Source: Candidatus Eremiobacteria bacterium (lineage in GTDB: Bacteria > Vulcanimicrobiota > Vulcanimicrobiia > Vulcanimicrobiales > Vulcanimicrobiaceae). Taken from it: a stretch of DNA of 64,000 bases. The number at the start of each line of letters is the position of its first letter. Within the stretch, counting starts at the first letter, position 1. Made by a program: the position numbers and the translations under genes. The stretch is taken from the NCBI GenBank assembly GCA_963737065.1, contig CAVTRC010000001.1:704001-768000 (forward strand). Direction: 5' to 3'. Positions 1-64,000 of the stretch are shown here, in pieces. The notes beneath the pieces were generated by a model. It worked only from the letters and a program-made list of their open reading frames with translations, was not told the origin of the DNA and did not search any database.

Positions 1-603
1 CCGAGAAGCAGCTGGAGCGGCCGTCCCGATGATACGAGTTACTCGAAATCGAGCGGCGGCCGCTGGAATCCCAAGGGAGAGTTCGGCGCGCTTTACCTGA
101 GCCGCGGTGCCGACGTTGCGCTTGCGAACGGCATTGAAATCGTCAACTCGATGCTTGCGGGCGTCGCGTCCGTAGCTGATTTAATTGCAGACCCGAGGAC
201 GATGTTCGAGGTTCAAGAGTTCGCGGTGAGAACGAGCGCGTTTGTCGATGCTGTGACAGCAAAGGGCTGCGCTGCGCTATCGCTTCCGGCTGCTCCCAAG
301 AAGGGCGTCGGTTATACTAAGACCCGAGCGATTGGTAAGGCTGCGTACGCCGCTGACGAGAACGGTATCGCCTGCGTGTCTGCGGTGAAGAACCACGATG
401 AGGAGCTCGCGATCTTTGACTCGCATTCACCAACGCTCGCGACGACGCGCGGCGCTCGCGTTACATTCGCCGCATGGACGGCCGCACACGTGTCTACGGC
501 GCGTGGAACGAGAAAGAAGAAAAAGACGACTCGCCCTGCCGGGAAAGGTACGAGCACAAAATCGACTCGCGGACCCGCGGCGCGGACTAAGAAAAAAAGC
601 TAG
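1..603 (+). CDS. RES domain (NAD+ phosphorylase/toxin family) protein, 5'-partial, with Lys/Arg-rich C-terminal tail
   Basis: Frame 1 is open from base 1 and reads ...SGGRWNPKGEFGALYLS..., the RES N-terminal signature. It continues into the ORF-track protein at 151..603. Confidence 0.75.
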   Translation, partial: PRSSWSGRPDDTSYSKSSGGRWNPKGEFGALYLSRGADVALANGIEIVNSMLAGVASVADLIADPRTMFEVQEFAVRTSAFVDAVTAKGCAALSLPAAPKKGVGYTKTRAIGKAAYAADENGIACVSAVKNHDEELAIFDSHSPTLATTRGARVTFAAWTAAHVSTARGTRKKKKTTRPAGKGTSTKSTRGPAARTKKKS

Positions 604-1061
604 CCTTTCCGTTGCGACAAGTACGCACCTAATTCGGCAACAACGTCGCGCGGCATACGCGGGGCGTCTTTCGTGCCGCTTAGCGCTTCAGCGCGCGGAT
701 CAGACGTTGCGATCATCCACTTGCATTTTGACACGAGCATCATTACGCGAAGAAAGTCGCGATCCGGTCTCAGATATCGTGCAGTACGGAACGTAGCCCG
801 TGCTGCCCGCCGTGTCGTCAATCATCCAGCCGATTTCCTGGTCGAAGCAAGCCTGCGTGTTGTTGAAACCACAGAGGCCTAAGTCTTCCTTGCCGCTCTT
901 TTGGTGCCATATGTAACGTTGACTTGCCACTGTCACGTTTGCGCTCGTTTCTGGCCACCGTTACGAACGGCGTGACCGCTTGCGGGTCGACGACTACCGT
1001 AACGTTCGCCGTTTCTCCGGCGGTGGAAGCAACTCGCATTGAGCAATTATCCGTGTGAACC

Positions 1062-2330
1062 CTAACGCGAACCGCCTCGACGTGTAATCATCATTTGCGC
1101 GAAAAGCGCGTTCGGCCAAGCGAAATCGTCACGCGTATAGTGTTCGGGCCAATCCGCATCAAACGACTCATGCAACCGGTGATCCCCTACGTCAGCTGCA
1201 GCGAGATAGCGCAGAACGCGCGTGATCTCACTCTGATCCGTCGATGTGAGGATCTGGATGATGAGCGCGAGCGGCCAGACGTATCCACGCGGAGTGTGCG
1301 GGCTGCCGATGCCTGAAGCGAACTTGCCTTCGAAGTAATACGGATTGCGCGGAGAGAGAATAAACGAGCGCGTCGCTTGATAGACGACATCGCGCGCGCC
1401 GGCGTAGCCGAAATACGGAATTGACAAGAGCGACGGGATATTGGCGTCGTCCATCAGCCGCGTGTGTCCGTAGCCGTCGACTTCATACGCGTACATGCGC
1501 CCGACGCCGGGGATGTTGACGACGCCGTACCGCTCGATTGCGCGATGAATTTGAACGGAAAGCCCCCACGCGTTCGCCGCCATGCGATCGTTGTGGTAGA
1601 TCGCCTTTTCGATTTCGGTGAGATCCTGCAGCACGACGACGCCGAACATGTTGTCGGGAATGTTGAAGTGATAACGCGCCGCGTCGTCCGAAGGTCTGAA
1701 CCCGGTCCACACGAGGCCCGTATACGCGGTCGGTGTTCCGCGACCGCCGTTTCCGAGTTGCGGATGGCGATAGTGCGACCGTTGCGTGTGCCGTTGTTCG
1801 GTGCGCAGCGTCGCGACCACCGTTGAGAACGCGCGCTGCAGTTGCGGCGTGAAGATCGTCCGGTCGTCGGTTGCTTTCCAATACTGGTACGCGAACCAAA
1901 CCGGATAGAGGACCGAGTCCATTTCGAACTTGCGTTCGTCGACGCGGTAATGCTCGGTAAACGCGTTGGCATACGGATCGATCAGAATGTAACGCGCCTG
2001 TCGCGCGATCGTACCGCGCAACATTCCCCGGACGTACGGATCGGTATCGGCCTGGGCGATATACGGCGTCATCGTTGCGCTCGAATCGCGCAGCCACTCC
2101 TCGTCGATATCGCCCGTCGATACGAAGGTCGTTCCGTCGTCTTCGATCGTCGCGTGCCGGCTATACGCTTCGTCGTACGCCACGCGGAAAATGCTTTCCA
2201 GCGTGGCGGTCACTTTCGACATGTGCGCGACGCGATGCGCGCCTGACGAAACGCCGGCGAGTACTAAAATCCCGCACGCAGATGCGAGGACCGTTGTAAC
2301 CGCGAGGTAAGCGCGTTTGAGCGGCTGCAT
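1062..2330 (-). CDS. Glycoside hydrolase family 125 (exo-alpha-1,6-mannosidase-like) with N-terminal signal/TM segment
   Basis: Motifs TGDI..WLRDS, IDPYANAF, ERKFEMDS, GFRPSDD, MDDANIPSLL, GIGSPHT and FAWPNALF. Start chosen at MQPLKR. Confidence 0.9.
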   Translation of the reverse strand: MQPLKRAYLAVTTVLASACGILVLAGVSSGAHRVAHMSKVTATLESIFRVAYDEAYSRHATIEDDGTTFVSTGDIDEEWLRDSSATMTPYIAQADTDPYVRGMLRGTIARQARYILIDPYANAFTEHYRVDERKFEMDSVLYPVWFAYQYWKATDDRTIFTPQLQRAFSTVVATLRTEQRHTQRSHYRHPQLGNGGRGTPTAYTGLVWTGFRPSDDAARYHFNIPDNMFGVVVLQDLTEIEKAIYHNDRMAANAWGLSVQIHRAIERYGVVNIPGVGRMYAYEVDGYGHTRLMDDANIPSLLSIPYFGYAGARDVVYQATRSFILSPRNPYYFEGKFASGIGSPHTPRGYVWPLALIIQILTSTDQSEITRVLRYLAAADVGDHRLHESFDADWPEHYTRDDFAWPNALFAQMMITRRGGSR

Positions 2331-2390
2331 TACCTCATAATGCCCAAGCTTCGCTACACGCGCCACGACCAAGGGAGCGCACGCCGTGCC

Positions 2391-3869
2391 CTATCGCCAG
2401 ATCGTTGACTGGTTCAAGATCGCAACGCTTCGACCGTCGAACTTGTGGCAGCGGCTAAGCGAAAACGCGTGAATGATGCGACCGCCCTGCGAGATTTCGA
2501 TCCCCGGCATCGGATCGATCGAACCGCATGCGAGTTGCAAGAGGCGCACCATATCGGGCCGTCGCCAGAGTTGCACGTGATCGAGGTAGATCGTCTGCGT
2601 TGCATGCGGCGCCGTGGGCCATTCCAGTGCTTCACGGCCTTGACTGTTGTATCCGATCACGTAGGGCGGGATGCCGCCGTAGAAATCCAATAGGCTGGAG
2701 AGCCCGTACTCGTCGGTGACGATCAGCGAGCTCGGATACCGCGCTGCCAACGTTGCCGCAAGTGCGCCGTCGCTATAGATTTCGAGCGCGCTCATCGTCG
2801 ATACGTTGCCCGGCAGCGTGTTCGCCAGCCGAACAATAAAGGAGAGCGGCGCGCACGCCAGCAGTAGCGCAGCCGTCGCGACGACGGCCGACGGGACGAA
2901 CGCAGCGATCGACCAGCGCCGCAACACGCTCCCCTGCATGCGAACCGTGAACGGCAGCACGATCAGCGAACACATCGGTCCGGCAAACCAATACACTTCA
3001 ACCGGCTCGAAGAGCGAGAGCGCGACGAGCAGCACACCGAGCGGAGCGGCGCTCGCGCCGAGAAGCCATGGCGCAAGCGCGCTTTCATCGCGCTGCGCGA
3101 AGAGCGAGCGCAGAATCAACGGCGCAAAGAACAGCGCGCCCAGCGCGAGCGCACCGGCGATCGTCGCGAGAAATCGTTCCGGCGAAACGCCCGTAAAATG
3201 ATGGCGTGCCATCACCGCGAATTCGACGCCGGCCCAGCGGTGCAGCGCGTTCCACATGATATACGGGACAACTATGGCGGCGGCCGACATGAGCCCGACC
3301 ACCGCATTGCGCCAATGCGTCCGGCGCAACCGCCGATCGCCGAATACGACCCAAATGATTCCGGCAGCGAGCCCAACGGCGAAGACGCGCGCAAGTCCGG
3401 CGAGCCCGAGTGCAATGCCGGCAAGAACCCACCAGCGAAGTGCACCCTCGCGCAGCGCTCGCAGCGTGCACGCAAGTGACGTCATCCACATTGCGAGAAA
3501 CGGACCGTCGGGCGTCGCGAAATTGAACGCGAGAAGGCCGAGCGGTGTAAGGTTTACCGCGAGCGCCGCCAGTACCGCGCGGCGCGACGATCCCGTTGCA
3601 ACGCGGACGAAATCCCATGCGGCGATCGAAGCGACCACGCCGCACATCAGAAACCCGGCACGCAGGCGAAGCGCGTCGTGCGACACCGACGTAAACGCCG
3701 CGATCAACCACGCAACCATCGGCGGATGGTCGATGTAGCCGAAGGCGAGCCGGCGGCTCCATTCCCAGTAATATGCCTCGTCGCCTCCCACCGGGAAACG
3801 GACGGCGGCGGCAATGCGCAACGCGAACACGCCGATGACGGCGATGTAGAGGATCAGCCCGCGGCGCAC
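2391..3869 (-). CDS. Glycosyltransferase family 39 (ArnT/PMT-like) membrane protein
   Basis: DEAYYWEW...GYIDHPPMVAW and TPDGP motifs, with many TM helices. Confidence 0.85.
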   Translation of the reverse strand: MRRGLILYIAVIGVFALRIAAAVRFPVGGDEAYYWEWSRRLAFGYIDHPPMVAWLIAAFTSVSHDALRLRAGFLMCGVVASIAAWDFVRVATGSSRRAVLAALAVNLTPLGLLAFNFATPDGPFLAMWMTSLACTLRALREGALRWWVLAGIALGLAGLARVFAVGLAAGIIWVVFGDRRLRRTHWRNAVVGLMSAAAIVVPYIMWNALHRWAGVEFAVMARHHFTGVSPERFLATIAGALALGALFFAPLILRSLFAQRDESALAPWLLGASAAPLGVLLVALSLFEPVEVYWFAGPMCSLIVLPFTVRMQGSVLRRWSIAAFVPSAVVATAALLLACAPLSFIVRLANTLPGNVSTMSALEIYSDGALAATLAARYPSSLIVTDEYGLSSLLDFYGGIPPYVIGYNSQGREALEWPTAPHATQTIYLDHVQLWRRPDMVRLLQLACGSIDPMPGIEISQGGRIIHAFSLSRCHKFDGRSVAILNQSTIWR

Positions 3870-3873
3870 GCGA

Positions 3874-4362
3874 TTAGCGCAGACGAATTAGGAGCTTTCC
3901 GTCGTCTGGACTCGCAGGTTCAGACGTTTGCGCGACGGGTTGCGCGTTGCGTTCGGGCGCCGGCATTGCACCATAATCGGGCACTTCGCCCTTCACGACC
4001 TTTTCACGATAGTCGTCGATCGCGACTTTTAACGCTTCGAGCGCGCGCTCGGGGTAATCTTTCTTCTTCTCGGGGTAACCGGCGAGTTGCGCTTCGATGT
4101 CGGCGTTTGTGATCGCGCTCGCTTCAGCGATCGTTTTGCCTTTGCTGAGTTCGACGACGAGACTACACGTCGCGGTGCCGAAGCCGCACCCGGTCGTGAA
4201 GTACGAGATGTCCTCGATAACGGCGCCGGGACCGATCTTTAAAAAGAAGTTGTACATATCGCCGCACGAGTCGCTGAAGTACTCGCCGCTCGCGGTCGGG
4301 TCGTCCATCGTGTGGAAGCCCGGACGGGCCTCGACCAGACGCTGAAACTTGGCAAAATCCAC
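3874..4362 (-). CDS. IscU/NifU-N family Fe-S scaffold-like protein (atypical)
   Basis: Has SCGD, TTGCG and GKT motifs but lacks the C-terminal KxHC. Adjacent to the suf genes. Confidence 0.8.
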   Translation of the reverse strand: MDFAKFQRLVEARPGFHTMDDPTASGEYFSDSCGDMYNFFLKIGPGAVIEDISYFTTGCGFGTATCSLVVELSKGKTIAEASAITNADIEAQLAGYPEKKKDYPERALEALKVAIDDYREKVVKGEVPDYGAMPAPERNAQPVAQTSEPASPDDGKLLIRLR

Positions 4363-4368
4363 GAAAAG

Positions 4369-4998
4369 TTATACTCCCTTGAGTTCGAATTTGCAGCTCT
4401 TACCGCCCTCGCGCAGCGATTCGACTTGGCGGTGTTCGCCGCCGATCGTTTCATCGAGCACGTGGTGGATGACCGAACAGACTTCCGGGTGATCTTTCGC
4501 AACGCCCGAATACGGACAATTGTGCTCTTGGAGCATGAACCCGCCGTCGATCAGACTGTATTCAGCAACGACGCCGCCGTCGCGTAAGACTTCGGTGAGC
4601 TGCGCAACTTTGCCCTCGGCGTCGCTTGCCGTTACTTTTGCTTTCGCTTTCTCCACCGCACGTCGCGCGATGGAGTCGAAAATTTCCTCGACGGCGCTCC
4701 TGCCGTACTTGTCCTTTAGCTCGCGTAACACGGCTGAGAGCATCTTGTCGTACGCTTGCGGAAAGAGTTTATCGGCTCGCGCGGTCAAGGAGAACTCGAG
4801 GGTTGGTTTCGTCGGTCCGCGCCGGACCGACGCCTCTTCAACTAATCCGTCGCGTTGCAGCACGACGAGTTGCTGGCGCACCGCATTGGGGGACAGACCG
4901 AAGCGCGCAGCAAGTTCTGCAGCGGAGGCGGGGCCCCGCCGGCGCAGTTCGGCGACGATCTTGCCGCGTGTGGTCTGAAAAAAGCGGTCGAGCTGCAT
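4369..4998 (-). CDS. sufR: SufR-like HTH Fe-S cluster biosynthesis regulator
   Basis: N-terminal wHTH (ELAARFGLSPNAVRQQL), then EHNCPY...VC...C cluster ligands. Divergent from sufC. Confidence 0.75.
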   Translation of the reverse strand: MQLDRFFQTTRGKIVAELRRRGPASAAELAARFGLSPNAVRQQLVVLQRDGLVEEASVRRGPTKPTLEFSLTARADKLFPQAYDKMLSAVLRELKDKYGRSAVEEIFDSIARRAVEKAKAKVTASDAEGKVAQLTEVLRDGGVVAEYSLIDGGFMLQEHNCPYSGVAKDHPEVCSVIHHVLDETIGGEHRQVESLREGGKSCKFELKGV

Positions 4999-5038
4999 GG
5001 GGTTTCGTGGGTATCCTATCACGGCTCGCCGAGATAGT

Positions 5039-5077
5039 AAAGTAAATCCTTGACTTTCTGCCCTTATCGGCTATAAG
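5039..5077 (+). promoter_or_regulatory. Putative sigma70 promoter of sufC with overlapping inverted repeat (candidate SufR operator)
   Basis: TTGACT (5050-5055), 16 nt spacer, TATAAG (5072-5077). Imperfect inverted repeat AAAGTAAA-TCC-TTGACTTT (5039-5057) covers the -35 box. Confidence 0.5.
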
Positions 5078-5138
5078 CTACTCAGGCACCGTTCCGCGCG
5101 GTCCCGGTGCCAATATTTTCCGACAGGAGTGAGCACGC

Positions 5139-5909
5139 GTGTCCGAACAGGGCCTCCGAATTTCCGGCCTGCACTGCAGCGTCGACGGCAATGAAATCTT
5201 GAAGGGTATCGACCTCACGGTCGAACCCGGCAGCGTCCATGCATTGATGGGCCCGAATGGCAGCGGCAAATCGACGCTCGCGTTCTCTCTGACGGGACAT
5301 CCAAAATACGATGTGACGAGTGGAACGGCGACGCTGGATGGCGAGGATCTGCTCGCGCTTCCCGCGGACAAGCGCGCGCGCGCCGGACTTTTTCTATCCT
5401 TTCAATATCCCGCTGCGATCCCGGGCGTTAAGGTCCCCAACTTTCTCTATGCCGCGCGTCAAGCGGAGCGTCCCGGTCAGCTCACGCCGTCGAAATTCCG
5501 CGCGCTGCTGCTTGAGAAGATGGACGTCCTCGGCATGGATCCCTCGTTTCTCGGCCGGTACTTGAACGACGGCTTCTCGGGCGGTGAAAAGAAGCGGCTC
5601 GAAATGCTGCAAATGACCGTGCTGGCGCCGAAATATGCGATTCTCGACGAAACCGATTCCGGTCTCGACGTCGACGCGCTCAAAGATGTCGGCGAATCGG
5701 TGAAAGGCCTGCGAGAGAGCGACGAAGGCAAGAACACCGGCTTCCTCATCATCACGCACTATCCGCGCATTTTACAGCACGTCGAACCCGACGTCGTGCA
5801 TATCATGATCGACGGCCGGATCGTCAAGACCGGCGATGCCGCACTCGCGCACCGTATCGAACGCGAAGGGTACGATGTCATTCGCGAGGAGACGCGCGCT
5901 CTTGCCTAG
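5139..5909 (+). CDS. sufC: Fe-S cluster assembly ATPase SufC
   Basis: GPNGSGKST, LNDGFSGGEKKR, LDETDSGLDVD and ITHY motifs. Confidence 0.95.
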   Translation: MSEQGLRISGLHCSVDGNEILKGIDLTVEPGSVHALMGPNGSGKSTLAFSLTGHPKYDVTSGTATLDGEDLLALPADKRARAGLFLSFQYPAAIPGVKVPNFLYAARQAERPGQLTPSKFRALLLEKMDVLGMDPSFLGRYLNDGFSGGEKKRLEMLQMTVLAPKYAILDETDSGLDVDALKDVGESVKGLRESDEGKNTGFLIITHYPRILQHVEPDVVHIMIDGRIVKTGDAALAHRIEREGYDVIREETRALA

Positions 5910-7038
5910 CCAACTGCTCGAGAGCGACCGGGAGAGCGCGCTCGAACGCTTTCGCACAACGCGCAGCGGACGCGAAAAACCGAGCCGTTATTGGAAGTTC
6001 GACGTCGAGACGCTCGACGTACCGATCCCGATCGGAACGCCGGGCGGTTCGGTCGAGATCACCGCGCCGCCAGGACGCATCATCGCATGCGATCTGCAGA
6101 CGGCGCAGCGCGAACATGCGCCGCTGCTCGAGCGCGCGTTCGGCAAGGCCGTTGAGCCGTCGATGAAGTTCGCGCACCTCGCGCGCGCGTTCACGCATCT
6201 GGGAGCGTTCGTCTATATTCCGCCCGATTGCGCGTCGGACGATCCGATCGTCATCCGCTATCGCAGCGCGGGGAGCGAGGCGATCTTTCCGCACACCGTT
6301 GTGTTCGCCGAGCGTGGTTCCCGCGCAACCGTCATCGAACATCTCGACGTCGACGGCGGCACGTTCGTATGCGGTATCGCCGAGATCGTCACTGGCGCAT
6401 CGGCCGACGTCACATACGCCGCGCCGCAACTCGCCCCGGAGAGCGCGCGAATTCTCTTCACGCGTGCCGCGCTTCCCGGCCGCGACGCCCGCATCGCGTG
6501 GGCAACGGCGGATCTCGGCGCTTCGCTCAGCGTCGCGGACATTGCCGTAATTGCCGAACAGCCGGGCATCGACGCGAACGTCGCCTCACTCTTCTTTCCC
6601 GGCGGATCGCAGCACGTCGATATCGTCAGCGCGGTCGACCATCGCGTCGGTGAAACGACGTCGCAGACGGTCGTCAAAGCGGCCGCGACCGGCGCGGGCC
6701 AAGGACGGTATCTCGGCAACATCCGCATCGCCGCGCGCGCGCAACAAACGCAGGCGAGCCTGCGCGACGACGCGCTGCTGCTATCCAAGCGCGCGCACAT
6801 TGATTCCATTCCGGCCCTGGAGATCGCGGCAAACGACGTGAAGGCATTTCACGGCGCGACGGTCGGCGCGCTCGACGACGACGCGATCTTCTACATGACG
6901 AGCCGCGGTATCGATCGCGCAAGCGCCGAGCGGATGATCGCGCTCGGGTTCTTCGAACCCGTCATCGAACGTTTTCCGTCAGAATCGCTGCGCGAGACGA
7001 TCCGCGAAGCGCTCCAGCGAAAAGTGCAAGCGGTATGA
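5875..7038 (+). CDS. sufD: Fe-S cluster assembly protein SufD
   Basis: C-terminal IDSIPALEIAANDVKAFHGATVG...FYMTSRGI. Start uncertain (ATG 5875 or TTG 5902). Confidence 0.85.
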   Translation: MSFARRRALLPSQLLESDRESALERFRTTRSGREKPSRYWKFDVETLDVPIPIGTPGGSVEITAPPGRIIACDLQTAQREHAPLLERAFGKAVEPSMKFAHLARAFTHLGAFVYIPPDCASDDPIVIRYRSAGSEAIFPHTVVFAERGSRATVIEHLDVDGGTFVCGIAEIVTGASADVTYAAPQLAPESARILFTRAALPGRDARIAWATADLGASLSVADIAVIAEQPGIDANVASLFFPGGSQHVDIVSAVDHRVGETTSQTVVKAAATGAGQGRYLGNIRIAARAQQTQASLRDDALLLSKRAHIDSIPALEIAANDVKAFHGATVGALDDDAIFYMTSRGIDRASAERMIALGFFEPVIERFPSESLRETIREALQRKVQAV

Positions 7039-8279
7039 TCTCTCTCGACGAACGTAAGGTCGAACGCATCATTGCGGACTTTCCCATCCTCGCGAAACCG
7101 ACGTCGCGCGGCAAGCGGCTCGTGTATCTCGATTCGGCCGCAACGTCGCAGAAGCCGCAGAGCGTGATCGACGCGCTCGTCACCTATTACACCGAATACA
7201 ACGCGAACATTCATCGCGGCGTTTATGAACTCGCTGCGCGCGCGACCGACGCATTCGAAGCGGCGCGCGAAACCGTCGCGCGTTTTATTAACGCGGACTC
7301 GCGGGAAGTTATCTGGACGCGGAACGCAACCGAGGCGATCAACCTCGTCGGCTACAGCTGGGGATTGACGAACATCCGAAGCGGAGACGTTATTTTGACG
7401 TCGCAACTCGAGCACCACTCGAACCTCGTCCCGTGGCAGCTGCTCGCGGAGAAGACCGGTGCGACGCTGCGCTTCATTCCGGTCGATAGCCGCGGAGTGC
7501 TGCAACTCGAGAATCTGGACGCGCTGCTCGACGGCGTAAGACTGCTCGCCATTTCGCACGTGAGCAATACGCTCGGCACGATCACGCCGCTCGAACGCAT
7601 CGTTCCGAAGGCGCACGCAGCGGGGGCGACGGTTCTCGTCGACGGTGCGCAAGGCGCGCCGCACCTCGCGGTAGACGTGAAAGCGCTCGACGTTGATTTC
7701 TATGCGTTCAGCGGACATAAAATGCTCGGCCCGACCGGCATCGGCGTCCTCTACGGCAAGCGCGCGCTGCTCGAAGCAATGCCACCGTTCTTGGCAGGCG
7801 GCGACATGATCCGCAAAGTCGAATACGAGCAGACCTCGTTCAACGATCTGCCGTGGAAGTTCGAAGCGGGCACGAGCAATATCGCGGATGCGATCGCCCT
7901 CGGCGTGGCCGTCGAGTATCTGGAGTCGCTCGGCATGGAGTGGGTGCGTGAGCACGAGCAAGAACTACTCGCATACGCACTGGAGCGGCTCGCGCCGCTC
8001 GAACGCCGGCGTCTGGCGCTCTACGGTCCGAAGGATCCCCAACTGGTTTCGGGCGTGCTTTCGTTTAACTTTGCCGACATTCACGCGCACGATCTCGCGT
8101 CGATCCTCGATACCGAAGGCGTCTGCGTGCGCGCGGGTCATCACTGCACGATGCCGTTGATGGAGAAGATGGGCTGGCCCGCTACCACGCGCGCATCGTT
8201 CTACGTTTACAATACGCGTGCGGACGTCGATGCACTCGTCGAAGGGTTGGAAAAAGCGGCGCAAGTCTTCAGGCTTTAG
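7035..8279 (+). CDS. sufS: Cysteine desulfurase SufS
   Basis: YLDSAATSQKP, FSGHKMLGPTGIG and RAGHHC motifs. Confidence 0.95.
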   Translation: MISLDERKVERIIADFPILAKPTSRGKRLVYLDSAATSQKPQSVIDALVTYYTEYNANIHRGVYELAARATDAFEAARETVARFINADSREVIWTRNATEAINLVGYSWGLTNIRSGDVILTSQLEHHSNLVPWQLLAEKTGATLRFIPVDSRGVLQLENLDALLDGVRLLAISHVSNTLGTITPLERIVPKAHAAGATVLVDGAQGAPHLAVDVKALDVDFYAFSGHKMLGPTGIGVLYGKRALLEAMPPFLAGGDMIRKVEYEQTSFNDLPWKFEAGTSNIADAIALGVAVEYLESLGMEWVREHEQELLAYALERLAPLERRRLALYGPKDPQLVSGVLSFNFADIHAHDLASILDTEGVCVRAGHHCTMPLMEKMGWPATTRASFYVYNTRADVDALVEGLEKAAQVFRL

Positions 8280-8295
8280 GGAGCCACCGTAACGC

Positions 8296-8688
8296 ATGGA
8301 CGATTTCTACCGCGATTTCATTCTCGATCACTACCGGAACCCCAGGAACTTTGGAACGCTTGAGGGCGCAACCGCGACTGCGGAAGATTTGAACCCGCTG
8401 TGCGGCGATCAGATCCGGATCGATTTGCGCGTCGACGCGAAGGGGATCGTCGAAGACGTTCGCTTCTCCGGAAAAGGCTGCGCGATCAGTCAAGCGTCGG
8501 CGTCGATGCTTACCGAAGACGTCAAAGGCATGAAGCTCGAGGACGTAGCGAAACTCGGGAAAGACGTCGTGCTGGAAAACGTCGGCATCGGGATCAGTCC
8601 GACGCGCATGAAGTGCGCCACGCTGGGTTTGCGCGTACTCAAGAGCGCCGCGATCGGTGAAATCGCCGGCTGGCCCGACGAAGAGTAA
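8296..8688 (+). CDS. sufU: SUF system NifU-family protein SufU
   Basis: ILDHYRNPRN, NPLCGD, GCAISQASAS and RMKCA motifs. Confidence 0.92.
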   Translation: MDDFYRDFILDHYRNPRNFGTLEGATATAEDLNPLCGDQIRIDLRVDAKGIVEDVRFSGKGCAISQASASMLTEDVKGMKLEDVAKLGKDVVLENVGIGISPTRMKCATLGLRVLKSAAIGEIAGWPDEE

Positions 8689-8694
8689 CGCGAT

Positions 8695-8985
8695 CTGATC
8701 GCGTTCTTCGTCGACGAGTTTTCCCGCCTCGTCGCGGCAACGCTCTGCGCCGCATGTGCGGTCATTCTTTGGGATCTCATCGGACAATCGCGTCTGGCGC
8801 ACCGTATCGCGCGCGCCGTCGTCGGATCGGTGTTTGGATTCGTCGCGCTCGCCCTCGTCGCTACGGTATCGGGACGCGTGCGACTTGACTTTTCGATTAT
8901 CGCGATCGGCGTCTTCGTCGCCGCGTTGACCGTTGACGCGCTCATCGGCGATGCCGTTCGTGCGGGAATCGGGTTACGACGTTAG
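8695..8985 (+). CDS. Small membrane protein absent from the ORF track (non-canonical start)
   Basis: Open frame directly after the sufU TAA: (L)IAFFVDEFSRLVAATLCAACAVILWDLIGQSRLAHRIARAVVGSVFGFVALALVATVSGRVRLDFSIIAIGVFVAALTVDALIGDAVRAGIGLRR*. Three hydrophobic segments; fills the gap exactly. Confidence 0.55.
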   Translation: MIAFFVDEFSRLVAATLCAACAVILWDLIGQSRLAHRIARAVVGSVFGFVALALVATVSGRVRLDFSIIAIGVFVAALTVDALIGDAVRAGIGLRR

Positions 8986-8999
8986 AAAACAAGCGCGCG

Positions 9000-9329
9000 A
9001 TGCAGCATCACCATTTGTCGGCAAGCGAATGGGACCAAGTGGCCGCAGACGCGGATTTTCAGTCGCTGTTGCGAGCGCGCCGGCACTTCACGATTCCGGC
9101 CGTCATTTTTGCTCTCGCGTTCTTTCTTGCGCTGCCGGTCGGGATCGCGTGTGCTCCCGGCTATATGCGCCAGCCGATCGCGGGCGGCATGAGCCGCGCG
9201 TGGGCGTTTGCACTCTTGCAGTTCGTGATGGCGTGGTTGTTGCTCGCCCTTTACATGCGTGAAGCGCGAACGTTCGACGAGCGCGCGGCGAAGATCGTCG
9301 AGCGCGCGCGCCGGGAGTTCGCGCAGTGA
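9000..9329 (+). CDS. DUF485 (YjcH-like) membrane protein
   Basis: FQSLLRARR, two TM helices and YMREA..FD. Overlaps the start of actP, the usual pairing. Confidence 0.85.
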   Translation: MQHHHLSASEWDQVAADADFQSLLRARRHFTIPAVIFALAFFLALPVGIACAPGYMRQPIAGGMSRAWAFALLQFVMAWLLLALYMREARTFDERAAKIVERARREFAQ

Positions 9330-10957
9330 GCATCCCTGCACCGCTCGTCATGTTTGCGCTCTTCGTCGCCATCGCGCTCGTCATTACGATGTGGGCGGCG
9401 GCGCGAAGTACCTCGAGTCGCGGGTTTTATACGGCGAATCACAAGATCAGCGGCGTGCAAAACGGCTGGGCAATCGCCGGTGATTACATGTCGGGTGCGT
9501 CGTTCCTCGGCATCGCGGGCCTCATCGCATTTTATGGCTTCGACGGATTCCTCTACGCCGCGGGATGGCTCGTCGCGTATCTCGTGGTTCTGTTTCTTCT
9601 TGCCGAACCGTTACGAAACGCAGGTCGGTACACCGTGGCGGACGTTATCGGTTTTCGACTCGGCGGACGCGGCGTGCGTGCAATTGCGGCGCTCACGACG
9701 ATCGCCGTTACGCTGTTCTATATGATCGCGCAGCTCGAAGGAGCGGGTTCGATCGTGAATCTTTTGATTGCGCGTTTCGATGAACCGATCGCGATCGTCG
9801 TCACCGGAATCCTGATGATGATCTACGTGCTCTTCGGCGGGATGCTGGCGACCACATGGGTGCAAATCTTTAAGGCCGCGATGCTATTGATCGCCGGCGT
9901 TGCGCTCTCTCTACTCGTGCTCGTGCATTTCGATTTTTCGTTCGCGCATCTTTTTGCGGCAGCCTCGAACGTGAAACTTCGCACCGGCTCGATCGATCTT
10001 CTTCAACCCGGACACTTCATTACGGGACCGCATGCCGCGCTCGATCTGATCTCGCTCTCGCTCGCACTCGTGATCGGGACCGCGGGGCTGCCGCACATCC
10101 TGATGCGATTTTTCACCGTTCCGTCCGCCGCGGCGGCGCGCACGTCGGTCAGCTGGGCGATGGCACTCATCGGCGTTTTTTACTTGATGACGTCGATTAT
10201 CGGGCTCGGCGCAGCGACGCTCGTCGGACCCGAACACATCGGAAAACACGTCAGCAACGTACAAGCGATCCGGTACATCGCCTATCGCGATCCGCAAAAC
10301 GCACGGCAACTCAACAAGGACCTCGCAAAATACGGGTACATCGTTCCGCGCACCGACAGCAACGTCGCCGCGCCGCTGCTCGGCAACGAGCTGGGTGGAC
10401 AAACGCTCTTCGCGTTTGTCGCCGCGATCGTCTTTGCAACGATTCTGGCGGTCGTCGCCGGCCTCATGATCGCGGCATCCTCGGCGTTCTCGCACGATAT
10501 TTGGTACATGCTCATACGAAACAAGGCGGGCAGCGACCGGGAGTATCTGATCGTCGCGCGGGCCACGGCAATCGTCGTCGGTATCGCAGCGATCTTCTTG
10601 GCCGTGAAATTGCGCGGCGCAAACGTCGCGTTTCTGCTCGGGCTCGCCTTCGCCGTTGCAGCGAGCGCGAACGTTCCGGCGCTCTTGCTCTCACTCACGT
10701 GGCGGCGCTTCACACGAACCGCCGCGATCGCGTCGATGATTACGGGTTTGGTCTCGTCACTCGGACTTATCTTGGCCGGTCCGGACTCACTGCACGAACA
10801 CGCCGTCTTCCCGCTGCGTAATCCCGCAATCGTGTCTCTTCCGCTCGCATTGATTGCCGCCGTCATTGCCACTGTCGTCACCCGCGACAAGCAATCCGAG
10901 GAGATGTTCAATCAATTACGCGTCCGCGCCGAAACAGGTCTAGGCGCCGAAGTCTAA
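9326..10957 (+). CDS. actP: Cation/acetate symporter ActP (SSS family)
   Basis: QNGWAIAGDYMSGASFLG, GGMLATTWVQI, GTAGLPHILMRFFTVP and FAVAASAN motifs. Confidence 0.88.
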   Translation: MSIPAPLVMFALFVAIALVITMWAAARSTSSRGFYTANHKISGVQNGWAIAGDYMSGASFLGIAGLIAFYGFDGFLYAAGWLVAYLVVLFLLAEPLRNAGRYTVADVIGFRLGGRGVRAIAALTTIAVTLFYMIAQLEGAGSIVNLLIARFDEPIAIVVTGILMMIYVLFGGMLATTWVQIFKAAMLLIAGVALSLLVLVHFDFSFAHLFAAASNVKLRTGSIDLLQPGHFITGPHAALDLISLSLALVIGTAGLPHILMRFFTVPSAAAARTSVSWAMALIGVFYLMTSIIGLGAATLVGPEHIGKHVSNVQAIRYIAYRDPQNARQLNKDLAKYGYIVPRTDSNVAAPLLGNELGGQTLFAFVAAIVFATILAVVAGLMIAASSAFSHDIWYMLIRNKAGSDREYLIVARATAIVVGIAAIFLAVKLRGANVAFLLGLAFAVAASANVPALLLSLTWRRFTRTAAIASMITGLVSSLGLILAGPDSLHEHAVFPLRNPAIVSLPLALIAAVIATVVTRDKQSEEMFNQLRVRAETGLGAEV

Positions 10958-11031
10958 CTTCAACGTGCCGCCGGTTCGTTCGGCCGCCGATGCGAAGATT
11001 CCCGACGAATGCGAATAAGAAAAAACGTCAG

Positions 11032-11808
11032 CTAGTGTGACGCGCTCGGCGTATGATCGGTAATCTGGAGACCTTGCGGGCCGTTGACGACGCGAAAGTT
11101 TTCCGTGTATTGGCCGCTCGGCGCCGTCATCGCGGCGGTGACGAAGAACGAGCCGTCGCCGTTTGCCGTCGCTTGTACGTTCGTGACGCGTCCGCCCTTG
11201 ATGAAGTCTTCGGTCGGCAATCCGCTCTGCAAATAGCCTGTCGCGAACGATGATTGACCGTTCGCAAGTGCGGTGAGGTATGAACGAACGATTGAAGCTG
11301 CATGATCGGCAGTCGCCGGACCTGCGATCAATGCGGGTGATGCTGCAGGCGCCGACGTTGGTTGCGGCGTTGCTTCGCGCGTCGGTTTCACGGCCGGCCT
11401 CGGCGGTACGGCGCGCGTTACAGCCGGCGCGGCGGTTGCAGTGGCGGCAGCCGTTGCAGTCGCAACGGCTGCCGGCCTTGCGGTCGTTCTCGGTGACGGC
11501 GTTGCCGTTGCGGCAGGGGTCACCGTCGCGCGCGGCGTCTTCGAGGGCGAAGGCTCCGGCGTCGGCGATGCCTTTGCGACGCGCGTTGCTTGCGGGGTTG
11601 CGCTCGCGGCTTCCGTTGGAAGCGGCGTAAACGTTGGTGCGGACGACGGAACGGCAACGCCGCCACCGCGGCCGCCCAAAAACTTTGCGAGAACGCCGCC
11701 GAGTAACAGTCCCGCGAAGATGACGAGCACGATCAGCGGGAAGATCGGAAGTCCGCCCTTGCCTTTCGGTTCATGGGGCTGCAGTCGGCGCCGGCGATAA
11801 TCGGACAC
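11032..11808 (-). CDS. Membrane-anchored Pro/Ala/Thr-rich hypothetical protein
   Basis: One TM helix, a long PAT-rich linker and a small C-terminal domain. Confidence 0.7.
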   Translation of the reverse strand: MSDYRRRRLQPHEPKGKGGLPIFPLIVLVIFAGLLLGGVLAKFLGGRGGGVAVPSSAPTFTPLPTEAASATPQATRVAKASPTPEPSPSKTPRATVTPAATATPSPRTTARPAAVATATAAATATAAPAVTRAVPPRPAVKPTREATPQPTSAPAASPALIAGPATADHAASIVRSYLTALANGQSSFATGYLQSGLPTEDFIKGGRVTNVQATANGDGSFFVTAAMTAPSGQYTENFRVVNGPQGLQITDHTPSASH

Positions 11809-11814
11809 GAAGAA

Positions 11815-12204
11815 CTATAACCGTTGCGCGACGCCGTCGACGAACTGACGCGGAAGCGCGTCGAAGTGTTCGCGATGCGCTTCCGCGAAGTGCGTCATCG
11901 CCTTTTTTAGCACGCCCGTATTCTCGCGTGCGTACATTACGAGTGCCGCGAGCGCTCGCCCATCGCCGCTTTCTAAATCGTTCAGCGAAGCGTTCGCGCC
12001 TTCTGCAGCGTCTTCGGACGATTCACCGCGGTCGCGGAACGCATCGAAGATGGACGAACGCAGCGCGCAGCGTGCCGCATCGGGCATCGTCGAAACACCA
12101 CCGGCCAATAGCGACGCGAGTTCGCCCTCGTCCATTTTTGCGACGTGCTTCTCAACCGCGTCGACGATGCTCTCGGCGGGCACGTTCCCGAATTGGGACA
12201 TCAC
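11815..12204 (-). CDS. Hypothetical protein
   Basis: 129 aa helical ORF with plausible composition, co-oriented with its neighbour. Confidence 0.65.
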   Translation of the reverse strand: MMSQFGNVPAESIVDAVEKHVAKMDEGELASLLAGGVSTMPDAARCALRSSIFDAFRDRGESSEDAAEGANASLNDLESGDGRALAALVMYARENTGVLKKAMTHFAEAHREHFDALPRQFVDGVAQRL

Positions 12205-12261
12205 GGGCTACGGTACTCCCTCGATGCAGGCGGCTCCTCGAACTGCGCCAAAAGAGACAGC

Positions 12262-12582
12262 GTGATTCGCGTTCGCGTGCCGCTCGATCTGCATGCCGTC
12301 GCCTCCTGTGGCTCGGCGGCGTTCGCGCTTGCCACGCCGTTGCGAGTGCGAGAACTGCTCGCTCTCGCCGTTCGCGAAGCGATCGGTGCGCGCGCGCCGC
12401 ACGATAAATTTCAGCGCAGCATGAAGCGGACGCTGGCGGGTTTAGCCGCAGGCGACTTTACCGTCGACGTCAACGGCCGCCACTTTACCGACGGCGACGC
12501 CGTCGTCGTCTGCGCCGGCACTGCGGACGTTCGCTTTTTCCTCGCGCACCGCCGCAGCGCCGGTATCGAATTCCACCCGTAG
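12262..12582 (+). CDS. Hypothetical protein, possible beta-grasp (ThiS/MoaD-like) fold
   Basis: GTG start after AAGAGA. VRELL...VDVNGR...D...VRFF pattern, with no terminal GG. Confidence 0.5.
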   Translation: MIRVRVPLDLHAVASCGSAAFALATPLRVRELLALAVREAIGARAPHDKFQRSMKRTLAGLAAGDFTVDVNGRHFTDGDAVVVCAGTADVRFFLAHRRSAGIEFHP

Positions 12583-13268
12583 AGCTTCTCCGACGCACGT
12601 TCTCCCACGTCGCTCGTCACGCGCCCTTATACGCGGGAGTCGCTGCGAGTGCGATCGCGCTCCAGTGGCTGATCTATCGCCTCACGCAGGCGCCCGCCGT
12701 CATCTCCACTTCGGGTATCGTCATCGACGCGGCACTCATAACGATCGTCTGCGCCGAAGCGAAAGGCGATGTCGACGACTCGGACGCGGTTGACGTCTGG
12801 GCGCGCGTGCTCGATCGACTGTGGGCCGTCGTTATCGTTGACTTTATCGTGACCTTCGTAAGTTACACCGGCCTCGGAGTACTCTCCGTCGGTGATCTCG
12901 TGGACCGCGTCATCGCCATCCCGATCTTGCTGATTGCTGCCGCAACCGTCTTCGCCGAGGCGATTGCAGTTGTCATCGACGGCGAACAGTGGTGGTTCTT
13001 GGTCGTATGCGCGATCGGCACGAGCGTGCGTACGTCGTGGAACGGTTCAACGTTGTGGCGCGCTATCGTGCTCTTTGCGTTACAGTTCGTTCCAATCACG
13101 GTTGGTGGCGCAGTGGCATCTGCAAGCGCGCAACATCACGTCACGGTGACGTCGTTTTGGACGGACGTTCCGTTGGGTATACTGTATTCAATACCGCTGG
13201 ACGCATTGATCGTACTAGCGTTTTTTGATGCGACGGGCTACGAACCGAAACGCACTTGCGGCGAGTGA
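12570..13268 (+). CDS. Multi-pass membrane hypothetical protein
   Basis: ORF-track protein 12807..13268. The same frame stays open and membrane-like upstream (IPPVELLRRTFSHVARHAPLYAGVAASAIALQWLIY...) with no ATG/GTG/TTG, so the start is uncertain. Confidence 0.6.
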   Translation: MPPVELLRRTFSHVARHAPLYAGVAASAIALQWLIYRLTQAPAVISTSGIVIDAALITIVCAEAKGDVDDSDAVDVWARVLDRLWAVVIVDFIVTFVSYTGLGVLSVGDLVDRVIAIPILLIAAATVFAEAIAVVIDGEQWWFLVVCAIGTSVRTSWNGSTLWRAIVLFALQFVPITVGGAVASASAQHHVTVTSFWTDVPLGILYSIPLDALIVLAFFDATGYEPKRTCGE

Positions 13269-13285
13269 TACGCTAGAGACAGAAC

Positions 13286-14038
13286 ATGGGAGCCCGAGCA
13301 CGCGCAGTGGCCGTTTTGGCCGTCCTTTTGGCCGTAGCACCGGCATGCGCGCGAGCCGATGAAACGTACGCCGTAGCGGGGCAAGACGTCTATCGTATCG
13401 GCGATGCCGTTCCAGAAACAAAAATCGCATATACCGGAACGCAACATCTTTCGGTCGCGCGCGACGGCAACGGCGCGCGCTTTGTCGCTGAGGCGACGTA
13501 CACGCGGACGGACGATTCCGGAAAGTCCACCGTGCACGCGCGATTCGTTCAGCAGATGAACCGCGACGGCAGTTTCCAAGATCGCGTCGACGACGATCCG
13601 GACTTTCTAACGATTTTGAACCAGCCGTTTGCGATCCAACTCGATCCGACGACGATGCACGATCTCCAGCGCCTGCACGGGTCGGTTCCCTTCGAAGCAA
13701 CGTCGCCGCTCGGCGGTGCCCGTCTCCACGGGTTTTTGCGGCCGGCGGGCAAAGGACGCATTCGCAACGTGCCGTCCACGGGTGTGCGCTTCACCGCGCA
13801 GGGACCAATGACCGGCTCGCTACCGCAGCACCCGGAAGACCGGCTCAACGGTTCGATTCGGATGGACGGCACGGCGTACTACTCGCAACGCGACTCGATG
13901 CTCGTCGCCCTCGATGCAACGTTGACGATCGAAGGGAAGCTCGCAAATGACGGCACTGCCGTCCCCGTGCGCATCGTCTATCATCGGACGATACGCGCGG
14001 GTCAAGGCAGTGTCAGTTGGTCGGAAGCTAAACGCTAA
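13286..14038 (+). CDS. Secreted hypothetical protein
   Basis: Signal peptide (AVAVLAVLLAVAPACARA-DE) and a beta-rich mature part. Confidence 0.7.
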   Translation: MGARARAVAVLAVLLAVAPACARADETYAVAGQDVYRIGDAVPETKIAYTGTQHLSVARDGNGARFVAEATYTRTDDSGKSTVHARFVQQMNRDGSFQDRVDDDPDFLTILNQPFAIQLDPTTMHDLQRLHGSVPFEATSPLGGARLHGFLRPAGKGRIRNVPSTGVRFTAQGPMTGSLPQHPEDRLNGSIRMDGTAYYSQRDSMLVALDATLTIEGKLANDGTAVPVRIVYHRTIRAGQGSVSWSEAKR

Positions 14039-14427
14039 AGCGCGCCCACGAGTTGAACTTCGAGCGGATGCCGGAACGGCATTTCGCTCAAATGCGTTAG
14101 TGGCGTAAATGCTAAGTGGTTTTGGTGACAGTCGATCAGCATTTCGATGCCGCGCTTCACGGAGCCCGATTCCTCGACGTACTTTGAGAGCTTCTTCGTG
14201 AAGTAGGTATGCGGATCGTGCAGAACTTTGGCGTAATAGGGGTCGTCGGTTAAGCCTGCAGCGCTAATGCCTTCTTTCGGAACGAGCCAGACGAACCACG
14301 GATCTTGATTGCGACGGTGGCCGATGAGCACGAGGGGTATTGCACGGGCCGAATCGAGATTCGGTAAGAAACTGCACATCGTGTACGCGTCGAATGAAAT
14401 CTCCGTCGGTTCGATCACCTGCTGCAT
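14035..14427 (-). CDS. Hypothetical protein
   Basis: 130 aa ORF with a GAGG RBS. Divergent from the ECF sigma gene. Confidence 0.65.
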   Translation of the reverse strand: MQQVIEPTEISFDAYTMCSFLPNLDSARAIPLVLIGHRRNQDPWFVWLVPKEGISAAGLTDDPYYAKVLHDPHTYFTKKLSKYVEESGSVKRGIEMLIDCHQNHLAFTPLTHLSEMPFRHPLEVQLVGAL

Positions 14428-14469
14428 CGGCGTTCCTCGTCTTCATAACGAATGTGTCCGTGTGCCGTA

Positions 14470-14507
14470 AACAAAAACCGCCGCGTCGCTCGCTGCGACC
14501 GGCGGTT
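14470..14507 (-). terminator. Intrinsic-terminator-like hairpin in the leader of the 14035..14427 gene
   Basis: Minus strand AACCGCCGGTCGC-AGCGA-GCGACGCGGCGGTT-TTTGTTT: a GC stem followed by a U tract. Confidence 0.45.
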
Positions 14508-14678
14508 CCTCGAGATGGTGCGTGCGGCACTTCATGTACCATAGCGCGGTGTTCTCGGACGCGCTCACAGCGCCCCTTCCCGCGGAAACATCCTGAGGGC
14601 CTGATGAGTAAAGCAGAAGCAAGAACTTTTAGCGCCGTGTGAAACCACGCGCGAGCCGGGAGTTGTTTGGTGTGAGGT

Positions 14679-15353
14679 ATGAGCGCGCTCGCACCATTGC
14701 TCCACACGGGAGTATTTGTGCCACCAGCGGTCCAGCAACCGCCGCAACCGCCGTCCGCCCGGAAGGCGGGCGAAGCGGTCCCCAGCGTCGACAATTTCAA
14801 CCGCATCGTCGACGATTATCAGCGGCGCCTCTATGGCTTTGCGCTGCGCATGACCGGCAATCGCGAAGATGCCGAGGAGATCGTGCAGGACGCCTTTGTC
14901 CGCGCCTACCGGGCGCTGGGAAAGATGTCGCTGGAGCAACGTAGCGAGCTGCGCTTGCAGCCATGGCTGTATACGATCACGCTGAACGTCACGCGCAATC
15001 GCCTGCGCAGCAAGCGTCCGGCAAATGTCGCACTCGATGCGCTTGCCGACCCCGACGCGCTGTTGCGCGAATCGAACGAAGGGCCGCCACGACCCGAGAC
15101 CATCGTCGAGCAGAACGCCGAAGTGGCACTGGTCGAAAAAGCGCTGCTTCAACTCCCGATGCACCTTCGTGCAGCGGCGACCTTACGATTCATCGAAGGA
15201 CGCAGCCATCCGGAGATCGCCGAAATTCTCCATCAACCGATTGGAACGGTGAAGTCCCACGTACATCGCGCGGTTCGCATTCTGCGCCGGATTCTCGGCC
15301 CACAGATTGGACGAATCGCACCCGAAGGAGCCGCTCTTCATGCGCTGTCGTGA
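14679..15353 (+). CDS. ECF RNA polymerase sigma-70 factor
   Basis: Region 2 DAEEIVQDAFVRAY...WLYTITLN and region 4 EIAEILHQPIGTVKSHVHRA. Confidence 0.92.
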   Translation: MSALAPLLHTGVFVPPAVQQPPQPPSARKAGEAVPSVDNFNRIVDDYQRRLYGFALRMTGNREDAEEIVQDAFVRAYRALGKMSLEQRSELRLQPWLYTITLNVTRNRLRSKRPANVALDALADPDALLRESNEGPPRPETIVEQNAEVALVEKALLQLPMHLRAAATLRFIEGRSHPEIAEILHQPIGTVKSHVHRAVRILRRILGPQIGRIAPEGAALHALS

Positions 15354-16074
15354 AGTCGAGGAATTATGGGACGAGGTACGCGCCGAATGCAGGGCCTCCG
15401 TCAAAGAAGCCGTCGACGCTCATCTGCGAGCGTGTCCGCCGTGCCAACACCTCTACGAAGAATATGAAGGCATCGCGTATTGCCTGGGGTGTTTGCCGCA
15501 ACCCGATGCGTCGTGCGACTTAGCGAAGAAAGTCGTCGAACATATCGCCGCGATTCGCCGTAAGGATCGCGTAACGCCGATCGTGCTCGCGTCGGTGCAA
15601 ACGCCGATCGGGCGGCTTTATGTGGGATCCAAAGAAGCGCGGATCGCCTATATCGGCGTCGACACCGGTGAGCGGTTTGAAGACGTGCGTTCGCGCATTG
15701 AAGCGCGCTTGCGCCGTCCTGTCATCGCCGGTGAAGCGCCGGCGTGGCTTCGCGAAACGCTGGATCAGTTCTTCAAGACGTGGCGCATCGACGACACGGT
15801 CGTCGACATCGACGATCTCACGCCGTTCGAACAGGCAGCGCTACGCGCCGCAGCAATGATCCCGCCGGGTGAAGTGCGTTCTTATTCGTGGGTTGCCTCG
15901 CAAATCGGCCGTCCGCGTGCCGCGCGCGCCGTCGGGCAGGTAATGGCGCGCAATCCGCTGCCGTTGCTCTTTCCATGTCATCGGGTCGTCGACGCGTCCG
16001 GCGACTTGCACGATTATGGATACGGCTTGGAGATGAAGGCTCGGCTCCTCAAACTGGAAGGCTACAGAGGTTAG
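15340..16074 (+). CDS. zf-HC2 (ZAS anti-sigma) domain fused to methylated-DNA--protein-cysteine methyltransferase (Ogt/MGMT)
   Basis: N-terminal MRCREV...HLRACPPC (HxxxCxxC). C-terminal IPPGEVRSY, AARAVG, NPLPLLFPCHRVV and KARLLKLEG. Start overlaps the end of the sigma gene. Confidence 0.9.
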   Translation: MRCREVEELWDEVRAECRASVKEAVDAHLRACPPCQHLYEEYEGIAYCLGCLPQPDASCDLAKKVVEHIAAIRRKDRVTPIVLASVQTPIGRLYVGSKEARIAYIGVDTGERFEDVRSRIEARLRRPVIAGEAPAWLRETLDQFFKTWRIDDTVVDIDDLTPFEQAALRAAAMIPPGEVRSYSWVASQIGRPRAARAVGQVMARNPLPLLFPCHRVVDASGDLHDYGYGLEMKARLLKLEGYRG

Positions 16075-16103
16075 GTCCGGTCACCTCGTAAAACACTACG
16101 AAG

Positions 16104-16823
16104 GTGGCAAAACGTGTCCTCATCGCCGGCTTCGAACCGTTTGGCGGCGAAAAAATCAACCCCGGTGAAATGGTCGCGCGTAGTCTGGAAGGGCGAACGC
16201 TAGCGGGCCGGCCACTCGCCGTGCGCATCATCCCGGTCGAGACCCGTAACGTTCGCGAGCGCTTCGAGCGCGCGCTACTCGAGACCGATCCCGATATCGC
16301 GATCGCGCTCTCTCAATGCGCCGGGCGTACGGCGCTCTCATTGGAGCGCGTGGCGGTGAACGTCCTGGATTTCGAGCACCCCGACAATGTCGGCGTCATG
16401 CGCAAAGCCGATGTCATTTCGCGCGGCGGTGCCGACGCGCGCCTTTCGAATCTGCCATTCGATCGGATCGTCGATGCATGGACCGCGCGCGGCGTTCCGG
16501 GGTACGTCTCGAACTCGGCCGGCACGTTTATCGGAAACCAGGCGCTTTACGAAATGCTCGGCTTGACGCAACATGCGACGCCGCCCGTCGCAAGCGGCGT
16601 GGTCCATTTGCCGTATCTTCCTGCGCAAGCAATTGCGGCCGGAAGCGAATCCAATCCCTCGATGACGCTCGAACTGATGAAGAAGGGCGTTGAAACGCTG
16701 ATTGAAACCATCGTGGCGTGGGTCGAACAGCGGACGCCTGACGCGCCGAACGTCCGCGAACCGGGCAAGTCTGCGACGTGGATCCCGCGCGGTGTACGCG
16801 GTGTAAAGGAAGTAGAACGCTGA
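16104..16823 (+). CDS. pcp: Pyroglutamyl-peptidase I (C15) homolog lacking the canonical catalytic Cys
   Basis: GFEPFGGEKINP, ERVAVN and HLPY are present. The SAGT(F/Y)xCN motif reads SAGTFIGN. Confidence 0.8.
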   Translation: MAKRVLIAGFEPFGGEKINPGEMVARSLEGRTLAGRPLAVRIIPVETRNVRERFERALLETDPDIAIALSQCAGRTALSLERVAVNVLDFEHPDNVGVMRKADVISRGGADARLSNLPFDRIVDAWTARGVPGYVSNSAGTFIGNQALYEMLGLTQHATPPVASGVVHLPYLPAQAIAAGSESNPSMTLELMKKGVETLIETIVAWVEQRTPDAPNVREPGKSATWIPRGVRGVKEVER

Positions 16824-18499
16824 GCGACCCACGCCTTTTGGCCATCCCCGATATTCATGGACACGCGAAGGGCGAGCACCGTGCTTTTGCCGAGGAGCGT
16901 CCCATCGCGTATTCACCGCGCATGCTCTTTCTGTGGTTTTATCACGCGTGCCGTCGCAACTCGCCGCGGTACATGATGGTGAGCGACCACGTGAACTATT
17001 TGACGTTTGAAGATCCCGGTGCGGTGCACACCGTGCGGCGCGCGCTCAAACTCGCGCATGCCGGCGACTTATACGGTGCGGCGGAAACAGCGGGCGTCGA
17101 CGTTGCGCATGCCGCGGTCGTAAGCGAAGGTTTGCGCAGGGGCATGCGCTTCTCCATTGGTGCGGAGGTCGACAACGATCCGCGTGCGAGACCCGATGCG
17201 CAGAATATCGTTGATGCAATGCGGCCGGACGGAATCATTCGCTCGGTCCATTTCTTGTCCGTCGATCACCCGGAAAAGGGCGCGGATTTCCAATGGCCCT
17301 ACGATAGCGCAGAGTTTGCCTTTTTGTGGGATCACGTGGGCGTCGAGCGCGCGTGGGAAGTTTATGTCGACCGCCTCGTCGACGATGTGGAGAAACTTCC
17401 CGGCCATGTCGTCGGACACTTCTATAAGCCGGCGATTTTGGGACACTGGCCCGACGACGTGAAGCTGCAGGCGTACGAGGATCGTATGCTCGATGCGGCG
17501 GCGGCGCGCGGCATGGCGGTGGAGATCAATACGCGTCCGCTCTACCGCGAATATTCTGACGAAGACCGCCAAAAGTACATCGACGTCAACAAGCGGCTGA
17601 TGCGCAAGGCGCAGCAAAAGGGTGTCGGCATCGCGATCGGTTCGGATGCGCACAGTCCGAAAGATCAGGCCGGTGCGTTCGAGGTCGTGCTGCAGATGCT
17701 CGACGAATGCGAGATCAACGAGATCGTGTTTCCCGTCAACGGACGGCTCGCGCGCGTTGTGCTGCGCGCAACGCGCGAGCATCTCGAAGCGCAACAACGC
17801 GCGCCCGAACCGTTGCAACCGGGAAGCAGCATCAGCGGTCTCGGGCGCGCGGAACTCGGGCTTCCCGAAGAACCGGAACGTCCGGCGGAAAAACCGCCGC
17901 GTGAACCGGCCGTTGCAAAGACCGCACGAGACACCGGTCCGAAGAAACGCGCGAGCAGTCCGGCACGCACCACGAAGAAGCCGGCCGCCGAAGAGCAGCC
18001 GGCAAAAGCAGCGACGTCGTCGTCGAAACGCAGCGCCGAATCAGCGGCATCCTCAGCGAAAGCGAAGGACACAAAAACCGCCGTAAGACCTGCCCCCGCG
18101 GTAAAGAGAAGCGCGGCTCCCGAGAAAAAGGCATCTGCCGAAAAGAAACCGGCAAAGAAATCACCGAACGCGTCAAAAGCCGCGCCCGCGAAAAAGGCGA
18201 ACGCAAAGAAAGCGAAGGCGCCCGCGAAAAAGACCGCTGCGAAGAAGGCTGTTCCGGCTCCAAAGAAAGCAACGGGCAAAAAAGCGGCGCCGAAGAAGCT
18301 TGCCGCGAAAAAACCCGTGCGACCAAAGAAGTCCCCGGCGAAGCCCGCCGCGAAGCCCGCGGCAAAGCCCGCCGCAAAAGCAGCTGCGAAGAAGGGCACC
18401 GCGAAGAAGCCTTCATCGACCGCAAAACCGGTGAAGAAAGGCTCGAAGCCGTCTAGCAAAGGGACGACGAAGAAAAAATCGACTAACAAGAGACGTTGA
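16820..18499 (+). CDS. PHP-domain (histidinol-phosphatase-like) hydrolase with long Lys/Ala/Pro-rich histone-H1-like C-terminal tail
   Basis: DIHGH, SDH, GAEVD, SVH, VGH, EINT and GSDAH motifs, then a tail of PAKK/AAKK repeats. Start uncertain (CTG 16820 after AAGGAAG, or TTG 16838). Confidence 0.82.
   Translation: MSDPRLLAIPDIHGHAKGEHRAFAEERPIAYSPRMLFLWFYHACRRNSPRYMMVSDHVNYLTFEDPGAVHTVRRALKLAHAGDLYGAAETAGVDVAHAAVVSEGLRRGMRFSIGAEVDNDPRARPDAQNIVDAMRPDGIIRSVHFLSVDHPEKGADFQWPYDSAEFAFLWDHVGVERAWEVYVDRLVDDVEKLPGHVVGHFYKPAILGHWPDDVKLQAYEDRMLDAAAARGMAVEINTRPLYREYSDEDRQKYIDVNKRLMRKAQQKGVGIAIGSDAHSPKDQAGAFEVVLQMLDECEINEIVFPVNGRLARVVLRATREHLEAQQRAPEPLQPGSSISGLGRAELGLPEEPERPAEKPPREPAVAKTARDTGPKKRASSPARTTKKPAAEEQPAKAATSSSKRSAESAASSAKAKDTKTAVRPAPAVKRSAAPEKKASAEKKPAKKSPNASKAAPAKKANAKKAKAPAKKTAAKKAVPAPKKATGKKAAPKKLAAKKPVRPKKSPAKPAAKPAAKPAAKAAAKKGTAKKPSSTAKPVKKGSKPSSKGTTKKKSTNKRR
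18338..18383 (+). repeat. Degenerate 12-bp tandem repeat encoding (AKPA)n
   Basis: gcgaagcccgcc gcgaagcccgcg gcaaagcccgcc gcaaaagca. Confidence 0.7.
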
Positions 18500-18511
18500 G
18501 GAGTCGTAGCT

Positions 18512-20569
18512 ATGGCGGAGATCGATCGCCGGCGCAATATCGCTTTCGTGGGCCCGCATCACGCCGGCAAAACCACGCTCGTGGAGGCCGTGCTCGCGCA
18601 TTGTGGGGCGATCGGCCGCCGCGGTTCGATCGCCGACGGTACGACCGTCACCGATCACGAACCCGAAGATATATCCCACGCGCAGTCCACGACCGTCGGA
18701 TTCGCGCACTGCTCGTGCGGACCGATCGATGCCACGATCGTCGATTGTCCCGGATTCATCGACTTCTTCGAGGAGACGAAGATGGTCCTCGGCGGCGTCG
18801 ATGCTGCCGTCATCGTCGTCGATGCGGATCCTTCGCGTGCTTCGCACACGCAGACGCTCGTAGATTATGTCGAGTCGCGGAAGATGCCGCACTGTTTCGT
18901 CGTCAATAAAATGGATCGGCCGGGCGCGGATTTCGAAGGTACGCTGCAAGCGCTACAGGCGCTGTACGGACGCCACGTCGTCGCGGAACAATGGCCCGTC
19001 GTCGACAAGTCGAAAGCGAACGATAAATCGAGCGGATTTGCCGCGTACGTCGACCTCGCCGACATGACCGCGCACGCATTCGCCGGCGACGGCGAAGCAG
19101 ACGCCGCCGTCCCGGGTGAGATTCTCGATCGGGTCAAAAGCGCGCACACCGAGTTGCTCGAAGCGATCGCCGATTTCGACGACCATTTGATGGAAGAGTT
19201 ACTCGAAGGCGTGGAGCCGGCGCTCGAGGAGGTGGAACGCGACCTATGCGATGAGTGCGCACACGACCAAATCGTGCCGGTCCTCGTCACATCCGCAGCA
19301 ACCGGTAACGGCGTCGGCGCACTCGTGCGCGCGATCGAGAAGTGGTTGCCCTCGCCCGCGCAAGCGCCGCAGCTCGACGCCGAAGGACGCGAGATCGCAG
19401 CCGACGCAGATGCACCGGTCGTGGCGCGCGTCATCAAGACGATCAATCATCCGCAGTCCGGCAAACTTTCCGTCGTTCGCGTGCTCTGCGGGACCCTCAA
19501 AGCCGACGCAACACTCACCGACATCTCGGCAAACGATGAAAAAGCGCGCTCCGGCGGTCTCTATCGGTTGCAAGGAAAGAAGCAAGAAGCGATTACCGAA
19601 GCGGGGCCGGGATCGATCGTGGCGATCGCGCGCCTGGAACCGGTCAAAACGGGAGACACCCTCACAAGCAACGGCCACAAGGTTCTTCTTCCGCGCGCAC
19701 CGGTCGCCGAGCCGTGCTTTGCAATGGCGATCAAGCCCAAAGACCGCATCGACGAAGCAAAAATCTTCCAGATGCTGGCCCGGATCGTGGACGAAGACCC
19801 GGCGTTGCGCTTAGCACGTGCCGATATCACGAACGAATTTCTCCTTCTCGGCAGCGGCGAGCAGCACGTTACGATCGCAGTCGAACGTCTCGCACGAAAA
19901 TATAAAGTCGAAGTGGAGATGGCGGCGCCTCAGATTCCGTACCAAGAGACGATCACGACGGGCACCGAGATTCACTCGCGCTACAAACACCAAACGGGCG
20001 GTCACGGACAATTCGGCGACGTGTGGCTTCGCTTTGAGCCGCGCGAACGCGGCAACGGCGTGACGTTCGACGAGAAAATCGTCGGCGGCGTCGTGCCGAG
20101 GCAATTCATCCCGGCGGTCGAAAAAGGCGTGCGCGAAGCGCTGATGCATGGTCCGAACGGATATCCGGTTACGGACATTCACGTGACGCTCTACGACGGG
20201 CAGTATCATGACGTCGACTCGAGCGAACAATCGTTCAAGACCGCGGCCGGTATGGGCGTTCGCGATGCGCTTCCGAAGTGCCATCCGGTCGTGCTCGAAC
20301 CGGTCTCACGCGTGACGGTCACCGTGCCGACGCATTACACGTCGACCGTGATTCAGCAACTCACCGGAAAGCGCGGGCAGATCCTCGGGATGAATCCCGC
20401 GGATCGAAGCGGATCCGATGTCATCGAGGCGGACGTGCCGCAAGTGGAGCTTTCACGCTATATCACGGAGTTACGCACGGCGACGCAGGGGCTGGGTACG
20501 TACGGCGCTCGCCACGACCGCTATGACCCGGTGCCCGGAAATCGCGTAGGACCGAAGGCCGCCGTGTAG
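18512..20569 (+). CDS. Elongation factor G-like protein (EF-G2 type paralog)
   Basis: GPHHAGKTT, DCPGF, NKMDR, HQTGGHGQFG and YHDVDSSE motifs. Switch I diverges from canonical FusA. Confidence 0.9.
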   Translation: MAEIDRRRNIAFVGPHHAGKTTLVEAVLAHCGAIGRRGSIADGTTVTDHEPEDISHAQSTTVGFAHCSCGPIDATIVDCPGFIDFFEETKMVLGGVDAAVIVVDADPSRASHTQTLVDYVESRKMPHCFVVNKMDRPGADFEGTLQALQALYGRHVVAEQWPVVDKSKANDKSSGFAAYVDLADMTAHAFAGDGEADAAVPGEILDRVKSAHTELLEAIADFDDHLMEELLEGVEPALEEVERDLCDECAHDQIVPVLVTSAATGNGVGALVRAIEKWLPSPAQAPQLDAEGREIAADADAPVVARVIKTINHPQSGKLSVVRVLCGTLKADATLTDISANDEKARSGGLYRLQGKKQEAITEAGPGSIVAIARLEPVKTGDTLTSNGHKVLLPRAPVAEPCFAMAIKPKDRIDEAKIFQMLARIVDEDPALRLARADITNEFLLLGSGEQHVTIAVERLARKYKVEVEMAAPQIPYQETITTGTEIHSRYKHQTGGHGQFGDVWLRFEPRERGNGVTFDEKIVGGVVPRQFIPAVEKGVREALMHGPNGYPVTDIHVTLYDGQYHDVDSSEQSFKTAAGMGVRDALPKCHPVVLEPVSRVTVTVPTHYTSTVIQQLTGKRGQILGMNPADRSGSDVIEADVPQVELSRYITELRTATQGLGTYGARHDRYDPVPGNRVGPKAAV

Positions 20570-20590
20570 CGGGCCGCAAAAGACAGGCGG

Positions 20591-22219
20591 GTGAAACGAG
20601 CCTTTGCTCTCGTGGCAATGACCGCCATGATTTGCGGTTGTTCGAAAGTCTCCACGTCGAGCGGCGTGACGAGCGGAGATCACTCGTGGACGAAACCGGG
20701 CCTGCTTCGGGTGTCGATTCAGTCCGAGCCGAAGAGCCTCAATACACTGCTGTCGTCGAACACAACGGACGGCATGATTGATGAGCTCATCTTCGATCCG
20801 CTCGTTAGCGCGGATCCGAAGGGCAACCTTGTGCCGGTGCTGGCGACGGAGGTTCCTACAGAGGACAACGGCGGCATCAGCAAAGACGGTTTAACGGTCA
20901 CGTATCATCTCCATAAAGACGTCACGTGGAGCGACGGCCAGCCGCTGACGAGCAAAGACGTGAAGTTTTCGTGGCAAGCGATGATGATTCGAGACAACAA
21001 CGTGGTGTCGCGCCACGGTTTTGATGAGGTCTCATCGGTCGACACACCCGATGATACGACGGTCGTTCTTCATCTCAAAGAGAAGTTTGCGCCGATCATC
21101 GTCGAGTTCTTCGGACCCAGCGACAACCCCGAAGAGGTCGCGCCGGAACACGTCCTCGCCAAGTATCCGAACATCAATCAAATTCCGTTCAATAACGAGC
21201 CGATTGGGTCGGGCCCCTTCAAACTCGCAGAGTGGGTCAAAGGCGATCATATCACCCTCGTCGCAAACGACAAGTACTTCCGCGGCGCGCCGGCCGTCAA
21301 GCAAATCATCATCCGCGTGGTTCCCGACGAGAACACGTCGTTGAACTTGCTGCGCACGCACGAGATCGACTGGATGTTCGAGCCGTCGTATGCCACGTAT
21401 GCGGCGTTGCGCACGATGCAAAACGTTACAACGCATTTCAACGACATCAACGGCTGGGAAGGCATGTGGATCAACACCTCACATGCGCCGCTCAATGACC
21501 TCCGCGTCCGTCGCGCGATCGCCTACGCGACCGATAAGAAACAGTTGCTCGACGAGCTGACGTTCAGTCAAGAAAAGCTTGCGACGGAAGATTTGCCCGA
21601 CTGGATCTGGGCCTACAATCCAAACGTCACGACGTATCCACACGACGTCGCGAAAGCGCGCCAACTATTGGAAAGCGACGGCTATGCGGCCGGCGCCGAT
21701 GGAACGATGAAAAAGAACGGCGAGAAAATCTCCCTGCTCATCGTGACGAACGTCAGCAACGCCACCCGCCGCAAAGCAAGCGTGCTGCTGCAATCGATGC
21801 TTCGGCAAGTGGGAATCGAAAGTCAGATCAAGTACTTCGATGGTGCCACGCTCTTCGCGCCTGCGCCGGTCGGCATTCTGCAAACGGGAAAATTCGATCT
21901 CGCACTGGCCGGGTGGTTCTCCGGCGTCGACCCTGACAATTCGTCGCAGTACGTCTGCAAGAACATCCCGCCCGCGGGCTACAACTACACCCGGTACTGC
22001 TCGCCGCGGATGGACGCGGCGCAGCGTCAGGCGCTCGAAAATTACGATCAGCCGACGCGGAAGAAAGCGTACGCGCAGATAGAAGAACTCTTGGCGACCG
22101 ACGTGCCGCAGGTGTTTTTCTGGTGGAATCGGCAAGCGCAAGCGATAAACCCCGATTTCAAAAACTTTGATCCTAATCCCGTCTCGGAGTCGTGGAACGC
22201 GTATCAATGGAGCATTTAG
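20591..22219 (+). CDS. Peptide ABC transporter substrate-binding lipoprotein (family 5)
   Basis: Lipobox-like ICGC, LHKDVTWSDGQPLTSKDVKFSW, PIGSGPFKL and VRRAIAYA motifs. Confidence 0.9.
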   Translation: MKRAFALVAMTAMICGCSKVSTSSGVTSGDHSWTKPGLLRVSIQSEPKSLNTLLSSNTTDGMIDELIFDPLVSADPKGNLVPVLATEVPTEDNGGISKDGLTVTYHLHKDVTWSDGQPLTSKDVKFSWQAMMIRDNNVVSRHGFDEVSSVDTPDDTTVVLHLKEKFAPIIVEFFGPSDNPEEVAPEHVLAKYPNINQIPFNNEPIGSGPFKLAEWVKGDHITLVANDKYFRGAPAVKQIIIRVVPDENTSLNLLRTHEIDWMFEPSYATYAALRTMQNVTTHFNDINGWEGMWINTSHAPLNDLRVRRAIAYATDKKQLLDELTFSQEKLATEDLPDWIWAYNPNVTTYPHDVAKARQLLESDGYAAGADGTMKKNGEKISLLIVTNVSNATRRKASVLLQSMLRQVGIESQIKYFDGATLFAPAPVGILQTGKFDLALAGWFSGVDPDNSSQYVCKNIPPAGYNYTRYCSPRMDAAQRQALENYDQPTRKKAYAQIEELLATDVPQVFFWWNRQAQAINPDFKNFDPNPVSESWNAYQWSI

Positions 22220-22761
22220 GTCACCCCGACCAACCTACAGGTCCGCTTCCCGAACTCATCTGGTTGAAAAAGATTATCGTCGAACGCGCGCTTACGCGCG
22301 GAGAATACATGCTCTCCGGCGGCGCGCGCAGCGACTACTACATCGATAAATTCCGGCTCTTCTCCGATCCGCACGTCCTCCGCCGCATCGCACGCATGTT
22401 CGTCCCCGTCCTGACGGAGACCAATCCGGACCTCATCGCGGGCACGGAGCTTGGCGGCGTCGTCATCGCAACGGCCGTTTCGCAGTTATCGGGAATTCCG
22501 ATGATCGCAGTGCGCAAATCGCCGAAAGCCTACGGCGCGTTCGCAAACGAATACGTCGAAGGCCCGTTCGATGCCGGGCAACACGTGCTGCTGCTCGAAG
22601 ATGTCGTCACATCGGGACGCGAGTTGCTCGCAGCGAAGGCACGGCTGGAAGAACTCGGGCTGCGCGTCACCGCATGCGCGGTCGTCAGCCGCGGCCTGGC
22701 TCCAATCCGCGCCTTGATTCAATTCTCACTGCCCCGCGGCCAAGCAAAGACGGAAAACTAA
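22207..22761 (+). CDS. pyrE: Orotate phosphoribosyltransferase-like PRTase
   Basis: LSGGARSDYYID, VRK and the PRPP motif VLLLEDVVTSG. Confidence 0.7.
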   Translation: MEHLGHPDQPTGPLPELIWLKKIIVERALTRGEYMLSGGARSDYYIDKFRLFSDPHVLRRIARMFVPVLTETNPDLIAGTELGGVVIATAVSQLSGIPMIAVRKSPKAYGAFANEYVEGPFDAGQHVLLLEDVVTSGRELLAAKARLEELGLRVTACAVVSRGLAPIRALIQFSLPRGQAKTEN

Positions 22762-22774
22762 TAACTGCAGGCCA

Positions 22775-23233
22775 TTACGGCAGCGAGGCGAGCACCTCTT
22801 GAGCGTGTCCGTCGACTTTCACCTTCGGCCACACTTTCACGATCTTGCCTTTCGGATCGATCAAGAACGTCGAACGCGCCACTCCTTTCGTGATCTTTCC
22901 GTACATATTTTTCTCTACGATCACGCCCATTGCGTCGCAGAGCTTTGAATCCGTATCAGCAAGCAACGTAAACGGGAAGCCGAACTTCTTTTTGAACTTC
23001 TGATGCGATTCGACCGAATCGCGGCTAACGCCGACGATCGTCGCCTTCTTCTTTTGGAATTCGGCGTACAGATCGGCAAACTGCGTGCCTTCGTTGGTTC
23101 AACCTGGTGTATCGTCTTTCGGATAGAACCACATCACCACGTTGCCCTTACCGAGAAGATCGTGAGTCGACACACGAATTCCCCGGTCGTCGAGCAACGT
23201 GAGGTCCGGCAACGTATCACCTTCGGTTAACAT
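22775..23233 (-). CDS. bcp: Peroxiredoxin BCP/PrxQ with in-frame TGA at the peroxidatic position (probable selenocysteine)
   Basis: One frame reads MLTEGD...WFYPKDDTPG-TGA(23099-23101)-TNEGTQFADLY...GVSRDSVESHQKFKKKFGFPFTLLAD...RSTFLIDPKGKIVKVWPKVKVDGHAQEVL*. 152 aa with a GGAGG RBS. Confidence 0.88.
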
Positions 23234-23327
23234 CCGCATCTCCTCCCCTCCCGCGATGACGAGCGAAGCGATTCGTACGCAAGGTACTCTCCGTCGACGA
23301 CGATAATGAGCGTCTCGGTCGCCATAG

Positions 23328-23885
23328 ATGTCGCCTGATTCGCCGCAACCCGCGCTTCGCCCGCCGCATCCGCTCGCGCTCGAGTTGGTCGATTGCCTTC
23401 GCGATCGCGCGGGCGCGTCGGTTCTCGAAATCGGGCGCGGCAGCGGCCGCAATACGCGCGTGCTTCAAGCGGCCGGCTTCCGCGTCATCGGTCTGGACGA
23501 CGAAGAAACGGCGGCCGGCGCATTGAGCACGCATACGTTTTTGCACGGCACACCGGCATCGATGCATGCAATGCTTGCGCGCGTAGCGGAAAGGCTCGCG
23601 CACTCCGCACCGTTTTTCGTCACATTTGGCTCCGTACGTGACGCGCGCTACGGCCAGGGAACGCGGATCGACGAACATGTGTACGCGCCTGATTTCGGAG
23701 ACGAACGAGGCGTGCCGCATGCATTTTTCAATGCGCGGACGTTGCGGCTGTTCCTAGCGCAAGCAGCGTGGTGCGTGGAATCGCTGCGCGAGGAGCCGGT
23801 CGACGACGTAGCGGGGACATGGGCGCACGAGCAGTCGCCGTTGCGCGGTGCGTTCCACTGGTTTACGGTACTGCGCCGTCAATAG
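23328..23885 (+). CDS. Class I SAM-dependent methyltransferase-like protein
   Basis: VLEIGRGSGRN motif I, followed by VIGLD. Confidence 0.65.
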   Translation: MSPDSPQPALRPPHPLALELVDCLRDRAGASVLEIGRGSGRNTRVLQAAGFRVIGLDDEETAAGALSTHTFLHGTPASMHAMLARVAERLAHSAPFFVTFGSVRDARYGQGTRIDEHVYAPDFGDERGVPHAFFNARTLRLFLAQAAWCVESLREEPVDDVAGTWAHEQSPLRGAFHWFTVLRRQ

Positions 23886-24196
23886 CGCGGAATCGAAGCG
23901 TCGATCTCCAGCGCATAGGCGTCGATCCCGCCATCGACGTTGCATACATCGGCGAAACCGCGCGCCTCGAGGAACGCCGCGACACGCTCGCTTCGACCTC
24001 CATGGTGACACATCACTGCGATCGGTGTATTTTGCGGCAGCTCACCGACACGCGCCGGAATCTCGCGCATCGGAATCATGACGCTCTCGGGCAGCGCCGC
24101 GGCTGCAACTTCATCCGGTTCACGGACGTCGAGCAGCACGAACGCTTTTCCCTCCCGCCGCCAACGAGCGAGATCTTTCACGCTGATCTCGCGCAT
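23879..24196 (-). CDS. Rhodanese-like domain protein
   Basis: LLDVREPDE, CHHGGRS and GGIDAY motifs. Confidence 0.9.
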   Translation of the reverse strand: MREISVKDLARWRREGKAFVLLDVREPDEVAAAALPESVMIPMREIPARVGELPQNTPIAVMCHHGGRSERVAAFLEARGFADVCNVDGGIDAYALEIDASIPRY

Positions 24197-24984
24197 TACG
24201 TCGCGCTCCGTGTCGAGATAAGATTACGCAACGGACTCGACGCGTTCGCATAGAGCCGCTTCTCCATACGTCCGGCGAGAAACGCTTCGCGACCGGCAAC
24301 GACGGCATGTTTCATCGCGCGTGCCATGAGTACCGGATCGTTCGCGGCCGCGATGCCGGTGTTCATCAGCAAAGCATCGACGCCGAGTTCCATCGCGATC
24401 GCGGCGTCGGAAGCGGTACCCACGCCCGCGTCGACGATCACCGGGACCTGTGCGCGTTCTTTGATGATCCGAATCGTATATGGATTGCAGACCCCGAGCC
24501 CGCTGCCGATCGGCGCGGCGAGCGGCATCACGGCCGCGCATCCGAGTTCTTCCAATTGTTTGCATACGACCGGATCGTCGCCGATATACGGCAATACCGT
24601 GAATCCGTCCGCGATCAACTGCTCGGCCGCCGCTAAGGTTTCACGCGCGTCCGGATGCAGCGTTTGGGCGTCGCCGATGACTTCGAGTTTGACTAAATCG
24701 GTTTCGAGCAACTCACGCGCGAGTTGCGCAGTGAGCACTGCGTCTTTTGCGGTGTAGCAGCCGGCGGTGTTCGGAAGAATGCGAAGCTTCGCGCGGTCGA
24801 TGTAATCGAGCATCGTCTTGCCGGTCGGATCGTCGAGATTGATCCGGCGAATCGCGACCGTCACCATCTCCGCGCCGCTCGCGGCATGCGCTTCCTGCAT
24901 CACTTCAATCGACGGATACTTTCCGGTCCCGACAATCAGACGCGAGCCGAACTGGTACTTTCCGATACTGAGCGTGTCGTTCAT
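24196..24984 (-). CDS. thiG: Thiazole synthase
   Basis: [34 protein letters not shown] and VDAGVG motifs. Confidence 0.96.
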
Positions 24985-24991
24985 AGGGTTC

Positions 24992-25192
24992 CTATCCGCC
25001 GGCGACGGCCCGAATGATTTCGATCGTATCGCCGTCGGCGATCTGCTGTGTCTTGAATTCCGCGCGACGCACCACTCGGTCGTTGTGCGACACCGCTATA
25101 CCCGATCGCGGTGCACCGACATCTTCGAGCAGCTTCGAAACGGTCGTTCCGTCCGCAAGCTCGCGCAGCTCACCGTTGATCGTCGCCTTCAC
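24992..25192 (-). CDS. thiS: Sulfur carrier protein ThiS
   Basis: 66 aa, ends in AVAGG, lies between thiO and thiG. Confidence 0.93.
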
Positions 25193-26334
25193 GGTTGCGA
25201 CATTCGCTTCGGCGCTGCGCCTTCTTTTTCAAACCGAGCGAGCAGCCACGGTTCCAGCGCAGACACGTCGCCACGTTCGATAAAATTCGCAATGAGGCGC
25301 GCCGTGACGGGCGTCAAGACGATGCCGTTGCGATAATGACCCGTCGCGACGATAAGTCCATCAACGGCGGTCGGGCCGAGAATGGGCCGCTGATCCGGTG
25401 TACCGGGGCGCAGTCCTGCCCACGTTTCGGTCAGCGCGAACCCACCCAGCGCGGGTGCGGCGTCAAGCGCTGAGTCAAGCAGCGAACGCATGCCCTCCGC
25501 GGTTACGCGCTCATCGAATCCGACGCGTTCCACGGTTGCGCCCACCAGTAGCCGGCCATCGTCGCGTGGAACGAAATACGCGCCCGGAACCCACGTCGTG
25601 CGCTTCAAAAATCCGCGCGGCATCGCAAGCGCGAGCATCTGTCCTTTGATCGGCTCGAGCGGCAACTCGCACGCGCGCGGTATCCCCGGCAACGATCCGC
25701 TCCATGCTCCCGCCGCGACGATCACGTGCGAGGCTGATGCGAAGCCTAGCGCGCTGCGCACACCGAGCACGCGCCGCGCGTCCGTTTCCACGGCAACGTC
25801 GCGCGCTTCACGTACGATCGACACGCCGGCCGATTCACAGGCGGCGGTCAACGCGCGCCCTAAGCGTCGATTATCGACCGCTCCTTCGCCGGAAACGACG
25901 ATTGCGCCGCGTACGTGACGTCCGAGTGACGGCTCGGCGAGCATTACATCAGCGCGCTCCAACACCCGGCACGCGACGCCCTGCGCGTTGAGCCGGCCGG
26001 CGTACGAGCATAGCTCTTGCATGCGCGCGTCATCGAATGCAGCGCTTACGATTCCGTCGAGATGGAGATGGACGCTCAGGCCGCTCGCCTCTTCGATGGC
26101 TCGAACGAATCTCGGGTAGAGCGCCAGTGAGTCCGCGCAAAGACGCGTAAGCGCTCCGTCGTTCATGCGTTCCGTGTACGGCGCGAGCATGCCCGCGCCG
26201 GCCCATGATGCGGCGCGGCCCGGCAGATCGCGTTCGAAAACCCGCACGGTTGCACCGCGCATCGCCAACTCGCGCGCGATAGCGAGACCGATCAATCCGC
26301 CGCCGACGATCGCAACGTCACCCGAAAGTTTCAC
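25189..26334 (-). CDS. thiO: Glycine oxidase ThiO
   Basis: GGGLIG, ASWAGAGML, PIKGQ, WAGLRPG and GHYRNG motifs. GTG start at 26334. Confidence 0.9.
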   Translation of the reverse strand: MKLSGDVAIVGGGLIGLAIARELAMRGATVRVFERDLPGRAASWAGAGMLAPYTERMNDGALTRLCADSLALYPRFVRAIEEASGLSVHLHLDGIVSAAFDDARMQELCSYAGRLNAQGVACRVLERADVMLAEPSLGRHVRGAIVVSGEGAVDNRRLGRALTAACESAGVSIVREARDVAVETDARRVLGVRSALGFASASHVIVAAGAWSGSLPGIPRACELPLEPIKGQMLALAMPRGFLKRTTWVPGAYFVPRDDGRLLVGATVERVGFDERVTAEGMRSLLDSALDAAPALGGFALTETWAGLRPGTPDQRPILGPTAVDGLIVATGHYRNGIVLTPVTARLIANFIERGDVSALEPWLLARFEKEGAAPKRMSQP

Positions 26335-26341
26335 GCCGGCG

Positions 26342-28021
26342 CTACATTCCGGTATAAACCGGACCCTCGCCGCCTTGCGGCGGAACCCAGGTGATGATTT
26401 GATACGGGTCGGCAATGTCGCACGTCTTACAGTGCACGCAGTTCGTGAAGTTGATCTGCAAGCGCCCGTCGACTTTACCGCCGCCGTTCCCATCCTGAGC
26501 CTGTCGAAGAACGAACAGCGGTTCGTACACCGCGGCCGGACAGAAGTACGCGCACGGATTCCCGTACTCGACCGTGCAGCGGTCGCGGCAGATGTTCGTG
26601 TCGGCGACTTTCAGATGGCACGGCTGATCTTCTTCATGTATCGTGCCCGAGTTGTACACGTCGGTCAGTTTGTCGAACGTGAGCACGCTGTCGATCTTCG
26701 CGCGCGGCGTTTCTTTCGGCCTATACCCGGCTTTTTCCATGCGTTCGTAACCGGGCTTCTGCGAAAGTCTGTCGACAATGCCGAATGCGCGTCCGCGGGT
26801 GAACGTCGCAAGTCCTGCGTTAAAGACGCCGGCCCACATGCCGCGTTCAAAGCCTTGGTGGAAGTTCCGCGCGCTGCGCATCTCGGTGTATGCCCACGAG
26901 TTGCGAAAGCGTTCCTCGTACGCGGAGAGCGTCTTTGCATCATATGTGCCGGCTTGCAGGGCATCCCACGCGGTTTCTGCCGCCATCATCCCCGATTTCA
27001 TCGCGAGGTGCACGCCCTTCAAGCGCATACCGTTCAGGAATCCCGCCGAATCGCCCGCGATCATCAGTCCGTCGGCGTACGGACGAATCATCGCAAAGAA
27101 TCCACCTTCCGGAATCGCCTTGGCGCCGTAGCGAACCAGCTTTCCGCCCTCGAGCAGCTTACGAACATCGGGATGTTCCTTCATCCGCTGTAACTCGTTA
27201 TGCGGATCGGTCGTCGGGTTTTTATAATCGAGTCCCGTGACGTGTCCGATGTCGATGATCCGGTCCGCCATGCCATAAATGAAGCCGCCGCCGAACGTTT
27301 CCGGCGGCAACGGATATCCGAGCGTGTGAACGACGGTACCGGCGGGGAAACGATCGTCGGGGACTTGCCACAATTCTTTCACGCCCGCGGCATAGACCAT
27401 CGGCTCTTTCCCGGCATCGAGATCGAGGCGCGGAATCGCCTGCTTTGCAAGCGTGCCGCGCGGGCCTTCACCGAGAATCACGATCTTCGCGAGCAGATCG
27501 GCACCAGGTTCGTAGTTCGATTTCGGATTGCCGTCGTGATCGACGCCTTTGTCACCGGTACGCACCCCAATGACGCGATCGCCGTCCCAGAGCAACTCTT
27601 GTCCGGGAAATTCGCCGAACACTTGGATACCGAGTTCTTCCGCTTGCGCGGCCATCCACTTCGTTAACCGTTGCAGCGACGAAACGTACTTGCCATGATT
27701 GTTGAGCGGCGGCGGCGTGAACGGCGCTTTGATCTTGCCGCCTTTGGTAAGCAACCACATTTCATCGCGACCGACCGGCGCTTCAATCGGTGCACCCTTA
27801 TCGAGCCAGTCGGGGATCAGTTCCGCAATTGCGCGCGGATCGAGAACGAGGCCGGAGAGTCCGTGATTGCCGATCTCCGCGGCCTTCTCGATGACGAGGA
27901 TTTCGAGATCGCGGCCTGCGCTTTTCGCGAGTTGGCCGAGACGGATAGCACCGCCGAGGCTCGCCGGGCCGGCTCCTACGAAGAGAATATCGACTTCGAG
28001 TTGATCGCGCTGCGCTGCCAT
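26342..28021 (-). CDS. Electron transfer flavoprotein-ubiquinone oxidoreductase
   Basis: FAD motif VGAGPA, YGAKAIPEGG, KGVHLAMKSG and a C-terminal 4Fe-4S motif (FCPA...NCVHCKTCDI). Confidence 0.92.
   Translation of the reverse strand: MAAQRDQLEVDILFVGAGPASLGGAIRLGQLAKSAGRDLEILVIEKAAEIGNHGLSGLVLDPRAIAELIPDWLDKGAPIEAPVGRDEMWLLTKGGKIKAPFTPPPLNNHGKYVSSLQRLTKWMAAQAEELGIQVFGEFPGQELLWDGDRVIGVRTGDKGVDHDGNPKSNYEPGADLLAKIVILGEGPRGTLAKQAIPRLDLDAGKEPMVYAAGVKELWQVPDDRFPAGTVVHTLGYPLPPETFGGGFIYGMADRIIDIGHVTGLDYKNPTTDPHNELQRMKEHPDVRKLLEGGKLVRYGAKAIPEGGFFAMIRPYADGLMIAGDSAGFLNGMRLKGVHLAMKSGMMAAETAWDALQAGTYDAKTLSAYEERFRNSWAYTEMRSARNFHQGFERGMWAGVFNAGLATFTRGRAFGIVDRLSQKPGYERMEKAGYRPKETPRAKIDSVLTFDKLTDVYNSGTIHEEDQPCHLKVADTNICRDRCTVEYGNPCAYFCPAAVYEPLFVLRQAQDGNGGGKVDGRLQINFTNCVHCKTCDIADPYQIITWVPPQGGEGPVYTGM
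26491..26515 (-). repeat. Short REP-like element embedded in frame in ETF-QO (encodes FVLRQAQD)
   Basis: Minus strand TTCGT-TC-TTCGACAGGCTCA-GG-ATG matches the intergenic copy at 51610-51634. Confidence 0.6.
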
Positions 28022-28084
28022 GGCGCACCCTTTCGAGCTACGTCAAAATCTATCATTTCATGGAAGTCTGAGAGCGCGACGACG

Positions 28085-28759
28085 CTATCGCAACGAGGCG
28101 ATCGCCGCTTGCACCATGCAAACGTGCGCGCGTACGCGCGCATCGAGCGCGTCGCGTGCCGCTGTCTCTAACGTCAGCACGTGGGCGGCCGCGCCGCGGC
28201 GCAACAGCAGCGATAACGACAGACCGCCTAAGAGCTGTGCTTCTTCGAGAGCATCCGGTCGCAAACACCGCGGGGCAATGCGTTCGCCGATTACGCCATC
28301 TCCGTACTCGTAGCAGTACGTCTCCTGCGCTTCGTCGTCTTCATGCAAATCGAGCGCAAGCACGAATTTGCGATCGCGGTTGGACATAACGATTGCGCGC
28401 GCTTCCGGTGAAGTGCCACCGCGCGCAAACGTGCGATTGATGTCGACGCCCTCGCCGCTCGTGCGCGTTCGGGCATCGAATCCGGTCGGATTCGTGCAAG
28501 GCCAGATTCGATACGAGAATGCGTCATCGAGTGCGCGGTTTTCCACGAGTTGGAGCAGCGCAAGCACGCCGGCCGGTTCGTCTCCGTGAACGCCCGCGCT
28601 AAGATGAATCGACCGCGCTGCTGCATCGCCGAGTTCGGCGCAGAGCAATGTGCGCGGCGCACCGGCGCATGCTACTTCTCGCACGCGAACGTCATGTGAG
28701 CTGCGCAGGTTTTTCCAGCGCTGCGCAACTTCGCGGTAGGTGGGCAGCAAGACCGACAT
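28085..28759 (-). CDS. M14 family metallopeptidase (succinylglutamate desuccinylase/aspartoacylase-like)
   Basis: AGVHGDEPAG, NPTGF, DINRTF and LDLHED motifs. Confidence 0.85.
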   Translation of the reverse strand: MSVLLPTYREVAQRWKNLRSSHDVRVREVACAGAPRTLLCAELGDAAARSIHLSAGVHGDEPAGVLALLQLVENRALDDAFSYRIWPCTNPTGFDARTRTSGEGVDINRTFARGGTSPEARAIVMSNRDRKFVLALDLHEDDEAQETYCYEYGDGVIGERIAPRCLRPDALEEAQLLGGLSLSLLLRRGAAAHVLTLETAARDALDARVRAHVCMVQAAIASLR

Positions 28760-28773
28760 AAACACACCCCTCC

Positions 28774-29391
28774 ATGAAAATCCAGGTCGGCGTGATGGGT
28801 TCAGCCGGCGGCCCGATCAGCGCTCGTGAACTCGAACTTTCCCGGCGTCTCGGGCGGCACATCGCGGAACGGGGCGCAACGATCGTCACCGGCGCATGTC
28901 CGGGGTTGCCGCACGCCGCCGTCATCGGTGCGCACGAACGCGGAGGCGACAGCCTCGGCGTTTCGCCCGCGCTCTCGCGCGAGGAACATGTGAACGTGTA
29001 CGGCTCACCGCTGCAGCCGTACACGACGATCGTCTTTACCGGTTCCGGGTTGATGGGGCGCGAGACGCACAACATTCATAGTTCCGACTTCGTCCTCTTC
29101 GTCGGTGGCCGAAGCGGAACACTCGGTGAGTTCTGCATCGCGTACGACGAAGGCAAATTGATCGGCGTGCTCACGAACTCCGGCGGAATTTCGAACGAAT
29201 TCGAACGTATTGCGGGCATCGTACGCAAAGAAACGGGATCGATCATCATCACCGACGACGATCCCGAAGGCCTGGTTGACCGCTGTATGGATTTATATTT
29301 ACGCTCTGCGATCCCATCGTCAGTGGCCTTCAATCGAACGGCCGAATTCCCACTTCGCACACCAAGAGTAACGCAGGAGACCCGTGGCTGA
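28774..29391 (+). CDS. SLOG/LOG family protein (TIGR00725-like)
   Basis: VGVMGS, VTGACPG and GGRSGTLGEF motifs. Confidence 0.8.
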   Translation: MKIQVGVMGSAGGPISARELELSRRLGRHIAERGATIVTGACPGLPHAAVIGAHERGGDSLGVSPALSREEHVNVYGSPLQPYTTIVFTGSGLMGRETHNIHSSDFVLFVGGRSGTLGEFCIAYDEGKLIGVLTNSGGISNEFERIAGIVRKETGSIIITDDDPEGLVDRCMDLYLRSAIPSSVAFNRTAEFPLRTPRVTQETRG

Positions 29392-30742
29392 GCTAACATT
29401 CGTCGGCGCTGCGGGGACGGTTACCGGCAGCAAACATCTTCTGACCATCGACGGAAAGCATCTCTTCGTCGACTGCGGTCTCTTTCAAGGCGTCGTCGAC
29501 GTGCGGACGCTCAACGACGTTCCGCTTCCCGTCCCGGCTCGCGACATCGCCGCGGTGGTTCTCACGCACGGGCACCTCGATCACGTCGGATTCTTGCCGC
29601 GCCTCGTTCACGAAGGTTTCGACGGCCCGATTTACTGTACGCCGCCGACGCAAGCCGTCATGGGTATCGTGCTTGACGACGCAGCGCATCTGCAGCAAGA
29701 GTTACAAGAGCGCGGTTTTGGGCACCAGCGTCCGTATGCACCGCCGGTGTACTACGATGAACGCGACGTCGAACGCGCAAAGCAGTGTGCGGTCGCCCGT
29801 GACCTTCACAATTCGTTTGACGTCGCAGGCGTGGCGAATGCGACGTATTTCAATGCGGGTCACATCTTAGGGTCCGCATTCGTCGCGCTTGAATTCGAGG
29901 GCAAGCGCGTCGTCTTTTCCGGGGATCTCGGCCGTTATAATCGTCCGCTGCTCTTCGATCCGGAACCGCTCGGGGCGGCCGACGACATCATCTGCGAATC
30001 GACGTACGCCGACCGCGTCCACCCGCCCGATGCGCTCGACGATTTCCGCGCGGCCCTGACGTCGGCGATCGAGCGCGGCGGCGCGATCGTCATCCCCGCG
30101 TTCGCGATCGAGCGTTCTCAAGATATTCTGCTTGCGATTGCGACGCTGCAATCGCGTGACGCGAAGATTGCATCCGTGCCCGTTCATTTGGATAGTCCGA
30201 TGGCGGAGAAGGTCGACGACGTCTTCGAAGCTTTTCCGAACGCGCACAAACCGATCCCGAACGATTCCGCCGCGCATCCGTTCGGGGTGAGAAATCTTAC
30301 GGTGCACGTTAGCGCGGAAGAGTCGAAACAACTCAATCACCTCAACGGCCCGCACATCATCGTATCGTCAAGCGGCATGGCGTCGGGCGGACGTATCTTG
30401 CATCACCTGCACAACCACCTGAGCGACGAAAATTCGACGATCGTGTTCACGGGATATCAAAGCGCCGGAACGCTCGGATACATGCTTACGCACGGCGCGC
30501 ACACGGTTCATCTCTACGGCGACAACCTGCCCGTTCGCGCGAATATCGTGCAGCTGAGCGGCTTTAGCGGCCATGCCGATCGCGACGAACTCAAGCGTTG
30601 GTTGGAGACATGCACGTCGAAGCCGCACCTCTACGCGGTGCACGGCGAAGCGCAATCGGCGGCGGCGCTTGCGGCAATCGCCGACGCTGCGCTGGGATGG
30701 GATGCCGAGGTTGCGCGCCGGGGGATGACCGTAACGCTATGA
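29384..30742 (+). CDS. MBL-fold metallo-hydrolase, beta-CASP RNase family
   Basis: GAAGTVTGS, DCGLFQG, THGHLDH, AGHILGS, ESTY, FSGHAD and VHGE motifs. Confidence 0.92.
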   Translation: MAELTFVGAAGTVTGSKHLLTIDGKHLFVDCGLFQGVVDVRTLNDVPLPVPARDIAAVVLTHGHLDHVGFLPRLVHEGFDGPIYCTPPTQAVMGIVLDDAAHLQQELQERGFGHQRPYAPPVYYDERDVERAKQCAVARDLHNSFDVAGVANATYFNAGHILGSAFVALEFEGKRVVFSGDLGRYNRPLLFDPEPLGAADDIICESTYADRVHPPDALDDFRAALTSAIERGGAIVIPAFAIERSQDILLAIATLQSRDAKIASVPVHLDSPMAEKVDDVFEAFPNAHKPIPNDSAAHPFGVRNLTVHVSAEESKQLNHLNGPHIIVSSSGMASGGRILHHLHNHLSDENSTIVFTGYQSAGTLGYMLTHGAHTVHLYGDNLPVRANIVQLSGFSGHADRDELKRWLETCTSKPHLYAVHGEAQSAAALAAIADAALGWDAEVARRGMTVTL

Positions 30743-31769
30743 GCCGCAGCTTTGCGAGCGATAACACCGCGCCGATTGCGCCGGAGATCCTCCAAGCGAT
30801 CGTCGACGCGAACGACGGTGATGCGGTCGGCTACGGACACGATCCGCTGACCGCGCGCGCAACCGAGTGTTTTCGCGCCGAGTTCGGTGCCGGAACCGCG
30901 CGTCTATTTCATGTTGAACGGAACAGGTGCAAACGTCGCCGCGCTCAGCTGCCTCGTGAAGCCATGGGAAGCAGTGCTCGCTCCGTCTACTGCACATCTG
31001 CAAACCGACGAATGCGGCGCGTTCGAACGCTTCACGGGCTCAAAGGTTGTACCGATCGCGACCCCCGACGGCAAACTCCGGCCTGCCGATCTAGAACCGT
31101 ACCTGCGCGCGGAGCGCGACGAACACTTTCCGCAACCGCGCGTCGTGACCGTCTCGCAAACGACCGAGTACGGCGACCTGTACGAGCCGGACGAACTGCG
31201 CGAACTCTGTCGCTTTGCGCACGAGCACGGACTGCTCGTCCACGTCGACGGCGCGCGCATTGCAAATGCGGCAGCAGCTCTGAGCAGCACGCCTCGCGCA
31301 ATTACCAAAGACGTCGGCGTCGACGTACTGAGTTTCGGCGGGACGAAGAACGGCTTGATGCTCGGCGAGGCCGCATGCTTCTTCAATCCCGAGCTCGGCG
31401 CCGAAGCGATGCCGTTCGCGCGGAAACAGGCCATGCAACTGCCGTCGAAGATGCGCTACATCGCCGCACAATTCGAAGCGCTGCTGAGCGGGGATCGCTG
31501 GCTGAAATACGCGTCGCACGCCAACAAAATGGCGCAGCGCCTGCTCGCCGGCGTACGCAACATCGCCGGGCATCGAAGTAACGCGCCCCGTGCGCGCGAA
31601 CGCAATCTTCGCGAAGATGGAACGCGCCGCAATCGCACGCGCGCAGGAGCAGTTCTTCTTCTACATCTTCGACCAGTCGGTTCCCGAAGTGCGCTGGATG
31701 ACGCACTGGGCGACGACCGAAGCGGACGTCGATGCATTCGTCGCAGCGCTTCGCGACGCGACCGGATAA
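30739..31769 (+). CDS. ltaE: Low-specificity L-threonine aldolase family PLP enzyme, split by two +1 frameshifts
   Basis: MSRSFASDN..., shift at ~30890, NGTGAN...HVDGAR...SFGGTKNG..., shift at ~31570 (GCCGGGCATC), IEVTRPVRANAIF...RWMTHWATTEADVD*. Confidence 0.85.
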
Positions 31770-32245
31770 CGCGAACGCATTTGTGTCGTCCGCGCGTCTT
31801 ATTTCGAATCGTTTCGTGGAGGCTTCTCGCATTGCCGCGCCTTGAAAATCCGCTCACGCACCGAGCCGCGCAACGGGCGTCAGTTACGAGAGAACCTTCA
31901 TCGCTAAGATCCGCGTGCAGCCGGGCGTAGCGCCGTCGCGCGCGACTTGCAATGCAAAAACGTCGATTCAATCGCGGAGCACCATGCCGTGCTGCGGCGG
32001 AGCGAGCTGAAATTCATGTGCGAGCAGGTCTAATCGACGACAGGAAGGCGCCGGCTCGACGATGTTTTGCCGAAATTACGGCGGCTACGAGCGCGAATGT
32101 CCCCGCATTGGTGGACGTTCGTTGGCTAAGTCAAAAACGTCCGCTAACCGAGCAGCATGAGTCGTCCCCGAAACCGCGTCAGAGAGGTGCAGAATGTCAT
32201 CTGCAAGAGAACTGTGCGCGTTTCAGAACTACAAGAAAATTTGGT

Positions 32246-32779
32246 TCAATGAGTAACGATTATTGTGATGGTATTTGATGGGTTGAGAAAACCAACGCTG
32301 CCATTACCAAGAAAGATCGGTGCAGTTGTTACCTGTACGCTGTAGGTGCCTGGAGCGTTTATTTGAACGAAGTCTTCAAGGTTTAAATGTCTGATGATCG
32401 CCTCACCGGGCTTGATCGGAAAGCCACTAGCGGAAGACGAGAAGGATTCCCCCTTCACGACTGGTTCCGGTCGCGGCGCTACAATGGCATTGCTTTCGGA
32501 CCGCCTAACGGTGAATCGAAATCTATTTGCACTCACCGTGTCCGCATGTAGAACTCCGCTTGTGATGTTTCTGTACTCAACGACAAGACGAATCGGTTGA
32601 CCCAAGCGAATTGTGGTGTCCGGTGCGTAGAGAGAAACAGCAAACCCTAGGCGCTGTGCGCCCGCTGGGTTTTGCGTAGCTGGAACTGCAGCATCGGCGA
32701 CGTACCCGCGTATAGCCCTTGCAACGAGAAGCGCGAGAAGAAACGCAATTGTGGGCACGCGAGCCATTCTTCTAACCAT
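32246..32779 (-). CDS. Secreted hypothetical protein, Ig-like beta-sandwich, visibly lower GC
   Basis: Signal-like FLLALLVA, then YRNIT...PGE...PGTYSV pattern. Start uncertain. Confidence 0.55.
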   Translation of the reverse strand: MVRRMARVPTIAFLLALLVARAIRGYVADAAVPATQNPAGAQRLGFAVSLYAPDTTIRLGQPIRLVVEYRNITSGVLHADTVSANRFRFTVRRSESNAIVAPRPEPVVKGESFSSSASGFPIKPGEAIIRHLNLEDFVQINAPGTYSVQVTTAPIFLGNGSVGFLNPSNTITIIVTH

Positions 32780-32929
32780 TAGTAAACTCACAGTCCCATG
32801 TGGGAAGCGTGCTGGTTTGAATGAGAGATGCCGGGAAGGACGTAACGACATTTTGCGCGGAGCCCCATACACCATTACCCTGCGAAGCGCCGTGGCGGTC
32901 GCAATGTCCGTTACGAACGCGAGCGCCGA

Positions 32930-33265
32930 TCAGAATACGAAGTCATAGAAGTACCGGCCGCCGACAGGCGAGCACGATTGCGTTTCCGGTGTAAAGACGG
33001 TCGCGCGAGCAACTTGCAGTGCGACGGCGTCGACAATCGCGTCGCCGCTAGGCTGGGCGAGGGCGACCTGCGCCGGCCGTGCAAGATTCGGATCGATCGT
33101 GATTATTAATCTGGCCGTGCCGTGTTCACCGTATGCAAGAAGAATCGGGGGAAGCGTCGCGGGCTGAACACCCACGATGGCGGGCGTATCGGGCTGCGCA
33201 CACGCTGCGCCGTTCGCGGCCATCATTGATGTGCCCATGAGGAGGGCAAGTCCGAGCGTCAACAT
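32930..33265 (-). CDS. Small secreted TonB C-terminal domain protein
   Basis: Signal peptide, GTARLIITID, PSGDAIVDAVALQVARATVFTP and a Cys pair. AAGGA RBS. Confidence 0.65.
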   Translation of the reverse strand: MLTLGLALLMGTSMMAANGAACAQPDTPAIVGVQPATLPPILLAYGEHGTARLIITIDPNLARPAQVALAQPSGDAIVDAVALQVARATVFTPETQSCSPVGGRYFYDFVF

Positions 33266-33467
33266 TGAACTGTCCTTTCTATCGCGTAGTGACCTCCATC
33301 GCACGGGTCCGCGCGTGCAGCGCAGGCCCATCTCCACTCGAACGCCATCATCGTAACGCGGCGACGATAAACGCGCATCAACGAACGTTCCAAAAAGAAT
33401 CAAAATGTCAGACGCGCGTCTCAACAACCGTTAAGTGTCACGGACGCTGGTAGAATCGTTGGAATCC

Positions 33468-34706
33468 TTACGCGGTCCACTCCAACATTCGTTCCCATTC
33501 GGGCTTCGGGAAGCGCTGTTTTGATTTAATCGCTTCGACGTACTTGCGTTTTCCGGCGCGGTTGCCCTTACCCAGCATGATCCCGCCGACGAGACGGTCG
33601 TCCCAAAAGAACAGCGCGCGATACCACTTCTTCTCGCGGTCGATCTTGCGCACCATCTCGAGTTGCGGTTGCAGGTCGGGAGAGAGACCGAACTGCGTGA
33701 TCGTCTGGCCCTTAAAGAGCAGCGACGAATATTCGGGCACGTCGTGATATTTTTCACTGCCGCCCATCATGTTCTGCGCGACGACCTTCCCGTGCGCGCC
33801 TGCGTTGTTCCACGTGCCCATCCGATAGCGCATCTCGAGAATCGGATCGTAGAAGTCCGCAACATCGCCCGCCGCAAAGATGCCCTTGACGTTCGTCTCC
33901 AGGTGATCGTCACAGAGAATGCCGTTGCGGCTCACTTCGATGTCCGTATCGCGCACGAGCTCCGTGTTCATTGTGAGACCGAATCCGACACCGTAGCAAT
34001 CGGCCGCGATCTCTAGCCCTCGTTTGGTGCGGACCTTCGTAACGACGCCGTTCGAGCGAACGAACTCCGCCACTTCATCGCCGTAGTGCATCTGCACGCC
34101 GTCGTTCTCCGCCGCGTCGTGCACGAATTCGCCCGCCACGTCGTCGAGAAGGCGATGCAGCACGCGCGGTCCTCGCAACAGCCAATGCGTCTCGACCTTA
34201 CGCGCGGCGAAAGCTTCAGCGAGTTCGTACGCGATGAACGACCCGCCGATTGCAACGGCCGCTTTCGACCGGTCGATCTGCTCGGAAATCGCGCGCGTGT
34301 CGTCAAGGTATTGAAAATTGTAAACGTTCGCTGCTTCGGTGCAGCCCGGCGCGGGACACGGATTCGGACGGCCGCCGGTCGCAATCAGTAGCGCGTCGAA
34401 CGGGTATTCGCGACCGTCGGCGACCACCGTGCGCTCGGTGGAGTTCACGCGGTCCACCCGCGTGCGCAGCCTCAGGTCGATCCGATGCTCTTCGTGCCAG
34501 GCAATGGTTCGCATCATCACCTTCTCTTCCGGCAGTTGCTTGCGCAACATCGGAGGCAGCGAGATGCGATTGTACAACGGATACGGTTCGTCACCGAAGA
34601 GCACGATCTCGCATGCGCCGTCATGCTTGCGAAGTTGTTCGGCGGCCGTCGTTCCGGCAAAGCCATTCCCCACGATGACATATCGCCGAGCGTCGGAATA
34701 CGGCAT
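33468..34706 (-). CDS. NAD(P)/FAD-dependent oxidoreductase (ferredoxin/rubredoxin reductase-like)
   Basis: IVGNGFAG, LIATGG, IGGSFIAYE and ETNVKGIFAAGDVA motifs. Confidence 0.88.
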   Translation of the reverse strand: MPYSDARRYVIVGNGFAGTTAAEQLRKHDGACEIVLFGDEPYPLYNRISLPPMLRKQLPEEKVMMRTIAWHEEHRIDLRLRTRVDRVNSTERTVVADGREYPFDALLIATGGRPNPCPAPGCTEAANVYNFQYLDDTRAISEQIDRSKAAVAIGGSFIAYELAEAFAARKVETHWLLRGPRVLHRLLDDVAGEFVHDAAENDGVQMHYGDEVAEFVRSNGVVTKVRTKRGLEIAADCYGVGFGLTMNTELVRDTDIEVSRNGILCDDHLETNVKGIFAAGDVADFYDPILEMRYRMGTWNNAGAHGKVVAQNMMGGSEKYHDVPEYSSLLFKGQTITQFGLSPDLQPQLEMVRKIDREKKWYRALFFWDDRLVGGIMLGKGNRAGKRKYVEAIKSKQRFPKPEWERMLEWTA

Positions 34707-34717
34707 AATAGCGCTAT

Positions 34718-35065
34718 ATGGACGTTCGGTTGGTGCAACTCCTGGGTTCGTTCATCCGCGCGCGCAGTGACTACGCGCTCGCGCGCCTCGAGTGCGCCAT
34801 GCTCGACGACGCCACGCCCGCGCCGCCGATGATCGATCGACTCGTCGACGCGTCCGAAACGACGCTACGCCTGCAGTGGCCGCTCGTCGAACGCCAACTC
34901 GAGCGCGCGCTGGAGTACGGCAAGTCACTTAGACGCACGAAGGAACGCACCTATCAGCGTGACCCGCGATATCGCGCGCTCGAACGATCGTTACGCGAAC
35001 TCGATCAGTACGCCCGCGCGATCCGCTGGGTGCTGACCGTTACGGAAAGCGAAGACCCGACATAG
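34718..35065 (+). CDS. Hypothetical helical protein
   Basis: 115 aa ORF filling the gap between convergent and divergent genes. Confidence 0.6.
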   Translation: MDVRLVQLLGSFIRARSDYALARLECAMLDDATPAPPMIDRLVDASETTLRLQWPLVERQLERALEYGKSLRRTKERTYQRDPRYRALERSLRELDQYARAIRWVLTVTESEDPT

Positions 35066-35073
35066 CAGCGCAA

Positions 35074-36240
35074 TCAGCCGTGTAACGCCAGGCCCGTCAT
35101 CATGCGAAACCCCACGTCGAGCGCGCGTTCGTCCATGTCGTAACGCGGGCTGTGCTGCGGTTCGTGTCCAAGCTGTGCGCCGCGTACGCCGACGATAAAG
35201 TACGCGCCCGGCCGCTGCTCGATCATGTACGACATATCTTCGGCCCACATGACGACGTCATGCGGATAGACCACATTCTCTTCGCCGATCGTACGAGCGG
35301 CGACGTCGCGAACGATTTCGTTCATTGCCGGATCGTTCACCGTCGGCGGGTAGCCCCAAACGTATTCGAATTCGTACCGCAGCCGCATCGCTTCGGCTAG
35401 TCCTGCCGTCATTCGCTCCAACCGCTGCGGAATCGAACGGCGCACGGCGTCTTCGAATGCGCGCGTTGTTCCGAGCATTTCTGCGTAGTCCGGAATGACG
35501 TTGAAGGTCGTGCCCGAGTGCATCGCGCCGACCGTTACGACGACGGGATCTTTCGGAGCGATCTCGCGACTCGCGATCGTTTGAAACATCGTGACGAGTT
35601 GCGAAGCGGCTACGATGGGATCGACCGACGTTTGCGGCATCGCGCCATGGCCGCCGTTGCCGCGTAAGACGAGTTTGAAACGATCGGAAGACGCAAAGAA
35701 GGGACCGTCGCGCACACCGATCTTTCCGACCTCGAGCCCGCTATAGAGGTGCAGCGCGAAGCAGCGATCGACATGCGGCTCCTCGAGCGCGCCGTCGTCG
35801 ATCATCGCTTTGTTGCCTGCCGGACCCTCTTCGGCCGGCTGAAAACAAAAGACGATCGTTCCCGCAATCCGATCGCGCATACGCGACAATGCTCGCGCGC
35901 TGCTCAAAAGAATCGCGACGTGTCCGTCGTGCCCGCAGGCGTGCATCGCGCCTTTGCGCGTCGAACGGTACGGGACGTCCGCCGTCTCGTCCATCGGCAA
36001 TGCGTCCATGTCGGCGCGTAAGAGGGTAACGGGGCCAGGACGTTTCCCGTTCAGCGTCGCGAGGACACCCGTTTTGCCCATGCCGGTGCGAATCTCGTCG
36101 AAGCCGCCGTCGCGCAGCTCGTGGACGATGAACGCAGCGGTTTCGTGCTCTTCAAACGAGAGCTCGGGATGCGCGTGAAAATGACGGCGATAACCGATGA
36201 GTTCTTCGCGCGGAACGTCGACGCCGGCTGTGCTCAACAT
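35074..36240 (-). CDS. M20 family amidohydrolase
   Basis: HAHPELSFEE, RADMDALP, MHACGHDGH, QPAEEG, GGHGA and HSPRY motifs. Confidence 0.92.
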   Translation of the reverse strand: MLSTAGVDVPREELIGYRRHFHAHPELSFEEHETAAFIVHELRDGGFDEIRTGMGKTGVLATLNGKRPGPVTLLRADMDALPMDETADVPYRSTRKGAMHACGHDGHVAILLSSARALSRMRDRIAGTIVFCFQPAEEGPAGNKAMIDDGALEEPHVDRCFALHLYSGLEVGKIGVRDGPFFASSDRFKLVLRGNGGHGAMPQTSVDPIVAASQLVTMFQTIASREIAPKDPVVVTVGAMHSGTTFNVIPDYAEMLGTTRAFEDAVRRSIPQRLERMTAGLAEAMRLRYEFEYVWGYPPTVNDPAMNEIVRDVAARTIGEENVVYPHDVVMWAEDMSYMIEQRPGAYFIVGVRGAQLGHEPQHSPRYDMDERALDVGFRMMTGLALHG

Positions 36241-36322
36241 CGCTGCGGTATTACGCCTCCATATCGTCGGCACCTAGAGAAAGGCGATTGCCGTCAACAT
36301 GCCGCGGCAGTACCATAGCGGA

Positions 36323-37429
36323 ATGGAAATCGATTCGAGCATCACCCGCGCCTTGAAAGTCCTTGCAATTGCGGCGCTATCGATCGGGCTGTTGATGCTT
36401 TTCGTTGAAGCGCTTCGTCTACTCGGAACGAGCGGCCTCGTCATCCTCGCCTCGATCGTGATCGCGTACTTGATAGCTCCGATCGTCGGTGTGCTGCGAC
36501 GCCGGATGCCGATGTGGGCGGCGCTGCTCGTCACGTATGTGGGGTTCGCCGCGGTCGTGCTGGTTGCGTTCTTCGCGATCGTGCCGCCGCTGTTCAACGA
36601 GGCACGTTCGCTGATCTCCGATCTGCCCGCCGCGTTTACGTACTTGCAAAACGAGATTCTCAATCCCAAAAACCCGTTCGTCGCCAAACTTCCGCCGGCC
36701 GTTATCGAACAAATCAAAACGTTGCCGTCGCAAATTAATGCGTTCGTTGCAAAGTACGGGTTCGGCGTCGCGCAGGCGACGATCGGCGGTTTGTTCTCCG
36801 TCGTAACGCTGTTCTTGTCGCTGATCATCGTTCCGGTATTGTCCGCGTACTTCTTTTTCGACACGGCGGAGATAAAACGTGGATTCTTGGGCATCGTTCC
36901 GCGTGCCGCGCGGCCGCGGACGGCCGCAATCCTTGCGGATCTGAACACTACGCTGGGCGCGTTCGTGCGTGGCCAAGCACTCGATGGGTTGATCCTCGGC
37001 GCATTGATCGCAATCATGCTAGCAATCATGCACGTTCGCTACGCGCTCCTCATCGGTGTAGCGTGCGGAATTTTGAACCTCATTCCGTATGTCGGCGCGC
37101 TGATCGGCTTCGTTCCCGCAGTTGTGCTTGCACTCGTCTTCAACGGCTGGCAAAATGCGGTCATCGTCGCGATTCTCTTCTGCGTCATTCAGCAACTCGA
37201 CGGAAATGTGATCTTGCCGCGCGTGATGAAAGGCAGCGTGCAACTCTCGCCGCTCGTCATCATCATCGCGATCTTGATCGGTTCGGCATATTTCGGCGTC
37301 ATCGGGACGTTTCTCGCCGTTCCTGTCGCGGCGATACTGCGCGTGCTAAAGCTTCACTTCGCGCCCGCGCCGACGCCCGCACAACTAGCCACCGACGAAA
37401 AGCGCGTCACGGCGCTCGAACTGCTCTAG
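36323..37429 (+). CDS. AI-2E family transporter
   Basis: LIPYVG, QQLDGNVILP and FGVIGTFLAVP motifs, multi-TM. Confidence 0.9.
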   Translation: MEIDSSITRALKVLAIAALSIGLLMLFVEALRLLGTSGLVILASIVIAYLIAPIVGVLRRRMPMWAALLVTYVGFAAVVLVAFFAIVPPLFNEARSLISDLPAAFTYLQNEILNPKNPFVAKLPPAVIEQIKTLPSQINAFVAKYGFGVAQATIGGLFSVVTLFLSLIIVPVLSAYFFFDTAEIKRGFLGIVPRAARPRTAAILADLNTTLGAFVRGQALDGLILGALIAIMLAIMHVRYALLIGVACGILNLIPYVGALIGFVPAVVLALVFNGWQNAVIVAILFCVIQQLDGNVILPRVMKGSVQLSPLVIIIAILIGSAYFGVIGTFLAVPVAAILRVLKLHFAPAPTPAQLATDEKRVTALELL

Positions 37430-40400
37430 GTTGTGGCTACCGGGCAGAATAATGCCCGCCAGATTGAGCGGATCGTACGCCGTCACGGCTGATAGTTCGC
37501 TCTCATCGTGATTACGTCGCGATGCGCGCAATGCATCGACCGCCTCGGGAAGCGCAAACTGTTCGCCGACATACCCGCTGACAAACCGTCCGCCGCGCAC
37601 TTCGCCGCGCGCTTCCATGCGGCGCAGCGCAAGCAGCAACTCGCGCCACCGGGGTGCGAGCGTTTCGCGCGCCACGACGTCGCGGAATACGATACCCCAT
37701 CGCTTGAGCAAACGGCGAGCGAACGTGTCGGCGTCGATTTTTTCCGTCGCGGAATCGATGCACGCCCACCGGCCCCCCGAGGATCGTGGCCGCGCGCGCA
37801 AGCCTTTTTCGCCAAGACGGCGCTTAGCGTCGATGAGCGAGCGCAGCGCATCGAAGCCATCGGCGGTCACGAGCCCGGCCGCGACCAACTGCCACAGCGC
37901 TTCTTCGACTTCCGCCGGAAGCCGTTTGGTCCCGCGAACGATATCGGCGAAGAACGGTGCACCCTTACGCGCAATTTCTTCGAACACGTCTTGCGCTGCG
38001 GGCGAAAGACCGCTCGTTTTGAACTCGTTGCGAACGATCAGTTCGTGCGCATGTTCACGCGTGAAGAGCGAAATCGGCGCCAGCTTCGTTGGACGCACGC
38101 GACGTTGCGCTTCGTTTGCCGGATCGAGCGCCGGGTGCGGCGAGAGCCGTCCCCACATCACTTCGCCCGAATAGCACAAATGATCGAGGAACTCGCGCCG
38201 GTAGTTCGCGACGCGGGACGGAAGAATCTGCGCTTCCCATGCCGCGGCTGGAATCTCGTAACCTTCCAACTGGCGAATCACCTGCAACGTGCCGTCGACA
38301 CCGTGCAATCGAGCAAGAGGCGCGACGTGTTGCCAGGAGTGCAAAAAGCGAACGAACTGCGCCGACGTGACCGGTTCGATTTCCCGCCGCAGTTGTCCAA
38401 TCGTACGTCGATGAATGCGCGCGATTACCCGCCGGTTACACCACTCTTCTTCCGGGCCGAGAAAACGCCCGCGCAACACCTGGCCTTGCGTTTCGAGGCG
38501 AAGCAACGCCGCTTCGACGTCTGCCGGTTCGATCGCGAGACGCTCCGCGATCGAAAGCGACGTCGCAGGACCGGTCGATTCCATCCACCCGCGCAGGATT
38601 TCAGCGACCGCTTCCTCTTGCGACTGCGCCGCACGTTCGCTCGTCACGGCAGCGATCTGCGGATCGAACGTCGCATCGGGATACGCCAAGCGCGCGATAT
38701 CGAGCCGCTCGGCGCTCGTCCAGAACGGCGCGCCGCGTGTCGCGAGCGTCGTGGCACGATGCTGCGCCACGAGCTCGTCGTAGAACGGCCGCCAGTCGCT
38801 GCACGGCGGCGCGACGACGAGCGTTGCAAGCGCATCGTGCAGTTCGTCCGCGTCTCGCACGATCGGCCACGACTCTTCCGCGACCTCCGCGATGATCGCT
38901 CCGTCCAGAATTCCCGCGCCGTCGACGTCGTCGCGAATCGTGCGGCGTAATTGAACGGCGCGCGCGCGCCGTTCCTCGAGCGGCGCATCATCGAGGTACG
39001 CATATGGATTCGCATTGAGAATCTCGTGACAGAACGGCGAGGGTTCCGGCGTATCAACCCCTACGGTTCGTATTACGCCGCTCTCTATCCGGCGCAGGAT
39101 GTCGAGCAAGCCGTCGAGATCCATCGCCTCGTGCAGACAATTACCGATCGTTTCCCGCACGAGCACGTGGTTGGGGATCCGAATCGGCCCGCTCAAGTTT
39201 TCAGCGCACGCCGCTTGATCGGGAAACACGGCCGCGACGAGGTCGTCGGCGCGCATCCGTTGCAGTTGCGGCGGCACTTTGCGTCCGCCGCGCATGCGCG
39301 TGATCGCGAGCGCGCGCGTCGCGTTCCACCGCCAGCGCGCACCGAACATCGGCGCGGCGAGCAAGGCCTGCGTCAACGCGTACTCGACGCTCGTGGACTT
39401 GACGTATTCGAAGACCACGTCCAGCGGAAACGCGTGCTGCTCCGTGAGCGATAAGACGATGCCGTTGTCCGTTGCGGCCGCTTGCAGCTCGACGTTGAAC
39501 GAACGGCAAAACCGCTTGCGCAGCGCGAGACCCCACGCGCGATTGACCCGCGCACCGAATGGCGTGTGCAGAATCAGCTGCATGCCGCCGCCTTCATCGA
39601 AAAATCGTTCGGCAACCAACGTCTCATCGGTCGGCACGACGCCGAGAATCTTTTTGCCCGCGCGCACATACGCGATGAGCTGGTCGGCACCCCCATCCTC
39701 GAGCGCGCATTCCGTGATGAGAAACTCGCGTGCATCGGCGTCGCCTCGTTCGTCGATCGCCCGGCGCACGCAGCTCACTTCGTGCGAAAGCTCGAGCGTG
39801 CGTCCGGGACCTTCACCGTTCCAGAACGGCACCGTCGGCGGCGCGCCGTGCGCGTCTTCAACGCGGACCACGCCGGGTTCGACGCGGCGAATTCGCCACG
39901 AGTTCGTTCCAAGCATGAAGATATCGCCCGCTAGGCTTTCCACGGCGAAATCTTCATCGAGCGTTCCGACGATGTGCCCGTCCGGCTCCGCGACGACGTT
40001 GTAATTCGCAGTTTCGGGGATTGCTCCGCCGGAGGTGATCGCGGCCATTCGCGCACCGCGCCGTCCGCGCAACCGCCCGTTGACCCGGTCGTAATGCAGA
40101 TACGCGCCGCTTCGGCCACGCGAGGTCGCAACGCCGTCGGCGAGCATGTCGATGACATCGTCGAAGTCTTTCCGCTCTAAATCGCGATACGGATATGCAC
40201 TTCGAACAAGACCGTACAAATCGTCTGCAATCCATTCGCCGGCACCGCACGCGGCGACGATGTGCTGCGCCAAAATGTCGAGCGGCGACGATGGAATCTT
40301 CAGTGTGTCCATCGCGCCGTTGCGAATCGCGCGCACGAGCGCCGCGCATTCCAGCAAGTCGTCACGCGTTGTGGGAAAGAAACGGCCCTCCGGTTTTGCG

Positions 40401-41494
40401 CCGACCCAGTGCCCCGAACGCCCAATGCGTTGCAATGCAACCGCAATCGAACGCGTGCTTCCGAGTTGGACGACGAGATCGACCGACCCGATATCGATCC
40501 CGAGTTCCAACGAGGCAGTCGCGACGACCGCCTTCAACTCGCCGTTCTTCAGCCGGTTTTCGGCCTCGAATCGCTTCTCTTTCGCTAAGCTCCCATGATG
40601 CGGGAGAACGGCATTCACGCCCAAACGCTCCGAAAGCGCGAAGGCAACGCGTTCGCTCATCCGCCGCGTGCCGACGAACACGAGCGTCGTGCGATTGGCG
40701 AGGATCAATTCCGCGACGCGATCGTACGTCTCGCCCCACAGTTCATTGCTCGCCACCGGGCCCAGCTCGTCTTTCGGCACTTCGATCGCAAGTGTCATCG
40801 GCCGCCGGCTACCAATGTCGAGGACGCGGGCGTCCCGGCTCAAGAATTCTGCGACGTCTTCCAACGGACGTACCGTCGCCGACAGCCCGATCCGTTGCGG
40901 CTTCCGTCCGGATCTCTCTTGAACGAGCGCATCCAGCCGCGCGAGCGTGAGCGCGAGATGCGATCCGCGCTTGTCGGCGACCATCGCGTGAATCTCGTCG
41001 ACGATGACGGTCGACACGTTGGTAAACAATGCGCGCGACTTCTCTGCCGTCAACAGAATGAAGAGTGATTCGGGCGTCGTCACGAGCACGTGGGGCGGTT
41101 TGCGCAGCATGCGTTGACGCTCCACCGTCGTCGTATCGCCCGTCCGGACGGCGGTACGAATCGGCGGAAGTTCGAGGCCTTGCTGACCGGCGAGCGCGTA
41201 AATTTCACCGAGCGGCGTCTCGAGATTCTTGTGAATGTCGTTCGTCAGCGCTTTGAGCGGCGATACGTACACGACGCGCGTTTCATCGAGGAGCGTTCCC
41301 TCCGCCGCACGAGCGACCAGCTCGTCGAGGCAAATCGAAAACGCAGCAAGCGTTTTCCCCGAGCCGGTCGGCGCGGAAATCAAGACGTCTTGGCCACCGC
41401 GAATAACCGGCCAGCCTTGAAGTTGCGGCTCCGTCGGTCTGCCGTACCGCGTGCCGAACCACTCGCGTATGAGCGGGTGGAATGCGTCGATCAT
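37385..41494 (-). CDS. lhr: Lhr family ATP-dependent DEAD/H helicase, long form with C-terminal winged-helix/glycosylase-like region
   Basis: APTGSGKT, SPLKAL, DEIH, LSAT, HHGS, SLELGID and QRIGRSGH motifs. C-terminal RGGRFVSGYVGEQFA. Confidence 0.9.
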   Translation of the reverse strand: MIDAFHPLIREWFGTRYGRPTEPQLQGWPVIRGGQDVLISAPTGSGKTLAAFSICLDELVARAAEGTLLDETRVVYVSPLKALTNDIHKNLETPLGEIYALAGQQGLELPPIRTAVRTGDTTTVERQRMLRKPPHVLVTTPESLFILLTAEKSRALFTNVSTVIVDEIHAMVADKRGSHLALTLARLDALVQERSGRKPQRIGLSATVRPLEDVAEFLSRDARVLDIGSRRPMTLAIEVPKDELGPVASNELWGETYDRVAELILANRTTLVFVGTRRMSERVAFALSERLGVNAVLPHHGSLAKEKRFEAENRLKNGELKAVVATASLELGIDIGSVDLVVQLGSTRSIAVALQRIGRSGHWVGAKPEGRFFPTTRDDLLECAALVRAIRNGAMDTLKIPSSPLDILAQHIVAACGAGEWIADDLYGLVRSAYPYRDLERKDFDDVIDMLADGVATSRGRSGAYLHYDRVNGRLRGRRGARMAAITSGGAIPETANYNVVAEPDGHIVGTLDEDFAVESLAGDIFMLGTNSWRIRRVEPGVVRVEDAHGAPPTVPFWNGEGPGRTLELSHEVSCVRRAIDERGDADAREFLITECALEDGGADQLIAYVRAGKKILGVVPTDETLVAERFFDEGGGMQLILHTPFGARVNRAWGLALRKRFCRSFNVELQAAATDNGIVLSLTEQHAFPLDVVFEYVKSTSVEYALTQALLAAPMFGARWRWNATRALAITRMRGGRKVPPQLQRMRADDLVAAVFPDQAACAENLSGPIRIPNHVLVRETIGNCLHEAMDLDGLLDILRRIESGVIRTVGVDTPEPSPFCHEILNANPYAYLDDAPLEERRARAVQLRRTIRDDVDGAGILDGAIIAEVAEESWPIVRDADELHDALATLVVAPPCSDWRPFYDELVAQHRATTLATRGAPFWTSAERLDIARLAYPDATFDPQIAAVTSERAAQSQEEAVAEILRGWMESTGPATSLSIAERLAIEPADVEAALLRLETQGQVLRGRFLGPEEEWCNRRVIARIHRRTIGQLRREIEPVTSAQFVRFLHSWQHVAPLARLHGVDGTLQVIRQLEGYEIPAAAWEAQILPSRVANYRREFLDHLCYSGEVMWGRLSPHPALDPANEAQRRVRPTKLAPISLFTREHAHELIVRNEFKTSGLSPAAQDVFEEIARKGAPFFADIVRGTKRLPAEVEEALWQLVAAGLVTADGFDALRSLIDAKRRLGEKGLRARPRSSGGRWACIDSATEKIDADTFARRLLKRWGIVFRDVVARETLAPRWRELLLALRRMEARGEVRGGRFVSGYVGEQFALPEAVDALRASRRNHDESELSAVTAYDPLNLAGIILPGSHNLEQFERRDALFVGG

Positions 41495-41575
41495 CGTCTT
41501 CCCTTCGACACCGCGGGGCGTTCGACGGTTGCCGAATGTCGCTTGCTATGAGCGGCCACCCGGCGACGCGCGCAC

Positions 41576-42010
41576 TTACTTCAGCGGCGTCATCGTTTCG
41601 GGTCCCATGCCGTCAATTTGGATGACGGTCTCTTCCTTGACCATCGCGTAGTGCGGAAGATTCGCCGGAACGCTTACGAAGGTGCCGGCGGGCAACGCCT
41701 TCATTTGGTTTTGATCCTCCGTCTTTCCCAAGCCGACCCACAACGTTCCGGAGATGACCGTGACGTTTTCCGTATCACCGTGAACGTGGGGCGGTAACTT
41801 GGCGCCGGCGGGCAGCTTTAGACGCATGATGTAGATGCCGCTCTTCGTCGGGTCACCGAGGAGCACGGCCATCTGCGCTCCCTGGTATCCGCCGGTGCCG
41901 GCGACCCAATTCGTGGCGTCCGGTGTCGTGATTGCGGGCCCCGTTGCGGCGAGCGACGTGCCGGCAAATACGGCGACCAGCGAGGCGAGAAAAATCACAA
42001 AAACGCGCAT
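41576..42010 (-). CDS. Secreted cupin-domain protein
   Basis: Signal peptide, PPHVH...ENVTVISG and PH cupin motifs. Confidence 0.8.
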   Translation of the reverse strand: MRVFVIFLASLVAVFAGTSLAATGPAITTPDATNWVAGTGGYQGAQMAVLLGDPTKSGIYIMRLKLPAGAKLPPHVHGDTENVTVISGTLWVGLGKTEDQNQMKALPAGTFVSVPANLPHYAMVKEETVIQIDGMGPETMTPLK

Positions 42011-42093
42011 GCGTTACACCTCCGAAGGGATGACCCATCGTATGACAACGCGGAGAGTCCCTGAAGAAGGAAACGAAATTCGAGCGCGATTGG

Positions 42094-42978
42094 CTAATTC
42101 GACGAGCCCGCGAACACGCGGCTTTTCAGAAGGTCGTCGGGCGCTAGCGTCATCAAGTCGGTGCGCGTAATTTCGCCTTCGCGATCGAACAGCCGATTCG
42201 CTGCGCGCAAACGGGCGCGGTCGATCGCGTTGCGCACGCTGCGCGCGTTGGCGAAGTTCGGCTGGCGCACCCGGCGCTCGAGGTAGTCGCGAAAAATTCG
42301 TTCCGTTTCCGGTGCGAATTCGTAATTCAGTTGGCGCAGCATCACATGCGCGATGGCGACGAGTTCCTCGATCGTGTAATCCGGGAAATCGATGTGATGA
42401 GCAACTCGCGATCGTAGCCCTGGATTTGCCGTGAAGAATTGCTCCATGCCGCGTTTGTATCCGGCAAAGACGACTACCAGATCGTCGCGTTGCTCCTCCA
42501 TCACTTGGAGTAAGATTTCAATCGCCTCGATGCCGTAGTCGCGCTCGTTTTCCGGCCGGTACAAATAGTACGCTTCGTCGATGAACAGCACGCCGCCCAT
42601 CGCGCGCTTCAAGACTTCCTTCGTCTTCGGCGCCGTATGTCCGACGTATTGTCCGACTAAGTCGTCGCGCGTCGCGACGACGACGTGTCCTTTTCGAACG
42701 TAACCCAGCGCGGCGAGGACCTGCGCCACGCGTAGCGCAACGGTCGTTTTTCCGGTTCCGGGCGGCCCCGTGAACGACATGTGGAGCGGAACCTTCTGCG
42801 TGGCGAGCCCGGCGTCACGGCGCATTCGCTCGACGAGCAAGAGATGAGCGATCTCGCGTATTCGCGTCTTCACCGGCACAAGGCCGACTAACTCGTCGTC
42901 GAGTTGTGCCAGCACATTGCCGACGCCCGACTCGGCAAACACGGCCTTTAGGTCGAAGCGGCGTTCATTCTGAATCAT
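42094..42978 (-). CDS. cbbX: Red-type RuBisCO activase CbbX (AAA+)
   Basis: [44 protein letters not shown] and NARSVRN motifs. Confidence 0.95.
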
Positions 42979-43294
42979 GAAGAGCCGGTCGATGGACGAT
43001 GAAGCTGAGCGCGGTCGTCTGACGTCCGAGGCTTGCATCGTAAGCGTTCACTTTTACGTAGCAGCCCGAATGCAGCGCTCGCGCGCGGCGAACCTCGCCT
43101 AAGACGGCCGCGGGATCGCGCAGATCGAACATCGGCAAACCGAACATCTCCCAGTAATTGTTGCGCGGGTCCGGGTCATCCGTAAACTCGATCGAGACCG
43201 CCCACCCGTTATCCAACGAATACTCGATCTGCTTGCCGATTTGTTCGTCGGTCAGCGGTGGTAGAAATGAAAACGTTCCTTGAGTGATGTGCAT
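42965..43294 (-). CDS. cbbS: RuBisCO small subunit (109 aa, no C-terminal extension)
   Basis: [30 protein letters not shown] and LSFIVHRP motifs. Confidence 0.95.
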
Positions 43295-43305
43295 CGTTCG
43301 GCCTT

Positions 43306-44799
<1,494 letters not shown>

Positions 44800-44858
44800 T
44801 CACGCTCGATTCTTGCACCGCGACTCATAGGCGTCAAATACATTGTTTTCGCGAACGT

Positions 44859-44875
44859 ATAAATGCAAACTTATG
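44859..44875. promoter_or_regulatory. Candidate CbbR box upstream of cbbL
   Basis: ATAA-ATGCAAAC-TTATG in an AT-rich patch, overlapping the cbbR stop codon. Same geometry as 45748-45764. Confidence 0.55.
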
Positions 44876-45749
44876 CGTGCTTGAAGCCGCCGCGTTCGCA
44901 GAGGTACGAGACGAACGTGAGCGCCGCGGGCGAAAGCTCCCGCTCGGCGCTCGCGACGGCATGCCACGGGCGCATCAACGGGGTAAGCGGCGTTGCGACT
45001 TCTTCGATGAGCCCGTATTCCAATTCCCGAGTAACGGCATCGCGCGCGAGCAAGGACATCCCGAGTCCGCAGCGGACGCCTTCGCGGATGGCCGTGTTCG
45101 ATCCGACGGTCAAGCACGCGGGCGTGATTCCGGCCATTGAAAAAAAGTCTTCAGTGGTGGAACGCGTCCCAGACCCCGGCTCGCGCAGCAGCCAGGTTGC
45201 ATGAGCGAGATCGGCCAACGTTCGCGCGCCGCTTCCCGGCCGCGCGACGATGACGAGTTCGTTCGGCCGCGTCGCCAGCGTGCGCAGTAGGTGTCCTTCC
45301 GGAGGATGGCCCGCAAGAGCGAGCTCCACTTCCCAGGCATTCAGTAATTCCCAAACGCTGCCGCGATTGCCGATCTCCAGGCCGATTTCGACCGAGCCGC
45401 GCTCGTCGCGGAAACCGCGAAGCAATTCCGGGAGCAGTTGTTCCGCAAGCGTCGTCACCGCAGCGAGGCTCAGGAAAGCATTTCCCTCACCGGACCTGCG
45501 CGCTCGCGAGCATCCTTCTTCGATGAGCGCGAGCGCACGACGCGCCGACTCGACCATGACGCGACCGGCGTCCGTGAGACGCGTACCGCGCCCGTCCCGC
45601 TCGAACAACGCGACGCCCACTTCGCGAGCGAGCGCGGTGAGCGCCGCCGATACTGCCGGCTGCGACACGACCATGCGATCGGCGGCCGCGCGAACCGAGC
45701 CGCTTTTCGCAACTTCGACGAGCGTTCGCAACTGATGCAGCGATGGCAT
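44871..45749 (-). CDS. cbbR: LysR-type regulator CbbR
   Basis: HTH SQPAVS...LFERDGRG and LREPGSGTR motifs; sits within the cbb cluster. Confidence 0.9.
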   Translation of the reverse strand: MPSLHQLRTLVEVAKSGSVRAAADRMVVSQPAVSAALTALAREVGVALFERDGRGTRLTDAGRVMVESARRALALIEEGCSRARRSGEGNAFLSLAAVTTLAEQLLPELLRGFRDERGSVEIGLEIGNRGSVWELLNAWEVELALAGHPPEGHLLRTLATRPNELVIVARPGSGARTLADLAHATWLLREPGSGTRSTTEDFFSMAGITPACLTVGSNTAIREGVRCGLGMSLLARDAVTRELEYGLIEEVATPLTPLMRPWHAVASAERELSPAALTFVSYLCERGGFKHA

Positions 45750-45785
45750 AAAACGGGCCTTATGAATAAGCGAAAATATTTTATT
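45747..45785. promoter_or_regulatory. Candidate CbbR boxes in the cbbR/fba divergent region
   Basis: CATAA-AACGGGCC-TTATG overlapping the cbbR start, followed by AT-rich AATAAGCGAAAATATTTTATT. Confidence 0.55.
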
Positions 45786-45850
45786 TGACGCCTATGTGTC
45801 GCGGTGCCATGATACCACAAAAGTCGCACTTCACCTCGGGAGATGTACAC

Positions 45851-46897
45851 GTGGGCACACATGGCGTTTGCTTGGCGCAAGTCGCCGATTCGCTGGTCGC
45901 TTCCGGTAAAGGCATCCTCGCCGCGGATGAGAGCATCCAAACGTGCAACAAGCGATTCCAAGCCCTCGGGATACCGGCCACGGAAGAAACGCGTCGTGCG
46001 TACCGCGAGCTTCTGTTCACTGCGCCGGGTCTTCGCAGCTACATCAGCGGCGCAATAGTATGCGACGAAACGATGCGGCAAACGACCTCGCGCAACGTGC
46101 GTTTCGTCGATGCATTACAGCGCGAACGCATACTCGTCGGAATCAAGGTAGATACCGGAACCGAATCGTTTCCCGGCTCGCCCGATGAAAAGATCACCAC
46201 GGGACTTGACGGGCTCGCGGAACGGATCGCGGAGTACCGCGCACTCGGAGCGCGTTTTGCCAAATGGCGCGCGGTGATTGCGATCGGCGAGAACCGGCCG
46301 TCGCAACACTGCATCGAGGCTAACGCGTACATGCTCGCGCGCTATGCGCGTATCTGCCAAGAAGGCGGCCTCGTCCCGATCGTCGAGCCCGAAGTGCTCA
46401 TGGACGGTTCGCACGACCTTGCCCGGTGCGCCGAAGTCACCGTGATCACGCTCGCGATCGTGTTCGAACAACTGGATCAGGAACGCGTTTGGCCCGATGA
46501 AATGATTTTGAAGCCGTCGATGGTGATCGAAGGCAGCGCCGCGCCGCTGCAGTCGGACCCCCGCGTGGTTGCGGCCGCGACGGTAACCGCATTGAAGAGA
46601 ACCGTTCCCTCACACCTCGCCGGCATCGCGTTTTTGTCGGGAGGGCAGAGCGCGCTGCGTGCCACGGAAAATCTGCATGCGATCACGCGCCTCGCGGGCG
46701 AGTCGTTGTGGCCGCTTACGTTCTCTTTCGGCCGCGCGCTGCAATCGACGGCGCTCGAATATTGGCGGGGAGCAGATGACCGGGTCGTGGAGGCGCAACG
46801 CAAGCTCGTACGTCGCGCTCGGTGCAACGCTGCCGCAGCGCTCGGAATGTACGAACAATCCATGGAAGAGGGTGCCCGCCAAGCGGTGCCGGCATAG
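45851..46897 (+). CDS. Class I fructose-bisphosphate aldolase
   Basis: GKGILAADES, GIKVDTG, FAKWRAV, VPIVEPEV, LKPSMV, FLSGGQS and TFSFGRALQ motifs. GTG start after GGGAG. Confidence 0.93.
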   Translation: MGTHGVCLAQVADSLVASGKGILAADESIQTCNKRFQALGIPATEETRRAYRELLFTAPGLRSYISGAIVCDETMRQTTSRNVRFVDALQRERILVGIKVDTGTESFPGSPDEKITTGLDGLAERIAEYRALGARFAKWRAVIAIGENRPSQHCIEANAYMLARYARICQEGGLVPIVEPEVLMDGSHDLARCAEVTVITLAIVFEQLDQERVWPDEMILKPSMVIEGSAAPLQSDPRVVAAATVTALKRTVPSHLAGIAFLSGGQSALRATENLHAITRLAGESLWPLTFSFGRALQSTALEYWRGADDRVVEAQRKLVRRARCNAAAALGMYEQSMEEGARQAVPA

Positions 46898-47965
46898 ATG
46901 CAACCGCGCACGACGTTCAGCCGCTTCATCACCGAAGATCAGCGACGTAAATACGGCGATCCAAACCTCGTCGCTCTTTTGAACGACGTTCAAAGTGCAT
47001 GCAAGCTGATTGCCTCGTACGTTGCGCGCGCATCGCTCGATCACGGCACGAAGCGTGAAAAAACGTTGAACGTTCACGGCGAACATCAAAAGCCGCTGGA
47101 CGTCATCGCGAACGAGATATTTCTGCGCGAATGCGAGTGGGGCGGACACCTGGCCGGAGTCATATCGGAAGAGATGGCTGAGCCGTACGTCATTCCGCCC
47201 ACGTTTTCCAAAGGCGACTATTTGCTCGTATTCGATCCAGTTGACGGGTCGTCCAACTTCGATGTGAATGTGACCGTCGGGTCGATCTTTTCAATTCTTC
47301 GGTCAACGTCGACCGAGGTCGATGCCGATACGTTTTTGCAGGCCGGGAAGGAACAAGTAGCGGCCGGCTTTGCTCTTTATGGGCCGGCCTCGATGATCGT
47401 GCTCACGCTCGGCGAGGGTGTCTTCGGGTTCACGCTCGACCCGCAAATGGGCGTCTATACGCTCACTCATCCCTTTATGACCATTCCGAATAACGCGCAC
47501 GAATTCGCAATCAACGCGTCAAACGAACGTTTTTGGGAGCCGCCTGTTCGCTGCTACGTCGCTGAGTGCGTACAAGGAAAGTCCGGTCCGCGCGGGGCCG
47601 ACTTCAATATGCGGTGGATTGCATCGCTCGTGGCCGAGGTGTATCGCATTCTCATTCGCGGCGGCGTCTTCATGTATCCGCGCGACAAGCGCGAGCCGCT
47701 CAATCCCGGCCGGTTGCGCCTGCTCTACGAAGCAAATCCAATGGCGATGATCATCGAACAAGCCGGCGGTTTGGCGTCGACCGGGCGCGAGCGAATTCTC
47801 GATATCGTTCCCTCCGCGATCCATCAAAAAGTGCCGCTGATCCTCGGTTCTGCATGCGAGGTCGAACGCGTCTGCAGCTATCATGCGACGTACGATCGCG
47901 GCGAAGCTTTGACGTTCGCTACGCCGCTCTTCAATCAACGCTCGCTTCTGCGCGCTACCCCGTAG
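46898..47965 (+). CDS. fbp: Class 1 fructose-1,6-/sedoheptulose-1,7-bisphosphatase (CbbF)
   Basis: SEE, FDPVDGSSN, MRWIASLVAEV and GRLRLLYEANP motifs. Confidence 0.93.
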   Translation: MQPRTTFSRFITEDQRRKYGDPNLVALLNDVQSACKLIASYVARASLDHGTKREKTLNVHGEHQKPLDVIANEIFLRECEWGGHLAGVISEEMAEPYVIPPTFSKGDYLLVFDPVDGSSNFDVNVTVGSIFSILRSTSTEVDADTFLQAGKEQVAAGFALYGPASMIVLTLGEGVFGFTLDPQMGVYTLTHPFMTIPNNAHEFAINASNERFWEPPVRCYVAECVQGKSGPRGADFNMRWIASLVAEVYRILIRGGVFMYPRDKREPLNPGRLRLLYEANPMAMIIEQAGGLASTGRERILDIVPSAIHQKVPLILGSACEVERVCSYHATYDRGEALTFATPLFNQRSLLRATP

Positions 47966-47975
47966 CGGAGACACC

Positions 47976-48895
47976 ATGTCCGTCAAGCATCCGATCATCG
48001 GCGTCACGGGATCGTCGGGCGCCGGCACTACGACCGTGCGAACGACGTTTTCGCAGATATTCCGGCGCGAACGGATTGCAGCAACGATTGTCGAGGGCGA
48101 CGCTTTTCATCGATATTCGCGCGAGGAGATGCGCCGGCAACTCGATGGCGCGCATGAGCGAGGCGACCCGCATTTCAGCCACTTCGGCCCCGAGGCCAAT
48201 CTCTTCGTCGAGTTGCAAGCGCTCTTTGAAAGTTACGCGCGTAACGGCTCCGGAAAGGTTCGCGCGTACCTGCATGACGAGAACGACGCGGCTCCATATC
48301 AGCAAGTTCCGGGAACGTTCACACCGTGGATGGATCTGGCACCCGGCGAGCGATCTGCTCTTCTACGAGGGCTTGCACGGCGCCGTGGTCACGGACAAGA
48401 TCGACGTCGCGCGCTACGTCGACCTGCTCATCGGGGTCGTGCCGTCGGTCAATCTCGAGTGGATTCAAAAACTCCATCGCGACAAGACGCAGCGTGGTCA
48501 CTCGCACGAGGCCGTCGTCGATACGATTCTGCGCCGAATGCCCGACTACGTGAACTATATCTGCCCGCAGTTTTCACGAACCGATGTGAACTTTCAGCGC
48601 GTTCCAATCGTCGATACGTCGAACCCCTTCGTCGCGCGTGCGATTCCGGCCGCGGATGAGAGTATGCTCGTTATCCGTTTCCGAAACCCGAAGAGAGATC
48701 GACTTTCCGTATTTGCTCGCGATGCTGCACGGTTCGTTTATGTCACGGCAGAACACGATCGTGTGTCCGGGCGGAAAGATGGACCTCGCGATGCAGTTGA
48801 TTTTCACGCCGATGATTCTGCAACTCATGGACCGCAAGAAGCGCATGTTGCCGCAGCCGATCCAAGGCGGGACGCGGGAACCGGTTCTTTCCTGA
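47976..48895 (+). CDS. prk: Phosphoribulokinase (CbbP), split by two +1 frameshifts
   Basis: MSVKHPIIGVTGSSGAGTT...PGTFTPW, shift at ~48345, SDLLFYEGLHG...NFQRVPIVDTSNPF, shift at ~48692, IDFPYLL...PGGKMDLAMQLI*. Confidence 0.92.
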
Positions 48896-48910
48896 TGTAA
48901 CGATAGGCCC

Positions 48911-49624
48911 GTGCGAACGTTCTCGGTACAACTTGCATCGACATGGAAACCGGAACGCTCCGCATTCGTAACGATCGTTATCGACGTCTTGCGCGCGACG
49001 ACGGTCATCGCTACGGCGCTTGCCAACGGCGCGACGCGAGTCGTCCCGACGATCGACATCAACGAAGCGCTCGCGTCACGGCAACGCTTCGGTCGCGACG
49101 TGGTTCTCGGCGGAGAACGGAACACTACTCGAATCGAGGGCTTCGACCTCGGCAACTCGCCCGCCGAATATACCGCGCGCCGAGTGAACGAAAAAATCGT
49201 CGTCCTGACCACGACGAATGGAACGCGCGCTATTCATGTCGCAGCACAATGTTCCGCGCAACTCTATACCGGCGCGCTCGTGAACGCGTCCGCAACCGCC
49301 GAGCGTGCGTGCACGCACGAACTTCCGATCGTTGCCCTCTGCGCCGGAACACAAGGCGAGTTCAGCTTGGAGGATTGGATTTGCGCGGGAGCTTTGGCCG
49401 ATGCGTGCGCGAAGAAAGGGCTCTCGCTCGACGATGCCGCAATCGCGGCGGCCGAATTATTCCGCGCTAAACGCACCGGCCTCTATCACGCGATCAGCGG
49501 CGGCAAACACGCCCAAATCCTCATCGAGAACGGCTTCGCAGGCGACGTCGAGTTCTCGGCCACGCTTGACCGTTACGATGTCGCTCCGGCTTTCGCCGGC
49601 GGCTCGCTGCAACGCGAGCGCTAA
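48911..49624 (+). CDS. comB: ComB-family (2-phosphosulfolactate/2-phospho-hydroxyacid) phosphatase
   Basis: VIDVLRATT, GGER, GFDLGNSP, LTTTNGT and FSLED motifs. 15 nt downstream of prk. Confidence 0.88.
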   Translation: MRTFSVQLASTWKPERSAFVTIVIDVLRATTVIATALANGATRVVPTIDINEALASRQRFGRDVVLGGERNTTRIEGFDLGNSPAEYTARRVNEKIVVLTTTNGTRAIHVAAQCSAQLYTGALVNASATAERACTHELPIVALCAGTQGEFSLEDWICAGALADACAKKGLSLDDAAIAAAELFRAKRTGLYHAISGGKHAQILIENGFAGDVEFSATLDRYDVAPAFAGGSLQRER

Positions 49625-50481
49625 GGGTGAAACATCGCGCGGAAGATGTATACGCCCGGGACGTCGCGGCAGAACGCGCGCGGCGCTTCGTACGTCGATA
49701 GACGGGCCGCGCGAAGAGCAGCGTCGTCGAACGCCTTGACGCCGGACGGCGCGTACACCCACGCACCGTCAAGCTCGCCCTTTGTGCCGACGGCGATTTC
49801 AATGAGCGACTGGTAGACTTGATCGATGTGATAGCCGACGGGCAAATCCGGCCTCATCGCTTCGCTCGCTCTTGCCGGCGCGAACGGCAGCGCGCAGTCG
49901 GTCGGGCCCGGAGCGCTCGCAATGACGGGGTGCAACAGCGGCGTACCGGGCGGCGGCGGTGTCGGCGCCGCGTCGGGATCCAAGGCAACGATGTCTTTCC
50001 CGATCGTCGTTTCCGGATGCTTTGGATCGTACTCAGAACCGGCGCACGCGTGCGATTGCGAATCCCAGCCCAAGGTGTGCTCGTCGGTGACGCGTGCATC
50101 ACTCACGAACGCCGCACGAACGACGGCCGGCGAAGAGAACGCCGCGAACAGCGCGGGCGACTCAAAATCCGTTCGAGTGAATACCGCCGACGGTCCTTCG
50201 AACCGTCGCGTGCGCGCGGTCAAATTCACGCCGTCGAATGGAATCTCGTACCAGCCGTCGTCGGTCTGCACGGAAATGTCACCCGAGACCGTGCGCGAAC
50301 TATTGGCCGACAATCGCACCGCGTACGTGGTTGCCGGCGTGCCGGTTGCGGCACCGACCGGCGTGAGGCTCGCCGAAGCTCCGCAGTACTCGACGATCGC
50401 GAGCGCACGTCCGTGCGCAGCGCCAACGAAAGCGAAAATTCCAGCAGCAAAAAGCGCAACACGAAACGCGCGATGATTCAT
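49621..50481 (-). CDS. Secreted protein with C-terminal TonB-like domain
   Basis: Signal peptide, Pro-rich linker, IEIAVGTKGEL...PSGVKAFDDAALRAAR. Confidence 0.65.
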   Translation of the reverse strand: MNHRAFRVALFAAGIFAFVGAAHGRALAIVEYCGASASLTPVGAATGTPATTYAVRLSANSSRTVSGDISVQTDDGWYEIPFDGVNLTARTRRFEGPSAVFTRTDFESPALFAAFSSPAVVRAAFVSDARVTDEHTLGWDSQSHACAGSEYDPKHPETTIGKDIVALDPDAAPTPPPPGTPLLHPVIASAPGPTDCALPFAPARASEAMRPDLPVGYHIDQVYQSLIEIAVGTKGELDGAWVYAPSGVKAFDDAALRAARLSTYEAPRAFCRDVPGVYIFRAMFHP

Positions 50482-50558
50482 CACGACCTTTTCCGCTCCC
50501 CCCGCAAAGGCAACCTGCCGGAAGGATTCACATTCGTGCAGGCGGACTACCAATCGTC

Positions 50559-51594
50559 GTGGCTATCAAAAAGCGAAACCGGCACAGCGCTTCTTCTTTA
50601 GAGCGGCGCGGGACTAAGCGACGAGCAACTCGTTGCGATCCTGCGAACGATGCTGATGCACCGTCGCTTGGAAGGTCGCGGCTTCGAACTGAATCGGCAA
50701 GGGAAGATTCCGTTCGCATCGGCCGGCGAAGGTCATGAAGCGGTTCAAGCCGGCGCGGCGATGGCGTTCGAGCGCGGCAAGGATATCCTCGTTCCGTACT
50801 ACCGCGATCTCGGACTCGACATCGGCATCGGGCTTTCACCGTTCGAGGTGCTGCTTTCACTTTTTGCGCGCGCTGGAGATCAATCCGGTGGGCGTCAATT
50901 TCCGCACCACTATGCGAGCAAAAGACTCGGCCTGTACTCGATCAGCTCCGTTCTTGCCGCGCAGCTCCCGCACGCCGTCGGCGCCGCGTATGCGCTGAAG
51001 TACCGCGAAGAAACCGGGCGGGCCGTGCTCGCAACCGTTGGCGACGGCGCGACGTCCGAAGGCGAGTGGCATGAGTCAATGAATTTCGCGGCGATCCACA
51101 AGCTACCGATCGTGTTCCTCTGCGAGAACAACGAATGGGCGATCTCGACGCCGCTCGCCAAGCAAATGGCGAATCAGAACATCTACGAGCGCGCCGAAGG
51201 TTACGGCATGCCGGGTGTCCAGGTCAACGGGTTCGATCCGATCGCCTGCTATGCGGTGGTGAAGGAGGCCATGGAGCGCGCGCGCTCGGGCGGCGGTCCC
51301 ACCTTCATCGAGGCGAAGTGTTACCGATTCCTCGCGCACACGACGGACGACGACGATCGTACGTATCGGAGCCGCGAGGAGGTCGCGGACCGGCGCAGGG
51401 ACGACCCGGTTCCCAACTTCCAACGCCTGCTCGTCGAACACGGTGTGCTGACGCCCGAGGGCCTTGAAGATTTGAAGCGTTCCGTCCTGACGGAGGCGAA
51501 CGAAGCCACGGACCGGGCGGAATCGATGCCGTATCCGGCTCCGCACGACCTCTACACCGATGTGTACGCGGATTCGTATCAGCCCTGGCGCTGA
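50559..51594 (+). CDS. 2-oxoacid dehydrogenase E1 alpha subunit (copy 1), +1 frameshift near the N-terminus
   Basis: GHEA, YYRD, the TPP motif GDGATSEG...ENN and HTTDDD. GTG 50559 joins the main frame via a shift at ~50610 (LERR/GLSDEQL, cf. paralog VDRHGLTDEQL). Confidence 0.9.
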
Positions 51595-51609
51595 TGCGCT
51601 GACGCGTGC

Positions 51610-51634
51610 TTCGTGGTTCGACAGGCTCACCATG
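51610..51634 (+). repeat. Short REP-like hairpin element between the two E1 alpha genes
   Basis: TTCGT-GG-TTCGACAGGCTCA-CC-ATG, sharing a 13-nt core with 26491-26515. Confidence 0.6.
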
Positions 51635-51653
51635 ACACGGGGAACGAAACAAC

Positions 51654-52680
51654 GTGGCTAAAACGGACGTAACGGCGAAGGGCGTAGATCGTCACGGGCT
51701 GACGGACGAGCAGTTGCAGCAAATCTTTCGGAACATGCTGCTGCAGCGTCAACTCGACAATCGCGGCTTTCAACTCAACCGCCAAGGCAAAGTGCCGTTC
51801 GCGCTCGGCAGCGAGGGACACGAAGCGCTGCAAGCCGGCGCGGCGATGGCGTTTCATCGCGGCAAAGACATCCTCGCGCCGTACTATCGCGATCTCGGTC
51901 TCGCGGTCGGCATCGGGCTCACGCCGTACGAGATCATGCTCTCGATCTTTGCGCGACGCGACGATCATAACGGCGGACGTCAGTTTCCGAATCACTATTC
52001 GTCGAAAGCGGCGGGCTTGATGTCGTTCTCATCGATTCTCGCTGCGCACATTCCGCACGCGATAGGCGCTGCATATGCATTGAAGTATCGCGGGGAAACC
52101 GGACGCGCGGTGCTCGTGACCTGCGGCGACGGCACCACGTCCGAAGGCGAATGGCACGAGTCGATGAACTTTGCGGCGATTCACTCATTGCCGCTCGTGA
52201 TGCTCGTCGAGAACAACGAATGGGCGATTTCGACGCCGCTTTCGAAGCAGATGGCGCAACCGGAAATTTGGAAGCGCGCGGCGGGATACGGCATGCCGGG
52301 CAAACGGTTCAACGGCTTCGATCCGATCGAAACGTACGCAAACGTGAACGAAGCCATGGAACGCGCACGCTCGGACGGCGGCCCGACCCTTCTCGAAGGG
52401 ATGTGTTACCGCTTCTTGGCGCACTCCACGGACGACAACGATATGACGTACCGCACGAAAGAGATCGTCGCCGAAGCGCGCAAGAACGATCCGGTGCCGA
52501 AGTTTCAAACGCTGCTGCGTCGAGGACGGCATCATGAGCGAAGCCGACGTCGACGCGATGAAAAAAGACGTGCTGCGCGAGACGAACGAGGCGACCGATA
52601 AAGCCGAAGCCGTTCCATATCCGCAAGCGTCAGATCTCTATAGCAATCTCTACGAGGGAGCCTGGCAGCCGTGGCAGTAA
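51654..52680 (+). CDS. 2-oxoacid dehydrogenase E1 alpha subunit (copy 2), +1 frameshift near the C-terminus
   Basis: GDGTTSEG...ENN and HSTDDND motifs. After ~52518 the +1 frame gives VEDGIMSEADVDAMKKDVLRETNEATD...YEGAWQPWQ*, matching copy 1. Confidence 0.9.
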
Positions 52681-53672
52681 CCGCCGGATCGAAAGTTCTT
52701 AATAATGTCGAGGCCGTACGCGAAACGCTGTACGAAGCGATGAAGAATGACGACCGCACGATCATTCTCGGCGAAGACGTCGGCGCTCGCGGGAATGTCT
52801 TTCTCATCACGAAGGATTTCATCAGCGAGTTCGGTCCGGACCGCGTCATCGACACACCGATCGCGGAAGCGTCCATCGTCGGTATCGCCGTCGGCATGGC
52901 GATGGAAGGCCTGCGCCCGATTGCGGAGATTCAATTCGCCGATTTCATCTATCCGGCGTTCAACCAAATCGTCGGTGAAGCGGCGAAGACACGCTATCGT
53001 TCGAACGGTGAATACACGTGTCCGCTCGTGATTCGGACGCCGTACGGCGGCGGGGTTCGCGGTGCGCTTTCGCACTCGGTCTCGATCGAAGCGTTGTTCT
53101 ACCACGTGCCCGGGTTGAAGATCGTTGCGCCGGCGTTTCCCGCCGACGTGAAGGGTTTGCTCAACGCCGCGATCGACGATCCCGATCCGGTGCTCTTTCT
53201 CGAACACAAGAAGACGTATCGTTTGATTAAGGGTGAAGTGCCCGAGGGTCACTACACGATTCCGATCGGCAAGGCGAACGTTCTCAAGGAAGGCGCTCAG
53301 CTCACCGTCGTGTCGTACGGGCTGTACGTACACTGGGCGCTCGAAGCCGCCAATCAATTGGAGAACGAAGGCATGTCCGTCGAAGTGATCGATCTGCGCT
53401 CCATCCGCCCGATGGATCGCACAACAATTCTCACGAGCGTCGAGAAGACGCGCAAACTGCTCGTCATCCACGAAGACAACAAGTTCGGCGGTATCGGTGC
53501 CGAGATTTCCGCGATGGTCGCGGAAGAAGCGCTCTTCTCGCTCGACGCGCCGATTCGCCGGCTCGCCGCGCCCGACGTCCCGGCGATGGGCTACGCGGAA
53601 CCACTCGAACACGAGTACATGTCGTCCCCGGCCGCGATGGCCGATGCAATGCGCGAGTTGGTGAAATTCTAA
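52671..53672 (+). CDS. 2-oxoacid dehydrogenase E1 beta subunit
   Basis: GEDVG, DTPIAE, EIQFADF, HSVSIE and IDLRS motifs. Confidence 0.93.
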
Positions 53673-55094
53673 TGGCTACAACGATCACGATGCCGCAACT
53701 CGGCGAAACGGTTACCGAAGGCACCGTCGCACAGTGGCTCAAGAACGTCGGCGACACCGTTGAGAAGTACGAGCCGTTTCTCGAAGTATCGACCGATAAG
53801 GTCAATGCGGAAGTCCCCGCACCCGTGACGGGCGTTATCAAAGACGTGCTCGTGAAAGAAGGCGACACGGTCCCGGTCGGTACTGCGATTGCAGTCATCG
53901 AAGAAGTGGACGGCGCAACCGAAGCTGCGCCTGCAGCACAACCACCGTCGACGACTGAATCGATGGCCGCAAGTGCGAACGAAGAGCCCGTTCCCGGGTT
54001 CAACATTCCGCAATTGCCGACGAACCGGCAGCCGCGTCATCGGGTAACGGCCACACGCGCACGGGAACGGCGTGATTCCGAGTTCGTACGGCGCATCCGG
54101 CGGTCTCGAAGGCGCGGAGGACGCGCTTCGCAAGGCGTCGCCGGCGGTGCGCAAACTCGCGCGCGAGAACAACATCGACATTCGAGCGATCCGCGGAACC
54201 GGCACGAACGGACGCGTTACCGCGGAAGACGTCATGGCGGCGGCCGCAATGGGTCCGGCCGCGGCCGTCGGTCAAGCGATTGCGACCGGCACGAATTTCG
54301 GCGCAACGCCGCCGCCGTCGTTTGCAGCCTCCGCGCCGCCCGCGGCTCCCCCGCCGGCGCCGGCCGCGTCCGGTACATCGAGCTACGGCGCACCGATTCC
54401 CGGCACCGTTATTCCGCTCACGCAAGCGCGCCGCATCATCGCGGAACGCATGGTTGAATCGAAGCATACTGCGCCGCATGCGTGGTCGATGGTTTCGATC
54501 GACGTGACGAACGTGTGGAAATGGCGCGCTCGCGAAAAGGATCGCTTCGAACGCGAAACGGGATACAAATTGACGCTTCTGCCGTTCTTCATTCGCGCCG
54601 TGATCGAGTCGATATCGGTATTTCCCTTGATGAACGCAAAGTTTACGGCGGACGGGATCTACGTGAATAAAGACGTCAACATCGGCATCGCGATCGGTCT
54701 CGCGACAAACCTCGTCGTTCCCGTCATCAAGGGTGCCGATGCCTTGTCGATCAAGGGCCTCGCGATTGCGGCAGGCGAGTTGATCGATAAAGCGCGTCGC
54801 AACAAGCTCGGCGTGGACGATCTCGCGGGTGGAACGTTCACCGTGAACAACAACGGCGCGAACGGTTCATGGGCGTCCGCGCCGATCATCAACGGCGGTC
54901 AAGCCGGAATCGTTACGATGGAAACGGTAGAAAAGAAGCTGCTCGTGCGCGAAGACGATTCATTTGCTCCACGTTACGTGATGAACTCGTGCCTCTCGCT
55001 CGACCATCGCGTCGTCGACGGTTACGTCGCAAGCGGCTTCCTCGCCGACCTGAAGAAACGACTCGAAAAAATGGGCCCGGACGGCGCGCTCTAG
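53672..55094 (+). CDS. Dihydrolipoamide acyltransferase E2, net +1 frameshift in the linker
   Basis: Lipoyl domain ([18 protein letters not shown]), shift at ~54000-54070, then [10 protein letters not shown]...GTGTNGRVT and catalytic DHRVVDG. Confidence 0.9.
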
Positions 55095-55240
55095 TTGCGC
55101 GGCCGGCGAGCGTTACGTCGAACCGCGGTTCCGAGGTGCTCGACGACGCCACTAGGCCAGCGCCGCCCGACGTACGTACTTGAACCGACGTGTTTTCATC
55201 GATTGCAAAGGGAGATCGCGATTGCGATCTCCCGTCTGCG

Positions 55241-56581
55241 TTACGCTCCGGGGCGCGGAACGAGAGGCCCGATGAAGGGCCGGAAGCTCCGGTGCTGCAG
55301 CATTTGCCGACGCACGGCTTCCGGCAGAACGATGCGCGACGCACGCGCCGCCGCGGGTTTGAACGTACCGCTCGCCGGAATGAGTAGCACGGCCGGCATT
55401 GTGCCGCTGCTCGTGTCGTATGCCTGTCCGACGATCCAACCACGGTCGTTGATGTCGCCCGCGCTTAGCACGTAGAGCTGCGAAGAAGAAATAAGCAGAT
55501 TCAAGTCCGTCATTGCGCCGTTCTGCCAGATGAAACCACGGCATGTTCCGCCGGCATCACATGAATACCCGACCGTCTGATTGGTCTTGTTCACGCCCAG
55601 CGCTTCACTCAGAAGGTCGCCAGGCAACGTTCCGAGATCGCGTATTCCGCCATGCTTCCATTCGACGGCGTGATAGGTCGTGTTTCCACTGAGTGCTGAT
55701 TGTCCGACGATCTCGTCTCGATTATTGATCGCCGTCGCAATGTTTGCGGTCGTCCCGCCTAAGCTGCCGAGATCCGCCGGCGCGCCCACGCCATGCCAAA
55801 CCAGTGCATGCGCGGTACCATATCTGACATTGTTCGGCGGCCCGCAGGGGCCCGATGCGCCTACGGCTGCGCCCGCATCATTGATCGCAACGGCTTGCGA
55901 GACCGCATCACCGTGCAGCGGTTCGAGATCTCGCGGCCGGCCGTCGCGTTCCCAAATAGCACCATCGTAATCGAGGACCTGCGGCGCACCACACGTCGAA
56001 TCCCGAGCGGGCTTTTCTGCGAAACCCGCGATGCGCCCGGATTGATTGACGGCGGCCGCAAACGAGTTGTCACCGCCAAGCGGCGCGAGCGGTGTCATCA
56101 CGTTGTTCTTCCACTTAAAACCGGCGCAGAGATTCGGCGATCCTGTTCCGCAAAAGTTTTCCGCCAGCGGATCGGTCTGCGCGATGTCAGAAAAGCCGGC
56201 TATTTCACCGCGATCGTTTTTCACCGGCCATCCGACCTCGCTGTTCGGACCGCCGAGCGTTCCCAAATCGACGATGTGGCCGTCAACCCAAATGACGGCG
56301 TGAAAGGCGGCGTCTCCGCTAATCCTTGAAAGTCCGCCGACCCAGCCACGATTGTTGATGCTATTGGCTGCGCTTGCGCTACCGCCTAGCGTGCCGAGAT
56401 CGACGACATAGTAATGCGTAATGGTCTTGCTTTGATCGGCGGCGATCGAACGCGAAACGTTCGAAGCGTGTTCGCCCGCCGGCGCGAATGAAGACGGCGC
56501 GCCGCCTCCACTACATCCAGCGATGACGGCCGCGGCGACACCTACGTAAGCGCGCCGAGCCAAACGCCAATTCATACTCAT
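55241..56581 (-). CDS. HAF-repeat extracellular lipoprotein
   Basis: Lipobox IAGC and repeated DLGTLGG..S.A..IN..G..VG / HA..W units. Confidence 0.85.
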   Translation of the reverse strand: MSMNWRLARRAYVGVAAAVIAGCSGGGAPSSFAPAGEHASNVSRSIAADQSKTITHYYVVDLGTLGGSASAANSINNRGWVGGLSRISGDAAFHAVIWVDGHIVDLGTLGGPNSEVGWPVKNDRGEIAGFSDIAQTDPLAENFCGTGSPNLCAGFKWKNNVMTPLAPLGGDNSFAAAVNQSGRIAGFAEKPARDSTCGAPQVLDYDGAIWERDGRPRDLEPLHGDAVSQAVAINDAGAAVGASGPCGPPNNVRYGTAHALVWHGVGAPADLGSLGGTTANIATAINNRDEIVGQSALSGNTTYHAVEWKHGGIRDLGTLPGDLLSEALGVNKTNQTVGYSCDAGGTCRGFIWQNGAMTDLNLLISSSQLYVLSAGDINDRGWIVGQAYDTSSGTMPAVLLIPASGTFKPAAARASRIVLPEAVRRQMLQHRSFRPFIGPLVPRPGA

Positions 56582-56734
56582 GGTTAGGCTCCTTTGCTCG
56601 CCCGAAGCGACTCTTGCCCGAGCATTTTGCGGATTGCGCCGCTCGCCGCCGCGTTCCCGAATGGCAGTTTTTCGTTGATGAGAGTTCATGCGACGCGGGG
56701 TCACGGCAAGACGCCATGTTGCGTTTGGCATGGT

Positions 56735-58390
56735 GTGAACAGTCTGGAACGCAGCATCCGCCGCTTACTTCGAAGACTGTCCGACGGTTCCGATCCGCCT
56801 GTTACCTCTGCGTTTGCGCAGCGATTCCAACGTGCGTTCAAAGCGCGGAATCCGCGCTTAGCGTTCGAACGAGCCCTATCGGAAGCCGTGAAGGGCTGTG
56901 ATCCGCAGCGCGCGCGCACGCTCAGGGGCGCGTTGGACGGAACAGGGTGCCGCGGAATGAGCGAACGCAGTTACTATCGAGCAAAGAAAGATATCGTAGA
57001 ACGGTTGGCGGTGGTCGTTGCGGCGCGGCTCGTGCCGGTGAACCGCAGTGCGGCAGTCGCACAAGCAACGGAACCGGCTCCTATCGCGCTGCCGATGGTC
57101 GACCGCCTCATGCCGGAGACGATACGTCTAGAATCCTACTGCGGAACCGATCGCGCTCGCGCGCTTTCTGCAGCGGCCTTGTGTGCCGAAATGGACGCGG
57201 ATCAGACGCGTGCCGACACGTTCATAACCGCGGCGGCCGGCCACGTTCGCAACCAGTTCGGCGGTTTCGACGTGGCGGCAGCGTTCGAGGTCGCGCAAAA
57301 CGCGTTTTTTATCGCACGGTGCCGCGGTGATCTTGTTGCGATGCGAGCCGCCTTACGAACGATGGCGCGTTTTCGCGAGCGTTTGAGCGCAGAAGCAAGG
57401 GTCAAATTCTCGCTCGACTGCAGCGAGGTGTTTCTCTACGAAGGCCGTCTGCGCGATGCCGCGCTGGAGCTGCAGGTCGCGGATCTACATGCGTCCACCT
57501 GCAAAAGCACGCTATTGCAGTCGATCGCGCTGGTTCGCCGGGCGCAGATATCGCTGTTGACGCAAGACTTGCACGGTGCCGAAGAAGCCGGCGCCGGCGC
57601 ATTGTACGTCGCCCGTGCGCATGCCGATATCCGCGTTTATGCTGCAGAAGTGCTCGGCCGTTCGGCGCTTCAAACGGGAAGCGCGTGGTCAAGCGCCGGG
57701 CTGGAAGAATGCCGGAGCGTATTTCACTCCCTTAACGTCCGCACCGTTCTCGCGCGTCACCAACTGCGCAACGCGCGCATGGAAGTCGCGGCGCAAACGG
57801 CGCACGACGCTTTCGATATGGCGATCCGCCTTCGATATTGGCACCTTGCAAGCCGGGCGGGATCGACTCTCGCGTTATGCCTTACGTCAAACGAGGCGCG
57901 TCCGTGGATCAGCGAGGTGCTCCGCTTACATCTGCGCGCCAAAAAGCAAAACGCGTACATGGGAGCAGATTTGTTCGATGGCGATGCGCGGGGCCGGCGT
58001 TTGCTGCGCGAATTTTTATTCACTGAAGACGCAGTACGCGCGATCGCACAAACGCATCTCGAGCGCTTCCCTGATTCGGCGTTGGCCACGCATGGGGCGT
58101 CGTTCATCGCGCGGTTAACCGAGTTCATTCTGCGCGGTGCGACCGATCCGTCGGCTCATCCGTCTCCGACCTTCGCGAGTGCAGCAAAGCGGTTTTCCCA
58201 GCAAACGTCGCTTCCGGAATTCGAGCGGGAAGTACGACGGCTCGGTAACCTCGTCGGCGCGCTCGCGACGCTTCTACCGCGCGACGATCGCGGACCGTTC
58301 ATCGCTGCCTGTCGACGGCAAACGCGCGACGCGGAGCGCGCGATGCGGCGGTCGTTCGCGCGCTATCACTGGACGGCGCTACGGTATTAA
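56735..58390 (+). CDS. Hypothetical helical-repeat protein with possible N-terminal HTH
   Basis: GMSERSYYRAKK resembles a recognition helix; the remainder is Ala-rich and TPR-like. Start uncertain. Confidence 0.55.
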   Translation: MNSLERSIRRLLRRLSDGSDPPVTSAFAQRFQRAFKARNPRLAFERALSEAVKGCDPQRARTLRGALDGTGCRGMSERSYYRAKKDIVERLAVVVAARLVPVNRSAAVAQATEPAPIALPMVDRLMPETIRLESYCGTDRARALSAAALCAEMDADQTRADTFITAAAGHVRNQFGGFDVAAAFEVAQNAFFIARCRGDLVAMRAALRTMARFRERLSAEARVKFSLDCSEVFLYEGRLRDAALELQVADLHASTCKSTLLQSIALVRRAQISLLTQDLHGAEEAGAGALYVARAHADIRVYAAEVLGRSALQTGSAWSSAGLEECRSVFHSLNVRTVLARHQLRNARMEVAAQTAHDAFDMAIRLRYWHLASRAGSTLALCLTSNEARPWISEVLRLHLRAKKQNAYMGADLFDGDARGRRLLREFLFTEDAVRAIAQTHLERFPDSALATHGASFIARLTEFILRGATDPSAHPSPTFASAAKRFSQQTSLPEFEREVRRLGNLVGALATLLPRDDRGPFIAACRRQTRDAERAMRRSFARYHWTALRY

Positions 58391-58440
58391 ACGTTGCCTT
58401 ACGCCATTTGCCCGTAAGACGCCGAGCCGATCGGTCGTCG

Positions 58441-58869
58441 TCATTGTTCCAACAACCGCTGAAGCGCTTCGAAACTCGTTTCCCAACCGATGCGATTTGC
58501 ATCGCACATTTCTTGGGTCGAAGAACCGTCGTGATGCAAGGTGAGGCGCGTCCCGCGTTCCGTCGGTTCCAATTCGTACGAAACCGTTGTAACGAACGGT
58601 TTACCGACAAGCTGCCATGTATGCACGAGCTTCTTCGGCGCGTCGATCTCGACGTATTCGCCCTCGATCGCGTACGGGTTTCCGCGCGCAATCCCCGATA
58701 TGCGCCACTTACCGCCGGCACGGACGTCGCCGCTCCATTCGCGAGTATCGAAGACGCCGGGACGTACCCACCATTGCGTAATCTCGGACGAAGTCAGGGC
58801 GCTGAAGACACGCTCGGGCGATGCCGGCAACTCCACCGTAGCGACCGCATCGAATGATGCTGCGTTCAT
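58441..58869 (-). CDS. SRPBCC (AHSA1-like) domain protein
   Basis: PERVFSALT...WW, GEYVEIDAPKKLVHTW and GW motifs. Confidence 0.88.
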   Translation of the reverse strand: MNAASFDAVATVELPASPERVFSALTSSEITQWWVRPGVFDTREWSGDVRAGGKWRISGIARGNPYAIEGEYVEIDAPKKLVHTWQLVGKPFVTTVSYELEPTERGTRLTLHHDGSSTQEMCDANRIGWETSFEALQRLLEQ

Positions 58870-58870
58870 C

Positions 58871-59308
58871 TCACAATACCTCGCGCAGTTGTTCGGCGAT
58901 CGCGTCCCATCCGCGTGCATGCCCCGCTCGCGACTCTTCGCTCGCGAATTGTTCGTGCGTAAGAATCATCTCCGTCCCGCCGTTGCACGGATTGAATTCC
59001 AACGTGAGCAGCGTCTCGCGCTCCTCGCGAGGATCGTCTTCTTTCCACCGCCACGTCATTTGTAAACGATTCGGAGGCCGCACGTCGCGATAGATGCCGC
59101 CGACGGCCCAGCGCTCGCCATTGGCCATTTGCATGACGATCCGGTACGTTCCGCCGGCACGCACGTCCATCTCCACGTCCGGCGTCGTCACATCGTCCGG
59201 GCCCAAGAACTGCTTCGCCAATTCCGGCGTAGTCCACGCTTGAAATACGCGCTCGGGCGGCACGTCATACGTGCGGCGGATGACGAGCGCAGGAATCGTC
59301 GTTTGCAT
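58871..59308 (-). CDS. SRPBCC (AHSA1-like) domain protein
   Basis: PERVFQAWT, DVRAGGTY, PPNRLQMTW and HARGW motifs. Confidence 0.88.
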   Translation of the reverse strand: MQTTIPALVIRRTYDVPPERVFQAWTTPELAKQFLGPDDVTTPDVEMDVRAGGTYRIVMQMANGERWAVGGIYRDVRPPNRLQMTWRWKEDDPREERETLLTLEFNPCNGGTEMILTHEQFASEESRAGHARGWDAIAEQLREVL

Positions 59309-59310
59309 CG

Positions 59311-59646
59311 CTATTTCTTCTTTCGTTCGGGCTTTGCAAGAAGATGATCGAGGCGATCGAGCACGGTATTCCAGTAGCGTCGCTGACGTTCGATCCACGC
59401 AGCCGCCGCTTCCATCGCTTCGGGCGTAAGATTCAAGTAGTGCGTGCGTCCGACGACTTTGCGCGCAATGAGCCCTGACTCTTCAAGCACGCGCACGTGC
59501 TTTGAGATCGCCGGCTGCGAGATCGGAAATTCGCAAGCGATTTGTCCGACCGTCGAGGCTTTGTGCGCCAGCCGTTCCAAAATACGGCGGCGAGTCGGGT
59601 CGGCCAAAGCGGAGAAGACCGCGTCGAGCTTCGCATTATTAACCAT
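59311..59646 (-). CDS. ArsR/SmtB family transcriptional regulator
   Basis: FSALADPTRRRIL and SQPAISKHVRVLEESGLI motifs. Confidence 0.92.
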   Translation of the reverse strand: MVNNAKLDAVFSALADPTRRRILERLAHKASTVGQIACEFPISQPAISKHVRVLEESGLIARKVVGRTHYLNLTPEAMEAAAAWIERQRRYWNTVLDRLDHLLAKPERKKK

Positions 59647-59669
59647 TTGGTTATATAACCATACCGTTA
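59640..59669. promoter_or_regulatory. Tandem palindromic operator overlapping the ArsR start codon
   Basis: TAACCA-TT-TGGTTA (59640-59653) plus an imperfect copy TAACCA-TA-CCGTTA (59656-59669). Confidence 0.7.
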
Positions 59670-59702
59670 AATGACGAGAGCGTCAAGCGTGCGGCGGACC
59701 GA

Positions 59703-60653
59703 CTACGCGCCTCTCGCTTCGGACGGCGTCTGTCCGTATGCGACTCGCCACAACCGGCGAAGTTGCCGCCCATCGGCGAATCCGCATCGCTCCGCAACGG
59801 CGTCGATCGTCAGGGTTTTGTCGCGGAGCAACGAGCGCGCGTGCTCGAGTCGCAGCGACGTTGCATACGTTTTGATCGTAGCGCCCGTCGCTAGACGGAA
59901 CTGCCGCGTTAACGTGCGCGGACTTACGCCCGCGACGCGCGCCAAAGATTCGATCGTGAATGCCTCGTCGGGATGTTCCACCAGCCAGTCCTGCGCAGCA
60001 TGGACTTCCGGGTACGTGTGATCGCGCCGGTCGAAGTACGCGCTCAACTGCTCCTGCGTACCGCCGCGGCGCATTCCGACGACCATCTCACGCGCAACAT
60101 TAGCAGCAGCGCGCGCACCGACATCGCGTTCCACGATTGCAAGCGCGAGATCGACGCCCGATGCGATACCGGCGCTCGTCGCGATCCTTCCGTCGAATAC
60201 GTAGAGCCGATTCGCGGCAACACGAGCGCGCGGGAACGCCGAGCGCAGCGCGTCGGTGTACTTCCAATGCGTTGTAACGTTCCGTTCATCAAGTAACCCC
60301 GCTGCGCCGAGCACGAACGCGCCGACGCAAACGGAGGCTATACGCGCGCCGTTAGCGTACGATGCGCGCAGCCACGCGGTGACGTCTGCGATCTTCGAGC
60401 GGCGATTGCATGCCGCTTCGCGCATCGTCGCACTTCCCGGGATAACGATCGTGTCGTCCGGGCCGGCGTCGTGCGGCAGAGGCTGCACCCGCGATATCGC
60501 GAGCGACTGTTCGCTCGCGATGTCCGATTGCGTCGACACGTACTCTAATTGATATGGAGCAGCGGCGGCAATCGCTTCGTGAAAAACTTGAACGGGGCCG
60601 GCGAGATCGAAGAGCTCGACACGGTCCGGAACAAAAACGATGACGCGCTTCAC
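59703..60653 (-). CDS. GlxA family (DJ-1/PfpI + AraC) transcriptional regulator
   Basis: SVCVGAF, TTHW and TSAGIASGVD motifs, with a C-terminal AraC HTH. Confidence 0.92.
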   Translation of the reverse strand: MKRVIVFVPDRVELFDLAGPVQVFHEAIAAAAPYQLEYVSTQSDIASEQSLAISRVQPLPHDAGPDDTIVIPGSATMREAACNRRSKIADVTAWLRASYANGARIASVCVGAFVLGAAGLLDERNVTTHWKYTDALRSAFPRARVAANRLYVFDGRIATSAGIASGVDLALAIVERDVGARAAANVAREMVVGMRRGGTQEQLSAYFDRRDHTYPEVHAAQDWLVEHPDEAFTIESLARVAGVSPRTLTRQFRLATGATIKTYATSLRLEHARSLLRDKTLTIDAVAERCGFADGRQLRRLWRVAYGQTPSEARGA

Positions 60654-61246
60654 GCCGGAACGGTACTCATATCCCGTACGATATCATCCACCGTTGCGAT
60701 GCGCGCAAACCGCCGGCGGAGAGCAAATTCCGTTCGTTCCACGATATCGTCGGTGGACAGCTCGCGCCCACTCCCGTCCGCGTGTTCCGCAATAGGAAAC
60801 GTCATCGTCGCCTCGGTGACGAAATCGACGCCAAAACCTAGGTCGGCGCCGACGCGCGCGGTCGTCTCGCAACACTGCTCCGTCTGGATTCCGCTAACCA
60901 CGACCCGGCGAATGCCGCGCTCTAACAAGATCGGAAGCAAGTCCGTGCTCGTGAAGCAATTGCGGGTGGTCTTGTGAACGATCGGTTCACCGGGCAGCGG
61001 CTTCAGAAAATCCATCAAGCGATACTGCGGGCTCGTTATCGAGAACGCGTCGTCCGAGTCGCTGTGCAGGACGTAGATCACCGGCTGGGCGGCGGCGCGA
61101 AACGCACCGATCAGTCGCGAGACGTTCGGTTCGAACGCCGCCGCGTTGCTGCGCCGTGCCCACCGCGCGCCGGCTTTGAACGAATCCTGTACGTCGATGA
61201 CGAGCAGCGCCGCTTCGCGCGGGTTCAGCCGGTCTTTTAGCGCCAT
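60650..61246 (-). CDS. Isochorismatase/cysteine hydrolase family protein
   Basis: ALLVIDVQ, HK...CF and GIQTEQCCETTAR motifs. Confidence 0.9.
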   Translation of the reverse strand: MALKDRLNPREAALLVIDVQDSFKAGARWARRSNAAAFEPNVSRLIGAFRAAAQPVIYVLHSDSDDAFSITSPQYRLMDFLKPLPGEPIVHKTTRNCFTSTDLLPILLERGIRRVVVSGIQTEQCCETTARVGADLGFGVDFVTEATMTFPIAEHADGSGRELSTDDIVERTEFALRRRFARIATVDDIVRDMSTVPA

Positions 61247-61456
61247 GTGTGTCTCCTCGCTCTCATAGGACGCTTTATGCCAGTGTGACGCTATTCTTCG
61301 CATGACGTTAGTCCACCCGAGGACACCGCTCGGACATTGTGGGCCAAGTTATGGCCGTGACGGCCGGCCGAAGCCTCGCACTGGCCGGGCACGCCAGGCG
61401 AACGAGTCGCCGATGCAGCATATGAGTCGTCAGCCCCGCACGTTACGGAGAATTTC

Positions 61457-62101
61457 GTGAATCCGATTGTCGAAGAATTGCGCTTGATGTCTCCCGCGCC
61501 GCTGCCGCTCGGCCTCGCTTGCGACGGAACCACGCTCTGGATGGCGAGCCGCGAAACGCACCGTCTCTATGAGATTGAGGCGCCGACGTGGACGGTGAGG
61601 AGCGAATCGCAGGCACCCGGCGGCCCGTTCGGGATGACGATGGTGGGCGATGAAGTTCGCGTTGTCATCGGTATGGGAGAGAAGGATCACGATCGCTACG
61701 TCTATCGCTTTATTCCGGGACACGGCTTCAAAAACGATCCCATCCCGTGCCCGGATCTTACCGGCGCGCACGTAGCATTTGACGGCGACACACTGTTCTT
61801 GAGCCAAGCGTCCTATCGAAAAATTCTTGCGCTCGACGGTCAAGGCGACGTTCTGCGCGAGATTCCGTTGGACCGCACGCCGCTTGGGATGACCATCTTC
61901 GAAGGCTGCTTCTATTTGATTACCGGCGACGAAGAGTTCGAGAATCTCGAGTTGTGGCGCGTCGATGCGCGCGACGGGTCACCGGCCGTCGATGTGCTGG
62001 GCTCGATTGCATTCGACGCGCGCGGCCTCGCATTCGATGGGACGCGTTTCTGGACATCGCATCGCGACAGCAACGAGATCGTCGCCTTTCTATCACCATA
62101 A
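61457..62101 (+). CDS. Hypothetical beta-propeller protein
   Basis: Repeated GLA(C/F)DGT.(L/F)W-type blades. Confidence 0.65.
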   Translation: MNPIVEELRLMSPAPLPLGLACDGTTLWMASRETHRLYEIEAPTWTVRSESQAPGGPFGMTMVGDEVRVVIGMGEKDHDRYVYRFIPGHGFKNDPIPCPDLTGAHVAFDGDTLFLSQASYRKILALDGQGDVLREIPLDRTPLGMTIFEGCFYLITGDEEFENLELWRVDARDGSPAVDVLGSIAFDARGLAFDGTRFWTSHRDSNEIVAFLSP

Positions 62102-63145
62102 ATGTATGCAGTGACCGTTCTTCTTCTCGCGGCGCTCATCGCGCAAGGTCCTGTCGCGTCCGCTAATGCTTCTGCAACGGCCGGCGACGACGCGTTTGCG
62201 CGAGGTGATTTCCAAACCGCGTTCGCCGATTACAACGACGCGATCGCGGAGAATCCAAGCGAGGCCGAGGCCGTGCTTGGACTCGGAACACTCGACCTCT
62301 ATCGCAACGACTGGAGCAACGCGCGAACGTATCTCAATCGCGCGCGACGCCTCGCACCGAACGATCCGCGCGTCTTATCGCGTCTAATGACACTGCAAGA
62401 ACGGTTACCGAAACCCGACCGCTATGCCTTCGATCTGCAAAACGGACAGACCGACATCCCGTTCGTGGCCATCGATCCCGTGCCGATCGTCCGCGCGACG
62501 ATCGACGGAAAGTCATATTTGTTCGTGGTCGACACCGCGGCAGCGTCGGTCGACCTCAATCCGGCCGCGGCACAAGCACTCGGTATAACCGACAGCGGAA
62601 CGATCGACGCGTTGAAATTCCCCGGACTAACGGTAAGTAACGTGCCCGCCCGGATCGCGCCGCAACCGATCGGCGGCGGCAGCATACACGTCGACGGCGC
62701 ACTCGGCACCGTGTTTCTCTCGCATTTTTTGCCGACATTCGATTACGCGCACAACCGCTTGACGCTGCGCTTGTGGGCGGCGTCACCGGCGATCGAGGAA
62801 GCCGCGGCAGCACAGAATGCGGCGATCGAGCCGATGTGGCTCGTCGGCACGCACCTCTTGCTCGCAAGCGGACGGATTGACGGCGAACGCGGGCAGCTCT
62901 TTGCGATTCAAACCGGACGCAGCGAGGGCACCGTCGCCCTCGTCGAGGCGGAAGAGTCACCGTTTACGCTGCCGCTTGTATCGCTTGGTAAATATGCGCA
63001 GGGACCGGTTACCGGCGTCGCGTTGCCTGCCGGGCTTTTTGGTAAGGTACCGTTCCATGTCGCGGGCGCGCTGCGCAACCGGTTCTTCCGGTCTGCAGCG
63101 CTGACGCTCGACTTTACCACGATGAAGATCGTTGTGACGAGATGA
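62102..63145 (+). CDS. Secreted TPR + retropepsin-like aspartyl protease domain protein
   Basis: Signal peptide, TPR helices, FVVDTAA and DGALG motifs. Confidence 0.7.
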   Translation: MYAVTVLLLAALIAQGPVASANASATAGDDAFARGDFQTAFADYNDAIAENPSEAEAVLGLGTLDLYRNDWSNARTYLNRARRLAPNDPRVLSRLMTLQERLPKPDRYAFDLQNGQTDIPFVAIDPVPIVRATIDGKSYLFVVDTAAASVDLNPAAAQALGITDSGTIDALKFPGLTVSNVPARIAPQPIGGGSIHVDGALGTVFLSHFLPTFDYAHNRLTLRLWAASPAIEEAAAAQNAAIEPMWLVGTHLLLASGRIDGERGQLFAIQTGRSEGTVALVEAEESPFTLPLVSLGKYAQGPVTGVALPAGLFGKVPFHVAGALRNRFFRSAALTLDFTTMKIVVTR

Positions 63146-64000
63146 GTGAGCGATACGGCATCGAGACCGAACTCATTCACGCCGACCGCGATGGGACGAG
63201 CAAGACCGACGTTACACCGCCGATCTACCAAACGTCGACGTTTTCGTTTGATGACGCGCAATCCATGGCGCGCGCCGCGCATGCGCCGGGCTTCGAACGG
63301 TTTTACACACGACACGGCAATCCGAATCACGGACAGGTCGAGCGCATTGTCGCCGCGATCGAAGGCGGCGAAGCAGCGATGGTAAGCGCATCCGGCATGG
63401 GCGGAATCTCTGCGACAACGATCTCGCTAACCAAAGCCGGCGATCACGTCGTCGCACAACGCGTGACGTATGCGGGAACGCGATCGCTGTTGTCGTCGGT
63501 GCTCGCGCGGTTTGGCGTCGATGTTACGTTCGTCGATCAAGCCGATACCGCGGCATTCGAGCGCGCCATGCGACCGAACACGACGCTCGTGATGCTGGAA
63601 TCGCCGAGCAATCCGCTTCTCGGCATCACGGACATCGGCGCCGTCGCGCGCATCGCGCACGACGCCGGCGCGTTGGTCACCGTCGACAATACGATCGCGA
63701 CGCCGGTCAATCAACGCCCCGTCGAGCTTGGCGCCGACGTCGTGCTCCACAGCGCGACGAAGTATCTGGGCGGCCACTCGGATCTCATTGCGGGTGTCGT
63801 GGTTTCGTCGAAAGCGCTGATCGCGCGCATTTGGGAAACGCATCACATTCTCGGTGCGACGCTCGGTCCGTTCGATGCGTGGCTGTTGCTGCGCGGACTG
63901 CGGACACTCGAAATGCGGGTCGCACGGCATAACGAAAATGCGCTGCGCCTAGCGCAATTTTTGGAAGAGCATCCGCGGGTCGCGCGCGTCTACTATCCGG
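63142..64000 (+). CDS. Trans-sulfuration PLP enzyme (cystathionine gamma-synthase/methionine gamma-lyase family), 3'-partial
   Basis: ATG 63142: MSERYGIETELIHA...PPIYQTSTF...YTRHGNP...SGMGG...ESPSNP...VDNT...HSATKYLGGHSD. Runs off the end of the window. Confidence 0.92.
   Translation, partial: MSERYGIETELIHADRDGTSKTDVTPPIYQTSTFSFDDAQSMARAAHAPGFERFYTRHGNPNHGQVERIVAAIEGGEAAMVSASGMGGISATTISLTKAGDHVVAQRVTYAGTRSLLSSVLARFGVDVTFVDQADTAAFERAMRPNTTLVMLESPSNPLLGITDIGAVARIAHDAGALVTVDNTIATPVNQRPVELGADVVLHSATKYLGGHSDLIAGVVVSSKALIARIWETHHILGATLGPFDAWLLLRGLRTLEMRVARHNENALRLAQFLEEHPRVARVYYP

Follow-up and report, generated by a model that had tools for sequence, protein, structure and literature searches.

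A self-contained pair of overlapping genes in the 64,000-nucleotide stretch analysed here (the window) joins an ECF sigma factor to a protein that combines a putative zinc-type anti-sigma domain with a complete O6-alkylguanine-DNA alkyltransferase. The reading put forward, which stands at about an even chance of being right, is that the pair makes up an ECF sigma/anti-sigma module that regulates itself, in which one soluble protein serves both as anti-sigma factor and as suicide DNA-repair enzyme; alkylation would release the sigma factor and set a resupply loop in motion. The gene structure, domain identities, catalytic and zinc-motif residues, pairing, promoter and predicted interface described below were computed here.

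The first gene (14679-15353, plus strand) is the open reading frame given in the preliminary description, and encodes a sigma-70 family sigma factor of the ECF type (group 4) with 224 aa. Pfam finds Sigma70_r2 (1.1e-15) and Sigma70_r4_2 (3.4e-12) without region 3, which is the ECF-type domain set, and TIGR02937 scores 94.9 bits (cut-off 42.9). The protein has an N-terminal extension of about 36 aa that opens with a conserved MSALAPLL, and in the sigma tree it groups within a clade of Ogt-linked sigma factors.

The second gene (15340-16074, plus strand; 244 aa) starts at the ATG at 15340, not at 15341, and ends at 16074. Its first 14 nt (15340-15353, ATG...TGA, plus strand) contain the sigma stop codon at 15351-15353, so that the overlap with the sigma stop codon noticed earlier is borne out by the coordinates of the two reading frames. 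An overlap of this kind implies translational coupling. It is identical in 30 of the 30 closest loci; among 20 more divergent loci, 13 have an overlap of 4-14 nt and seven a gap of 4-8 nt. The fusion had been described as lacking a transmembrane helix, in agreement with the AF2 model (pLDDT 90), in which a globular AGT fold comes after four helices.

How widely is the pair conserved? The search for the fusion covered 151 genomes of the phylum. The order of Eremiobacterota to which the window belongs accounts for 73 of these, and every one of the 73 has a full-length fusion: the window's own family (70), a sister family (2) and the genome G000. At each of the 50 loci of the order that were read, a sigma orthologue precedes the fusion. 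Conserved adjacency had been named as a check on the proposal, and it holds throughout these loci and extends to other phyla. The pyroglutamyl peptidase gene pcp (16104-16823), which lies downstream, was rejected as a member of the unit: it is found at only 20 of the 50 loci, and the conserved unit is thus the sigma/fusion pair. Of the 120 closest relatives in the database, 118 are labelled PF01035 and nothing else, and the sigma/anti-sigma-alkyltransferase feature is missed by standard annotation. As a separate observation, only 0.05 of the sampled words were present in nine listed DNA runs.

Residues 79-244 of the fusion (15574-16074, plus strand) correspond to a complete two-domain O6-alkylguanine-DNA alkyltransferase. 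PF01035 covers residues 162-241 (1.7e-28; 98.7 bits against a cut-off of 27) and TIGR00589 reaches 88.7 bits (cut-off 46.4), while Foldseek matches about 165 residues to Mycobacterium tuberculosis OGT (4wxd; E 5e-12, TM 0.74 on the target), E. coli Ada-C (1sfe) and human AGT. The acceptor motif P212-C213-H214-R215 is encoded at 15973-15984. The RAVG (R196) and PCHR (212-215) motifs, on which the claim of a complete Ogt had been based, both occur in the fusion and do not vary in any of the 50 orthologues; in the orthologue alignments the invariant positions are Y182, R196, N205, PCHR, Y226 and E240. Residues 167-243 align with residues 99-175 of human AGT (1eh6), and the invariant residues keep a constant offset of +68 to their human counterparts. 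In the human enzyme, the Arg finger, the Tyr, the Asn hinge and the Glu have roles in the active-site network, and Ogt proteins are suicide methyl acceptors. Sequence and structure comparison support the view that the alkyltransferase part is intact.

The N-terminal part (residues 1-78; 15340-15573, plus strand) was assigned as a ZAS-type (class I) anti-sigma domain by motif, profile, fold and complex model. ZAS domains bind and inhibit their co-encoded ECF sigma factors. AF2 places helices at residues 3-14, 19-31, 33-50 and 61-75, in keeping with the anti-sigma fold of a three-helix bundle and a fourth helix. The Cys-rich ZAS motif reported at the N-terminus was recovered as C3...H28-L-R-A-C32-P-P-C35, and its four candidate zinc ligands, C3 (15346-15348), H28 (15421-15423), C32 (15433-15435) and C35 (15442-15444), do not vary in any of 50 orthologues, nor in any of a set of 32 sequences that reaches into other phyla. 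The domain probably binds zinc. Order-specific extras are C48 (in 46 of 50 orthologues) and C51 (42 of 50), both on helix 3, and H68 on helix 4. When a profile built on the first 88 residues was used as the query, it matched RsiW (5wuq_C), an anti-sigma factor of solved structure, at E 7.6e-5, with RslA as a weaker match (E 0.11). Fold ranking with VIA-align against 48,161 chains places RsiW (Z 6.6), PupR (6.2) and MucA (5.9) at ranks 1-3, with RslA at rank 6 (Z 5.0), RskA at rank 14 and RseA at rank 26; by the tool's own caveat, Z values of 5-6.6 lie in the range where a common helical arrangement is possible. The superposition on RsiW aligns 69 residues with an rmsd of 4.3. Foldseek with the isolated 88-residue domain returned nothing at E<=0.001, and Pfam zf-HC2 (PF13490) is weak over residues 7-36 (E 0.014-0.033, 14.7-16 bits, below the cut-off of 22.2).

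A model of the complex places the domain between regions 2 and 4 of the sigma factor with an ipSAE of 0.79, compared with 0.00 for the best of three controls; 116 of 157 solved complexes attain the ipSAE mark, as do 2 of 215 mismatched pairs, but this calibration is only roughly valid here because in-house alignments were used. Between runs at least 69% of contacts are shared, and partner pLDDT is at least 80. The predicted interface comprises residues 37-78 and 148-213 of the sigma factor and residues 7-16, 41-57 and 61-73 of the domain. Since similar complexes have already been solved, the model shows likeness, not binding, and its pass may stem from known sigma/anti-sigma structures that the modelling program has retained. 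Sequence profile, fold ranking and the controlled complex model together support the identification as an anti-sigma domain, which would inhibit the sigma factor.

It is conceivable that the N-terminal domain does not act as an anti-sigma factor at all. The two genes would then merely be co-transcribed, with the sigma factor driving Ogt, and the helical zinc domain would have another role, such as DNA or protein contacts in repair. The sub-threshold zf-HC2 match and the middling structural Z scores would fit such an arrangement, as would the relatives that keep the sigma pairing without a ZAS domain and the listing of ECF122, in the part of a 2022 review that deals with this group, as a group without an anti-sigma factor (PMC8999054). 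The match to the RsiW profile, the placing of anti-sigma domains at the first three of 48,161 ranks, the outcome of the controlled complex model and the translational coupling of the pair all speak against it, and we consider this explanation very unlikely.

The operon appears to have a promoter of its own. An ECF-type promoter was identified at 14640-14666 (plus strand) by conservation and pattern search, with TGAAACC as the -35 element (14640-14646), a 15-nt spacer and a -10-like GTTGT (14662-14666). Across 26 of 26 aligned upstream regions, the -35 sequence GTGAAACC is invariant and GT(G/T)GT(C/T) is kept, while the spacer is variable. The candidate ECF-type promoter first noted at 14641-14664 is this conserved element. 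The 64-kb window contains a single TGAAACC-N15-GTKGT, where 0.01 occurrences are expected, and a similar element, G[AC]AACC-N-GTGTT, precedes the sigma gene at 18 of 49 distant loci, compared with 2 of 49 in a coding control. Between the end of the promoter and the sigma ATG there are 12 nt, so the mRNA would be leaderless or have a very short leader. Within 14300-16400, a scan for sigma-70-type promoters gave no hits, and a single weak terminator-like site was found, in a coding region on the minus strand and no more than in shuffled sequences. In the 3.08-Mb genome the strict promoter pattern has three matches, one of which is the window's own operon. The sigma factor may regulate its own operon from the predicted promoter.

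Does the fusion sense anything? A plain negative-feedback anti-sigma factor would sense nothing: the operon would be under some other control, for instance regulated proteolysis or a further promoter, and the alkyltransferase would tether the complex to DNA or simply be co-delivered. In keeping with this, the genome promoter search yielded neither a regulon nor a signal, the 40 genome matches to the loose pattern including none before an evident alkylation-repair gene. A second conserved box, AGGA.TTT, lies 5' of the -35 element (about 14620-14632) and might serve as an operator to which a different regulator binds, and the N-terminal extension of the sigma factor is conserved. Neither the strict retention of the AGT catalytic residues in 50 of 50 orthologues nor the persistence of the sigma-Ogt linkage across phyla would be expected for a passive passenger, and a fusion that senses nothing is in our judgement distinctly unlikely.

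The linkage in other phyla is extensive. Sigma factors of the same clade lie beside Ogt genes with a C-terminal Ada-type zinc domain in Acidobacteriota, Chloroflexota, Dormibacterota and Actinomycetota; among the Actinomycetota, Nonomuraea and Actinomycetospora (loci L039, L046 and L049) are culturable relatives. A homologue of the window's sigma factor is present at 61 of the best 80 other-phylum loci, and at all 51 of the other-phylum loci analysed for spacing the Ogt gene starts between -37 and +86 nt from the sigma stop. In the sigma tree, a quick tree in which the deep branch joining the linked sigma factors has an SH-aLRT of 83, 57 of 62 Ogt-linked sigma factors fall into one group with no unlinked sigma factor inside, and two changes of the Ogt-link label are needed, compared with 36 in shuffles. 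The linked sigma factor is the best match in only three of five other-phylum genomes. Of the 26 relatives scanned, 13 carry a C-terminal Ada_Zn_binding domain (PF02805) and 12 have zf-HC2 at E<=0.05, nine of them above the cut-off (for example 33.2 bits in P0159). The Ada-type zinc domain ties the family to alkylation sensing. Many relatives in Chloroflexota, Dormibacterota and Actinomycetota have retained the sigma pairing, but the zinc motif and the greater part of the domain are missing from them; one of those without a ZAS domain, at locus L026, has an N-terminal helix of 35-40 residues. Sequestration by a full anti-sigma domain therefore cannot explain the whole family.

An alternative sensor can be sought in the zinc site itself. 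RsrA senses thiol-reactive compounds, and a thiol switch like that of RsrA/SigR would free the sigma factor when C3/H28/C32/C35 or C48/C51 were oxidised or alkylated by electrophiles; the alkyltransferase would then be the output, or cargo, and not the sensor. The H-x3-C-x2-C motif is invariant, and C48 and C51, each retained in most orthologues, lie within the predicted interface with sigma region 4 (residues 44-57). Moreover, the genome is without an Ada zinc domain, so that a zinc-thiolate acceptor could have moved to the fusion. Against this, C48 and C51 were not found in the other-phylum relatives, many ZAS motifs are structural only, and a thiol switch leaves unexplained both the constant partnership with an intact AGT and the Ada-type methyl-acceptor domain of the relatives. 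On balance we regard such a switch as unlikely.

In the reading that we put first, with alkylation as the proposed signal and sigma release as the response, the 244-aa fusion would use its zinc anti-sigma domain, lodged between sigma regions 2 and 4, to hold the sigma factor translated with it, while the alkyltransferase scans DNA. On meeting O6-alkylguanine, the enzyme would transfer the alkyl group to Cys213, once. Alkylated alkyltransferases are destabilised or degraded, and loss of the dead fusion in this way would free the sigma factor to read TGAAACC-N15-GTTGT before its own operon. New sigma factor and new repair enzyme would be made, and the fresh enzyme would recapture the sigma factor. 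The net result would be a resupply loop for a consumable enzyme.

A more specific proposal, held tentatively and with rather less than an even chance, is that the module works as a stoichiometric lesion counter in which each O6-alkylguanine consumes one anti-sigma factor and frees one sigma factor. Damage would translate, lesion for lesion, into capacity to initiate transcription and into resupply of the enzyme. The ancestral form may have been a two-channel sensor, with the AGT cysteine for O6-alkylguanine and the Ada-type zinc site for methylphosphotriesters on a sigma/anti-sigma chassis. In the order to which the window belongs, which is without the Ada zinc domain, the second channel may have been replaced by the zinc anti-sigma site or by C48/C51. 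If the lesion counter is real, several mostly uncultured soil phyla would have an adaptive response to alkylation that is mechanistically unlike Ada. Alkylation sensing outside the Ada-bearing model species is largely open, and resupply is a general problem for suicide enzymes. The module would also represent a new type of signal input for ECF sigma factors, in which enzyme turnover is the signal, and could provide a compact and orthogonal switch that responds to damage. One promoter and two small soluble proteins allow a direct test of the hypothesis.

The most obvious comparison is with Escherichia coli Ada, which couples self-methylation to transcription through its AraC domain. Both are suicide alkyl acceptors tied to the control of their own gene, as is proposed for the fusion, and some relatives of the fusion share with Ada the Cys4 zinc domain (PF02805). 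In Ada, methylation of the N-terminal zinc site leads to DNA binding by the AraC HTH, whereas the proposed output of the fusion is sigma release; domain searches found no HTH in the fusion. The likeness is one of functional analogy, not of family membership. The claim of an Ada-independent response stands in part: PF02805 has no match in the fusion or in the window's own genome (95.33% complete), but the genome encodes a separate paralogue that joins HTH_18/HTH_AraC to PF01035, and distant relatives of the fusion carry an Ada-type zinc domain.

Part of the gene neighbourhood has been recorded before. According to the entry for ECF122 in a 2022 review (PMC8999054, summarising Casas-Pastor et al. 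2021), these ECF sigma factors have a conserved 6-O-methylguanine DNA methyltransferase gene nearby; the group, with an example from Cellulomonas, is placed there under "unknown mechanism", among the groups without an anti-sigma factor. The sigma/MGMT neighbourhood is already catalogued as ECF122, in that entry without an anti-sigma factor. The terms "methylguanine" and "ECF122" are absent from the main text and preprint of Casas-Pastor 2021, and the supplements of the ECF classification may describe the group's MGMT more fully; no experimental work on the sigma/fusion pair was found in the literature. The window's sigma factor falls into one clade with Ogt-linked sigma factors of Actinomycetota, with ECF122 being compared by description and tree only, and the Actinomycetota members of the linked clade (Nonomuraea, Actinomycetospora and Rubrobacteraceae) probably belong to ECF122. 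The window's pair differs from the group as described in its Eremiobacterota origin and in an MGMT with a recognisable anti-sigma domain.

The closest structural parallels are found among the class I zinc anti-sigma factors. With RsiW/SigW of Bacillus subtilis (5WUQ) the pair shares a four-helix zinc anti-sigma domain and a gene placed directly after, and coupled to, that of the ECF sigma factor, and RsiW is the best match of the fusion domain in both sequence profile and fold. The class I ZAS motif C/H...H-x3-C-x2-C, with its first ligand about 25 residues ahead of the others, is common to RsiW/SigW, RslA/SigL (3HUG), RsrA/SigR, ChrR/RpoE and the fusion, and the predicted sandwich, in which sigma regions 2 and 4 enclose the domain, is likewise that of class I factors. 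The C-termini differ: RsiW and RslA continue into a membrane anchor and an extracytoplasmic domain, RsrA into nothing and ChrR into a cupin, whereas the fusion continues into an alkyltransferase. RsrA and ChrR are soluble, and the C-terminal globular domain of ChrR could be a sensor. The fusion resembles both in being soluble, and ChrR in having a C-terminal globular domain that may act as a sensor; unlike any of these class I factors, its proposed signal would be irreversible self-alkylation.

The upstream gene of the pair (14679-15353, forward strand) encodes a 224-residue protein that the preliminary description had called an ECF sigma factor, and the assignment stands: Pfam Sigma70_r2 (1.1e-15) and Sigma70_r4_2 (3.4e-12) are both matched, and TIGR02937, with a cut-off of 42.9 bits, scores 94.9. 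In the scan of TIGR-type models, no named equivalog reached its cut-off for this protein. The second gene (15340-16074, forward strand) encodes a 244-residue fusion. The two frames overlap by 14 nt, the fusion's ATG being at 15340.

How far is this arrangement conserved? In a phylum sample of 151 genomes (Eremiobacterota by source names), the fusion is matched at full length (query 1 to 240-244) in the genome studied here, in all 70 sampled members of its family and in both of those from a sister family. With this query, the remaining 78 genomes give a partial Ogt-domain match or none; the unpublished genome G127 gives a partial match only, and no conclusion is built on it. All 30 of the best loci share the MRC(R/C)(E/D)(V/I) start, the H-x3-C-x2-C motif and a sigma frame that ends 14 nt inside the fusion gene. 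Among 20 further, more divergent loci, the sigma gene is directly upstream in every case, with an overlap of 4-14 nt in 13 and a gap of 4-8 nt in seven. Adjacency of sigma and fusion is thus conserved in 50 of 50 loci. A downstream pyroglutamyl peptidase gene is found in only 20 of the 50; therefore, it is ruled out as a third member and the conserved unit consists of two genes. One library protein (P0263, 425 aa) carries sigma region 4 and ZAS-Ogt in a single frame. A frameshift or an erroneous gene call where stop and start overlap is the probable cause, a true sigma/anti-sigma fusion the less likely one. Further along the window, a 573-aa ORF (16778-18499) matches a PHP domain weakly, at a sub-threshold 20.9 bits; its last ~230 residues form a tail very rich in Lys, Ala and Pro that resembles histone H1.

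The proposal of an ECF-type promoter upstream of the pair is also supported by conservation. Upstream regions from 26 loci were aligned on the MS[AV]LA start, omitting the four of 30 loci that lack it. GTGAAACC is invariant in all 26 as the -35 element, ~38 nt 5' of the ATG, and is followed 15-16 nt further on, across a variable spacer, by GT(G/T)GT(C/T). The pattern (14640-14666, forward strand) occurs once in the 64-kb window against 0.01 expected, and a promoter scan of its surroundings found no sigma-70-type promoter. Because the -10 element ends 12 nt ahead of the sigma ATG, the transcript is predicted to be leaderless or to have a very short leader; synonymous changes in the first codons argue that this ATG is used. 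A second conserved box (consensus AGGA.TTT; AGAACTTT at 14620-14632) precedes the -35 element by ~10-20 nt in orthologous loci and may be an operator or UP-like element. The sigma protein opens with an N-terminal extension of ~36 residues (14679-14790) that begins with the conserved MSALAPLL. In four of 30 close genomes (L102, L104, L106 and L114) this start is missing or lies in another frame, so that translation must begin ~8 or more codons later.

The C-terminal part of the fusion is a complete alkyltransferase, as had been claimed. PF01035 matches residues 162-241 with 98.7 bits, and TIGR00589 is also matched. In an AlphaFold2 model built from a 32-row alignment (mean pLDDT 90, pTM 0.70), four helices (3-14, 19-31, 33-50 and 61-75) precede a beta/alpha domain and then a helical one. 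From residue ~79 onward, Foldseek matches complete alkyltransferases: M. tuberculosis OGT (4wxd, E 5.2e-12, TM 0.74 on target), E. coli Ada-C (1sfe) and human AGT. With phmmer, residues 167-243 align to human AGT 99-175 at a constant offset of 68. On this basis, we take Y182, R196, N205, C213, H214, Y226 and E240 to be human Tyr114, Arg128, Asn137, Cys145, His146, Tyr158 and Glu172; all seven are invariant in 32 of 32 family members and 50 of 50 orthologues.

What is the N-terminal domain? The first 36 residues read MRC...H28-LRA-C32-PP-C35, and the ZAS/zf-HC2 motif reported for them holds in that C3, H28, C32 and C35 are each kept in 50 of 50 orthologues, as is H68; the Pfam zf-HC2 model itself scores 14.7-16 bits on residues 7-36, under its cut-off of 22.2. 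A profile of 19 orthologous 88-residue N-termini, which gave four matches in all at E<=10, finds the solved anti-sigma RsiW (5wuq_C, E 7.6e-5) and, weakly, RslA (3hug_B, E 0.11). The domain modelled alone (pLDDT 81) gave no Foldseek match. VIA-align against 48,161 chains ranks RsiW (Z 6.6, rmsd 4.3, 69 aligned), PupR (Z 6.2) and MucA (Z 5.9) first to third, with RslA at rank 6, RskA at 14 and RseA at 26; by the tool's own guidance, Z values of this size are only middling, and weight is placed on one functional class heading the ranking. We consider it likely that the domain acts as an anti-sigma factor.

Sigma residues 36-224 were modelled with fusion residues 1-88, using a separate alignment for each. 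The complex scored 0.79, 0.79 and 0.80, and the best of three controls 0.00; of 157 solved complexes, 116 attain the scoring mark, as do 2 of 215 mismatched pairs, counts that hold only roughly for author-made alignments. Contact agreement between runs was at least 69% and partner pLDDT at least 80. The predicted interface joins sigma 37-78 (region 2) and 148-213 (region 4) to domain residues 7-16, 41-57 and 61-73. The pass may come from model memory, because SigW/RsiW-like complexes are already solved; the model shows likeness to such complexes, not binding by this copy. An order-specific CxxC in helix 3 (C48/C51, 15481-15492) and the invariant H68 in helix 4 (15541-15543) all fall inside the predicted interface, and could form a second metal site or a redox- or alkylation-sensitive site.

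An exhaustive search of 1.84 billion representatives found relatives in other phyla. Among 26 Pfam-scanned proteins, picked for long coverage or odd length from the best 150 matches listed, 12 have zf-HC2 at E<=0.05 (nine above cut-off) and 13 have a C-terminal Ada_Zn_binding domain (AdaZn, PF02805). A ZAS-Ogt-AdaZn architecture of ~300 aa thus exists; its named members come from Chloroflexota, Acidobacteriota and 'bacterium HR23'. The best 80 loci of at least 594 relatives (one genome per species) were selected by similarity to such a protein and give no frequency among all Ogt genes; 61 encode a homologue of the sigma factor. The other 19 are mostly Ogt C-domain-only matches, and four are at most 300 nt from a contig end. 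In all 51 loci with sigma among L005-L057, the Ogt start lies between -37 and +86 nt relative to the sigma stop, and 47 contain the CxPTC Ada motif (by regular expression). Zinc motif and AdaZn occur together in 15 (Acidobacteriota/Thermoanaerobaculia, one labelled Dormibacteria). The zinc motif is absent from 36, in Chloroflexota, Dormibacterota and Actinomycetota including Nonomuraea and Actinomycetospora; there, just ~35-40 residues precede the AGT fold, matching helix 4 and the last part of helix 3 of the anti-sigma domain in the alignment. This remnant may be a minimal sigma-2-binding helix. The relatives of these three phyla (L021-L057) have lost the zinc motif, yet in them sigma is still paired with Ogt-AdaZn, and the genes often overlap at ATGA. 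Of 49 other-phylum loci, 18 have a related promoter motif, G[AC]AACC-N12-18-GTGTT, 5' of the sigma gene, and all 18 lack the zinc motif (coding controls 2 of 49; shuffles mean 0.11).

A quick maximum-likelihood tree (LG+G4) was built from 110 sigma cores. Of these, 62 are Ogt-linked (13 from the set of 50 Eremiobacterota, 49 from other phyla) and 48 are unlinked ECFs (eight paralogues from the same genome and 40 from five other-phylum genomes). The incomplete sigmas of L047 and L053 and the sigma matches of L058-L084 were omitted. One group holds 57 of the 62 linked sigmas and no unlinked member (SH-aLRT 83), and the linkage label changes twice on the tree against a mean of 36 in shuffles. In the five other-phylum genomes, the query sigma ranks the Ogt-linked sigma best in three, second in one and third in one. 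The sigma-Ogt partnership therefore looks old, with weak deep support. A second ECF sigma-like gene, divergently transcribed from the opposite strand, lies ~0.5-1.1 kb upstream of the linked sigma in L026, L032, L040, L041, L042, L055 and L057 (Dormibacterota-type loci); the tree puts it (row L173) within a small clade that neighbours the linked sigmas. The contigs of L027, L053 and L057, from MAGs labelled Gammaproteobacteria, Nitrosopolaris (an archaeon) and Verrucomicrobiia, may be mis-binned, since their sigma or fusion genes group closely with those of Acidimicrobiia or Dormibacterota.

Is the pair independent of Ada? The genome (G000; 3.08 Mb, 95.33% complete) gave no PF02805 match, which agrees with the earlier suggestion; independence itself is not established, as one of its four PF01035 loci encodes an Ada-like AraC-HTH plus Ogt protein without a zinc domain (C1 ~460.7-461.6 kb, L002:871-1773; HTH_18 7.4e-18, HTH_AraC 6.1e-12). 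Besides the sigma-paired fusion, the others are a plain Ogt (C1 ~649.8-650.3 kb, L001) and an alkyltransferase-like paralogue with PAHR instead of PCHR, lacking the acceptor Cys (C1 ~2339.3-2339.8 kb, L004). All three paralogues lie outside the window.

Which signal does the module sense? We lean slightly towards alkylation. Alkylated AGTs are destabilised and degraded, and on these grounds sigma release is proposed to follow from loss of the alkylated fusion. The spent protein would then free a sigma factor that transcribes its own operon and supplies new sigma and new enzyme, a loop to which we give an even chance. The main rival, in which thiols at the zinc site or at C48/C51 act as the switch, appears unlikely; it would fit the position of C48/C51 inside the predicted sigma-4 interface, and these cysteines are present in 46 and 42 of 50 orthologues, respectively, with neither conserved beyond the order.

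How does the pair compare with known systems? According to a 2022 review (PMC8999054, citing Casas-Pastor 2021), 6-O-methylguanine DNA methyltransferases are conserved in the neighbourhood of ECF122, a group that it files under 'unknown mechanism' together with others that lack anti-sigma factors. A full-text literature search found no link between ECF sigma factors and MGMT beyond this review. The neighbourhood has already been catalogued and, as far as searched, its logic is unrecognised in print. The sigma/fusion pair is a real, conserved and unstudied variant of the sigma/anti-sigma theme.

Follow-up and report, generated by a model that had tools for sequence, protein, structure and literature searches.

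The stretch of DNA analysed here (64,000 nt, referred to as the window) carries on its minus strand a peroxiredoxin gene of the BCP/PrxQ type with an in-frame TGA at the position of its catalytic residue. The features on which the analysis bears are:

23240..23246, minus strand: Shine-Dalgarno-like GGAGGAG 5' of the bcp start, recognised from the sequence
22775..23233, minus strand: bcp/prxQ, predicted selenoprotein gene, 152 codons plus TAA; Sec45 as predicted catalytic residue, alpha2/alpha3 resolving Cys absent
23099..23101, minus strand: TGA read in frame as codon 45, the peroxidatic site of P38-x3-T42-x2-U45; GGT is the codon before it
23023..23089, minus strand: spacer +10..+76, predicted long irregular hairpin with mixed support, which contains and outcompetes a hairpin proposed earlier (23089-23063)
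23005..23022, minus strand: predicted distal SECIS at +77..+94 after the UGA, 7 Watson-Crick pairs, GGUC tetraloop at 23015-23012
22937..22939, minus strand: Cys99, sole Cys codon of bcp, aligned to a Cys of solved BCP structures and lying outside alpha2/alpha3

The open reading frame running from 23233 to 22775 contains a single in-frame TGA, at 23101-23099, within PKDDTPG-TGA-TNEGT. An earlier note on this DNA had described a TGA at the PxxxTxxC position of an otherwise intact 152-codon BCP, which is what is found, on the minus strand that the note had left unstated; its expectation that gene callers would split the gene also holds, as the standard ORF list gives an upstream ORF of 117 aa and a downstream ORF of 63 aa. 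No promoter-like or terminator-like site was found. The read-through product matches Pfam AhpC-TSA over residues 5-133 (E=1.6e-34, above the cut-off), and a PDB search with it returned a bacterioferritin comigratory protein as top match (E=2.8e-41). Its top matches in NCBIfam were PrxQ and PRK09437, with scores below the equivalog cut-offs (NF053650, 157 against 260 bits; NF006960, 122 against 140 bits), and the protein is therefore assigned to the BCP/PrxQ subfamily and not to those equivalogs. Neither the exact protein nor its two fragments occur in a 15-billion collection, and records that are 76-88% identical are labelled as Vulcanimicrobiota or one of its genera.

An alignment of 28 proteins shows no variation at P38, T42, position 45 or R120, the last being the catalytic Arg, which aligns with the RSTF of solved BCPs. 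Three of these structures (PDB 5IPH, 5IIZ and 3GKK), which we take to be Xanthomonas campestris PrxQ, match the product at E of about 1e-41 and align with it gap-free over residues 32-151; they share with it the absence of the alpha2 resolving Cys and the presence of a later Cys, and differ in having Cys where Sec is predicted here and an alpha3 Cys (SHDNFC) where the present protein has Lys. The lack of the usual resolving Cys five residues after the active site, which had been remarked on earlier, is confirmed, C99 being the sole Cys of the protein. Since the alpha2 resolving Cys is also absent from all 46 Cys-codon homologues examined, its absence is a trait of the lineage and no sign of Sec; according to PMC4749874, the resolving Cys is missing from about a third of PrxQ proteins. 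By general peroxiredoxin chemistry, Sec45 would attack the peroxide with the assistance of T42 and R120, and, the alpha2/alpha3 resolving Cys being absent, resolution of the selenenic acid would depend on an external thiol.

Bacterial peroxiredoxins with Sec have been catalogued under COG1225 Bcp / PF00578 with the motif TxxU and the representative WP_011365628.1 (PMC9312934 and PMC13188914, in their tables), in agreement with the statement of the earlier note that such proteins occur in bacteria, and the protein predicted in the window is thus a further member of a known family. It shares with these proteins the AhpC/TSA fold family, the PxxxTxxU motif, the UGA at the peroxidatic site and a genome with SelABCD, and is unlike them in its host, a member of Vulcanimicrobiota, and in a predicted SECIS away from the usual place. 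No paper on selenocysteine in Eremiobacterota / Vulcanimicrobiota was found in the literature searched.

In two relatives (G001 and G003) bcp is flanked by an ion-channel/TrkA-like gene on its upstream side and, directly downstream, by an MBL-fold hydrolase-like gene, both named from their translations. Both flanking genes are missing at the corresponding places of the window (22761-22771 and 23244-23273), where bcp is retained. The window's genome (G000) also has a Cys-type BCP paralogue (L056, C1:276432-276875, minus strand), which reads PKDDTWGC and is 57% identical to the TGA-type bcp; among the seven genomes of the genus, this type was found in G000 and G003.

The genome of the window encodes selA (C1:1175647-1176951), selB (C1:1173782-1175620) and selD (C1:1787345-1788262), all above curated cut-offs, together with a tRNA-Sec with UCA anticodon (C1:1161356-1161445, 71 bits), so that all four genes which the earlier note had named as a check are present; the C-terminal SRKY segment of SelB is intact. 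Of 41 genomes searched, 38 yielded selA, 39 selD and 34 tRNA-Sec. Two genomes (G008 and G010), in which selA, selC and selD were not found, both have Cys at the bcp site. The TGA is kept in all seven genomes of the genus and in 18 of the best 30 relative loci, the remaining 12 having TGC/TGT, and the aligned peroxidatic column comprises 45 TGA and 46 TGY rows; the comparison of orthologues that had been suggested earlier therefore shows the TGA to be retained throughout the class, other orthologues having TGC/TGT. Class-wide, a bcp homologue is present in 334 of 385 genomes and the TGA-site pattern was matched in 99 of the 385, a pattern that is not confined to bcp, since it also picks up AhpC/TSA paralogues of other kinds and, at least once, a site that fits by chance. 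The tallies on the genus TGA, the sel genes, the best 30 loci, the 385 genomes and the Cys rows include unpublished genomes. Downstream of the TGA, dN/dS amounts to 0.043-0.112 at a dS of 0.69-1.44, with an identical TAA stop, in nine of nine pairs, and the TGA survives a dS of about 1 in ten of ten genes. The machinery, the conservation of the TGA and the purifying selection behind it strongly support the recoding proposed earlier, and the UGA at codon 45 is very likely decoded as Sec by the predicted SelA, SelB, SelD and tRNA-Sec of this very genome.

The Gly codon in front of the UGA (23102-23104, minus strand) is GGT in all ten close genes, in 25 of 35 other TGA orthologues, in 20 of 24 SelD genes and in one of 12 Cys sister genes, and GGT makes up 17% of the Gly codons of G000. 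GGT before a Sec UGA is a possible 5' context signal.

Two readings without Sec were weighed. That the TGA is a nonsense mutation or a sequencing error, in a gene redundant with the Cys paralogue, could appeal to nearby assembly frameshifts, to the 57% identity of that paralogue and to the listed DNA run, which contains relatives alone (at most 95% identity) and none of this strain. It is refuted by the conservation of the TGA in independent assemblies and keeps practically no probability, given the TGA in seven of seven genus genomes and a motif of the TGA type in 99 of the 385 genomes of the class, a dN/dS of at most 0.112 and the retention of bcp where both flanking genes of the relatives are missing. 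That suppression, whether leaky or dedicated, inserts Cys or Trp at the UGA is very improbable: ARAGORN lists one tRNA with UCA anticodon in G000, which scores as tRNA-Sec, Trp at position 45 would remove the catalytic atom, and with Cys a drift back to TGY would be expected, against the TGA kept at a dS of about 1 in ten of ten genes. The points in its favour are the lack of a canonical proximal SECIS and the UGA-as-Cys tRNAs with SECIS that some bacteria have according to PMC13582414. As for the other lesions of the window, which the earlier note had described as indels, about nine frame changes were seen by comparison with G001 or G003 (at about 12250, 14770, 28765, 30905, 31570, 48370, 48700, 52510 and 54030), which is partly in line with that description; these may be either assembly indels or decayed genes.

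In the literature consulted, the bacterial SECIS is placed immediately behind the UGA, and the bSECISearch model, as given in PMC13188914, is defined by a loop of 3-9 nt with G in its first two positions, an upper stem of 4-16 bp, an energy of at most -7.5 kcal/mol and 16-37 nt from the UGA to the apical loop. The earlier note had proposed that an imperfect hairpin directly downstream of the UGA (23089-23063) is the SECIS. This was not borne out, as the hairpin lacks support from shuffles, covariation and context: its energy of -7.6 kcal/mol is no better than that of shuffles (z -0.10 and -0.58), there is no G at loop positions 1-2, no compensatory change was seen in ten close orthologues, 500 of 500 shuffles reaching its paired share, and its pair probability is 0.0 in a 100-nt context. 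Its register pairs 84% of cells, compared to 24-39% when slid. An Rfam search returned a chance snoRNA match only (E 3.4).

A contiguous hairpin fitting the model at 16-37 nt from the UGA was found in none of the ten genes of the window's genus and its sister genus, and in 32 of 35 other TGA orthologues; these counts, as well as the first tally of the distal hairpin, also include unpublished genomes. In the majority of orthologues a perfect hairpin of 7 bp, with an AGUUYC loop and a spacing of 16, lies at +10..+29, and the full 7-pair form of this proximal hairpin is present in none of 46 Cys rows. In G000 itself, the formate dehydrogenase (FDH), SelD and peroxiredoxin-like genes have model-fitting hairpins at 16-37 nt. 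At bcp, a CAGTT motif at +16..+20 persists in nine of the ten close orthologues.

The best SECIS candidate lies farther downstream, outside the approximately 60 nt after the UGA that the earlier note had wanted scanned. This distal hairpin, located in the codons R-D-S-V-E-S-H, falls within the consensus in its 4-nt loop and 7-bp stem, in the G of the loop (GGUC in 18 of 18 aligned rows) and in its energy (-10.0 kcal/mol for a 31-nt fragment, -8.5 for the bare hairpin). Its loop (+84..+87) is 83 nt from the UGA, outside the 16-37 nt rule, so that by rule it is not a member of the consensus bSECIS, and we infer a bSECIS-like way of working. It has a z of -2.69 and a pair probability of 0.96 in a 200-nt context, and codons +26..+31, which form the 7-bp GGUC stem, are identical in all ten close genes. 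Synonymous identity among the ten closest orthologues is 0.79-0.87 at codons +10..+33, compared to 0.49-0.66 outside codons -2..+33, while in the proximal-type genes it peaks (0.83) at codons +4..+9.

A census was made of 73 TGA rows from published genomes, consisting of 64 of the 72 TGA places of the window's family and nine orthologue rows from two other families (seven unpublished places, one chance match, 11 rows of divergent paralogues and G036 were left out). The proximal hairpin alone is present in 46 rows and the distal one alone in 18, nine rows have 5-6 of the 7 proximal pairs without the distal hairpin, and none has both. All 14 TGA rows with at most four proximal pairs carry the distal hairpin, which is found in two of the 46 Cys rows, the latter being a hand-picked subset. 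The 18 distal rows, which are kin from seven genera, were defined by having the hairpin, and their 100% pairing is therefore by construction. Among the genomes of these 18, selA was present in all those checked (seven, one of them cut short, plus five), and selB in three more and in G191.

Within the stem, 12 of the 18 genomes have U-A at the pair +81/+90, the other six have C-G, and G-U does not occur; the covariation score of the stem, in which one of seven pairs varies, was reached by none of 500 shuffles. With metagenome rows included, the same pair is U-A in 17 and C-G in 13 of 30 unique rows; these rows were found by a pattern that fixes the loop and matched 44 loci, most of the remaining loci belonging to different lineages that have proximal hairpins of their own. 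The DSVES peptide does not force the hairpin, as one of 14 other genes with this peptide has an all-Watson-Crick GGUC hairpin and 4 of the 23,358 GGTC sites of G000 have such a stem. DSVES with favoured codons does make a partial hairpin easily, 8 of the 46 Cys rows reaching 7/7 pairs when G-U pairs and any loop are allowed. GGTC/AGTT loops are also those of the FDH SECIS elements of this class. A covariance model run against six sources retrieved only the bcp gene and its paralogue at E < 1e-3, and a de novo selenoproteome scan of G000, which was noisy, yielded four TGA genes that are credible and no further example of the distal layout. Judged from these sequence comparisons, the hairpin at +77..+94 is probably the SECIS, to which SelB would bind.

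This candidate resembles the consensus bacterial SECIS (bSECISearch, PMC13188914) in its 4-nt loop beginning with G, its 7-bp stem, its energy below -7.5 kcal/mol and its place in the coding region, and the minimal SECIS of E. coli fdhF (PMC10945757) in its GGUC loop. It is unlike them in the 83 nt between UGA and loop instead of 16-37, and in an upper stem without the bulged U. No natural distal bacterial SECIS was found in the literature searched, most subscription journals being outside its coverage. Su, Li and Gladyshev reportedly engineered in 2005 a distant SECIS in E. coli that was base-paired behind the UGA and was inefficient. In the RiboU system, as described in PMC10945757, a SECIS fused to 16S rRNA can drive Sec insertion on SECIS-free mRNA. 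The present case is like both in that a SECIS away from the UGA would be workable if it is near the ribosome; those are constructs, however, whereas the hairpin in bcp is a predicted natural element, selected in seven genera and situated in the coding region.

As to the bridging of the distance, +10..+76 closes into a single long hairpin in the consensus fold of the ten close genes, with the GGUC hairpin immediately behind it. In the genus of the window and the sister genus, the nine free bases and the 7-bp stem would then amount to 16 nt of effective spacing, as in the proximal SECIS of the relatives, and the folded spacer mRNA would bring the distal SECIS next to the ribosome. The 20-pair structure of the spacer is paired in 93.5% of cells in the ten closest genes, from which it was derived; in the other eight distal genomes its register pairs 66% of cells, compared to 64% in Cys genes. 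Over all 18 the pairing is 81%, against 34-56% when slid, and the covariation was reached by one of 500 shuffles, while RNAalifold across the 18 distal rows gave no consensus spacer structure. In 22 of 30 distal genes the stability of the spacer exceeds that of at least 90% of synonymous recodings, compared to 6 of 15 proximal and 4 of 15 Cys genes; the distance between UGA and hairpin along the fold, on the other hand, is below that of the recodings in only 6 of 30. The basal pair +10:+76 has a probability of 0.8 in a 100-nt context and 0.0 in a 200-nt context, and the inner spacer stem one of 0.94 in a 200-nt context. Taken by itself, the looping-out of +10..+76 as the bridge is modestly favoured by these folding models; it is likely for the window's genus and unproven in general.

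The reading preferred for the whole, to which we assign a probability of about 0.75, is that the UGA is decoded as Sec, with SelB on the GGUC hairpin 83 nt downstream and the intervening mRNA folded. The gene might instead be a real selenoprotein gene in which Sec is inserted by way of a weak or unusual proximal element, either the hairpin of the earlier note or the AGUU at +17, the distal hairpin being kept for some other reason, for instance pausing of the ribosome, stability of the mRNA or a habit of codon use. The persistence of CAGTT in nine of ten close orthologues, the 84% pairing in register compared to 24-39% when slid, and a review that admits some bacterial SECIS elements outside the model are consistent with such an element. 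It is unlikely, all the same, in view of the absence of a model-fitting hairpin at 16-37 nt in ten of ten genes, of the lack of covariation and of the competing fold in context, and the distal hairpin occurs in exactly the TGA genes without a proximal one and in none of the 46 with it. Moreover, the other three predicted selenoprotein genes of G000 carry ordinary hairpins (-10.5 to -13.8 kcal/mol), for which reason its SelB looks conventional.

A nearer alternative accepts the distal hairpin as SECIS and dispenses with a defined spacer helix, a raised local concentration of SelB on a paused ribosome and compaction of the mRNA being enough. The differing spacer registers among the distal lineages, the context-dependence of the basal helix and the 16S rRNA fusion that works on SECIS-free mRNA (PMC10945757) agree with it, and it is a real though doubtful possibility; the strong synonymous conservation through the entire spacer and the 93.5% pairing of one 20-pair structure, both in the ten closest genes, speak against it, as does the finding that most distal genes fold the spacer alone into one long hairpin.

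The chances are a little better than even that bcp represents a natural second bacterial SECIS architecture, in which one clade of Vulcanimicrobiota has moved the SelB hairpin about 67 nt downstream, the proximal one has been dropped and the mRNA is folded out. If so, the distance rule for SECIS elements would be spatial, not linear, and a group of selenoproteins in bacteria would escape gene finders that rely on the SECIS. Prediction tools build in a position immediately behind the UGA. What the locus offers is an unusual, well-controlled candidate for a distal SECIS in a genuine predicted selenoprotein of a known family, and the layout would amount to a bacterial recoding signal that naturally acts over a long distance. 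An exception of this kind, natural and under selection, for which a single gene family supplies the controls (46 proximal, 18 distal and 46 Cys genes), makes it directly testable whether SelB depends on linear or spatial proximity, a question of relevance to the production of recombinant selenoproteins, in which the choice of residues behind Sec is limited by the SECIS.

Regarding the history of the distal form, an rpoB tree of 52 genomes (one gene, quick search; G023, which is short, G087 and G222 left out) placed 14 of the 15 distal-type genomes that it contains in one 30-row clade (SH-aLRT 99), with G212 outside. Within this clade the distal-type genomes are spread over five distinct places, interspersed with 16 genomes of the Cys type. 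Of the distal genes, 17 can be accommodated in a single clade, mixed with Cys forms, and with the Sec rows of the rpoB tree alone two changes suffice; the BCP gene trees are poorly resolved. Cys genes pairing 7/7 at the distal site make up 5 of 15 in the clade, compared to 1 of 5 outside. This is read most simply as a single shift to the distal element with several later Sec-to-Cys changes, and the distal form of the seven genera probably had one or two origins. Three genomes (G210, G212 and G261) have two homologues each, the second copy of G210 being of the proximal type though its genus is in the clade, so that transfer or paralogy blurs this history. A regain of Sec from Cys with a newly built proximal hairpin was dropped as the less likely explanation, the distal hairpin being common to the five places in one rpoB clade. 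A change in SelB was likewise set aside: its C-terminal segment, compared by eye, is without clade-specific difference in 29 of 30 loci, the remaining one being cut short. The pattern suggests repeated Sec-to-Cys changes in a peroxiredoxin. It bears on a type of change of which a 2006 survey counts none for peroxiredoxins (against five Cys-to-Sec events), and which a 2026 review calls rare in bacteria outside FdhA and SelD.

Further predicted selenoprotein genes were observed in G000. A formate dehydrogenase alpha gene (L052, C1:1330055, plus strand) has an in-frame TGA (NQARI-U-HSS) and a canonical 8-bp SECIS, and the TGA is present in all 31 matches to this gene, which come from 26 of the 35 genomes searched. 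A peroxiredoxin-like ORF (C1:425886, plus strand) reads LRHVG-U-TFF, has no second Cys and carries an 8-bp AGUU hairpin at a spacing of 25; by these sequence features it is likely a further selenoprotein. SelD itself (L010, C1:1788232, minus strand) is a predicted selenoprotein with its own TGA, behind which lie two tandem hairpins, the second of them (spacing 33, loop GUC) fitting the SECIS model.

Elsewhere, a divergent TGA peroxiredoxin with DFSQRSADF (family f3; L423-L427, L431-L436) has a GGUC(U) hairpin at a spacing of 28-29, a third position that brings the SECIS placements in the peroxiredoxin family of one class to at least three. An AhpC/TSA paralogue bearing TGA in a PKAFT active site was found at G026:C2:8112, G031:C2:11872 and ten similar places (families f2/f3). 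Finally, TGA-type BCPs were also identified in Terriglobia and Deltaproteobacteria records and in metagenome contigs (L114, L115, L353-L396), some of them with the alpha2 Cys and with varied proximal hairpins.

Follow-up and report, generated by a model that had tools for sequence, protein, structure and literature searches.

Bacterial homologues of ComB are named after a methanogen pathway that most such organisms cannot run. The ComB of M. jannaschii reportedly hydrolyses phosphoglycolate and 2-phospholactate in vitro, and the known substrates of this family belong to the 2-phospho-carboxylic acids rather than the sugar bisphosphates. In Bacillus subtilis, ComB and ComA are represented by YitC and YitD, which act as a pair in making the sulfolactate of spores. 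CbbY, a HAD-family xylulose-1,5-bisphosphate phosphatase, is encoded after cbbX in some red-type RuBisCO operons, and in Rhodobacter sphaeroides both cbbY and cbbZ come after cbbX. In C. necator, the phosphoglycolate phosphatase CbbZ is a product of the cbb operons (cbbZ2 and cbbZp; PMC7486775), and the phosphoglycolate phosphatases named in the accessible parts of PMC6278635, PMC11032457 and PMC7486775 are all HAD-type.

Here we describe a 64,000-nucleotide stretch of Candidatus Eremiobacteria DNA (the window) in which a run of Calvin-cycle genes ends with a gene of the ComB family. The likeness to CbbZ/Gph lies in a phosphatase gene placed inside a CbbR-associated Calvin operon, whose product may catalyse the same reaction; CbbZ and Gph have the HAD fold, whereas the fold of the window ComB is unrelated. 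The features of the locus, with protein identities given relative to G003, another genome of the same genus, are the following:

42094..43038 (longest ORF), minus strand: cbbX, AAA+ protein of CbbX type (PF00004 and PF17866)
42965..43294, minus strand: cbbS, RuBisCO small subunit (PF00101), start set at the ATG of MHITQG
43306..44772, minus strand: cbbL, RuBisCO form I large subunit (PF00016 and PF02788)
44871..45749, minus strand: cbbR, LysR-type regulator (PF00126 and PF03466), 91% identity to the G003 protein
45750..45850, no strand: divergent control region between cbbR and fba, from sequence and promoter scan
45785..46897, plus strand: fba, class I fructose-bisphosphate aldolase (PF00274, 425 bits, match from residue 30)
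46898..47965, plus strand: fbp, class I fructose-1,6-bisphosphatase (PF00316 and PF18913), 82% identity to the G003 protein
47976..48895, plus strand: prk, phosphoribulokinase (PF00485), in three frames, stop TGA at 48893-48895
48911..49624, plus strand: comB, ComB family (2-phosphosulfolactate phosphatase family), 237 aa, GTG start, intact, last gene of the operon

The original prediction described fba, fbp, prk and comB as co-oriented with short gaps, and this was borne out by Pfam identities for all four genes and by their arrangement on the plus strand with successive gaps of 0, 10 and 15 nt. The regulator gene cbbR is divergent from this run and has the same orientation as cbbLSX, and the gene downstream of comB is convergent. 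Co-orientation, short spacing and a CbbR alongside, as expected of a cbb operon member, are found for comB. As to gene starts, the longest fba ORF opens at TTG 45785, and GTG 45851, with GGGAG upstream, appears from the sequence to be the likelier start. The alignment of cbbS with the G003 protein spans 43294-42983; that of cbbX with its G003 orthologue (294 aa) spans 42978-42097, and the true start of cbbX is probably near 42978. When cbbL was compared with solved structures, the best relatives scored about 820 bits, and these nearest structures are of red-type form I RuBisCO.

The 15-nt spacing between prk and comB holds only if prk is read through two frameshifts, a break in the gene that the original prediction had not noted. 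Translation of prk starts in frame 0 at 47976, shifts to frame +1 at about 48348 and to frame +2 at about 48691; PF00485 positions 1-105 are matched by the frame 0 part and positions 109-196 by the frame +1 part. When aligned with the prk of G003, which is intact, the gene showed two one-base gaps, single-base insertions in the window assembly that are probably assembly errors (near 48348 and 48691); after removal of the two inserted bases, the dN/dS of prk was 0.05. The genome contains no second prk beside the 47976..48895 copy, and since this copy is frameshifted in the assembly, the Calvin cycle could be inactive in the organism. A frameshift screen, run on the 63 genes that had a reference sharing 55% identity or more, with references biased towards the loci under study, flagged two of them (prk and E2). 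A frameshift in E1-alpha, missed in this screen, was seen by alignment. Besides 48348 and 48691, the stretches 52501-52517 and 54022-54054 are candidate sites of an assembly error or a real frameshift.

Judged by its sequence, the product of 48911-49624 is an intact ComB-family phosphatase. It matched PF04029 with 231.5 bits (cut-off 26.4) over profile positions 13-223 of 226, its only Pfam match and with no HAD Pfam among its hits, and it matched the solved ComB structures 1VR0 (E 3.2e-43), 2YYV (E 1.3e-39) and 2Z0J (E 4.2e-25), with which it shares family and fold in a full-length match. An alignment of 38 sequences, with the query as its first row, has 29 invariant columns, and the query keeps every one of them, including D25, R28, E69, N82, S83, N103, D155, H200 and D212. 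The protein is 70% identical to its G003 orthologue across all 237 residues, and comB is under purifying selection (dN/dS 0.23 against that orthologue, versus 0.05-0.17 for core Calvin-cycle genes). PF04029 is a wide family, with 7621 relatives scored and matches in 7 of 14 control genomes. Membership in CbbZ/Gph was considered for the comB product and rejected, as it has no HAD match and belongs to PF04029 only.

A total of 64 ORFs were called in the window, and 61 of them, together with the prk pieces, were scanned for Pfam families, some ORFs having no family at all. The scanned ORFs and prk pieces contained no HAD, ComA or microcompartment family and no coenzyme M gene, in keeping with the earlier statements that the window shows neither a HAD-type cbbZ, nor a coenzyme M gene, nor carboxysome genes. 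Across the whole genome, TIGR01449 gave five HAD-like matches, all outside the window and none scoring higher than 70.7 bits, where the cut-off is 180. ComA (PF02679) was without a match in the genome (95.3% complete) and in all five comB-bearing relatives tested; the same search found it in three control genomes. Like YitC, the window ComB is a bacterial homologue outside methanogenesis, but the B. subtilis control matches both PF04029 and PF02679, whereas the window genome matches PF04029 only. It differs likewise from the archaeal ComB of coenzyme M synthesis in having Calvin-cycle partners in place of ComA. With ComA not found, the textbook sulfolactate role of comB is unlikely. The genome does encode a GlcD-like protein (469 bits), next to whose gene lies a GlcE-like one, and no SerB-type phosphoserine phosphatase scored above cut-off in it (best 22.5 bits, cut-off 144).

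Atmospheric chemosynthesis in poor soils has been associated with this lineage. A survey of 401 genomes of the host phylum, probably Eremiobacterota, drew on genomes that are related and not independent samples; it detected cbbL of form I RuBisCO in 47 and comB (called at E<=1e-20) in 24 of these 47, as well as in 38 of the 354 genomes without cbbL. Where both genes occur (24 genomes), comB has Calvin-cycle genes close by in 17 cases, namely 16 in which it is at most 10 kb from cbbL or prk on one contig and G174, where the linkage runs across a contig break; in the remaining seven it is unlinked or the linkage could not be judged. At least seven layouts were found: fba-fbp-prk-comB, present again in a same-genus genome; convergent prk and comB; convergent cbbX and comB; cbbR-comB; comB-fbp-prk; cbbLSX-comB, spaced by 11-81 nt; and cbbLSX with comB 1.8-5 kb off. 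One genus has two cluster types, one with class I fbp and the usual prk and the other with glpX and a divergent prk, and comB is found in both. Calvin-cycle gene clusters of this bacterial family recurrently include comB as an accessory gene. The original prediction had named a lack of conserved linkage to prk in relatives, together with a lack of 2-phosphoglycolate activity, as the result that would count against it; the survey did not refute it on linkage, which to Calvin-cycle genes at large proved recurrent, while linkage to prk proper is confined to three genera.

In genera g1, g31, g7 and g19, which were chosen for this count after their linkage had been seen, nine genomes have both comB and cbbL, 81 have neither and none has one alone; comB is absent from four of the five other same-genus genomes and from 76 of 80 in g31. 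The pattern differs in genus g29, where comB is present in 26 of 33 genomes and cbbL in 5 of 33, with comB near dxr-rseP-ispG; its retention there in the absence of RuBisCO suggests that part of the linkage may be inherited synteny. Conversely, a strong comB match is missing from 23 of the 47 RuBisCO genomes, whose Calvin cycle therefore operates in its absence. A complementary, cluster-encoded HAD phosphatase was considered for such genomes and rejected: in 12 of them (20 loci), the 96 ORFs nearest the Calvin-cycle genes, out of 145 called, include no phosphatase of any kind. A tblastn search with the five HAD-like proteins of the window genome gave no match in any of the Calvin-cycle loci analysed, and TIGR01449-like matches below cut-off were similar in five genomes without comB and five with it.

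Outside the phylum, we analysed 80 genome-contig and 80 metagenome loci taken from the matches listed, a sample to which the closest relatives (55-60% identity) do not belong. Within it, a Calvin-cycle gene near comB was seen in none of the 80 genome-contig loci and in one of the 80 metagenome loci, and Calvin-cycle genes were missing from the surroundings of comB in 157 of the 160 listed loci; the other three are similar to the window lineage, one having cbbLSX and two ispG-rseP-dxr. The commonest neighbour of comB was gcvT, same-strand and upstream in 43 of the 160 listed loci (within 310 nt in 38), and in Bacillota loci the run gcvT-gcvH-gcvPA-gcvPB has comB as its last gene. The two neighbourhood signals are independent, and the Calvin cycle and glycine cleavage stand at opposite ends of phosphoglycolate salvage. 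The gcv-linked Bacillota Desulfitobacterium and Desulfosporosinus are strict anaerobes, in which little 2-phosphoglycolate is expected, so the gcv-comB link may mean something else. Our search found no published description of a linkage of ComB to Calvin-cycle or glycine cleavage genes.

Taking locus, family and survey together, we propose that the window ComB may be a non-HAD 2-phosphoglycolate phosphatase and thus a functional analogue of CbbZ, a reading to which we give slightly less than an even chance. Its substrate would be 2-phosphoglycolate, and is probably not phosphosulfolactate. ComB would convert 2-phosphoglycolate, the toxic by-product of RuBisCO, into glycolate, which would then be taken up by the GlcD/GlcE-like dehydrogenase encoded elsewhere in the genome. 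Weighing against this reading are the RuBisCO genomes with no strong comB match, the presence of comB in genomes that have no RuBisCO, and the HAD-like candidates that this genome encodes outside the window. The main competitor, unlikely but of appreciable weight, is a housekeeping role in metabolite repair, in which ComB would act on 2-phospho-acids generally (such as 2-phospholactate and 2-phosphoglycolate that arise in DNA repair or as side products of kinases) and its adjacency to the Calvin cycle would be largely a relic of history: a comB already resident near dxr-rseP-ispG would at one time have had cbbLSX beside it, and later genomes would have inherited and reshuffled this neighbourhood. 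Such a history agrees with the position of comB in g29, g49, g60 and g46, where ispG is 0.5-5 kb away whether cbbLSX is present or not, with a quick ComB tree that follows genera and interleaves genomes with and without RuBisCO within g29, and with the 38 comB-bearing genomes that lack cbbL; PF04029 is also common in non-autotrophs, and comB evolves faster than the core Calvin-cycle genes. It accounts poorly for g1, g31, g7 and g19, where comB is off the ispG site, is confined to cbbL genomes and accompanies Calvin-cycle genes in five layouts, for its presence in two different cluster types within one genus, and for the short distances that separate comB from a preceding cbbX (11-81 nt) or prk (15 nt), which suggest co-transcription.

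The link to glycine cleavage genes raises a further alternative, that ComB acts on a three-carbon phospho-acid joining central carbon to serine and glycine metabolism, for instance by releasing glycerate from 2- or 3-phosphoglycerate, as in the non-phosphorylated serine route, or serine from phosphoserine. Such an activity would cover both the Calvin-cycle and the glycine cleavage links, the latter seen as gcvT-comB or as gcvTHPAPB followed by comB in the 43 listed loci from other phyla; it fits a genome without a SerB-type match above cut-off and, by chemical reasoning, the alpha-phospho-carboxylate core that 2-phosphoglycerate shares with phosphosulfolactate. We nevertheless regard it as improbable, since the close relatives that lack comB must make serine, so that ComB is not the general serine-pathway phosphatase of the lineage; moreover, hydrolysis of 2- or 3-phosphoglycerate beside RuBisCO would drain the product of the cycle, and the phosphate of phosphoserine is on C3, which sets it apart from the known substrates of the family. 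Still more doubtful is a role analogous to that of CbbY, with ComB clearing inhibitory sugar phosphates such as xylulose-1,5-bisphosphate freed from RuBisCO by CbbX. The likeness to CbbY is that comB directly follows cbbX, at 11-81 nt, in five genomes of three genera, with comB and cbbX convergent in one further genome; but CbbY is a HAD-family enzyme acting on a sugar bisphosphate whereas the known substrates of ComB are 2-phospho-acids, the glycine cleavage linkage elsewhere is unconnected with RuBisCO inhibitors, and in the window comB follows prk, not cbbX. Membership in PF04029, and the name that sources give to relatives, would agree with a canonical 2-phosphosulfolactate phosphatase making sulfolactate, for coenzyme M synthesis or as in Bacillus spores; the ComA search in this genome and in the five relatives, and a window scan without a coenzyme M gene, make this the least credible explanation by far.

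If the window ComB is a 2-phosphoglycolate phosphatase, it would represent a new solution for the RuBisCO by-product, in the form of a ComB-type enzyme embedded in Calvin-cycle clusters, and it would suggest a role for a large family. More tentatively, and less likely than not, PF04029 may be a second, non-HAD class of physiological 2-phosphoglycolate phosphatases, recruited twice into C2 metabolism: into Calvin-cycle operons in Eremiobacterota, and into glycine cleavage operons in the Bacteroidota/Ignavibacteriota group and Bacillota. On this wider reading, thousands of genes annotated as 'probable 2-phosphosulfolactate phosphatase' in bacteria that lack ComA would gain a function.

The arrangement of the operon suggests that comB would be co-transcribed with the Calvin-cycle genes and that CbbR would control them together. 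Promoter and terminator scanning gave an output near background level, and the promoter-like site at 45785-45813 on the plus strand comes from a weak scan (2 sites found versus 1.7 expected). Between cbbR and fba, an ATAA-N11-TTAT box is present at 45766-45784, which we consider a putative LysR-type site.

The Calvin-cycle genes of the window comprise the following features.

43306-44772, minus strand, cbbL, opposite to the fba operon
44871-45749, minus strand, cbbR, opposite to the fba operon
same strand as cbbR and cbbL (minus), cbbS, cbbX and a cupin gene (Pfam)
45785-46897, plus strand, class I fba (PF00274, 425 bits)
46898-47965, plus strand, class I fbp, 0 nt after fba
47976-48895 when read through, plus strand, prk (PF00485), in three frames
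48911-49624, plus strand, comB (PF04029, 231.5 bits against a cut-off of 26.4)
49621-50553, convergent with comB, a gene with no Pfam family

As originally observed, fba, fbp, prk and comB are co-oriented on the plus strand with gaps of 0-15 nt (0, 10 and 15 nt). Because the next gene is convergent, comB is the last gene of the operon, and cbbR, lying on the opposite strand, is therefore divergent from it. The likely fba start is GTG 45851, preceded by GGGAG and separated from cbbR by 101 nt. An inverted repeat, ATAA-N11-TTAT, occupies 45766-45784 in the cbbR-fba interval, with a promoter-like site (45785-45813) directly downstream; it is a candidate CbbR box, a putative LysR-type site. A family scan of 61 of the 64 called window ORFs, plus the prk pieces, detected no microcompartment families and no HAD or ComA family, which bears out the absence, originally noted, of a HAD-type cbbZ or coenzyme M gene from the window. 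A structure-database comparison identified the nearest solved structures of the RuBisCO large subunit, which we take to be red-type form I; this assignment fits the presence of cbbX.

The comB frame is intact and shares 70% identity with its orthologue in the same-genus genome G003 across all 237 residues, with a dN/dS of 0.23, indicating purifying selection. Among proteins with a solved ComB-fold structure, 1VR0 is a clear homologue (E 3e-43), and no second PF04029 gene occurs in the genome. Of the ComB relatives scored, the closest have 55-60% identity, and those of 44-47% carry the source names Candidatus Elarobacter, Velthaea, Vulcanimicrobiaceae and Eremiobacteraeota, pointing to Eremiobacterota as the probable phylum.

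The same 401 genomes of the phylum were searched three times, with ComB, the intact G003 prk and cbbL as queries, and genes in relatives were called with a simple ORF caller and tblastn. We found cbbL in 47 of the 401 genomes (E≤1e-60), prk in 36 (E≤1e-20), comB in 62 (E≤1e-20) or 75 (E≤0.001), and cbbL together with a strong comB match (E≤1e-20) in 24. Four unpublished genomes are counted here, three for cbbL or prk (G014, G243, G283) and one for comB (G361), and none of them is a linked case. The frequency of comB was 24/47 in cbbL genomes versus 38/354 in the others, given as counts with no statistical test because the genomes are related. A neighbourhood survey had been proposed for comB with RuBisCO, and the linkage is kept in relatives: in 16 of the 24 genomes with both, comB shares a contig with cbbL or prk and is no more than 10 kb away from it, and in G174 the linkage spans a contig break, with part of cbbX lying 80 nt before comB at the contig start. 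The two genes are 2.7 Mb apart in G165 and on different contigs in six genomes (G034, G400, G281, G213, G378 and G248). At least seven layouts were distinguished.

Layouts of comB and Calvin-cycle genes (cbbLSX, cbbL-cbbS-cbbX; g numbers, genera; G numbers, genomes)
1, fba-fbp-prk-comB, g1: window genome, G003
2, cbbLSX-rpe-fba-fbp-prk convergent with comB, g31: G273, G294
3, cbbR-comB divergent from cbbLSX-prk2-glpX-fba, g31: G162, G318
4, cbbLSX convergent with comB, g7: G305
5, comB-fbp-prk, g19: G024, G274
6, cbbLSX-comB co-oriented, gaps 11-81 nt: G229, G051, G154, G290, G174
7, cbbLSX with comB 1.8-5 kb off, g60: G297, G298, G377

In genus g31, comB occurs in both of two cluster types with distinct FBPase and prk isoforms. 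At the G294 locus (L107, 3480-10625), cbbL, cbbS, cbbX and comB each fall into several tblastn pieces but are whole in the same-genus G273, reflecting either a decaying cluster or an indel-rich assembly. A second, divergent PRK-family gene lies beside cbbL in several RuBisCO clusters of relatives (L164:9476-10405, L166:7000-8073, L177:6048-6977, L120:13364-14365 and L179:1250-3385); such genes were missed by the G003 prk query at E≤1e-20. A single ORF in L179 matches both transaldolase (PF00923) and PRK (PF00485) and may be a gene fusion, or else two genes read through as one.

On a quick maximum-likelihood tree, 68 ComB sequences sort by genus, and the proteins of the family fall into two groups. 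Group one comprises g1, g31, g7, g19 and the metagenomic relatives nearest the window ComB; all its genomic members with a readable neighbourhood, G378 excepted, adjoin Calvin-cycle genes. Across these four genera, chosen for the count after the linkage had been seen, comB and cbbL are both present in 9 genomes, both missing from 81 and never found one alone, joint loss being expected whatever the function because the genes are adjacent. In group two (g29, g49, g60, g46 and g51), comB lies 0.5-5 kb from dxr-rseP-ispG, and cbbLSX is directly upstream of it in some genomes and absent there in others. Loci with comB near dxr-rseP-ispG are L110, L112, L114-L116, L118, L119, L124-L133, L136, L138-L142 and L145-L147; in g29 a class I aldolase gene is often found 3-6 kb from comB on the opposite side. 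Since 26 of the 33 g29 genomes carry comB and 5 of 33 carry cbbL, ComB must have some use without RuBisCO. Part of the linkage to the Calvin cycle may be inherited.

Outside the lineage, two collection scans, of genomes and of metagenomes, each supplied 80 diverse ComB loci, and all figures refer to the loci listed. No Calvin-cycle gene was near comB in the 80 genome loci listed, and one of the 80 metagenome loci listed had such genes, in a layout like that of the window lineage. Unexpectedly, when neighbours were clustered over the 160 loci listed, the commonest was gcvT, encoding the glycine cleavage T protein. It precedes comB in the same orientation in 43 of these 160, by no more than 310 nt in 38, which represent Ignavibacteriota, Bacteroidota, Chlorobiota, Rhodothermales, Latescibacterota and others (examples are L026:5695-7493, L102:1424-6907 and L081:2407-10672). 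A full glycine cleavage operon is closed by comB in three Bacillota genomes and, judging by its matching gene spacing, in one metagenome contig. Desulfosporosinus has the order gcvT-gcvH-gcvPA-gcvPB-comB; the operons of Desulfitobacterium and of a Peptococcaceae genome also include, in between, a lipoate ligase gene and one and two radical-SAM genes, respectively. At L060 and L081, comB is followed by genes for a PK_C-domain protein and a PduL-type phosphotransacylase.

In the C2 route, the RuBisCO oxygenase product 2-phosphoglycolate is converted via glycolate and glyoxylate to glycine, which then enters the glycine cleavage system (PMC11032457), and C. necator cbb operons encode a HAD-type phosphoglycolate phosphatase, CbbZ (PMC7486775). 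The window ComB, unlike CbbZ, is non-HAD but likewise sits in a Calvin-cycle cluster. The window organism's genome also holds neighbouring GlcD-like and GlcE-like genes. An alpha-phospho-carboxylate phosphatase is the step between the two gene sets linked to the ComB family, the Calvin cycle and glycine cleavage. ComB reportedly hydrolyses phosphoglycolate in vitro, in work by Graham et al. from 2001. Because the two linked gene sets flank the step, and given this reported activity, the CbbZ precedent and the GlcD/GlcE-like genes, we rank first, if tentatively, the reading that ComB would be a 2-phosphoglycolate phosphatase from outside the HAD superfamily, belonging to the Calvin-cycle cluster.

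Rather less likely, ComB would be a general 2-phospho-acid repair phosphatase whose synteny is inherited. It is improbable that ComB supplies serine and glycine metabolism as a phosphatase. The absence of any SerB match above cut-off from the window organism's genome speaks for such a role, but comB is missing from most relatives, which must still make serine. We give still less credence to a CbbY-like phosphatase for RuBisCO inhibitors. The partner phosphosulfolactate synthase, ComA, gave no match in the organism's genome (95.3% complete) or in five of five comB-bearing relatives, and the same search detected it in three control genomes; the textbook sulfolactate role is therefore unlikely, indeed the least probable of these. 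Full-text searches outside subscription journals and supplements turned up no paper connecting the ComB family with RuBisCO, with glycine cleavage or with the salvage of phosphoglycolate. For cyanobacteria, a tool paper gives comB as a moderately conserved petRP neighbour (PMC9252766).

The proposal that ComB fills the CbbZ role fares unevenly: recurrent cluster linkage favours it, but a complementary cluster phosphatase was not found at the loci examined in genomes without a strong comB match. Such a match is missing from 23 of the 47 genomes with RuBisCO. In 12 of these, 20 loci contain no phosphatase, whatever the family, near the Calvin-cycle genes (nearest 96 of 145 called ORFs), and the window genome's own HAD-like proteins gave no match at the Calvin-cycle loci retrieved. 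HAD proteins that resemble TIGR01449 without reaching its cut-off occur elsewhere in genomes with and without comB. ComB is thus an accessory gene and at most a putative substitute for CbbZ.

The window prk, the sole prk in the genome, is split over frames, with PF00485 positions 1-105 in frame 0, positions 109-196 in frame +1 and the C-terminal 64 residues in frame +2, ending at 48895. Alignment with the intact G003 gene places one-base insertions near 48348 and 48691. Without these two bases, the gene has a dN/dS of 0.05 relative to G003, no higher than that of cbbL, so the frameshifts are either very recent or errors. Frame changes relative to G003 also affect the second E1-alpha gene (~52501-52517) and E2 (~54022-54054) of a 2-oxoacid dehydrogenase cluster, giving four breaks within ~6 kb, two of them in prk. 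A rough genome-wide check flagged 2 of 63 genes and found no break in the other 61; the clustering suggests locally poor assembly or local decay. The breaks in prk, E1-alpha and E2 are probably local assembly errors; alternatively, the Calvin cycle may have been recently inactivated in this organism. The E1-alpha genes (PF00676; 50650-51594 and 51654-52601) form a tandem pair, ~67-69% identical, upstream of E1-beta and E2, and the same duplication is found in G003.
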